Of a DNA stretch of 64,000 nt, positions 1-64,000 are shown in pieces. Within the stretch, counting starts at the first letter, position 1; every line of letters begins with the position of its first letter. Source of the DNA: Phallusia mammillata (Eukaryota). The stretch is taken from NCBI GenBank assembly GCA_965637545.1, contig OZ281500.1:6758001-6822000 (forward strand), in the 5' to 3' direction. The notes below the pieces were generated by a model. It did not search any database. It had not been told where the DNA came from and worked only from the letters and a program-made list of their open reading frames with translations. The position numbers were made by a program, and so were the translations under genes.

Positions 1-33
1 ATGAAGCCATAAATGTTTTGGGTGACACACAAC

Positions 34-2342
34 CTGTCTGTGAAGCATGCTTTGCAAGCTTGTGTTGCTCTTCCCATCCATAAGCCGATTTGTCCTGACG
101 ATCTTTTTGGACACCAAATTTGCCGCCATAACCACTTGAATAATCTTGCGTGCAAAACAGAAACAAACATGCTCCATGAAATAAAAACACACAACACATG
201 CAAACAACACAAGTGGCAAGTGCAAAACGTAAACAAGGACCTGTAGTACTTTGAAGCATATATGGAATCACTGTCTGACCTTAAACAAATAAATCACCTT
301 TTTTCATATTGTAATTTCATTGCATTGACTGCATTTAAATATTATGCAAATAAATATTAAAAAATATTCAAAACCTATAAATAAATAAAATCAAAGTCAT
401 AAATCTTCACCCAAACAAAGTAATAAAACTTCAAAAAACTTTTTTGAGAAAACAACCCATTTAAAATGAAAAGACAGGTATCAAACAGCAGACAAAAACC
501 TTTCTGAGACTCATGTTTAGCCAGTGGATCTTGAGATTCATAACCAACTGCTGATTTGTCCTGGCGATCCTTTTGCACACCAAATTTTCCACCAAATCCT
601 TTGCTTGCATCTGTTTGTGACTCATGTTTTGCAAGAGCTTCTTTGTCTTCATAACTTCTTGCAGACTAAAAGTACATTAAGCCAATTTAAAAAAGGAACT
701 TTTGTATGCTTGCGAACATCCAGCATGATCTTACCTTGTCCATTCTGTCTTTTTGAACTCCAAATTTTCCACCAAAGCCCTTGGAAGCATCAGTTTGTGA
801 TTGATGTTTTGCAAGAGCCTCCTTATCTTCATAACTTCTGGCAGACTATAAAAACGTTGATGCATGTTTAGAGTAGGACAAATTTAAACCTTGCAACTCA
901 GAAGCAGCACAAAACATAAATGTTTGTACCTTGTCCATTCTGTCTTTTTGGACACCATACTTTCCACCAAAGCCCTTGGAAGCATCAACTTGTGATGCAT
1001 GGACAGCAAGTTTTTCCTTATGTGAAGCATCTAAAGCACTTTTGTCCATTCTATCTTTCTGAACTCCAAATTTTCCACCATATCTGTTTACAAAATGGTA
1101 TCAATTTAGCCAATGTGTGAATGGTTTGAAATAATGGAAATGTAACAAATATATATTTACCCATATGAAGCTTTGGGCCCTTCATCCAGTTGCTTCTTCT
1201 TAAATTCGGAATCATCTTGCTTCACACCACTTCTTAGTTTATCCACACTGAAAGAATAAATTTAGTCATTACAATATTTCTAATAAGAATTATAATTCTT
1301 GCAATTTTGATCAAATGCCTAACATTCACATATAAAACAATGTCAAATTAAAAAACCTAATGTGTTCCACATGTCCAGAACCTTCTACTGTTTTTGAGCC
1401 CCATCTTTGTTCTTGCTCAGTAACTTCATTCTAAAGAATATTAAACAAAATTATATATCAAATCTAAAACAAATAGGGCAAAACACACAGAATTCAACCA
1501 TATGCCACTTATGGCTTGCAGACAAATTCAAAATAGCATTTTTTAAAAAGACACATAAAATTGTAGACATAATTAGTAATTCGATTCCAGACAGACCTAC
1601 AACAATGGATGCAAATTTTCTCGAATGGAATTCTGGTGTTACAATTCCGTATATTTTTTTACACTAATTTGTGGAAAAAACTTAAATACAACTGTCTCTG
1701 ATGACAAGTGGTGTACAAAACCATTTTGTTAATCACAGGTGGCCTTTTAGCCAAAAGAATGGACATCTCCGATTTTAGATTTATTTTCAAACAGTTGCCT
1801 TAAAATGGCAGGGCACGGCTTAAACATTTTTCAATGTTTGATGGCTAGGAACTTGGAACTTTAGTTGGATGTATTTTTGTATGGTCAATGAACAAAAGCC
1901 ACACAATTGCACCAAACAAAACCTTGTTGAAACAGTACGAAGCACAAAACAGTAGAGGGCACAATTAAATGTGTTGCAGCACAATCGTACTAGAAAGCAT
2001 TACTTGCCGGGAGCACACAAAAATACTCACAGAAAAAAATTAACATTTGGCTTAAATTTATGTTGATAGACAGTTAGAAGCCAAGGTCTTTAGTATTGAA
2101 AAAACCGCATACACTTTGTGGTACATGTTTTCAGCTACTAAAGTAAACTGGTAAAGTTTTATGCGACTATGAGTTAATTGTTAAATATAAGCACAGCGAA
2201 AGATAGGTAAGGGTGGTTGCATTAACAGATATGTAATGTAACATACCACAAAATCTGCATCAGTTTCCCAATCATCGTCATCAGCATCCACATTGGGCCG
2301 CGTAATGTCTTGTGTCGTATTTCCAACAGCTGAACGCCACAT
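34..2342 (-). CDS. CTTN: Cortactin/HS1 family actin-binding protein; N-terminal part, gene continues past position 1
   Basis: GT-AG exons 2247-2342 (MWRSAVG...[12 protein letters not shown], acidic DDW Arp2/3 motif), 1357-1430 ([19 protein letters not shown]), 1161-1247, 930-1083, 735-845, 500-665 and 34-144. They encode five 37-aa repeats of the type [17 protein letters not shown]. Confidence 0.96.
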
Positions 2343-3179
2343 TTTTACAATTCCTTACACTATTTAGAATTTTAAATACAAAATACAATTAAGGACCAAC
2401 AACAGAACTCAGCAAACAGTGTAATTGTTCGACTCCCGGAAGTTTCGATTCAAGAACCTGTTTACAAATGTTGCAGTGCTTCCCATTACAAAATATATTA
2501 CATTTTTTAAATGTTAAAAAAAACAGTCAAGCAACAAGTAAGTATTACAAAATGATAGAAATGTAAAAAAAAGCAAAAAAAAAATATTGACTAAAAAATA
2601 AACAAGGTTTTGATTATAAACTAAAGCAAATGACTAAGATTTTGTTCAAGAAACACTGTTTTATTTTCACTTGTATTCAGTCACCGGTGTAATTTACGAT
2701 TTTTATACTAAAAACAGAACTCCTTATGAAGCAAACCCCACAATGTCGTAATTTTCGCCCCTGCTCGCACAAGGCATGAATTAACTCGTCAGTGTAACTT
2801 AAGGCTTTCGTTACTTAGCATTTACCCTACATTTTGCTTCACTGCACTTCAATTTAGCATTTGGAATCTCAAGGACTTCTTTACCACCAGAGAAGGATTA
2901 AGTCATGTAAAGACCCAAAGCGCCTAAAAGTCAATTCAATCAGAATACCCTATATACCACAGCGAAATCCCTGTGCGCTTCATGACATGTAAGGTAAAGA
3001 AAGATCCAAACTCCTGGCTGAAATGTATTATTACATATTTTACCTAATAAAATTCAATCGTGTACAGCTTGTAGCCTGCAGCTTTTATTTATTAAAGGAA
3101 ATTAACTTGCTATGTGTTATGATTTGCTAAAGGTTGCTATTTGCGGGCCACGTGCTGTGGTCCCGATTCTATGGTAGAG

Positions 3180-3739
3180 ATGAGTGGTAAGGGTAACGAA
3201 AAAGGGAAGTCACATCGACCCGCACAAGGAATGGATTTTTTCATTGAACTGGTAACAAGGTCATTACAAAGCTTTTTTAAATTAAATGCAGAACAAAAAT
3301 AAATTGAGAAACATGCAGAGAATGCAGCGAAACTTTAACTTCGCGAGAAAGCCAAAGAAGTTGTCAAAAACTCGGATAAGGTAAGTCGCAGTGTCGTACC
3401 AAACGTTTTTCGGTCATTGTAAAACATTCATAGAGACAATTTACGCATAATTAAACCAGGTACGATTAACATTCAGATAATAACTGCGATATATTGCAGC
3501 AAAACAGTAGTTTTTTTTTATAAATTATGCTGTACCCTTGACGCATTAAAGGCAAAATTGTGTTTTACTTTGGCAAATAATTGACTGTGAGTAAAACGTG
3601 ATTGCTTTCAGCTAAATCATTGTGTTTTGTTTCTAGCATTCGAATTCTTACTTCAATTTGCTACCTGATGGCAATTTTTGCACCTACACTTATACTGCTT
3701 GTTTATTATTCTTGGTTTTGGCCAACCAATAATAATTAG
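3180..3739 (+). CDS. InaF-motif (TRP-interacting helix) single-pass microprotein, about 87 aa, 3 exons; absent from the ORF track
   Basis: Exons 3180-3251, 3292-3380 (in-frame alternative acceptor 3319) and 3637-3739 join in frame through GT-AG introns. The C-terminus RISIRILTSICYLMAIFAPTLILLVYYSWFWPTNNN* resembles the InaF/INAFM helix (R-x2-T-x3-Y...L-x-VYY-x3-W). An upstream in-frame ATG lies at 3171. Confidence 0.7.
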
Positions 3740-4728
3740 ACGCATTGATTGGCAATCAGTTGATCGATCGATTTTGCATCTTCGACGTATTTGTTTTGCC
3801 ACAATACATTTAACCAATTCACTCAGTTTTCTACAGTTTGTTATTATACAAGGGAGAAAAAAATCAGTGTTAAATCACCATCAACTAATACATTTTTCTG
3901 TTTTCAGTAAAATAGCATAGCGGAGTTGCAATATATGCGATTTGACAGGTTAGTCTTAAATATACCAATTTAACAAGCAATTTGTGACGGCAGGATACAG
4001 ATTCTCCAATATAGTAAATATGCAGTATCTTTGTACAGGCCGCGGACCACAAACGACCCTTTGTTTGGTTCTGTCCATTCCGTAACCTAATTGGGTATAA
4101 CCGAAAAAAATGATTACATACATGATGCATGGACTCAAGCTTTTACCTTAAACAAGCAGGGATTTTGCCCTTAAACAAGCAACGCAAAAAGATAAGCGGC
4201 TATGGCACAAAAGATGAGGCAACTCATGTATTACATTTCATACGCATTATGATGAAAACAGAGCTGGTGTTCGTAGATTATTGCGCCATACAGTTGAACT
4301 ATAGCACAGTGTTACCAATGTGGTGATTTTCCCGCCAATTGTGCTGGTTATGAGTTATGACATTCAGTTGCGGGTTGATGTCACTGCTCACTAATTGCTT
4401 TTTTTGCGCGGGCTTTATTTATATACATGCGTCGGAGGCTTAAGGCGATTGTGCACGCAAAAATCAAGCAAATAAGATCAAATAAAAGTTTTGTAAATAA
4501 ATGCCCTGTTTTCATAGATAGTCTTAACGAAAACTCTTGCCATCTCTTAAAAGAATGCGTTTCAGTGATTGTTTTTGAAAATAAATGCTATTAATATGAC
4601 GCAAAGTTAAGCCTTTTGACCCGACCCTCCATTTTCTGCTTCTCATGTGGCCGAATCAAAAAAAATTCCCAACCAGGTGTAGCTTGTTGCCCGAACAGCG
4701 GAAACAAAAGGTAACGCAGTGCAAGATT

Positions 4729-7700
4729 TTATTCATTTGCTTCGTTAGCATCTGTGTTGGAAACAATGTGCTTTGCTCGTTCAGCAACGTGAGGCACAGC
4801 GCCAGGTTTGCTATGTGTTCGCAGATTCTGAGTCCTGAAATGAACGAGAAAATATTTTTTTTATCTATTTGTTAACTACGCCAGTATACGGCCGCAGAAG
4901 ATCGAAGCAAATAAAATTGGGTCGAATTACAGAATATGGTTATAATTTTTAAATCCATTTATTTGCGCTGCATTATTATACAATACAACTTGTATTTCAG
5001 CGGTCACCAAATTTCAATGGTGAGAAATTTGGACTTTACATAAACTACAATTCGATGTACTTACTTCTTCCTTTGTGCTTCTTTCATCGTACGTTTTTCC
5101 TTCAACGTGTTGTATATTGACTTCGGAACGTGTCTAAAACGAATACCAGTAGAGTTTTATTGCGCGAACCATTAAAACTGTGTGCACTGGCAATCGTAGA
5201 CATTGACTGCTGCATAACGTTCGGAACCCACACAAAGAGTTAGGCACAAACTTGTCATTACTGAGCTATGAGCAAGAGTGCTATGGAATTTTTACATGAT
5301 CATTTGGAACGATCTTTCAAGTAAAAAAACATACGTTTTATACAGTCAGACTGAAATTTACTGGTTATGAAGTTAAGGTACAATTAAACTAGAAGGGTGG
5401 CTTAGCACATTTTGTTGTTGCATTTACACTATAACCTATTTTAAAACATTAATATATTTCCTATGCTTATTTTGTATTGGGTCACATATTAGCCATCGTC
5501 ATTTATAACCTTAGTCGTTTCTGCAGGCAAAAACTCATGGGTCCCCACACATGCAAAGTTGAAAATAATGCAATTCAAGAGATAACCATGAGAAAGTCGG
5601 GTGTTGTAAGGTAAAACACAGTGATCGGCACCGGGCTTAAATAATAATACTATGTAGAATACAAACTATAAAATTAGATTCACCCCAGATATTGTTTTGA
5701 AGTATGTCCTATACAACTGGTTGCCCTTGTAACACTATTGCGCCAAAGAAATCTTTCGTTTGTGGTGCCCAGTAACATACAAATACGTTTTACACTTTAG
5801 GGGCTTGTGGGGTAAATGTTAGGACTACAGGGTTGAACACAACAATCGACACCTATAAATGGCATACTATACAGGAAATCCAAATTTCAGCCAATCCTGA
5901 CACTGTTTCAAAATGCACCCATTTTAGGGGGCTAGCGGGGTAATTACTAGGGTTATCAACAAAAACAAAGTGGGATGCACATCTACATGAATATATCTAC
6001 CATCTGTGTAAATTTCAGCCAAATCCATCAAACATTTGATGGAAAAACAAGTCGGACAAACTTTGGGTAAAAACACCCATTTTAGGGGGCTAGCAGGGTA
6101 AATACTGGGGTTATCAACAAAAACAAAGTGGGATGCACATCTACATAACTATAACTATATCTACCATCTGTGTAAATTTCATCCAAATCCATCAAACATT
6201 TGATTGAAAAACGAGTCGGACAAACTTCTGGGGAAAAATACCCATTTTAGGGGGCTAGCGGGGTAAATACTGGGGTTATTAACAAAAACAAAGTGGGATG
6301 CACATCTACATAAGTATATCTACCATCTGTGTAAATTTCAGCCAAATCCATCAAACATTTGATGGAAAAACGAGTCGGACAAACTTTGGGAAGAAAAAAA
6401 AAGAAAGAAAAAAAAGAAAAAACAAACAAACAATTTGAGTAAAATCAATATGTGTCCCCTTTCAGGGAAGGGGACCCATAATTAATTATATGCTTCAAGA
6501 TTCCCTCCATGATTATCGTATCAGTTTACATTCTTTCACATACATACTGGATAATAATCGTAAAAGTTTTTTTAGGGTTTTAAAGGGAGTTATCGCTCAC
6601 CTGTGTCTTGAAATTCGTTTTATTTGAGGATGGTATGCAAACTTTTCACGCAATTTTAGGTTGTAACGAGCGGCAGTTTGTTCTCTTGGGGTTAACTGCA
6701 ATGGAAAAATAACCAAACTCCTGTGCCCTGATGTTACTGTTTTTACCAGTGATAAAGTAGGGCACTAAAGCGTGCTTAGTACTTACTGTGCCCAGTTTTT
6801 CTGAAGCCCTTGCCTTCCATATTCGAACATTGGTTTCATCAGAGCCTGACAAAAGATATCTGAACAAACAAAAGTCAAAACATTTAGTCAAAAAACAATC
6901 GGGACAATTGTCAAACTAGATCGATCAACTGCACCTATTATCGGAAGACCACTTTACACAAAATACTCTTTGCATTCTCTTTGTGTGGTACACATCACGA
7001 CTTCTACTTCTGTTGCTAGGGAATATTCGGATTGACCTTAAAGAATGATCATGCAAGATTTCTTAAAGACAATTTTTTTAATTGACTTAGTAGCAATTTT
7101 AACCTGTCATAACTCCCAGAAACAAATTCCTTTCCAGTGGGAGCATAATCTACATCAAGCACTGCATCAGCATGATCGGTGTGAACATTCATTGCAAAGT
7201 TAAGATTCCGCATGTCAAACGTGTACAAACTGCACAGAACATTGTTATATTGACCACAGAAAAAGTGTTGTACAGTAAATGGGTATTCAAGTTTTAACTT
7301 ACTTGTGGTCTTCATTTGCAGCAGTGAAAACAAATGCCTCCATTGGATTCCACGCAACAACATTACTTTTCATTTTTAATACCACTTTGTTTAGGGGAAC
7401 AGCTGCTCTTATATCGTACAGCACTATACTCCTTAAAAGTGAAAAAAAAATCGCTTGATAGTCCATAATGCATAACATATGAATATAATTTTGTGCAAAA
7501 AGGCAGTCTTTTAGCCATACATCATATACCTGTCAGAAATAGTGCTAATGCATAGGTTTGCTTCTACAGGGTTAAATCTGACACTGTTTACAGAGTCTGT
7601 GCCCCATCTGTAACTGCGAACAGGTTCTGATCTTTCATCATTCCATATATCCACTGTCTGTCCACAGGTGGCAAATGTTGCTTCACTCCAGTGGTGATCA

Positions 7701-9416
7701 ACACCAGTGTAAAGGGACTAAGTAACACAACAGACAATCATAAAAAATACTTTTTTGAAATATAACTTGATATTGGCAAAGAAACAAAGTACATGGACTT
7801 CACTGGAAAAAAAAAGAGAGTGAAATCAAGATGCGTCCCCTTCGGGGATTATTGCAGAATAAAAAAATTGTACACTCTTGTAATATTTTAAGAAGAAAAA
7901 ATCTCTTATCGGTCAAATGTTTTAATTAAACATTGAAAAATGTCAATAAGCAAAAAATGGGCACATTTTTACAAACTAAAATTGCGTACTTTGCATCTGG
8001 TAAACTAACAAACCTTTGCAACAATAGTGTTGATTGGTTTGTCTCTATCTTCACTTAAAGCATCAGTTGTCCAATATTTAATTGTTTTGTCATCACCCAC
8101 TGACACAACAACCCTGCCATCATGTGAACAACTAAGACCTCTCACAAATCCTGTGTGGGCTTGTACAGCTCGGATACAGTGGCGATTGGTTAAATTCCAT
8201 TGCCTCAACTAAATACAAAGCATTGATAAAGTAGGGTTCCTCTATTTCTCAACTTTTTCATTTCTCGAGAAACAATAAAAATTCGAGATTCTCGAGAATC
8301 TCGAAATATTTATTTAGGCCGATTTTCTAACAAAAACAAACAAAAAAATTCCAATTGAATTCGCTTCCCAGTAGCGATCGTGAGTAGTAATTCGCTGGCA
8401 AACCAGTAAAAAACAAACCGACTGTATAGATCTAAAGCAACCAAGCGCAACTACTGCCTGGGAAAGGTGAAAGTTTAGTGGCAATGCACGTTAAAGATTG
8501 CTGTTTCGGGAGCAAAATAAGAAAGTAATGTGTCCAGTGCGCTCTTGGGGCGAGTTGAAACAAAAAATACACATAATAAGAGGTGTCACATTTACTTTTT
8601 GTTTAAGGTATGTGACATAATTTTTCTCGAGAATTTTTTAGTTATTTCTCGAAAATCGAGACCCAATTTTTTAGAGATTTCTCGACGAGAATTTCTCGAG
8701 AAGGAACTCTAGTTTAAAGCAATGTAAACACTGCTTTTTTCACAGGGTCAAGATTTTGACTTTTTCACACAAGTTTACATGCTTAAGTTTAAATATTCAT
8801 AATAGAACGACAGTACTAAAACAATAGCTCTGAGACATACCATAAAAGAAAAGTATAATAGAACATCATTACTACAACAAAAGCTATGAGATATACCTCG
8901 CCATCACATGATCCAGAAAATAAAGAATTTAGCTTTTGTTTTGATTTGCACATACAACATACTCCATCTCTGTGACCATCTAAGGATGCAATAAATGGTT
9001 TCGCAAAAACTCTGTCTAGTTTGACTGCATTCAAGGCACGAGTATATTCTCTTGGTGCTTCAAATGGATGAAGGGCTGGATCGTAATTTCTAAAAACTGA
9101 AAAAAATATTATGCATCTTGATGTACATGTATTCATAACAGGCATCAGCCATTGAGTGTTCATGCCGACAAGCGATCATGACACTCTCATGCAATAGACC
9201 TGGCGTACTATAATTATGCATCTTGTTTACAAAGAGTTTACTCTGTTAATACAAAAGTTGTAAAGACGGCACTAACGCAAAGCATGGGACCAATTTTCAT
9301 GAATTATAATTCTAAGAAATGACATTGACTTATTAAACACAAATACCTCTGTGAATGTCCCTCTTTGTTTCACGTACATAGTCATCAGGGTTTCTGGACA
9401 AAACTTTCACCTTCAT
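4729..9416 (-). CDS. DCAF13: DDB1/CUL4-associated factor 13 (Sof1/WDSOF1), WD40 18S rRNA processing factor
   Basis: Starts MKVKVLSRNPDDYVRETKRDIHR (9416-9347), then VFRNYDPALHPFEAPREYTRALNAVKLDRVFAKPF, WD40 exons, SGSDETNVRIWKARASEKLG, RHVPKSIYNTLKEKR. The last exon, 4729-4834, ends HSKPGAVPHVAERAKHIV...*. Confidence 0.97.
5510..6482. mobile_element. Non-autonomous Helentron/HINE-like element with an internal ~160-bp tandem repeat core, in a DCAF13 intron
   Basis: Three near-identical units start at 5918, 6076 and 6241, with a degenerate unit at ~5790. An A-rich microsatellite spans 6390-6432, a terminal hairpin TCCCCTT-N6-AAGGGGA lies at 6455-6474, and ATGGGTCCCC (5537) / GGGGACCCAT (6470) form a 10-bp inverted pair. 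The left boundary is approximate. Confidence 0.6.
5918..6390. repeat. Tandem repeat, 3 copies of ~160 bp
   Basis: CCCATTTTAGGGGGCTAGC...AACAAAAACAAAGTGGGATGCACATCTAC...CCATCAAACATTTGAT...GTCGGACAAACTT recurs with 158- and 165-nt spacing. Confidence 0.95.
8232..8711. mobile_element. hAT-like MITE in a DCAF13 intron
   Basis: TIRs TAGGGTTCCT / AGGAACTCTA, dense subterminal TCTCGAGA-type palindromes at both ends, and a partial 8-bp TSD (TGATAAAG / GTTTAAAG). Confidence 0.7.
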
Positions 9417-9822
9417 ATTTACTGTTTGTGAAGTATTCCGGTACCTGATTCTTAACCAAACAAGACAATGCGGCAAAAAATACGCACGTGCATTCACTGT
9501 AAACACATATGTCACGGTTCGGTGACTCTTGTCGGAAAATAGGAAACCGACGCATATTAGACGGAAAGAATAGAGTCAACTAAACTAAAGGGCCAACCAA
9601 AAGACAGCAGAAACACAGGTGTAGGAGCATATGTGGTTTGATTATATCTGATTCCAGTTAAAGCTTCCTAGTCAAACGTTTAATTATGTCGAAAATGTAC
9701 TCTTTGTAGTCTCATTTCTCAACCTTTTACCGCATTTCCGTAGTTCCTTTTCAGAAACATCCAGTTTTCCTGTATTTGTTGTATTCACAATCAGTCTGCT
9801 TCGCTGTGCATTGAAACAAATA

Positions 9823-10878
9823 ATGTTTTCAAGAGGAATTGTCTTCAGAAATGCAAATTGCGGGTCTATCAATCGCTTTGGTCTGTTCCTAGCTGCAAGT
9901 ACCAACACAACGCTTGCTAAGTTTGTTCCTATAAACGGCAGAGCACAATACAAAAATAATATTTTGACTTGGAAGTCTCCAACCCTTGTTTCGAAACAGA
10001 CCGTTTTTAAAACACCACAACAGTATGACCATCAACGTTTCGGAAAGCTTTTATACGTCGGAAAAGATAGTCTCAAGCTGCAGCGTGAGCATTAATTTTC
10101 TAAGTCAAAAGTAAAAATGATTTATCCATTTTGTTGTAACTGTTTTATTAACAGGATTACTGGGAGTTTTTTATTCCATGAGTTTTGGAATGGGAGTCAT
10201 GTCACTATATATGCTATCCACTTTGGCAGACTCAACACTAACTGTAAGGACCATACTTTTGAGTCAACCACAGTTTAAACTCATTGTTTACTTTTAGGTT
10301 GTTGTGTTTGGAGCAAATGTTTTTATGTTTGCGGTTGCAAATCCGTATGGACTTTACCAATTTGGTAAGCGATATGTCAGTAAGCTGTATCACAATGCCA
10401 AGACGGATATGTACACTGTTGAATTATTATCACCATTCGTTGTATCAAACAGAAAGTATGTTTTGCTATTTGATTTTGTTTGTACTTATTTTGTAATGTA
10501 CTTGTTTGTACTGTACAGGATACAGTATTCACCCAAGGACTGCACCATGCCTAAGGGGCCAACTATGTTTACCTCATATTATGTAAAAAAGCATCCACTA
10601 TTTGTAAATTCAGATCTTATGAATTACAAAGACTACAGCGAGATGTTAAGGTATAAAACTTAAAATGGGGTATTTCATATTTACAAATTTTTTATGCGAT
10701 ACTTGTTTTTACAGTATGAATATGTGATGTTTTTCTCAAGATAGTCACAAAATTATTTCATTGCAGATATGCGGGTGACTTAGACTATGAAAATCCTGAC
10801 CGGCAACAACAGTACGATGACGTGGTTTCTGATGCTATAAAAAAGAAACAATCCAAATCTGATAGTGATACAACATAA
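9823..10878 (+). CDS. TMEM70: Transmembrane protein 70, mitochondrial ATP synthase assembly factor
   Basis: Exons 9823-10084, 10155-10243, 10298-10455, 10519-10650 and 10767-10878. Basic presequence-like N-terminus, GKLLYVG, two hydrophobic segments, KRYVSKLYHNAKTDMY and FTSYYVKKHPLFVN match TMEM70 motifs. The start codon is inferred. Confidence 0.85.
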
Positions 10879-11366
10879 CATTAACCAAACTGTTAAAAAT
10901 TATGTTGTGCTGTAAACGTTTTGCTTTGTCACGGTCAAATACAACTTTTTTCTGTTCCACTTAATATGTTGAATCCCCCCAAAAAACTGCTATGAACATC
11001 CTGTCTGACATCTTATAACATACACCAAACAATTGTTTATTAACAAGTGGAATTTATTACAGTTGCCACACTGTGTGGTCAATTTAGTTGGATCAGGAAG
11101 TTATGATCCTGTTCAGGCAAGGTAAAAGAAAGAAAAATGCTAAGGAATAAATAAAATCCTGGTTGGCCTTTGGGTACAATTCTCCTACATGCAAGTTGCC
11201 TTACGTATGTAAAAAGCGAAGCACAGCAAATGAACATGTAAAAAATCATTAAATAATTTTACTAAATGACAGATTTCAACGTGCAGTGGTTGTTTTTGAA
11301 TTTACAATAAAACATTATATGTACACCAGTATGACTGGCCTATGATTGCCACAAAGTTTTATTCAA

Positions 11367-13097
<1,731 letters not shown>

Positions 13098-13679
13098 TTA
13101 GCAATAAAACTTATAAAATAGAAAGTGGGATATTGGGCAAGCTTGTTTAGTCCCAAAACTGTAATGAATGAAATAATATATTGAATGTTTATAATATTTA
13201 ACTCTTAAAAACTTTTACTTTAAATAGTGTTTTTTCCTGTAACTTATTTATCAACAGAAAATTAAGTTATTCTTCATTAACACCTGAAAACTTCCCAAAA
13301 ATGCTAGAAAGTAACACGACTTACAGTTTTCAGGTTTTATGGCATAAGTCCTCCATCTGTGTGACCCGGTGGCGTTGTCCCAGGTCCTTCAGATGAAAGA
13401 TGACTATTTTACGTTATCCAGATCTGATCCTTGAGGAAGCCCACCAGCCAACGCCCTTTCCACAGTTTGTTGGTTGATAAGCTTCGCTGTCAAAAACCTG
13501 GAACGATGTTCATGTAGCACAGATCGTCTTTCAACAAAGACCTGTGACCAAACTGACATCACCATGTTCTCGATTTTCAACGAGAGACAGATATTGTTCC
13601 AGGTTCCAACCAGATCGTGGCATAAAATGAAACAAAACTATTGAAACACCAAACCGCTCAGCTAGAGCAAACTGCTTCG

Positions 13680-13800
13680 TTACGCAACCGTCCAGTAATG
13701 GCGGATTCTTTGTCCAATAACGCGTGTTACCAGACATCACGTGACCCATTGGGCTAGCGTCATTGCACAAGCGGAAGTGACGCAAATGAATAGGTGTGGG
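13680..13800. promoter_or_regulatory. Likely shared promoter between divergent DDX5 and ATR
   Basis: Cluster of ATGGCGG (YY1-like), CCAAT, CACGTG, CGGAAGTG (ETS) and TGACGCA motifs between two head-to-head genes. Motif-level evidence only. Confidence 0.4.
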
Positions 13801-14302
13801 GAGAAAAAGTAGTAAACACAAAGAAACCATTTAAATAATTTTTCCTACCGGTTTATAACACGGCAATACAACTTTGAAGGAATTAATTTGAAATATTAAG
13901 TAACGAATTCAAACCGAAATGGGTCATTTGGCATACAAAACGACCTGGATATTTTTTTCTGTAATGTCTTGCATTGACTTACCGTTTCATAAAGTTCCTC
14001 TTTCTTATTATTTATTACATAAAAATACTACGGTAGGAATATTTAAATTTCGAGAACAGCATTCGAAGGTAAAAAAAATAAACTGCCAAAAAACATTTAC
14101 ATGGCAGGTAGGGTACCCAAACGGCGGGTAATTCCCCTAGTACCGCGGGATTTTTATTTGTTTTGAAGTAATTTTGTCAATATTGTAAGGCTTTGTTATT
14201 ATCATGTATGATGCTCTTTTGTAGATGGCTAAGTCTAATTTAAGAATATTGTACACAATTTGACTCTTTTGTGAGGCTTGTTGATACAACATAATCCTTG
14301 CA

Positions 14303-29114
<14,812 letters not shown>

Positions 29115-29611
29115 TATTACTGGTTTTGCAAACATATGCAAGTATTTTTGCCACTGCCTTCGCAACATCGTTTGCATTTTTCATTTGGGTGCGGCCGTTT
29201 TTGTTGTTGAGCATTCTTTCTGCCATATTTTCTTTTCACACTTAATAAACACCACACAATGTTGACCGTTTGTTTTCATTAGATACCCGTGTTGGTCATT
29301 GTATTAATTACCGATTTGAATTAGGCTACGTAGCATATCGGTGTACATTGTAATAACTGCCTTCCGGCAATGGCGTTACGATAACGACGTGGCCTTTAAC
29401 GTTGTTTTAACGCGTGACTAACCATGCATGCAAGCTGATGGCCAGGGTACTACAGCAGAATATTATGATATTTCTTTGTTGCAAATAAGGGCTATTGATA
29501 ATTGTTCGCAGTTAGACTCAGAAAAACCTTGTAAAATGACTGTTTATTGCATGAAAATGAGTTTTCTTGCAACGTAGTTTTCTTTTGACGACATCAAGCG
29601 GCAGAAATGCA

Positions 29612-29630
29612 CCAATCAGAGAAAGCCACA
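29612..29630 (+). promoter_or_regulatory. ER-stress response element (ERSE) upstream of PDIA6
   Basis: CCAAT-CAGAGAAAG-CCACA fits CCAAT-N9-CCAC(G/A) with exact spacing, ~290 nt before the PDIA6 ATG. Confidence 0.65.
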
Positions 29631-29901
29631 CATGGTTTACGCGAAATACGAGCACGGTTTGTTATCGTTGCTTGCTCGTTAACATATCACGTCAGTGTGG
29701 TATACTCGTACCTGAAGTCAGCTAGAGAGAGCTATGTTAGGTATCGAGTGCCGTTGCGATTTGCAGACAAACAAAATTGACAGTATTTTTAGGGGTTTAA
29801 AATTTATGGCATCTTTACACTTGTCAAATGAAAACCTTGTTTTGCAGATCACAATTTTTGTAAAATTAGAATAGTTTCACCACCCTCTTCGACTTAACTG
29901 A

Positions 29902-32506
29902 ATGAAAATGTTGTTAAAGTTAACAGGTTTGTAGACTTTTACTGTTTCTTTGGTTTATTTATAATTTTCTTATTTCTACCAAATATCTTAACAGTTGTTT
30001 ATTGTTACAGGTGTTTTACTTCTACATGTGACACTGTCATATGGGTTTTACGGTCCCAATGATGATGTTGTTGAACTCACCCCCAGCAACTTCCAATCAA
30101 AAGTTGTTGATTCCGATGAACTTTGGATAATTGAATTTTATGCACCATGGTGTGGACATTGTCAGAGACTAACAGAAACATGGAAAGCTGTTGCTTCAAA
30201 CTTGAAGGTAAAAATTGCTCTGACAAACTTTGTTTAACTCCTGTTGTGTTACTTTTGTGAAATCATTGTAAATCAGTACGCCAGGCATTTCCACATAGGC
30301 TAGAAAAATCTTCCCTTCGGTGGGATTTAAAGTTTAACAGTAGCTTTTTTAGGGAGCCTGTAATGTTGGTGCTGTTAATGCTGATGAGCATAAATCCCTT
30401 GGTGGCAGGTATGGTGTTCAAGGTTTTCCAACAATCAAAATCTTTGGGTATGATAAAGAGTCTCCCAAGGATTACCAAGGTAAACGCACTGTCTTATCTA
30501 TTTGTAAGTTTTTGTAAGATATTTGCAATCCTGTATGAAAAAGTATAAAATATGTATATACCGCAGACAGTTTATACAGTTATAATCAACTTTAGGTGCA
30601 CGCTCAGAAGATGCCATTGTAGACAATGCCATGAATGAAATCCGTCAAATGATGAAAGATAGAAAAGCGGTAAATATATTTTTTGTTCTCATTTACAAAG
30701 TAAAAATGAATTTGTTTTATTATGCATTTGTTTTCTGATGCAACAGCTTTAAAGTAATGACAATTTGCTTTAATAGGGAAAGAAATCTGGTGGAGGAAGC
30801 AGATCTGGTGGTGGCGGCGGCGGTGGCAGTGGCAGCAATGACGTTGTAACCTTGACTGATGCCAACTTCAAAGAGTTAGTTTTGGACAGCAAGGAAACCT
30901 GGTTAGTTGAATTCTTTGCTCCATGGTGTGGCCACTGCAAAAATTTGGAGCCAGTTTGGAGATCAGCTGCTACTGACATTAAAGAAAAGACAGATGGTGG
31001 AGTAAAACTTGGTGCCCTCGATGCAACTGTCCACCAAGCAATGGCTTCCAAATATGGGGTAAGTTTAAAATCATATATATTGAAGTACATTGTGTATAAA
31101 ATAAACACTTTTTCATGCTTGATTTTCAGTAACACTCTGTAGTCATTAGATATTATAGTGTATGTTTGCACTGTTATGTTTTCATACAGATTCGTGGCTT
31201 TCCAACCATCAAAGTCTTCAGACAAGGTTTCAAAGATGATGCACCTATTGACTATGAAGGTGGAAGAGATGCTTCTTCAATCGTAAACAAGGCTATGGAA
31301 TATTTTGATGAAAACCTTGAGCCCCCATCAGTATGTTCTCTTTGTGCTGGTTTTTGAGTCTTATTTGACTTATTTTTTTACATTGAATTTATTAATTTGT
31401 TAGGTAGATGAGCTGATTAATCAGGAAGTCTGGGAAGAAAAATGTGCCAAACAACTCTGCATTATTTCAGTTCTTCCTGACCTAATGGACAGTGGTGAGT
31501 GTGTCAATATGTAGTTCCAGGACCGGTGACATCTTGTCCATTGTGTTTAAAACATACACAGTAATTTTTTACCATATTATTACTGTTTATGGGTTGCAGG
31601 CAAAGATGGAAGAAATGAGTACATTGACCTTCTAAAATCTTTGGGAGAGAAGTACAAAAAACAAAAGTGGGGCTGGGCATGGATTCCAGCGCTTGCCTTG
31701 CCTGAACTTGAAAAAATTGTTGGTGTCGGTGGTGCAGGATACCCAGTAAGCAACATATTTTTTTAGAAAATATTTATAATGTTAAGTTTAAAATTCTGTT
31801 CCTGTGTAAGTTGATAGTTCGACATAATAAAGTAACATTACATGACGATTGGTTGCAATGAAAACAAATATTAAATTCTAAACTTATGTGCTGTAGCACG
31901 ATAGTAAGTCTCAATGGAGCTACATAAGATGGTCAAACACATACATTTTCTTTCAATATTCAGTAGCTGCAATTTCTCTAATATTAAACTTGCTTTGCAG
32001 GCAATTGTTGCTATCAATGTCAGAAAAGAGGTATATGCTTCACACGCTGGTGCCTTCAGTGAGGAAGGATTAAAACCGTTCCTTGGGGTTCTCACCTACG
32101 GAAGGGGACGAATGAACACATACCCATTACCAGCTGATAAAGTTCCTGAAATCAAGACCAGAGACCCATGGGATGGAGAAGAAGCCCCACCAGTATGTGT
32201 AGTTTACATTTTTCACATGTGATATGTTTAAATTAGGCAAACCACACGTCCTTTGTTGGAGGACATGTCCTCCTTTTTAACAAAAAACAAGTTGTCCTCA
32301 AGAGGACAAGAAAAAGTGCCCCAATTTCCTCCTTTTGAAAGAATTTCTGATTTACTAAATACATATGTGACAATTATGCCTTTGAAAACAGCCAAATTTT
32401 TTGGGGATTGAAATATGGCAGGCCTAATTTAAATGCAATATTTTTTTTGCAGATTGAAGAGGAGGACGTTGACCTCAGTGATTTTAAATGGGATGATGAA
32501 TTATGA
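29902..32506 (+). CDS. PDIA6: Protein disulfide isomerase A6 (P5)
   Basis: Signal peptide [20 protein letters not shown], two APWCGHC thioredoxin domains separated by a Gly-rich linker, a C-terminal b domain, and an acidic tail ending DDEL*. Confidence 0.96.
32234..32426. mobile_element. Short hAT-like MITE in the last PDIA6 intron
   Basis: TIR TAGGCAAACCA / TGGCAGGCCTA, 7/8 TSD (GTTTAAAT / ATTTAAAT), and internal GTCCT/AGGAC repeats. Confidence 0.65.
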
Positions 32507-33276
32507 TGTCACCAACTGAACAAACTAGACAATCTGAAGCATCGCTTGATTTTCCGTTTGCAGTAGTTATTGCTGATCGCAACCGACCACTGTTGGTTGT
32601 TGTTTTAGCAGTGATATTGTGGTCATCCTATTTCAGCCATACTTTGGCTTAACCATCAGAGAAATTATCATTTTTCTGTCCAAAAGACAGAAGTGAATAA
32701 ATAATCGTAAGCATTACCATGCAGCCCTACATTTGTATTTGTTGAAAATATTTATGTCACTTTCTGCTGTTCTTGTGTGCAGGAATAAACGAATGGTGAC
32801 ACAGTTTGTAAAGGGCAATTGTTCAGAGTGATTACATATGTCAGGAAAGGTTATTAGCAGCTTCAGGTTTTTTTGAGTAAATAGTCTTGTCTAAATGCAT
32901 TAATATTGCTGACATTTGCGGCACAAACTTCTAGCAGAGATACATTTAATGTATTCACGAAGAAATTGAAAAATTTTTAAAAACACATTCTGTTATGCAT
33001 CTTTGAGAAAATGTAACATGTTTTTGTTCAGTAGCTGGAGGTTGATCACGGCTGTTGTAATTACACAAGGCATTTTTAGGCAATGTTTGTGTGAAAGAGG
33101 ACAAACTATAGCCAGTACCCATTTCTACCTTTCTAAACATTATTGGTGAATTACCCTAAAACTTAGATGTGTTTTGGCATGTGAATCTGGAACAGGTTAT
33201 TTTCACAACAAACTATCATGATTCTCAAGAAAAACACAGACAACACATAATATTGTTTTTCTCATTTATTTCCACT

Positions 33277-36074
<2,798 letters not shown>

Positions 36075-38501
36075 TTTGAAAACGTTGTGGATTGCGAAAC
36101 TGCGCTGAGGAAAATAAAATTGTAATCAAAAATAGAGATTTAAAAACATTTTTCAATGACCTAGGGCCCTAAAAATCACATTTTTTGTTATAAATATGAG
36201 TGAAGTTACTTACCTCCGTTTACCACGATGGCTCCACGCAAAAGGAGTTCAAAGGTGAGCGAACGATTTCTATCTTGGCGAAAACTGATTTCTATGTATA
36301 ATTGGTCAAAGATACAAGCAGTACTTTACGCAGTTTTGTCCCCTAAAAGAGTTCTAACTTATCCCCAACACACTATTTTTTCTTTTTATTTACACTTGTT
36401 TTAGCAAACAACTGCTAAATTGTCCTTGTGAACATTCTCGTTCAAGAACGTCTCTGGAATAAAACATGACGCAAGACTTCTGAAAGATAACGTTTGTTCT
36501 TTTTGTTGCGGCTACAAGCCGTGCCGTTAGTAGTCTTTTTTAATAAAACCTAAGAAGACGATTTTGTAATGGACACACATTTAGAATTAAATTTGTCGTT
36601 GTTTAAAAATGCATGTGTGAGCCTTTTCGAATATGAATGACCGTTTTCGTTTGACAATCTTCTATTTTGAAAAAAGTTCATTCCTAACAAACAAATTTGT
36701 GCTTTAATAAAAGGATTTTAATGTAATTATAAGACAAGCATTCACTACCGTAATCTCATAACTTAATGTAGCCTATGCAATAAAGGATAATAATTCACGA
36801 AGTGTCAGACGGTGTTAAGATGCTAAATTATACATCATCCGACTACGGGTTAACGAAACAACGGAATGAACTCCAGTTCAAGTGGGTTTAATCGAATTTA
36901 CCTGATGGATGTTTCTCTGGGAATCCCAACCGCGTACCGAAGGATCGTATCTAAAACATCAAAAGCGACACAAAAAACTCGTTTTGGACAAGCCTAATGG
37001 CAGCAAACTGGAATTTTGCACATGGCCGAAACTATTATACAAACGAATTACACTTTTTTTCCCCAAAATCCTATATTCAGTTGACAGCAGTATCTCTTAA
37101 AAGTAAAAAAATCTACATCAGTGCGTTTTTTGAATTGCGACTTCTGGTTCGAACAGGCTTTAACTGGAACAAAACTAGATTTCCTTACTTGGTACAAACA
37201 ACAATGCGCGTCATCGCAAAAGAAAACGCTTCGAATCCGCTTGACGATTTTTTTGTCGAAATCCAACGACGTTTATTGTTGTCAACAGCCAACGATGCTT
37301 CACGCTTAAGTTTAAATGACACGCTTTTTTCGTTAGCCGTGTAGGAGGTACATTTGTTTTTATGTAGTGTTTTCATTATGCTGATCTATATTCAAATCTG
37401 CCGTACATAGCCTCAAAAATGGAAGGCTGATAGGGCAGCTACGCCTTTAATGTATCCCGATACGGTTGACCGTGTGGTTACTGGGTGATGAAGCGTAGAC
37501 GAGCTGTTGTGCTAAATCAAAGGCTTAAAACGAAATTGTTGTGAGGGAAGTGAGGTGTTAAAAAAGTACAGATAGATAGTCTTTTAGGTTGAGCAGACGA
37601 TTGACTTTCTGACCACCGCGCGTTGTGCCAACCTAAACAGGAAACAGCACATCGCCCTTAGTGGGCCTGCGGTTGCTACGGCGACACACAATACAGAAGA
37701 GCTGTGTGTGTTATTGTAAAAGTGCTGAACCAGCTTCAATTAGAGGCAGGAGCCGCCCGTATGTCGCAACACAACGGTCACGTGTTTCCTGCTCGGTCTA
37801 TTCAAAATGTGATGCAACTTTCATTGTTTCTAACGCTGGTTCAGGTGTATGTTAAAAAATGAATTGCAGCCAGAATAGTGATGATTGGCTGTATGTTTGT
37901 GACTGGCATAAAGTGGTATGATTATGTTTGCATTTTGTGGTCTACCCGGTTTGTATCCAATAAGAGCACTTGGTTCTATCAGTCGTAGTTGATATCAGCT
38001 TTAGGAGAAAGGGAACCTTCAGCTCCGGCTGCCGCTGCTCTTGTTACGAGCGGTGAGAAAAACACAATAGTGAGACTGATGCAATCGACCTGTTGGAAAC
38101 CTGGATTTCAGTTACCATGGTCGTAGTCTGCAACAGGTACATTCGGTTGTTGTTGGAATTATGTAACCTACCAATGGATTAGTTTTTAAAGGTAAGCGCA
38201 GGAAGAACAAAATCAAAACAGAAGAGAGTATGCCGTAGCGGAAGGTGTCAATAATTGATGAGTCAGAAATAGAATCAGTAGCAGAGAGAGATAGGTGTAC
38301 AATGAAGGGTTGGTAACCTCGTAGTGACCCGAGTAAGCTGCGTTTAGGAGAATAACTACATACGGTTACATAAGATGTTGTTGAAACTAGTAATTAGGAT
38401 GATATTGGTTTGTTTAACTACAGATAGTGTATGTTTTGATTACAGCTTCGTGTGTAGGGTTTAAGAGTAGTTGGCGAGTGAAGGGCGCTCAGGGTGGGAC
38501 A

Positions 38502-41500
38502 ATGACGGTGACGTACACCCACAAAGTGGCCAATGCGAGATTGGGAGGATTTTCGAGTCTGTTAGTACGATGGAGGGGAAGCGTGTACAAACTATTTTAC
38601 AAGTAAGTTCCAAAACCTTTATCACTAAACAACTTTAGGTACAAGTATATTGACAAAATGGGTAGATCAAAACTCTATAAATGGGGATGTTTTGTTTTCA
38701 GGGAGTTTCTTATCTACATTACGCTCTACTGTTTGTTGTCCTTGGTCTACCGTTTTGCACTTTTTGGGGACCAAAAGAAATACTTTGAGAAACTGTGCCT
38801 TCAGTTCCAGAATTACACAGACCTTGTGCCAATTAGCTTTGTATTGGGTAAGTGTCAACTTTTACTTCATGCATCAAATACCCTCGGGTCGTTACATGCC
38901 GTGCAGACAAGGCTAATATTGGCTTTGGCGTAGGCACGAAAACAGGTGCAAACACGTGTATTGTTGTCTTATACGTATATTTGCAGTAGTCCCTTAATGG
39001 TAGGTGCAAGTTTTTACACCATCCTGTTTGGAATTAATGATTAACGGACAACATTTCCTTTTAATTCCGTCCTGACAAACGGCACAAAGCTCATTTTCTA
39101 TAAACGGGTTTGATTGACAAAATGTACATGGAGCTTGACCATCTGTGTCTTCTCCTTGTGCTGTCATCAAATCTAATTCTTCATTCGTGGTCGCATGGGT
39201 CGATATCAAGACAAGCTTTGTTGAGGCTGCTAAATCGATTGACTGAAGCCGCCACCCTTCAAGTGACGTCGCCATTGCCTGTTTGTGACCGGAATGAACC
39301 GGTTTCGAGGTGGTTGCGAAAATGCGCGAGCCGTCTGGCAATGGGTGATTCCCGACAAACGCATGGTTGAACTGTGAATCACCTGGGAAAAGTGTGTTGC
39401 GAAATTTTTAACATAATCTCATGATTCTGGTAATTTGCTGCTATTTCAATATGTTTCGTAACTTGACATATACAATGACAGAAGTTGTTTGTTCCTTGCT
39501 CTTTTACCAACAATACATTCGCAGTGTTTTTGTTGGTTAATTTTAATGTCCATTTTCTAGTCGATTTTTTAGCCTTCCTTTTTATTGTTTTGTTTTTCAA
39601 ACCAATGTATTGGCTACCTCGAGGTAGCCATTTGATCAATGGCACAATTACATGGATTTCATCGCATTGCCTATTCCATCTCAGTAAGTTGGGATAATCA
39701 ATCAAATCAATAAGTCGCAATCGAAATTTTCCAAACGCAATTAGTGTTTTCCACAATCGCATTAATTTGGACATTAAAAAAAAACTAAAAACGGTTGTAT
39801 TAAAGCCAATGCGCAATCTGAAACATGAATCAGGGGCATATAGATTGCACAAGAGAGAATTGTTTTCCTGCTTTGACGGAACTTTAAAACCATAAAGATC
39901 ATGTGACTGTGGTAAACTGTCCTCCCGTATTCTAGTTCAACAACATGCAAATTAGCTAAACTGGTTAGTTGTGAACTTTTAACAACATCACTATACAAAC
40001 AACATGAGTATTTACATATGGCGCAATCGCTGGGGTCGTTTGGTGGTTAAAAGTTGACAGCTGTAAATGTCTATACCAGTGCTCTTCAGCCTTTTTAGTG
40101 ACGCGGAACCCTTAAGGTATTTTGTCAAACTTTGCGGAACCCCCATAAAATAATTTTAATGAATGTAATACAAGTAGGCTACATCAAAGAAAAAAGATGC
40201 ATACACATCCAAAGCACATCACAATGGTTGACTTGAATTAAACGGTTAACTGAAACGCATTGTCGTGTTATTTGGATCGGTCGTTTCTACAGTAATCTCG
40301 CAACTTATAGCTAGAGTGTAACAAGGTTGTATTTATTACGTCACAATTGATCAATGGTGTGACAAAGGTTAACAATATTGCACAGGCGAGCATTGCTGTT
40401 CGAAACAATGATACTATGAATCATTCGTGTTCGAATTGCTAGCCCCCGTGCAACCCTTTAAGTTCACTGAACCCCTGAAAGGGTTGTACGGAACCCTAGG
40501 GTTCCGTGGAACCCCGGTTGAAGAGCTCTAGTATATACTATCCCCCAAGGCTGTAGTAGCAACGCTTCACTGGATCGTAACAAAAGTACCCCATTAAACA
40601 ACAAGCTTGGCATGAAACTTGAGGCTTTCGTAACGTAGATAGATTGTTGCGAAATTAAAAAGAATATTTAATGCACAAAAACAAACATATGTACGAATTC
40701 TTCCATTCAAGCGCAATAATACCGATATATTTAATGGCAATGACAGTACAATCAGAGAATTACACGCCTTAATCCTATACTTATATCAGACAAAGCGACT
40801 TATCTACGTAATTCTTTCATGGGTTTTATGTTTTGTACACACCGTTTTAATTATATTTCATAACTTGATTTTAATTAGGTTATTATTTAAACGGCAAACC
40901 ATATTATGATCATGGAAATGATCAGTTCGAATACAAACAAGTGACGATATTGGATTATACCTTATAGTTGCGTGTAGGCTACTTTCTTCGTTTACTGCGG
41001 ATTTCGGTTATAAAGGTTAAGTGCTTAAACTGTTTGTACAGAGCCCCGCAATCATCCAACGATCCGCGTAAAATGAGCCAAATTTTAGTACCCATTTAGT
41101 ACGAACTGTAGAAACTGTATCACTAATGACTTGTGTTTTGTATGAATAGGGACATTTACCAATTGGATTTCTGCCTGTTAAAGCATTCAAGCCATAAAAA
41201 CCTTGCTAAACTCTCCACCACCAAAAAACTAAATACGTCACAATGCAGGTTTTTACGTCACGATTGTTGTGGGTCGGTGGTGGTCTCAACTGGAGAATTT
41301 GCCTTTTCCTGATCGTTTGATGATGATCATCGGTTCCAATGTGCATGGTACGGACGACAGAGGTCGACTTCTACGCAGAACACTGCTTCGCTATCTCAAC
41401 TTGTCGCAGGTAACGCTATAGGAACCACAGTTACTGCGGATATGCTTTTACAAATTTCAAGCACATTTTGACCTAGATGTGCAATCTTACCCAATGAGGC

Positions 41501-44500
41501 ACTGTTTCGATTTAACAACGTCTTGTAACTCGCGATTTATTAATAGTTTATCTGTTAAAAAGACTTGTGTGCCACATTTAAAACTTTGAGCCAAATAGGA
41601 AGAGTTTTCGGATAGACAAAAATCATAGTTTATCTTGTTATACATCCACCAACGAAATGAGTTATGAGCTGCCAAAAGACGTAATGTCGATGCCTCTGTT
41701 GCATTTTGGGTTTGACATTAAATTTTTGCTTTTCTTCAGGTGCTCACTTACAGACTGGTCTCCACTGCCGTCTACAAGCGTTTTCCATCTATCGAGCATG
41801 TCGTCAAGGCTGGTACGTCATCGCCATCTGAATTATTCATATGATTGGCTGAAACTGCAGTTTCACTGTAGGGGTGAAACAAACTGTAGGGTTCACTGTG
41901 ACTGTAGACTTCACTGTAGGGCAGTGGTTCCCAAACTTTTTCATATTTTTTGCAAAACGGTCCCTTCGCCATTATTTCGAGGGCTCGCGGTCCTTAAGCC
42001 TAAATGTGTATTTCACACAACGAATGTTAATTGCAGGATTTTGGCTACTTATGCAAAATTGCGCATAACAATCATCCAAAGACAGCATGTGACATCACGA
42101 ACAGGACAAAAACATTACGATTGTGCGCGAACAATTGCATTTTTTGATAGTTGCATTCAATAAAGGCAATTGTTTAGCAATGGAGACAGTCGATTCTCAA
42201 TTCTACTTTGATTTAAACTGATTTAGTGGCACAAATTGGCGCCAAATAAGATTATAGAATAACTTCAACCGCTTCGCGGTCCCCCCAAAATTGCCTCACG
42301 AACCCCTAAAGGACCGCGGACCCCAGTTTGGGAACCGCTGCTGTAGGGGATCAAAATGCATACAAACACTTTTACAGTTTATAGGATAAGTAATATACTT
42401 ATACTTATTTACTTTACAAAGGTTTAATGACGGAAAACGAATATCAGCAGTATGAAAGTGTCAAATCTGTGAACCTGAAATATTGGGTTCCGCTGATGTG
42501 GTTTAGCAACCTTGTCTCCAAAATACGTCAAGAAGGAAGAATATACGACGACATGATAGCTAAACATTTAATGGAGGTAGATTATATAATCAACATGCAA
42601 AATATTCGCTCCGAAACCAATTGCAAATGGAAACGTCTTTTTATTGTAGGAGCTCAACGTATTCCGTGGTTTTTGCGGATGGCTGATTAACTACGACTGG
42701 ATCAGTGTACCTTTGGTTTATACACAGGTATTGTATGTAAAACAGTGACCAAATTCTAAAAGTTAATCAATATGTGATTTGTGATCTAGCTCGAGAGCCT
42801 GATATGGTTTTGTATGACTAACTCGAAATACGACACATTTCAGGTGGTTACGGTTGCTGTCTACATGTTTTTTATGTCAACGCTTCTAAGTCGGCAGTAC
42901 CTGGACATCAGCGAGGGATACAAGGGCCACGAAGTTGACTTGTTTGTTCCAATCTTTACAATCGGGCAGTTTTTCTTTTACATGGGATGGCTAAAGGTCA
43001 GTTACATTGTATTGAAGTAACATTCATTAAAACCGCCCAGGATACGTTTCATTTTATCAAGCTTTATGAATAGACTGTCTTACAAATTGCTGCCAAAGAT
43101 AATTGCAACCTAATCAATGTACAATGCGTTGAATCCTCGCATTTTCAACAGATAAAACCGTTGTCTGTCTTCAGGTTGCTGAGCAATTGATTAATCCGTT
43201 CGGGGAAGACGACGACGATTTTGAAGTGAACTGGTGCATTGATCGAAACCACGAAGTAACGATGATTGTTGCCGATCAGATGTACGCAAAACATCCCAAG
43301 CTGGAGAAGGATAAGTTTTGGAATGTTGCCAACCCCGATATTCCATACACGGAGGCTTCTGCTAACCACAAGGTGGAACCATACATGGGTTCGACATTTG
43401 ATATGCGGTAAGAAACAGTTTGATATGCGGTAAGAAACAGTTAAAGGCAGGAACTTGGCCGAATGGCCTGGCGCGCCTGACCCATATACAGACATAAAAA
43501 ACCTGATCGGGATTCGTCCCCGGGAGGTTCCTGGGTTCGAACCCCGTGAAGAAAAAAAAAAAGAAACAGTTAAAAGTATTTGTGTTTCAGAGAATATAAT
43601 TTTCTTGTTTGTTTGACAATATGAACAGTTGACAACCCAAATCAAGAATTAGGCTACCTTATTATTTGTGCAGGGTAAATAAAATAAAAAATAACAGATT
43701 TTTTTCATTTTTACAGGGTAGATAAGGATGACATGCAAATAGTGCACAGCTACAACAGCAATACCAGAATGGCTCCTCTGAATGAGATTTCCACTGATGT
43801 AACGGTAAGCGTTCAAACCATATAACAAATGACACAAATAACTGAAAATTGTAAACTCCTCTTCATTTATGCAGAATAAACCACCAAACTTTCATGACAA
43901 AGTAAACGAAGCCGGATCTTTCATGGCATCTAGTGGCTTTCTTGCTCCGTTTCGCCATAATACAAGGAAACACTTCAAATCGGATAAGATTGGGTTACTT
44001 AGCAACAACAATGATGAAGAAGATTCAGATGACTCGAATGATGAATCAAGTCCATCTTCGGTAGGTCTTGCCCCAACCCCAAGTAGACGAATGTTTAGAA
44101 AAACGTTATTAGGTGTCGGTTTCTATGAACAGCTGCGTGACCCTCACGATTCCAATCCGGACGACCCCAACGATGACATTATAACTTCTGACGAAAGTGG
44201 TGACGACACAAATGATGATGCTGACGTAGAAGCGGACGACGGCGATAGTGACGTAACCGAAACAGAAGGCGGAACAAATAAAACATTAACATCGGCGAAA
44301 GATGAAAAAGCAAAAAGCAAACTTAAGAAATCAAACGAAAACATTTTAGAAGAGCGCAACGCACTTCAACGGACCAGAAAGTCTCCGAAAAAGAGGTCGA
44401 ACGAGTCTGTTCCCAAGCTTGTTATTGACAGAGTGGAAAGTAAAAATATGTATCCTGGGATAACGCCTCAAATTGACAGTGATGACGAAGAGCGTCGAAA

Positions 44501-46443
44501 CGCGGAGGAAAGAGTATATTTATCCACAAGAAAAAGGTGAGAACATTGCATGTTTTGTTTAAAAATAAATTGGAATTTTTCATGTGATTTGAAACTTTAA
44601 TTTATGTAAGTGTTGAACTTTTTAGGAGATCCAAAGGCACACTACCTCCTCGAAAACGTAGATTTTACAAGTCAGGGGGTAATCAACTCATCCTCAGGCA
44701 CCAACAAAGGCTGCGGCGTGATTCGTTTGTGCTTCCATCACCCGACACAGGTTCAATGTTTAGCGAGACTGACGTCGGATCAGGGAACAACTTTTCACCG
44801 TTCGGTTCCAGCCAATCGTTCGGAACTTCTATCCCATCACCCAAACAACTACGATTCGCATTTCGACTTAACGCGCGTCATCTCTACGGAGATACCACTT
44901 CGATGACATCATCGATGCCAAGTCCATCAGGTAAGCAAGAAGTGGCTCCAATTTTTTTAACGTGCACTTGGACATTGAACTAATCCAGGTTAACGAAATG
45001 ATGTTGTTCGTAGGAAACGAAGGTGAGGGAACCGACAATCCTGGAACTCCTCTTTCACCGTTAATTGCTTACGAACCAAACAAAAGCGGGGTGTGGGGTC
45101 CGGGTGTTTCCCCCCACGACGTGACGATGCCATTCACAGAAAATCTTCGTAAACGCCTCCAAGTTGTCCCGAGTGCTTCACCGTCCGTAACCAGCCGTGG
45201 GCCATTCGACCCAGCAAATGCACCATCAAGCAACAATCAAAATCTGTTAATGATCGCCGATGAAGTTCCACTGAAGTCCGCGCCGAAGGTCGTACAAAAG
45301 GGAAATCATCTTTCTGTGCAGACCAAAGCCGAGTTGAACGCTACCAAACTTCAGACAACGACATTTAATGCATTTCCTAGTTTGGGAAAACGCAGGAAAA
45401 CAGACGATAAAGTGACTTTCGTGGACGACAATAACAACCAACAAGTCGGTTTTGCCACCGCGGAAACTAAACGCGGCAGCGGGACAGGTTTATGGAACGC
45501 CTTTAAATGGTGGAACGCGAAACGGAAACAAAAGAAACAGCCGAGCGTAAACTTCAGGACAGTAAGCTCCGAAAGTGACGTCATGAAGTTTTACGATGAT
45601 CCAATGAAGGTAGCTGACATGATGTCGGTAGAACTCAAAGAAGATTGGGGACTGGAAATGCGAGCGGACGGTACAAAACTAGAAGACAAACCCCTAATGA
45701 AAGTCACCAGAACTGTTTCGAGGTCCGAAGAAGGCAGGAGCGGGGTGCCTGATGACGCCGACAGTGGAATGATGGGAACGGGCGAAATTACGTGGGAAAG
45801 CGAATGTGGCCTGGGTGCTAAATCCCCAAAACAAACTGTCTCCAACAGGCCCAAAACACTAAAAGTTCAAAGTGTATTAGACAAAGAAACAAATAAACTG
45901 GAAGATAACAAGGACTCAAATAGCTTGATTCGTGTGGAATCGAATGAAAATGATAGTTCTGAGCAACCCAAAACTATTGAAGCGGTACTTTCGGACGCGA
46001 GCTCTAGTTTAGGCTCACGAGAAAATGATCACTCTGAAGAGGACGAAGTTCCTCATGATGTGTTGGAAACTATACACACTGATCAATACAAAGATGACCT
46101 ACCGCCACCCTTACCCAAGACGATTGCTGAAATTTCAGCTGAAGAGGAACGAGGTTACAAAAGTTCATCTGACGAAGGATACGAAAGTTCAAATATACCG
46201 CCCAGGGTGATCATGCAAAGTCCAACGCTACGCCACAAAATAAGTGTATTCAGATTGCAAAGTATTCCGGAAAAGGTCAGCGACGATGAATCCCGCGATG
46301 AAGCTAAAATTGTCGAAGGCCACTCGGACGTGCCAGACTTGAAAGGTCAGGAAAATTTGCTTTTTGAGTCAGATGAAATTTGCGATGAGCCAAAAACAGA
46401 AGAAAGTGCAACTACGCCACCTAGTGTAAAACACGATACGTGA
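38502..46443 (+). CDS. BEST: Bestrophin Ca2+-activated anion channel, ~1,190 aa, with a long disordered C-tail
   Basis: [78 protein letters not shown]. Tail exons 43718-43805, 43876-44536, 44626-44929 and 45013-46443 join in frame. The subtype cannot be assigned. Confidence 0.93.
40077..40530. mobile_element. hAT (Charlie/Buster-like) MITE in bestrophin intron 2
   Basis: TIR CAGTGCTCTTCAGCC / GGTTGAAGAGCTCTA, 7/8 TSD (GTCTATAC / GTATATAC), and subterminal GGAACCC repeats. Confidence 0.85.
41922..42340. mobile_element. hAT MITE in a bestrophin intron
   Basis: 16-bp TIR CAGTGGTTCCCAAACT / AGTTTGGGAACCGCTG and a perfect 8-bp TSD CTGTAGGG (41914-41921, 42341-42348). Confidence 0.93.
43446..43560 (+). 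mobile_element. Short tRNA-derived SINE or retroposed tRNA-like copy
   Basis: A box TGGCCGAATGG, B box GGTTCGAACCC, oligo-A tail, and a 14-bp TSD AAGAAACAGTTAAA (43432-43445, 43561-43574). Confidence 0.88.
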
Positions 46444-48275
46444 CGTCACTTCAGCTACAGCAACACGAAAAAACGCTTCGACTTACTTTAACAAATGCAT
46501 TGTCTTTAGCGTTTTATAATATGGAATATCACATATTGTGAAAAAAACTTGACAAAAGTAAATATTCGTGCGTTTTTTTGCTGGCTGCATTTGTATGTTA
46601 TGGATTACTTTTCATTCCGCTTGTGCATTGCTTTAGGTTTAAGTCATTGTACAATTGTCAAAATAATTCTGTGCCTTGTCATAATATGGTTTATTGTGCA
46701 TCTACAACGGACACGTTTCCATGGCGTATGTGCAAACGCATTTTTTTGTATGTTCCCACTGTTTTTACCTCGATGGTACTAAGTTTAACTTGTCCTCGTT
46801 TCAAATTTCTACTGTGTTTGCAATGGTTACTGATTTGAACATTTCTGCCGCATTCCATTGGTTGGAGCGAACAGATGAACCAACAAATTCGACTGTTTTG
46901 TATTTTTGCTACATATTGTCATGTACATAGTATCCCATTTAGAACACGTGTCTGTGCAATGCAATAATCTTTAATTTTGACATATCTAGTTTTTAATACA
47001 TTTTTTTCAGGTTGATCCTGCTCATCGATTTTTTTCTTAGTTCCTTGACAGTTAGAGTCGTCTCGCAAGCAAATACATTTATAGGAATAAGAATTGTACT
47101 GGGTGAATCGGTTGGATATAAAGATGCAAAGATCTAGCATATCTTACCCAACGCACGGTGTGATAAGTACAGTGGACGTTTATATGCACGGATTTGGCGG
47201 ATCCAACCGAAAGCGTGACCAAAAACATTTGCGCAGAAGAGCACTTCTAATGCAGCGACCTTCTTCTGCAAAAATCGTGCAAGCGCCGCAATTAGTGACT
47301 TCTACAGCGTCTGTTGCTTCAGGTCGTGCTTTGCACAGCAACGAGTCCAAACTGGCGTATATTGCACCTCACTGATTTCACCAACTTACACAACCGCATT
47401 GTAGTACAGTTAACTATTCGTGCGTTTGTAAACTTGAATGAATTGCGTTTCAGCAATTTTTTACAAAAAAATACTTACAAATTGTGCCGAAAAGTTAACT
47501 AACACCAAATTATTTAATTAGCCTTGACTTCTTGCACGGGGTTTAAATACTGGACGCTTTCGGGAAAATATCTTAAACAAGATTATTTTAGGTTCGTTTA
47601 TGGGTTATGCGCCTCGGACCGTACGGTAAGAGTCTATTCCAATAGCATGGACTTGCGAGTACTGAAGTCAAGAGAAGCGTAGCATCTCGTGCGTTGAAGA
47701 AAAGCGCAGCAACTGCTCAAAGCTGCGATGAAAACCTTTCAACGGCCTCAGCAATTAATAAACCTAATCGTATTTTGGAATTCAAATACAGCATTACAGG
47801 TTACCATTGATATGGTACATTTTTAAATATCTCTGCATTTCGTGTTTTGATCTTCACGTTACAACGTTATAGTTGCTAAATCCCACCCTTGCAGCAGCTA
47901 TTCTGGCGTGCCCAAAACAAACATGTCGATACTTATTCACAACCCCGTTATCCGGCAGTTCAGCAAAGTTGACATTGTGGTTACTTTAGCCAACCAACAT
48001 GCGAAGTAAGTGTAGGTTAAAGTGCAGGTGCCTAGAGGCGATTTAAATGTGTAATAAGCAAGTTTGAAACATGCAACAAGTATGTAAGATCATATATCAG
48101 AGTGCTTATACACAGTCAAGGCCGGTGTTATTTCGATCACGATGTTATTTGAGCAACAGGCAATCGACCACACGATGTTTCGATTTTATAGTTTTTTGAG
48201 ACTTAACTTCGACAACCTGCTTTGCAGATTTGTTTACATAAAGCTGTACAGAGAAGTTTTGAAACAAACGCTAAG

Positions 48276-49088
48276 ATGGGAAAGGTTACTTTGGGCTACT
48301 ACAACCTTCGCGGCCTATGTGGACCGATCAAAATGATGTTGGAATGGCTTGAAATTCCATATGACATGAAATACTACTATATGGGAGAGGGTCCGGAATT
48401 CGACCAGAGCCAATGGTTTAACGACAAGCCAACGATAGGAATCGACTTTGGAAACCTCCCATTCTTCATCGATGGAGATCTGAAGTTGGCCGAAAGCTTC
48501 GCAATACTTCGTCACATCGCCAGAAGCAATAAGATCTTCTACACCGAAACTGATGAGGAACATAGAGCTTGCGATGCCGCACAAGGCGCCATACAAGATT
48601 TTAGAACATCAGTGATTGAGGTAATGTTAATGTTTATCCAAATATTCAGTCATTTTATATCCAGGCAACCTAAACGTTTTTCACCAAACGAAAATTATTG
48701 CTTTGTAACCATGCTCGGTAAATAATTCTCATTGAAACAAAATATTATTGTGTTTTTGCAGGTGGCCTATAGTTCAAACTTCGAAGAGGCTAAACGAAAA
48801 TATATATCAAACCTATCAACCACACTGGGAAACTTTGAAAGGGTGCTAGCAAAACGGCAATGGCTCGCTGGTGATCAACTGCTGTATGTGGATTTCGTTT
48901 TCGCTGATGTCCTAGACTGGCTTGAGATAATGGAACCAGGGTGTCTATAGGTTCTTTCAAATGTTAAGAAATACTACGAAAGTTTTGAAAGTCTGGAAAA
49001 GGTGGCAAAGTACAAGAAATCGGATCAATACCACCGCTTGCCTATCATGTCAAGAAAAGCTACGTGGGGCGGCCAACCAGTACTATGA
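48276..49088 (+). CDS. GSTM: Mu-class-like glutathione S-transferase 1, interrupted by an in-frame TAG at 48948-48950
   Basis: Exons 48276-48620 and 48762-49088; GYYNLRGL, mu-loop, FGNLPFFIDGDLKLAES. The frame stays open and paralog-like for 45 codons after the TAG. Confidence 0.85.
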
Positions 49089-49958
49089 TTTGTGTATTGG
49101 TAAATACTTGGGTTCCATGCAAAAACATTGATTGTGAACATAATACAAGCCACTGAATGTAATACACTTGTCAGGGTGCACAGGCTGTACTGTTTGCAAC
49201 CACCTTCTCAAACAGATTACTATGTAACATGGGATTCTAAATGCTCCAAAAACATTTTGCTTGCGTTTCATCTATAGTGAAAGGTTACAAAAAAGCCCTC
49301 TGGCGACCACGGACACGACTTGCTAAACCGTATTTTTGCGATGACACAACCAATTTTTGTATTTCTTGCTCTCACGTTGGCGTATTTCTCTACTGCATCA
49401 GCACGACAGCTAGTCATGCAAGGGAGGCGATATTCAAAATCTTCTTGCAAGAATGCGGCCGCAAACCTTTGTTTGAAATGGTAACTTTGTCTTGTAATTT
49501 TAACAAACAGTCATGACAAAGCAAATTTATCATTGGGTACGTGACGCGATTTGTAGGTCATATGGCGTCTGGTGCCAAAAATCAGATTAAAAATAGTACA
49601 AGCCATATCGACTGTAGTGGTCAGTCAATACATTTTTAAACCTTTAATTATCTCGAACATAAACAAAACATTTGGGAGAACCGACCACGAACTCGTCAGG
49701 GACCCACGTTTTTCGAACACTACCGTGCACAAGGACTGGAAATCAATTTTGCACGGCAATTGACGAATCATAGCTGATAGAATAGGGGTTGCTAAGGCGG
49801 CTCGTGTCTTTGAGCTGGTATAATAACAAAAGATGCGCAGGCAAACAGAGAATCGTATTTAAAAAATTAGAACATTATGCGTTGAATTTAATTCTGATTA
49901 TTGTGCTTTTGTAGACAAACTAGCATATCCAACTCTTAGAACTGCTGTGATTGCAGAA

Positions 49959-50764
49959 ATGTCTTCACTATTCAGAAAATTGACGCCCAAATCCCAAAAA
50001 GGCACGATTACTCTAACCTACTTTAAGTTTCGCGGCATTTGTCTACCAATAAAAATGATGCTGGAATGGCTTGAAGTTCCTTACGATTACCAACATTACT
50101 ACATGGGAGAAGGTCCCAAGTTTGATTTGAGCGATTGGGTTACCGATAAGCAAACTCTGGGAATCGACTTTGCAAATCTACCATTCTACACCGAAGGAGG
50201 TATGAGATTGGCCGAAAGTTTCGCCATACTGCGTCACATCGCCCGAAGCAGCAGAATGTTTTATCCCAAAACTGATGAAGAAGAAAGAGCCTGCGATGTT
50301 GCACAAGGAGCTACACAGGATTTTAGGACCGCAGTGATTGATGTAACTATAATGTTTGCTTTTTTCATTTGTTTTCCGTTTTAATTCATTGCAAGCACAG
50401 CTCGGGAAAAAAATTGCTAATTTAAATATTCTTGCAGGTTGCTTACAATTCAAACTATAGAGAGGCTAAAGACAATTTCGTAGCAAACCTATCCACCACA
50501 CTGGGAAACTTTGAAAGGGTGCTGGCGAGTCGTCAATGGCTGACTGGTAACAAGATGATGTATGTGGATTTCGTTTTCGCTGATGTTCTCGACTGGCTTG
50601 AATTAATGGAACCAGGATGTCTAGATGTTATTCCAAATGTAAAACTGTACTATGTGCGTTTTGAGGGCCAGCCACAAGTGGTAAGGTACAAGAGATCAGA
50701 TAAATATTACAAGTTCCCGGTTATGTCCAGAAAGGCTGCGTGGGGTGGAGAACCTGTGCTGTAA
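49959..50764 (+). CDS. GSTM: Mu-class-like glutathione S-transferase 2 (intact tandem paralog)
   Basis: Exons 49959-50342 and 50438-50764, with the same intron position as GST1. FANLPFYTEG, ends WGGEPVL*. Confidence 0.93.
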
Positions 50765-51859
50765 TTTGCATTTCTGCAAATTGTTGGATTATGTTTGAAA
50801 TGTGTTTTGTGCATGGGTGTACTACAAGTCTAATTTGTAAATTAGTAATAATCATAACCTACAATATAATATACTCGACAATTGTCGCTTGTGCATTGCT
50901 GCAGGGATGTTTGTAAATTCAAATCAGGCGATTCAACTGAGGCAAAACGTTAATTGTTGGAAGAGTGCCAGGGAAAATCCATTTTTTCGTTAAAAAAAGA
51001 AACATTACTTTGTGAAGTCTTGAGCAAAAAGGTCTAACATGTACGCGTAACAAATATTTCCACTAATACGAGACATTCATTTCTTTCTCTTCTCAGTATG
51101 AACAGATTCTTTAATACCAGGTGCAGCTGCTGTGTATATACCACCACACTTTCCATTTTACTATTACATTAGTGTATTTGCAATCGTTAGGTTTTTGCAG
51201 CTGCGTCCTGTGGTTTTTCTGCCAGAAGATCAAACAGTGTTAAAATATTTGTACGCTCACTCACACGTGTACATACGCAAAACAATACCTCCGACCGTTT
51301 CACCCACCCACCAAAACCATGTGTCTGGGAGCGTTAAAATTGATCCAAGAGATATATTCAATTTAGGAATTCTATTAAAGTAATAGTATTACTAAAGTAA
51401 GCTACAGCATTTAGTTTGAGGAGATGGTTATCTTTGAACTGATATATTTTGTTTGAAGTTCCAAAATAATGGAAAATTTCGGTTAATTGCAAGACAGCAT
51501 GTCTCAAAAATTATTATTGATTAAGATGTATATTTTTGTTCCTACTGCAAATAACATATGCAAAGGCAATTTTTCATTTCATAATTCTGCAATAGCATGA
51601 AACAAACCTGTGGGCATTCTAACCCCTGCAAGTTTAAACTATTTACAGTGACATAAATTGCCATGTCAAATGTAACCAATTTGAATAAACATGATACAGT
51701 AACATCAAGCTCCAAAATATACATGCAAAAAAAACTTCTGCATATTTGTAAACTTGATACACAATGATTTGAAAACAAAAAAGACTTCATTGTTTGCCAA
51801 TATTATGTGAAAAATGATAGTAGTACACAGCACATAGCAATAAAATCTTAAAGAGCAAG

Positions 51860-52546
51860 TTAGTCTAGGGTTGTTTTCCCTCCCCAATAGCTGTATTTAC
51901 TGTTTATTGGAAGCTTTTGAAATCTAGGGGAACTCCGATAGGCTTTTATAGTGGGTAATGTCATAAAGTTGTTGTAGTAATCATGAATGTTTTGGGGACA
52001 ATCGTCGAGAAATCTTGGAAATAGTAATTTAATTTGGTCCAGAGCTTCACACAGTGCAAAGTCAACAAACATTAAATCTTTGCCAATCAACCATTTGTTT
52101 GTTCCTAAAAACAAGCCAAATCTTTGCAGGTCTTTCAGGAGCCGCAAATGAAATTGTTTTTTGTTGGCTTCAAAGTTTTCTGTTGTTGAATAGTATGTTA
52201 GAGATATAAATCGGTACCGAAAATCTTCAATGACCCCTTGCAGCATATCACAATTTATTTCCTGTTCTTCTGTGGTTGCTGTTAAAGTACTCTGTTTTCT
52301 TGCAATGTATCTCATTATTGCCCAACTTTCACTAAGCTTTATATCACCATCAATAAGGTAAGGCACATTTGGAAAGTCAAATCCAAGCGTTGCCTTATCA
52401 TGCTGCCACTCTTTACGTTCATAGGTTGGAGCATCCCCAGTAGGGTAGATTTTGTTTACATATTTTAACTCCAAATACTCAAACATGAGTCTAATTGGTT
52501 CACCAAGACATCTGATATCCCAGTAAGCCAAGATTGGCAAAGACAT
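51860..52546 (-). CDS. GSTM: Mu-class-like glutathione S-transferase 3, single coding exon
   Basis: MSLPILAYWDIRCLGEPIR, mu-loop, FPNVPYLIDGDIKLSES, WLIGKDLMFVDF. A splice acceptor lies 5 nt before the ATG. Confidence 0.93.
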   Translation of the reverse strand: MSLPILAYWDIRCLGEPIRLMFEYLELKYVNKIYPTGDAPTYERKEWQHDKATLGFDFPNVPYLIDGDIKLSESWAIMRYIARKQSTLTATTEEQEINCDMLQGVIEDFRYRFISLTYYSTTENFEANKKQFHLRLLKDLQRFGLFLGTNKWLIGKDLMFVDFALCEALDQIKLLFPRFLDDCPQNIHDYYNNFMTLPTIKAYRSSPRFQKLPINSKYSYWGGKTTLD

Positions 52547-53734
52547 TGTACCTGGTGAGTTTAATAAGCCTAACAAACAAAGGTTGGGTGTCAGGTACAA
52601 ACTACATTGTGTAACCAAAGCTGAAATTCACTTATCTGCCATAAATGCCATGCATATCTTTAACACACCTAAAGCAGAAGATTAAAACAAGTGCAAACAG
52701 TTCGAAAACAAACCGCAGTTCACTGATAACTGACGCCTTTCTTTGCATCGTTGGACATGGAACATTTGCTTCATCATTGCGTCAACACATTAGACCGGTT
52801 TGTTTGCTAGTGCCTCGTGACGTAAAAAAAATTGGCGCGCGAACTTCATTAATCCATAGAAATCATTTTGTTCTGTGTCGAAACCACATCCATGTCACTT
52901 AGGGATCAATCTTCTAATGAAAAAAACAAACATTTCCAAACAATGACAGCATGCCGCAAAAATTCACTTTCTAAATTAATATGCAAAGCAAAAGTTTTGG
53001 CGACTTCACTCGCAGTTTCAGCACCTATTTGAGCAGTTGTCTCCGCGCTAGCTCAAATTCTGCATTGAACTCAACAGCAATTTTCTAATAATGTTTTTAA
53101 CGTCAGATCCACACTATCAGGTAGCCTACAATCTATATTGTAAAAGCAATGCTGTTACCCTAACACATCTGTCATAAATATCATGTATATCAGTACAGAA
53201 ACTCATCTCAAAGCAGCAGACTAAGACAATTGAATACAGTTCGAAAATGAACAAAGTTTACTGCACACCGACGATGAAACGTTATTTCGGACTTGGAACC
53301 TTGCTTTATTAATGTGTCAACTCGTTCGTGCAGCCGGTTTGCTCGAACTCTTTGATGAAATATAGTTGATCAAACGCTACCTCACCCTGATTATTAAATT
53401 GTTTGATTTTTCGGCCTAATATTTTGATGAGAACACTTGCCCAAACAACAGCAGCAACAGCATATGCTGCGCTCACTACCGTATGTTAAAATGTAAAGCA
53501 AAATCGTTGGCGTTTCATTTTTTGCCGTCAAAGTGATATAGGCACACTGTTTTTACACATACAACCGTATCAATACTATTTTCCAGTTGCGGATTTAGAA
53601 CGGAGAAGTACTCATTTTTCCGTGCAAGCTCAAACACTGAATGAAGCAATTTTAAAATTAACGGCAATTTCACTCATGATCCATTTGACATTATGTCCAC
53701 ACTGTGTATGTTATTTTTTACAGTGTACATAATT

Positions 53735-56700
53735 TCAACATGTTGTTTCCAATAAACAGCTGATGAAAAAACGATGAAGGAATCGGTACTGTCTCTGTGT
53801 AAATGCGAAAACATTAATTACCCAGGTGCATTACTTCGTCGGTCGACATAAGAATGAACATCTACTTTAGGCTACAATATTATCGACGCAAGTTGTTGTT
53901 ATTACCAAAACACAATCTTGTTTACCAACTGGCAAAAGAGTACCCACCTTGCTTGACACCATCCCGGGGCGTACATCGCGTAAATCTTTAACAGTGCGAA
54001 ATATATCCACATTTCCCGTTCGGGATTGTGCTGTCTGTACTAGTTTCAGTGCTGCAAGGAATAGCCCGCACCTGTTTGACCCATCACTGAACAAAAATAA
54101 AATCGAAGTTTGGCCAATGTGTGTCCAAATAGAAACCCATGCGGCCAAGCATTTTGCAAGCCTGGGGTTCCGACGTAGAAGATATATGTTGCTTTGTATA
54201 AATAGAAGAACGAAGAGCTTTTGTAAAATGTATGAAAGAGCTTTTGTGATTGTGAGAAATAACTGTCATTACTAAAAATGTTGGTTTTATACCGCTTTGC
54301 AGGCGGTTGCCACCCGTTTTCAGCTAACTCCGAGCAAGTGCTTATTTTGCACTTCCCCAAAAGCATAAATACGTTTACAATACGGTTCGTGTGTTTTATG
54401 TTCTAATGCTTGGATAACAACGCCATGTCTGCCTCACTTGACAACAACAACAGTCCTAATCACATATTCAAGCATTTTAAAACATCAGGTTTTTAAGCAT
54501 TGTACATACAAATCAATCGAGTCTTCCATGGTGTAAGAGAGCCTAAAGGACCGATTTGCAATCTTAGTGCTGTTTACCTGCATTGAACTAACAATGTGCC
54601 TCCTCTGTTTGTGTGAATCCGCTGAACAGTTTGAATAAACTCCCAAAAAGATTCACAACTGCCAGGAACATTGTGCTCATTCCAGTTAATGAAATGCAAC
54701 TGTACAATGCTAGGCTTATCCTAAAAAAGCAAAAGAAAGTGCATATAAGTTGGTAACGACTTTGCAATCCCAGATAGAGCCCATTTTTTGAAGAAAGTTT
54801 TACCCTTCCAAGTGGATGTAAAACTTACACTTCCAATGTTAAACTTTCGTTGAACACAGCTTGGATTAACAGGAATTTGTTTGTTGAAACTGACAGATAA
54901 TTTCCCATATCTTGTTGTCTGGCCAGCACTTCTGGGCCAATAATCAGGAACACCCTGATAACAAACACACCAAAAATAGCATGAAGAAACCAAATGATTA
55001 AAATTTGATGTACTGTACATGCATACATGGTTCCTTTCCACATAACAAAACAATAAGATTTACGTCACATACAGAAACCAAACTCCAAAAATCCTCCACA
55101 ACTTCAGGATAAGGGTATTGTGCAACAATAACACTTCCACCTTCTTTAACATTCTAAAGCATATTTCCTGGTGTAAAATGCTATTAGCAAAGCTGCAACA
55201 AACTCAAACTCTACCTGAAAAAGCGAAGCATTGTAATAAAAAAGAGATTTTGGATGTTCTTGTGGCATTTGGAGTAGGTGTTTGTCATCTATAGAAAATA
55301 TTAATTGTACTGGTAAATTGCTCAACATTGATGGAAATTGCCCAGAGATAAAACTTACATGGCAAGACAGCATCAATACGGTTCTTTGATTTATTTTCAT
55401 CAAGTTGGGCCACTCCTTGCGAAGTGTGAATAGGTTTTATCAAGTCAAGTTTGTTAAACTCTGTTTCATAACCAGTAACTCCATTGCTTCTTTTTCTGTG
55501 ACACAAACATGTAAGAAATTCTTTTGCCAAATCTTGGGAGAAAAAGAGTTAAAACACAGATAGAAGCTTTGGAAAATAGTCATCAAATAAATTGTGAAAA
55601 CAACATACAATTGAAGCTCTTTCATTCTTGTAGCGATTTTGAGTTTTGGAAAATCTGTTTTTCCCAGACAATGAAATTCCACTAAAAGTTTGTGAAGAAA
55701 AATGTATTGCCTCTGACAAAATCAAAGTTTGAATTAAAATACCAAGACAAATAAAAGTCAAAATTATCAAGAGGCCTAAGCTATTCTTGTTAATAAGCTT
55801 CTAATGTGTCCGTAATTATGGTAACAGGTGGTCAAATTTATATTGTATTTTGTTAACATGTAGCTTAGAAGCAACAAACATAGTACCACATATGGTAAAA
55901 ATACTTTGTGTTTTGCTAACAAAATAATAGGTAAATCATCTCACAAAACTAAGTATCTTTTTTATTTTTTAATCCAAAATTTTGGAAATGCAGACCAAAG
56001 ATTTTTCATATTTTAATGTCCAACTAGATTACTTACTGCATTGGCAACCAATCCATATCTTTGCCTTCTGAGGAGTTTTACTGTTTCAGCCACATTCAAA
56101 TAGTTTGAATATTTTATAGAAGTAAGAAGAAAATCAAGGCACACAAACACACCAGACCTTCCACAACCATCACTAAAATATTGATTTAAGTGCTAACAAA
56201 CATGCTTATGAAATTATATTTACAGAATAAACACATGATAATGCATAAAAATTGAACCTGCAAATGACTGTTGTAGATGAATCAAACACAGTACGGTAAA
56301 CTTCAATGTATTTGCAGTAAAAAGCCAAAAAATCAGAAGTAGAATTGGGGCATTCTGGGCCTTGCCACCAATTGAAGTGGAGCATAGTAACAGCTTTGGT
56401 TACCTACATAAGAATAACAGTCACCTATCATCACAATTGAAAATACAACAGCTAAAACACAACACTTTTTGTGTACTTTGTCAACCAAAGCAAGTGTTGT
56501 AATATTGTACCATTTAGTTAAAAAGGGGTGTTGTTACTTACCGTTGGGTTCTCAACCATAGATAACTTCAAAATTCTGACAGAATAACTGGCATGGTCTG
56601 TTTCAGAAATGCATTCAACTGTAAGTTGTTGCAGTTGTTTAAATTCTCCATGCACAGGCCAGAACTTCATCTCAATACAAACACATAAAAATAGAATCAA

Positions 56701-59700
56701 TTTGTTGCATGACCAAAATATTTATTTAAAACATAAAATACCTTTCTATTTTCAAGCTCATCTGAAAGCAATACAACAACTTTACAATTAGAATTCCAAA
56801 TTGTATCCCAAAACTTTTCAACACATTGTTTGTCGATGTGGCTACAAACAAGGTATTCGTTCATCATTTTGTAACCCTAAAATTTAAGTAAATATGAAGC
56901 AAATAACAAATATTTCTTGTAAATGTCATTCCTAGATACTCAACTTTTACACTATCCTATCTTTTGGCAATCATTCTCATGCAAATATTTTAATACAGGC
57001 AAATTTGGTTAATCACATATTCAGTTTGCAAAACAGTCTAGGTTCAGTGCAATTGGCAAAGTGTATTTCATGAAAGATTGGCAATGGAAGCACTCCCTAC
57101 AACATGGCATACATACATTTCTTTCTCTGTTTTATAGTCACAAAGAGCTTTTGAGAAGTATGTTCTTAAAAAGGAGTTGAAAGATGTAAATCCAGAGAAT
57201 AAGCGTTCGCACTTATAATCTTATGCCACACTTTTTTAACCTGATTGTAATGAAAAATTTTTCTACAGAAATCAAGATTCTTGTTTGATTCTAATTTTTT
57301 TTAAATCTGTATGATTTTCTAAACACATAATAGTCTACAGTTTGGAATTCAAGATTAACATGCTAATCAATAGACTATGCTATGAGTTTGATTCATCGTT
57401 TGTTACAATTCCTAATGATCAACTTTGGTTGGATTCACTACATGCTACAACTTTGTATTTTTTAACAAAAGACAAGACACCACATATTGCAATTAACTGA
57501 CCAAAACTTACATCCACATAAGAAAGGTCTATGCTTTGCACTGGTTGGTTTGGTGTTCTTGACATCGGTACACTGGCATCTGATTTTTCAACAACATTAC
57601 CTGATTAAACCGTAAAATAAAATAAAAAAAACACTTTGCCTTACATTCAGCAATGCTAGAAATCTCTGAGCATTTTCTGGAAAACTGAGGTTCATTTTCA
57701 TCTAACTTCTGCACAAAACAAATTTTTATTAAACGGGGGTATTTTAAACACTTACAAGAACGTTACCTTAAACTGGCGATACAATTTATTAAAATTGTTA
57801 TTGGTCATCTCATAATAGTAAGGCAATAAATTTGCCACAGAAACTTTTGTGGAATTCAGATTTTGTGGCATTTTGGAAATAGAGCTCATCTTTATAGTTT
57901 CTAAAATAAAGAACAATTGTTAATGAACATTTGCAATAAATAGGTATAAAATGCCATGTTACCTTTTTGGTCACAAGTATCATTGGTAGGTTTGGACCTG
58001 CTACAAGTATATAATATCATTATTTATTTTTAAAAAACAATAATTTGCAAAATGAATACTTTTTAAATGCATAGACAAAGATTCCCAAGAGCACAAAAAA
58101 TAGACAAGCTCCCAATACTATGACAGCAATCCATGCAGGGTCCAAAGCTACTTTCTGAGTTTCTAAAATCATAATTATTTTAAAGCACCTTTCTTTTTTT
58201 ACCTTAACCGATGAAAATCAAAGAAAACACACTTTTTTCACAACTTTCTCCATAGTATCCTTCTGGGCATTTGCACTCATGCAAAGATCCAATTGCAGAG
58301 CACAAAGTTCCATTTGGACAAGGACTGCTAGAACAGGGACCTAGTGAAATGTTGCATAAGTATAAACACACGAATTTATTTTTAATTACGAGGTTGTTAC
58401 CAAGACTGCAGTTTGTTCCTGTAAATCCTAGAGGACATGAACAATTGTACGACAAGCCATCTTCACTTGCAATACAAGTTTTCCCAGTTTTACAAGGGTT
58501 TGAGACTGTACAACCATCTGTAATGCATTTAAAATGTTAGTTTTTTTAAACAAGTGAAATCAAACTGGGTTTGCTTTAAAATTAATGAGATTTAAGAAAA
58601 CAACAATAACCTTTGATACAAATGAAGTTTCTTGACTTGTTCATTTCCATATCACTCCATTTTCCCAACAGGTTTGTAAAATTGTTGTTCCCACAAATAC
58701 TGTCAACTTTGTACATTTGAAGAGCAAACTGACTGCAATGCCCATTCGGGTTACTGCCAAACCAATTTCCATATGTTCCTGAGCAGTTGTTACTTAGACA
58801 TATTTCAGTGCCATCATTCCAAAGCCATGAACCAGTTAAATTGTCGCCACCAATCCAATAAATCATTTGCCAAGTGGCATTTTGACATGGAATCATAGGT
58901 CCAATATTAGTTAATAACTGATTGACAGACTGTTGAATAGTTTCATTTTTAATCATCAGCAATGTTGAATTCCGTTCAGTGCAGTAATGTTGGGCATCCT
59001 GGTAGTTCAACATTTTTTCATTGTAAAAGGAAAGCTCACTGCCCCCAAGGAATGATACTGTAAAGGCAATATGCATGTGCACTTTATAAACAGAGTTAAC
59101 TGTTGTCTTTGGCATTTTATAGCACATGAAAAAAAATTTGAGCTTGACAACAAATAAATTAAAACACAGTTACCAATATTGCAATTTGTTCCATATGTTC
59201 CATTTTTACACAAGCACTTGTGCCCATCACTACCATTTGATTGACAAGTTCCATCAAACAAACATGGTTCACTAGAGCATGGGTCTAAATAGAGTTTATT
59301 TTGTTAAATTCGGTACACAACATTATTAAGTTTTCAAGTCCTTAACCTGGTGTTATGTCTCCTCCAGAATAGTCAGGAACAATGCATGTGTAATTTCGAA
59401 AAGAGGGATTAAATATGCATTCTTCGTCACTTGTGCAAGTGTGATTTGTGCTACATGCATCTATTAGCAAAACAAGTCAGTTCATCAGCAATGTAAAACA
59501 TACCCATAAACTTCATATTTAGGTTATATTACTAAACGGATTGAAAAATGCATTTTAATGACCTGTAGTGCAGTTAATACCAAAATATCCATCAAGACAT
59601 AAACAGTTGTAGGAAAATCCATCTGCATGCTCGTTACAAAGTCCACCGTTTTGACATGGGTTGAAAATTTTGCACACATCTGAGAAAAAATTGACTAATA

Positions 59701-60788
59701 CTTTAAGGTAGCAAACCTAAATGCAATTAGCAGGACACTTGAAAAATATAGACCTATGGTCTAGCTTAGTGGTTCCCAACAAATTTCCCCCCTAATAATT
59801 CAAAACAATTTCATTTCTCCCCAACAGACTTCATAGTAGAAGCTAAACCAGTGGTTCCCTAGGGAGGAATTTTATGAGTTCAGGGGAGGAATTTCATAAA
59901 AACTGTAAAAAACGTACATTGGAAATATTACAGAACATTTTTGTATACACATAATTATATCCATTATAATTTAGACCCGGTTCACATTTGGAACCGGTTG
60001 TAAAGGATTCTGAAATGGACATCCCTAATTATAAGGTCTATTTCAAATTGCTATAATTTTTTATGTTATATTTGTTTTTCATCTTATGGGGAGGAATGAA
60101 TACTTCGAAAATGGGCAAAGGGAGGAATGTAACAAAAAAGGTTGGGAACCACTGAGCTAAACCATACAAAGTTTATTTAGTATTGGGCTAAATAAACTTT
60201 GTATCAACTTCACAAATTATATTTCCAGAGCTGAAGTGTCTATTGACAAACTACATGTACAATTTACAGCGTATTCCTTCCAGAAGTTTTACAATTCCTC
60301 CCGGTTAGAAACCACTGGTCCAGCTGTGTTTACCCACTCACGTTTTAAACATATAAAATTCATTTTCTTATCCAATGCTTCATCCTGCCACGTTCCAAGT
60401 AGATGACTGTAATTCGTTTTACTGCTACAAATGTCATTGACCATTAGTATGCTCAGTGCAGATTGGAAATCATTATTGGGATTTTGACCAAACCAATTTG
60501 AATACAAGTTGGTGCAGCTATTATTTGTACAAATTTCAGTTGAATCATCCCATGACCATGAGCCATTGGTGTTTGTGCCACCACTCCAATATGCCATATT
60601 CCATTTTGTATTTTGGCAAGTAATGTTTGGCTGAGTTTTGTTCAGCAAATCATCAATAACTCTTTGAATCTTTTCATTTTTTATTAACAATAATGTAGAA
60701 TTTAGTTCTTCACAGTATTGTTTGGCAGCAGAGTAATTGTACTTTGTATCATTGAAGAAATGCAATTCACTTCCACCAATAGATATTT
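53735..60788 (-). CDS. Receptor-type PTP-like protein: CTL-EGF3-CTL-EGF2-TM-PTP(D1)-PTP(D2); 5' signal exon not resolved
   Basis: In-frame GT-AG chain: CTL 60342-60788, three EGF/EGF-like exons (59174-59679), CTL 58611-59047, two EGF exons (58229-58518), TM exon 58060-58162 (WIAVIVLGACLFFVLLGIFVYAF), D1 (EKFWDTIW, KFWP, VICSDGCGRSG), D2 (KNRIDAVLP, VQCSDGSNRCG, QYRFLH), stop at 53735. Confidence 0.85.
59849..60154. mobile_element. hAT MITE in an intron of the lectin-PTP gene
   Basis: TIR CAGTGGTTCCC / GGGAACCACTG and a perfect 8-bp TSD AGCTAAAC (59841-59848, 60155-60162). Confidence 0.92.
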
Positions 60789-63409
60789 CTGCAAAAGAAA
60801 ATGTCATTTTCCAAATAAGATACACAACACAACTTTCACTGTACAAACAGTCTTACAATTTTGCACATTTAAGCCACAAATTCTGATCATGTTACCGCTA
60901 CAAGCATAAAACAACAAAAATACTAAAATTACTTTGCTTGTATGTGACTACAATGTTCCTTTTCAATTGGTTGGTCATCCAATTTAATTATATGTAGGCT
61001 AACGTAGGCCTACTGGTATACCAGTCTACCATTTCGCAACACACTTTCGTCTTTAAAGAAAAAAGTAACTTGTTCTCAGAGGACATGAAAAACTATACAA
61101 CTGTCCTCATTTTAAAATTCCCTGTGTTTAAGTTTGGGCATTTCAAAAACAGTAAAACTTTATTTTTGCTGCAACATTATGATAGGCCTATTTATTTCTA
61201 AGATTTGTCCTTATTTTCAAAGGTTATGTCTTAGAAAAGTTCATTGTCCTTATTTCTAAAAAATGTCCTTATTTTTGACTGTAGTCCTTATTTTGTCTTA
61301 TTTTCCACAATTACTATAGTCAAATCCCTGCTACAAGCAGAAGTGAACCTAGACCCGGCCCATTGTAAGATGCACTTAGTTTTTTGTACGAACAACGAGT
61401 TGCAGGAACAGATTGTTTGTGGCCAAAATATTGCAAATATTGTGTCATGGATCATATAAATGCAAAGATTTGTTCAAAAACGTTTGTTTCGTTTCGCATA
61501 ACAATTTCATTTTTTGGTTGTCCTTGTTTTTGGTTTCAAGTCGATGGCAACCCTGCCTATAATACACTACACAAAGTATAACTATAAACCATGTTCCACA
61601 CAACCTTTACACGCTTGAACCGAAAGCTTTGAATTTTTGCTTGCAGAAACTTTAGCGCGTTTTGTTCTCTCACATAGAAAACAAATGTATATAGAGGCAA
61701 AATACTCTTCACGACTTTTTGTAATTCATCAGCTGCCCAGCGGGTTATGGATAGCTACTGAACATAATAATTGTGACAGTTTTACTTTAAACCGTTTACA
61801 ATATTACTTTGGTATATGTACAAAATTATTTCATCACACCATACCCACCTACAAAATTAGCAGAAGTGCACAACCAAAAGGATAGAGATGTTGCCAACCA
61901 TATTAACGTTAAGAAACAAAGCCTTGTCATTTTTGGAAACAATCTCGTCCTGCAAGTTACCTGGGCTATTTATTACTGCCGTCGATGCATAAACGCAAAC
62001 ATAAAGTTAAACACGCAATGATTAACCAACCAGTCAACAAATCCGATCAATTGTGCAATGTTACAACAAATCCGTGTCACATTGTCTATGCATTATAAAC
62101 ATAGTCTATGGCATTATAAACAAACCCACGTCTTAATTGAAGACGTATTGACCTCCAAAATTAAAATCCGAGTCTGGTTGCTTGACGACTCGATCCATCG
62201 AGTCAAGCCGATGAGCCTAATTGGCAAAGAAACGAATCAGTTATCTTTAAACAACCGTACGTGGCATTGACACAAAACCAACAACAGTCCCAACAAACTG
62301 CAAACACAGGTAAAATTCACTGTGTTTAACGTTTTCGACAAATTCGCTCCTTTTGTCCCGAGAAAATCTCTATGACGGCTTTGTTTTACGGTTTGCAAAT
62401 AAATTGAGCAAAACAACACAAAAGCGACTTTCATATCAGCAATATAACTCTTGCGTGACATAATTGTGAAACGACATTGCCGCAAAAATCGATAGACAAA
62501 AACGTACCTGTACTCCTGTGGTCGCATATTGACTACGTTAAATTTAGTGTTTGTTTACCCATTTCTCACAGTGGCACAAAAGCAATTAAACAGTGAAAAT
62601 CAAGGCACTTTTTGGTCTCAAAACGGCTTGTAGGTTACATTTACGATTTTGACAAGGCAGTGCCGATAAAACGCATTGCTCGTTTTCCACACAACGTGAC
62701 TGGGCTATAGACAGAACCTCGACCATCAGCCCCCACCCCTAAGCTTATCCATATATGTAAGAAAAAACAACATAGGCCTATCCCGAAACGTGTAAAAAAC
62801 ATATCCCTTTCGCCAGAGGTCTCGTAAACCGCCTCTTAATTGAACAACCGTAGTTAGGTAACCCCTGTACCGTATTAAGACTTTCTTGCATGGGCAGTAT
62901 TTGTATTAAATAGGCAGTATTTTGTATTAAATAATTTGTATGTATAAATATATAGGCTTAAATTATATACAGTAACTTGCGTTGGCTAAAACGGGGCTCT
63001 TGCCCTTCGTACCTGCGCCCATGCCATCTTATATATTTGGAGGATAGATGACACAGCATGACTGCAAAATTTGTGTAGTATCAATTTATTGCAAATGCCT
63101 AAAGGTACATGAATTGTATGAAGTATTAAGAACCGCTTAAATCACCCAGTCGCTTAGGTATAAATGCATAATCACTGGTCTGAAACTGGTGTGTCTCCAC
63201 ATTTGTGATTTTTGCAGAGAACATTGATAAAATACAAAAAATATAAATCTAGCAAAACAGTGTAGAGAATTCTGAGCAAACATTTGAAGAATAGCACTGC
63301 ACAAAATGGGGCAAGAAATAGGTGAAAAATTTTAAGGTGAAAAGGGGAAAAACATTTTGTAGAGATTAATTTGTGAGAAATGACAAAAGTTGCATATGCA
63401 AGAAATGTT

Positions 63410-64000
63410 TCAAACAAAACCTATCAAACGAAAGACATAAACCCATTTTGCTTTGGTCAAGGCTGGATTTAGAACTGGCAATGTAATTTTAACACCACCA
63501 GGACTTATGGATTGCCATGTAAGCAGGGATGCACCTCCGACTAAATCAACAGAGGCAGAAGAAGTTGAAATTGGGGAACCCAACTCAAGAATGTTGGAAT
63601 CAGGCCATGAAAAACTGAAAGCATATACATGTTTTCCGTTCATGGTGTACCTGCAAACCAAAATGTATTTTAGGTTTGCACAAAGCTGGTTTTTATGCAG
63701 TTAGGTAAGTTAAATAAGTACCATAAAAGCCCCTCAAAAAAACAGCAGACATGTGGGGAATTACTTCAACCAAACCTGGTTGTATCCAATGGGTTAAGCC
63801 AGTGTTTCTTAACCCTTTTTTCTGTATTATTTTTCTGTTTTTCTGTATAAGACTTCATTTTTTAGCAAAATTGTATCGCTTTTTAAGTTCAAATAAAAAT
63901 ACATCAGTTTTAGTTATAGCTATAAGATATATAAGACATTTTTTTCCTAAAAAAACAAATGTCTCCAGGAAAAGAAAAACTTACCAAACATCCTTATTTG
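63410..64000 (-). CDS. FUCA: Alpha-L-fucosidase (GH29), last two exons; gene begins beyond the window
   Basis: Exon 63985-64000 (NKDVW) splices to 63410-63650 (YTMNGKHVYAFSFSWPDSNILELGSP...KWVYVFRLIGFV*), matching the FUCA1/2 C-terminus. Confidence 0.85.

What the first reader, a model, noticed from the sequence alone, without database searches (positions are those of the whole stretch)
53735..60788. Receptor PTP-like protein with a C-type-lectin/EGF ectodomain
Seen: a single in-frame exon chain links two C-type-lectin domains and five EGF-like modules through one TM helix to tandem PTP domains. Known: classical receptor PTP ectodomains use FN3, Ig, MAM or carbonic-anhydrase domains, not CTL-EGF arrays. 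The lectin sugar-site motif is non-canonical (GQNPN, GSNPN rather than EPN/QPD) and both domains are rich in N-glycosylation sequons. All ectodomain exons are phase 1-1, consistent with exon shuffling. Inference: a lineage-specific recognition receptor for innate immunity, allorecognition, gamete recognition or adhesion.
Basis: partly seen in the sequence, partly recalled or inferred. Interest (0 to 1): 0.75.

Follow-up and report, generated by a model that had tools for sequence, protein, structure and literature searches.

The report
Sea-squirt lectin-EGF receptor pseudophosphatase
One sea-squirt gene does join two lectin-like and five EGF-like modules through a single membrane helix to a double tyrosine-phosphatase tail; it belongs to a sea-squirt-only receptor family that sits unnamed in databases, and this copy appears to have lost its enzyme activity.

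Summary
On the minus strand, 24 GT-AG exons (60788-53735) encode CTLD, three EGF, CTLD, two EGF, a TM helix and tandem PTP domains. Their translation matches the database protein A0A6F9DHR3 / CAB3262200.1 of Phallusia mammillata in 1045 of 1046 residues. That record probably comes from an embryonic transcriptome, so one mRNA spans the lectin and PTP parts.

The architecture is not unique. Ciona intestinalis, Styela clava and a second Phallusia protein carry CTLD-bearing tandem RPTPs. Their PTP tandems form one ascidian clade (100/100), and the window gene is sister to Ciona LOC100178651 (91/93). I found no paper describing the family. The scan noted related CTL-FN3 phosphatase genes on other pieces of this genome.

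New here: the membrane-proximal domain D1 is degenerate.
- KNRY is lost, WPD reads WQG, VHCSAG reads VICSDG, and QTxxQY reads ANARQY.
- It keeps 45% of near-invariant D1 positions, against 81-100% in 20 other RPTPs.
- Its branch is about four times that of the Ciona orthologue's D1.
- D2 is inactive-type, as across the clade.

The likely product is a double pseudophosphatase receptor, as in human PTPRU.

Both lectin domains have the CTLD fold but read NPN and WQD/WSD, not EPN and WND.

The start codon and signal peptide are unresolved. An immune or allorecognition role is untested.

The parts
60896..60947 (-). Candidate signal-peptide exon. It has a hydrophobic stretch (KVILVFLLFYACS) ending at a phase-1 GT donor, 107 nt upstream of the CTLD1 exon, but no in-frame ATG. 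The nearest ATG (60978) is one nucleotide out of frame and runs into TAG.
   Evidence: A related ascidian contig, L001, has an ATG-started, phase-1 mini-exon in the equivalent place. Unresolved.
60342..60788 (-). CTLD1 exon (447 nt, phase 1-1). Carries NPN instead of EPN, WQD instead of WND, and 8 N-glycosylation sequons.
   Evidence: Pfam Lectin_C 36.7 bits. AlphaFold2 pLDDT 81.6 and Foldseek probability 1.00 to NKR-P1B, Mincle, LOX-1 and langerin. Alignment A1. Sequons counted.
59563..59679 (-). EGF1 exon (117 nt, phase 1-1, six Cys).
   Evidence: Pfam EGF 29 bits. Exon table.
59347..59460 (-). EGF2 exon (114 nt, phase 1-1). A degenerate EGF-like module with four Cys and no Pfam hit.
   Evidence: Included in P0001.
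59174..59284 (-). EGF3 exon (111 nt, phase 1-1).
   Evidence: Pfam EGF 22.2 bits..
58611..59057 (-). CTLD2 exon (447 nt, phase 1-1). 51% identical to CTLD1; carries NPN, WSD and 7 sequons.
   Evidence: Pfam Lectin_C 33.4 bits..
58401..58517 (-). EGF4 exon (117 nt, phase 1-1).
   Evidence: Pfam EGF. Donor fixed by comparison with P0001.
58233..58340 (-). EGF5 exon (108 nt, phase 1-1).
   Evidence: Pfam EGF..
58060..58162 (-). Transmembrane exon (helix IAVIVLGACLFFVLLGIFV followed by basic residues).
   Evidence: Hydrophobicity 3.12 over 19 residues..
57767..58000 (-). Two juxtamembrane exons (58000-57963 and 57900-57767). They are separated from the TM exon and from each other by introns of 59 and 62 nt.
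55609..57708 (-). PTP domain D1, in seven exons: 57708-57645, 57579-57512, 56876-56742, 56670-56542, 56403-56258, 56172-56037 and 55712-55609. CX5R is kept (VICSDGCGRSG). KNRY is lost, WPD reads WQG, and the Q-loop reads ANARQY.
   Evidence: Pfam. PDB alignment to PTPRE. Motif tables. Conservation count 27/60. Domain tree.
53735..55495 (-). PTP domain D2, in seven exons: 55495-55359, 55288-55215, 55153-55019, 54954-54829, 54720-54578, 54086-53948 and 53794-53735 (which includes the stop). Motifs read KNRI, WNE, VQCSDGSNRCG and SSKRQY.
62391..62435 (-). It ends at a phase-0 GT and could join only through the 60947 exon, not directly to CTLD1.
   Evidence: No support found.

Best explanation
This is one Phallusia mammillata gene for a type I receptor-like protein tyrosine phosphatase. 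It belongs to an ascidian-specific clade of RPTPs that carry C-type-lectin-like domains, and it is the orthologue of Ciona intestinalis LOC100178651.

Ectodomain (shown). It consists of two tandem CTLD-EGF cassettes (CTLD-EGF-EGF-EGF, then CTLD-EGF-EGF), is heavily glycosylated by sequon count, and was built from symmetrical phase 1-1 exons.

Ligand binding (inferred). The CTLDs keep the fold but not the canonical Ca2+/sugar ligands, reading NPN with WQD or WSD. The ligand is therefore unlikely to be bound in the classical mannose/galactose mode. It may be a non-canonical glycan or a protein.

Cytoplasmic part (motifs shown, consequence inferred). Both PTP domains keep the Cys-X5-Arg loop. D1 has lost the pTyr-recognition loop, the WPD aspartate, the Q-loop glutamine and the His before the Cys. 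D2 is of the inactive type found across the whole clade. The receptor most likely signals without turnover, as a double pseudophosphatase. It would bind or sequester phosphoproteins, or partner with active paralogues, as proposed for human PTPRU.
For: One gene.
- 24 GT-AG exons keep an open frame.
- Introns between the TM exon and D1 are only 59, 62, 58 and 65 nt, which leaves no room for a second promoter.
- The translation equals P0001 (CAB3262200.1 / A0A6F9DHR3, Phallusia mammillata) in 1045/1046 residues.
- PMC7237864 describes a de novo embryonic P. mammillata transcriptome whose peptides were named after the best Ciona hit and sent to ENA. This fits the P0001 record.

Family.
- CTLD+PTP proteins occur in Ciona (P0009/P0195, P0011/P0146, P0145/P0147), Styela (P0200, P0211, P0218, P0219) and Phallusia (P0297).
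- The ascidian clade has support 100/100, and the window protein is sister to Ciona LOC100178651 at 91/93 or SH-aLRT 97.

Degenerate D1.
- Motif tables.
- Only 27 of 60 near-invariant D1 columns are kept, against 81-100% in 20 other D1 domains.
- The D1 branch is 2.37 against 0.55 for the Ciona orthologue, while D2 is 1.23 against 0.91.
- Pfam Y_phosphatase scores 311 bits, against 403-481 in the nine Ciona, Styela and Phallusia CTLD-RPTPs scanned.

CTLD.
- Pfam, model and Foldseek.
- NPN aligns to EPN in Ciona relatives, and is conserved in a related species at 50% identity.

Precedent. PTPRU is a double pseudophosphatase that binds substrates of its paralogues (PMC7320164).
Against: - No enzyme assay exists, and Cys and Arg of the P-loop are intact in both domains, so residual or altered activity cannot be excluded.
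- No start codon or signal peptide could be defined. P0001 itself starts at an internal Met inside CTLD1, so the transcript may be 5'-incomplete, or this allele may carry a frameshift in the signal exon.
- The link between P0001 and the transcriptome paper is inferred from naming and date. No tool showed it.
- The window protein sits on a long branch, so its exact orthology is less certain than the support values suggest.
Confidence: 0.7

Rival explanations
1. It is a catalytically active receptor PTP. The substitutions in D1 are tolerated or compensated, for example by the Glu two residues after the WQG, and the receptor dephosphorylates substrates on ligand binding like classical RPTPs.
For: CX5R is intact in D1 and D2. 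The ORF has been kept open over a long branch. The Ciona orthologue has a fully canonical D1.
Against: Four separate catalytic elements are altered at once: KNRY, the WPD Asp, the Q-loop Gln and the His-Cys with Ala-to-Asp change. Conservation at near-invariant positions is 45%. D1 evolved about four times faster than its orthologue's D1, whereas D2 did not. From my own knowledge, Asp and Gln substitutions at these positions in PTP1B are used to make substrate traps.
Confidence: 0.13
2. It is a transcribed gene on its way to becoming a pseudogene. The start codon or signal peptide is lost, so no receptor reaches the membrane, and the degenerate D1 reflects relaxed constraint.
For: No in-frame ATG precedes the hydrophobic leader. 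The nearest ATG is one nucleotide out of frame and hits TAG. P0001 begins at an internal Met within CTLD1. D1 has a long branch.
Against: About 1110 codons across 24 exons are open with all splice sites intact, despite some 2 substitutions per site on this branch. CTLD core residues, EGF cysteines, the TM helix and CX5R are kept. The NPN loop is conserved in a related species at 50% identity. The apparent frameshift may be an assembly or haplotype indel, or the true first exon may lie elsewhere.
Confidence: 0.12
3. Two adjacent genes: a lectin-EGF membrane protein and a separate cytoplasmic tandem PTP.
Against: Introns of 59-65 nt link the TM exon to D1, and phases match at every junction. P0001 spans both parts. 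Ciona and Styela homologues have the same fused architecture.
Confidence: 0.02

Closest known systems
Ciona intestinalis LOC100178651 (XP_078481791.1, and the 1555-aa isoform X2, P0195); uncharacterised RefSeq models
   Same: Signal peptide, CTLD and EGF modules, TM helix and tandem PTP. It is sister to the window protein in the tree, and the domain-wise trees agree for D1 and D2. P0001 was itself named after this locus.
   Different: Ciona has three CTLDs and about ten EGF modules. Its D1 is canonical: KNRY, WPDHGVP, VHCSAGVGRSG, QTSSQY. Identity over the PTP tandem is only about 33%.
Other ascidian CTLD-bearing RPTPs: Ciona 'epsilon-like' (P0011, P0146), Ciona LOC100183702 (P0145/P0147), Styela clava P0200/P0211/P0218/P0219, Phallusia A0A6F9DQN0 (P0297), and the CTL-FN3 phosphatase/tail arrays noted elsewhere in this genome
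   Same: They fall in the same ascidian PTP clade (100/100), have a CTLD in the ectodomain, and have an inactive-type D2 with CxDG.
   Different: Companion domains differ (Ig, FN3, more CTLDs). Most keep a canonical D1. Only Ciona P0146 is partly degenerate, reading KNRN and WGE, at 81%.
Human PTPRU (R2B), the double pseudophosphatase RPTP (PMC7320164)
   Same: A tandem RPTP in which D1 as well as D2 lacks activity while keeping the catalytic Cys. It is proposed to act by binding the substrates of active paralogues.
   Different: It has a MAM-Ig-FN3 ectodomain and belongs to a different PTP subtype. Inactivity there comes from structural rearrangements with the motifs largely present. Here the motifs themselves are replaced. 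This is an independent origin.
Vertebrate R4 RPTPs (PTPRE, PTPRA)
   Same: Best solved-structure matches of the PTP tandem: 2jjd at 2.4e-67 and 6uzt at 9.9e-60. RefSeq calls one Ciona paralogue 'epsilon-like'.
   Different: R4 ectodomains are short and lack folded modules. The tree does not join the ascidian clade to PTPRE, so membership is not shown.
Selectins
   Same: An N-terminal CTLD is followed directly by an EGF module on a type I membrane protein. P-selectin and L-selectin are weak sequence hits.
   Different: There are no sushi/CCP repeats, no EPN/WND Ca2+ site, the cassette is duplicated, and the tail is a phosphatase-type tandem rather than a short one.

Membership tests
Tandem-domain receptor-type PTP | A single transmembrane helix between the ectodomain and the PTP domains | tested here: met
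   One 19-residue window with hydropathy 3.12 (P0001 435-453; exon 58162-58060), followed by basic residues.
Tandem-domain receptor-type PTP | Two Y_phosphatase (PF00102) domains in tandem, each with CX5R | tested here: met
   Pfam 311 bits in two stretches. Collinear alignment to PTPRE D1-D2. VICSDGCGRSG and VQCSDGSNRCG.
Tandem-domain receptor-type PTP | N-terminal signal peptide | tested here: inconclusive
   A hydrophobic leader exon with the right phase exists but has no in-frame ATG. P0001 starts inside CTLD1.
Catalytically competent classical PTP domain (D1) | KNRY phosphotyrosine-recognition loop | tested here: not met
   The KNRY columns read SEIS or IAE(Y), depending on the alignment, and the DYINA columns read SIDLS.
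Catalytically competent classical PTP domain (D1) | WPD-loop aspartate (general acid) | tested here: not met
   WQGPECP aligns to WPDFGVP/WPDHGVP.
Catalytically competent classical PTP domain (D1) | Q-loop glutamine (QTxxQY), and His before the catalytic Cys | tested here: not met
   ANARQY and VICSDG. Only 27/60 near-invariant columns are kept.
Catalytically competent classical PTP domain (D1) | Measured phosphatase activity | not testable with these tools
   Needs recombinant protein and a pNPP or phosphopeptide assay.
Ca2+-dependent carbohydrate-recognition CTLD | CTLD fold | tested here: met
   Pfam Lectin_C above cut-off for both domains. AF2 model pLDDT 81.6, with Foldseek probability 1.00 and target-normalised TM mostly 0.7-0.8 among the top matches, which are solved CTLDs.
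Ca2+-dependent carbohydrate-recognition CTLD | EPN or QPD motif together with WND | tested here: not met
   NPN with WQD (CTLD1) and NPN with WSD (CTLD2). The canonical C2-C3 disulfide positions are not both Cys, and extra Cys are shared with P0004/P0005.
Ascidian CTLD-bearing RPTP clade | The PTP tandem groups with ascidian RPTPs, and the ectodomain has a CTLD | tested here: met
   A clade of 13 ascidian proteins at 100/100. The window protein is sister to Ciona LOC100178651 at 91/93. D1 and D2 each fall in the ascidian D1 and D2 clades (97*).
R4 subtype (PTPRA/PTPRE) | Short unstructured glycosylated ectodomain; PTP domains group with PTPRA/E | tested here: not met
   The ectodomain has seven folded modules. 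The tree leaves the ascidian clade apart from PTPRE, although PTPRE is the best PDB hit.
Selectin | CTLD-EGF followed by sushi repeats; EPN Ca2+ site | tested here: not met
   No Sushi hit in any exon. The motif is NPN, not EPN.

The most novel reading that the evidence does not exclude
Ascidians evolved their own subtype of receptor phosphatase that reads the outside world through C-type-lectin domains. Within it, this Phallusia member has become a non-catalytic 'dead' receptor. It would work as a decoy or scaffold opposite its active paralogues, giving a lectin-based paired recognition system for glycans or self/non-self cues, convergent with vertebrate lectin-type paired receptors and with PTPRU.
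Probability: 0.15. Interest if true: 0.65.

Novelty: new variant of a known kind. Interest (0 to 1): 0.42.

Why it matters
Receptor PTPs are classified by ectodomain, and the textbook subtypes contain no lectin type. Ascidians, the closest invertebrate relatives of vertebrates, turn out to have a whole clade of CTLD-bearing tandem RPTPs that nobody seems to have described.

This member adds a second, independent example of an RPTP with two pseudophosphatase domains. Its Ciona orthologue still has a canonical D1. That gives a natural active/inactive pair for asking what a dead receptor phosphatase does.

The practical value is modest. The protein record already exists, and no biological role has been tested.

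Tried and rejected
1. A PTP-like stretch in the 635-nt intron (57300-57169) looked like a relic or alternative pTyr-loop exon. 138 of 500 shuffles scored as well, and it lacks usable splice sites. Rejected.

2. D1 as a duplicated D2. The D1 P-loop exon matched D2 of PTPRS/LAR better than their D1. The domain tree nevertheless places it inside the ascidian D1 clade. Rejected.

3. Its donor is phase 0, so it is incompatible with the phase-1 acceptor at 60788.

4. My first splice choices (CTL2 donor 58620, EGF4 donor 58407, D1b acceptor 57600) were corrected against P0001.

5. A whole-protein homology search with P0001 was swamped by EGF-repeat proteins and gave no relatives.

6. The WPD-loop exon alone found nothing in the PDB.

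7. The Ciona locus could not be fetched for synteny.

8. Rfam found nothing in 52600-63500.

9. Ten paper searches found no description of a CTLD-EGF RPTP or of the locus names. The only near precedent is a table line listing fish PTP-GMC1 (PTPRQ) among CTLD-containing proteins (PMC514892).

11. I sent no self-joined spliced model to any search tool. Exons were searched by reference, and whole-protein searches used the database protein P0001.
Full report
**What is there.** The window has about 37% G+C and no N. On the minus strand between 60852 and 53735, stop-free stretches give Pfam Lectin_C twice (36.7 and 33.4 bits; cut-off 22.6). They give EGF in four modules and Y_phosphatase pieces in seven stretches. 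Reading the three frames and checking splice sites gave a chain of 24 exons, all AG..GT, that stays in frame to a stop at 53738-53736.

A search of 1.84 billion representative proteins with the CTLD1 exon, given by reference, returned P0001 (1046 aa). tblastn shows it to be 98-100% identical exon by exon. After correcting three of my splice choices against it, the model equals P0001 in 1045 of 1046 residues. I did not send my own joined model to any search tool. Whole-protein searches used P0001.

**Whose gene.** P0001 is CAB3262200.1 / UniProt A0A6F9DHR3, 'uncharacterized protein LOC100178651 [Phallusia mammillata]'. The window is therefore P. mammillata, which agrees with earlier notes calling this genome a sea squirt. 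PMC7237864 reports a de novo transcriptome of P. mammillata from eggs to larvae. It kept the longest peptide per transcript, named peptides after the best Ciona hit, and deposited them at ENA. That matches the style and date of this record, so P0001 is most likely RNA-derived. This link is my inference. If it is right, one mRNA spans CTLD1 to the end of D2.

Independently, the introns from the TM exon into D1 are only 59, 62, 58 and 65 nt. This rules out a second transcription unit. The gene is bounded by the last exon of an alpha-L-fucosidase (63661-63410) and by an intronless GST gene (52618-51860), both on the same strand.

**Ectodomain.** The order is CTLD1, EGF1, EGF2, EGF3, CTLD2, EGF4, EGF5, all on phase 1-1 exons of 447, 117, 114, 111, 447, 117 and 108 nt. 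EGF2 has four cysteines and no Pfam hit. The two CTLDs are 51% identical, so the ectodomain is a duplicated CTLD-EGF cassette.

An AlphaFold2 model of CTLD1 has pLDDT 81.6 and pTM 0.79. It matches solved CTLDs of both the sugar-binding kind (Mincle, langerin, SRCL) and the protein-binding kind (NKR-P1B, LOX-1), with Foldseek probability 1.00.

In alignment A1 the window's GQNPN and GSNPN align with EPN of several Ciona relatives, and the WND position reads WQD or WSD. The canonical second disulfide is missing. Four extra cysteines are shared with short proteins from other assemblies (P0004, P0005). A genomic contig from run DRR090687 (L001) carries an orthologous CTLD exon at 50% identity that also reads NPN, so this loop is under constraint. 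There are 8 and 7 sequons in the two CTLDs.

**Cytoplasmic part.** The PTP tandem of P0001 aligns collinearly with PTPRE (2jjd, 2.4e-67), then with PTPRA, PTPRS and LAR. Both domains keep CX5R. The D1 motifs, by alignment with 12 ascidian and 8 other RPTPs, read as follows:

| Element | Canonical | Window D1 |
|---|---|---|
| pTyr-recognition loop | KNRY | unrecognisable |
| Following motif | DYINA | SIDLS |
| General-acid loop | WPD | WQG |
| P-loop | VHCSAG | VICSDG |
| Q-loop | QTxxQY | ANARQY |

Further measures of D1 degeneracy:
- At the 60 D1 columns conserved in at least 90% of the other 20 sequences, the window D1 keeps 27 (45%). Every other sequence keeps 81-100%.
- In a tree of separate domains, the window D1 lies within the ascidian D1 clade (97*), so it is a true D1.
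- Its branch is 2.37, against 0.55 for the Ciona orthologue's D1. The D2 branches are 1.23 and 0.91.
- Pfam's Y_phosphatase score is 311 bits, against 403-481 in the nine Ciona, Styela and Phallusia CTLD-RPTPs scanned.

D2 reads KNRI, WNE, CSDGSNR and SSKRQY. The CxDG P-loop and the loss of the WPD aspartate are common to D2 of the whole ascidian clade.

**Family.** CTLD plus tandem PTP is found in:
- Ciona LOC100178651 (P0009, P0195);
- Ciona 'epsilon-like' models (P0011, P0146);
- Ciona LOC100183702 (P0145, P0147);
- four Styela clava proteins (P0200, P0211, P0218, P0219);
- a second Phallusia protein (P0297).

Companion domains are EGF, Ig or FN3. No non-tunicate protein in the lists carried Lectin_C. 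These lists are samples, not a census.

A careful ML tree of the PTP tandem puts 13 ascidian proteins in one clade (100/100), apart from the LAR type and from PTPRE/PTPRC. The window protein is sister to Ciona LOC100178651 (91/93), with branch lengths 2.12 and 0.90 (the quick tree agrees). The Ciona orthologue has a signal peptide directly before its first CTLD and a fully canonical D1.

Two earlier notes of this scan describe CTL-FN3 ectodomains coupled to a tandem phosphatase or to a short tail on other pieces of this genome. That is a related branch of the family, not this gene.

**How it probably works.** Shown: a type I membrane protein with a lectin-EGF ectodomain and two PTP-fold domains lacking catalytic residues. 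Inferred: it does not turn over phosphotyrosine. It would signal by binding, either by trapping phosphoproteins through the intact P-loop or by scaffolding and competing with active paralogues. This is what was shown for human PTPRU, described as the only human RPTP with two pseudophosphatase domains (PMC7320164). From my own knowledge, replacing the WPD Asp and the Q-loop Gln is how PTP1B substrate traps are made. Loss of KNRY, however, may weaken pTyr binding. The ligand of the CTLDs is unknown, and the non-canonical site argues against classical mannose- or galactose-type binding.

**Open problem.** The 5' end is unresolved. A hydrophobic mini-exon (60947-60896) ends at a phase-1 GT donor 107 nt upstream of the CTLD1 exon, which is the right place and phase. 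Its frame has no ATG, and the ATG at 60978 is 83 nt from the donor, one nucleotide out of phase, and runs into TAG. In L001 an ATG-started 73-nt phase-1 mini-exon lies 127 nt upstream of the orthologous exon. P0001 starts at the first in-frame Met inside CTLD1, as expected if its transcript also lacked an upstream in-frame ATG or was 5'-incomplete. The possible causes are an assembly or haplotype indel, another first exon, or recent loss of the start.

**Literature.** Ten full-text searches found no paper on a CTLD-EGF RPTP or on the locus names. The only hint of a CTLD on any PTP is a table line for fish PTP-GMC1 in PMC514892.

**Verdict.** The gene is a real member of an ascidian-specific, undescribed RPTP variant that is already present in databases. 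This member is likely a double pseudophosphatase.

Noticed in passing
window 51860-52618 (-): An intronless ORF with GST_N and GST_C_3 domains (mu-class-like glutathione S-transferase) lies immediately downstream of the RPTP gene on the same strand. The likely Met is MSLPILAYW, a little inside the listed TTG start.
   Followed up: partly
window 63410-63661 (-): The last exon of an alpha-L-fucosidase (Fucosidase_C, 64 bits) bounds the RPTP gene upstream. The 5' end of the RPTP gene must therefore lie between 63409 and 60789.
   Followed up: partly
window 57579-57600 (-): Two in-frame CAG acceptors lie 21 nt apart at the start of the second D1 exon. P0001 uses 57579. Using 57600 would add seven residues (NVVEKSD) in the degenerate pTyr-loop region, so alternative splicing is possible.
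   Followed up: no
L001:531-1179 (Logan run DRR090687): A genomic contig of a related ascidian (organism not given) carries an orthologous CTLD exon at 50% identity, with the same acceptor position and phase, an NPN motif, and an ATG-started phase-1 mini-exon upstream.
   Followed up: partly
P0011 versus P0146 (Ciona intestinalis 'receptor-type tyrosine-protein phosphatase epsilon-like' isoforms X4 and X1): These are labelled as isoforms of one gene. Their PTP domains differ throughout (for example KNRF/WPD against KNRN/WGE in D1), and they do not group together in the tree. They look like different loci or cassette exons.
   Followed up: no
P0142 (Ciona savignyi, 592 aa): Its D2 is sister to its own D1 (99*) and carries a canonical WPDHGVP. 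This points to a recent internal duplication, gene conversion or a faulty gene model, and it is unlike all other ascidian D2 domains.
   Followed up: no
window 60342-60788 and 58611-59057 (-): Both CTLDs lack the canonical second disulfide. They share four extra cysteines (positions 57, 86, 91 and 120/121 of the exon), which are also seen in P0004/P0005 but not in the Ciona relatives. This is a derived CTLD subtype in the Phallusia lineage.
   Followed up: partly
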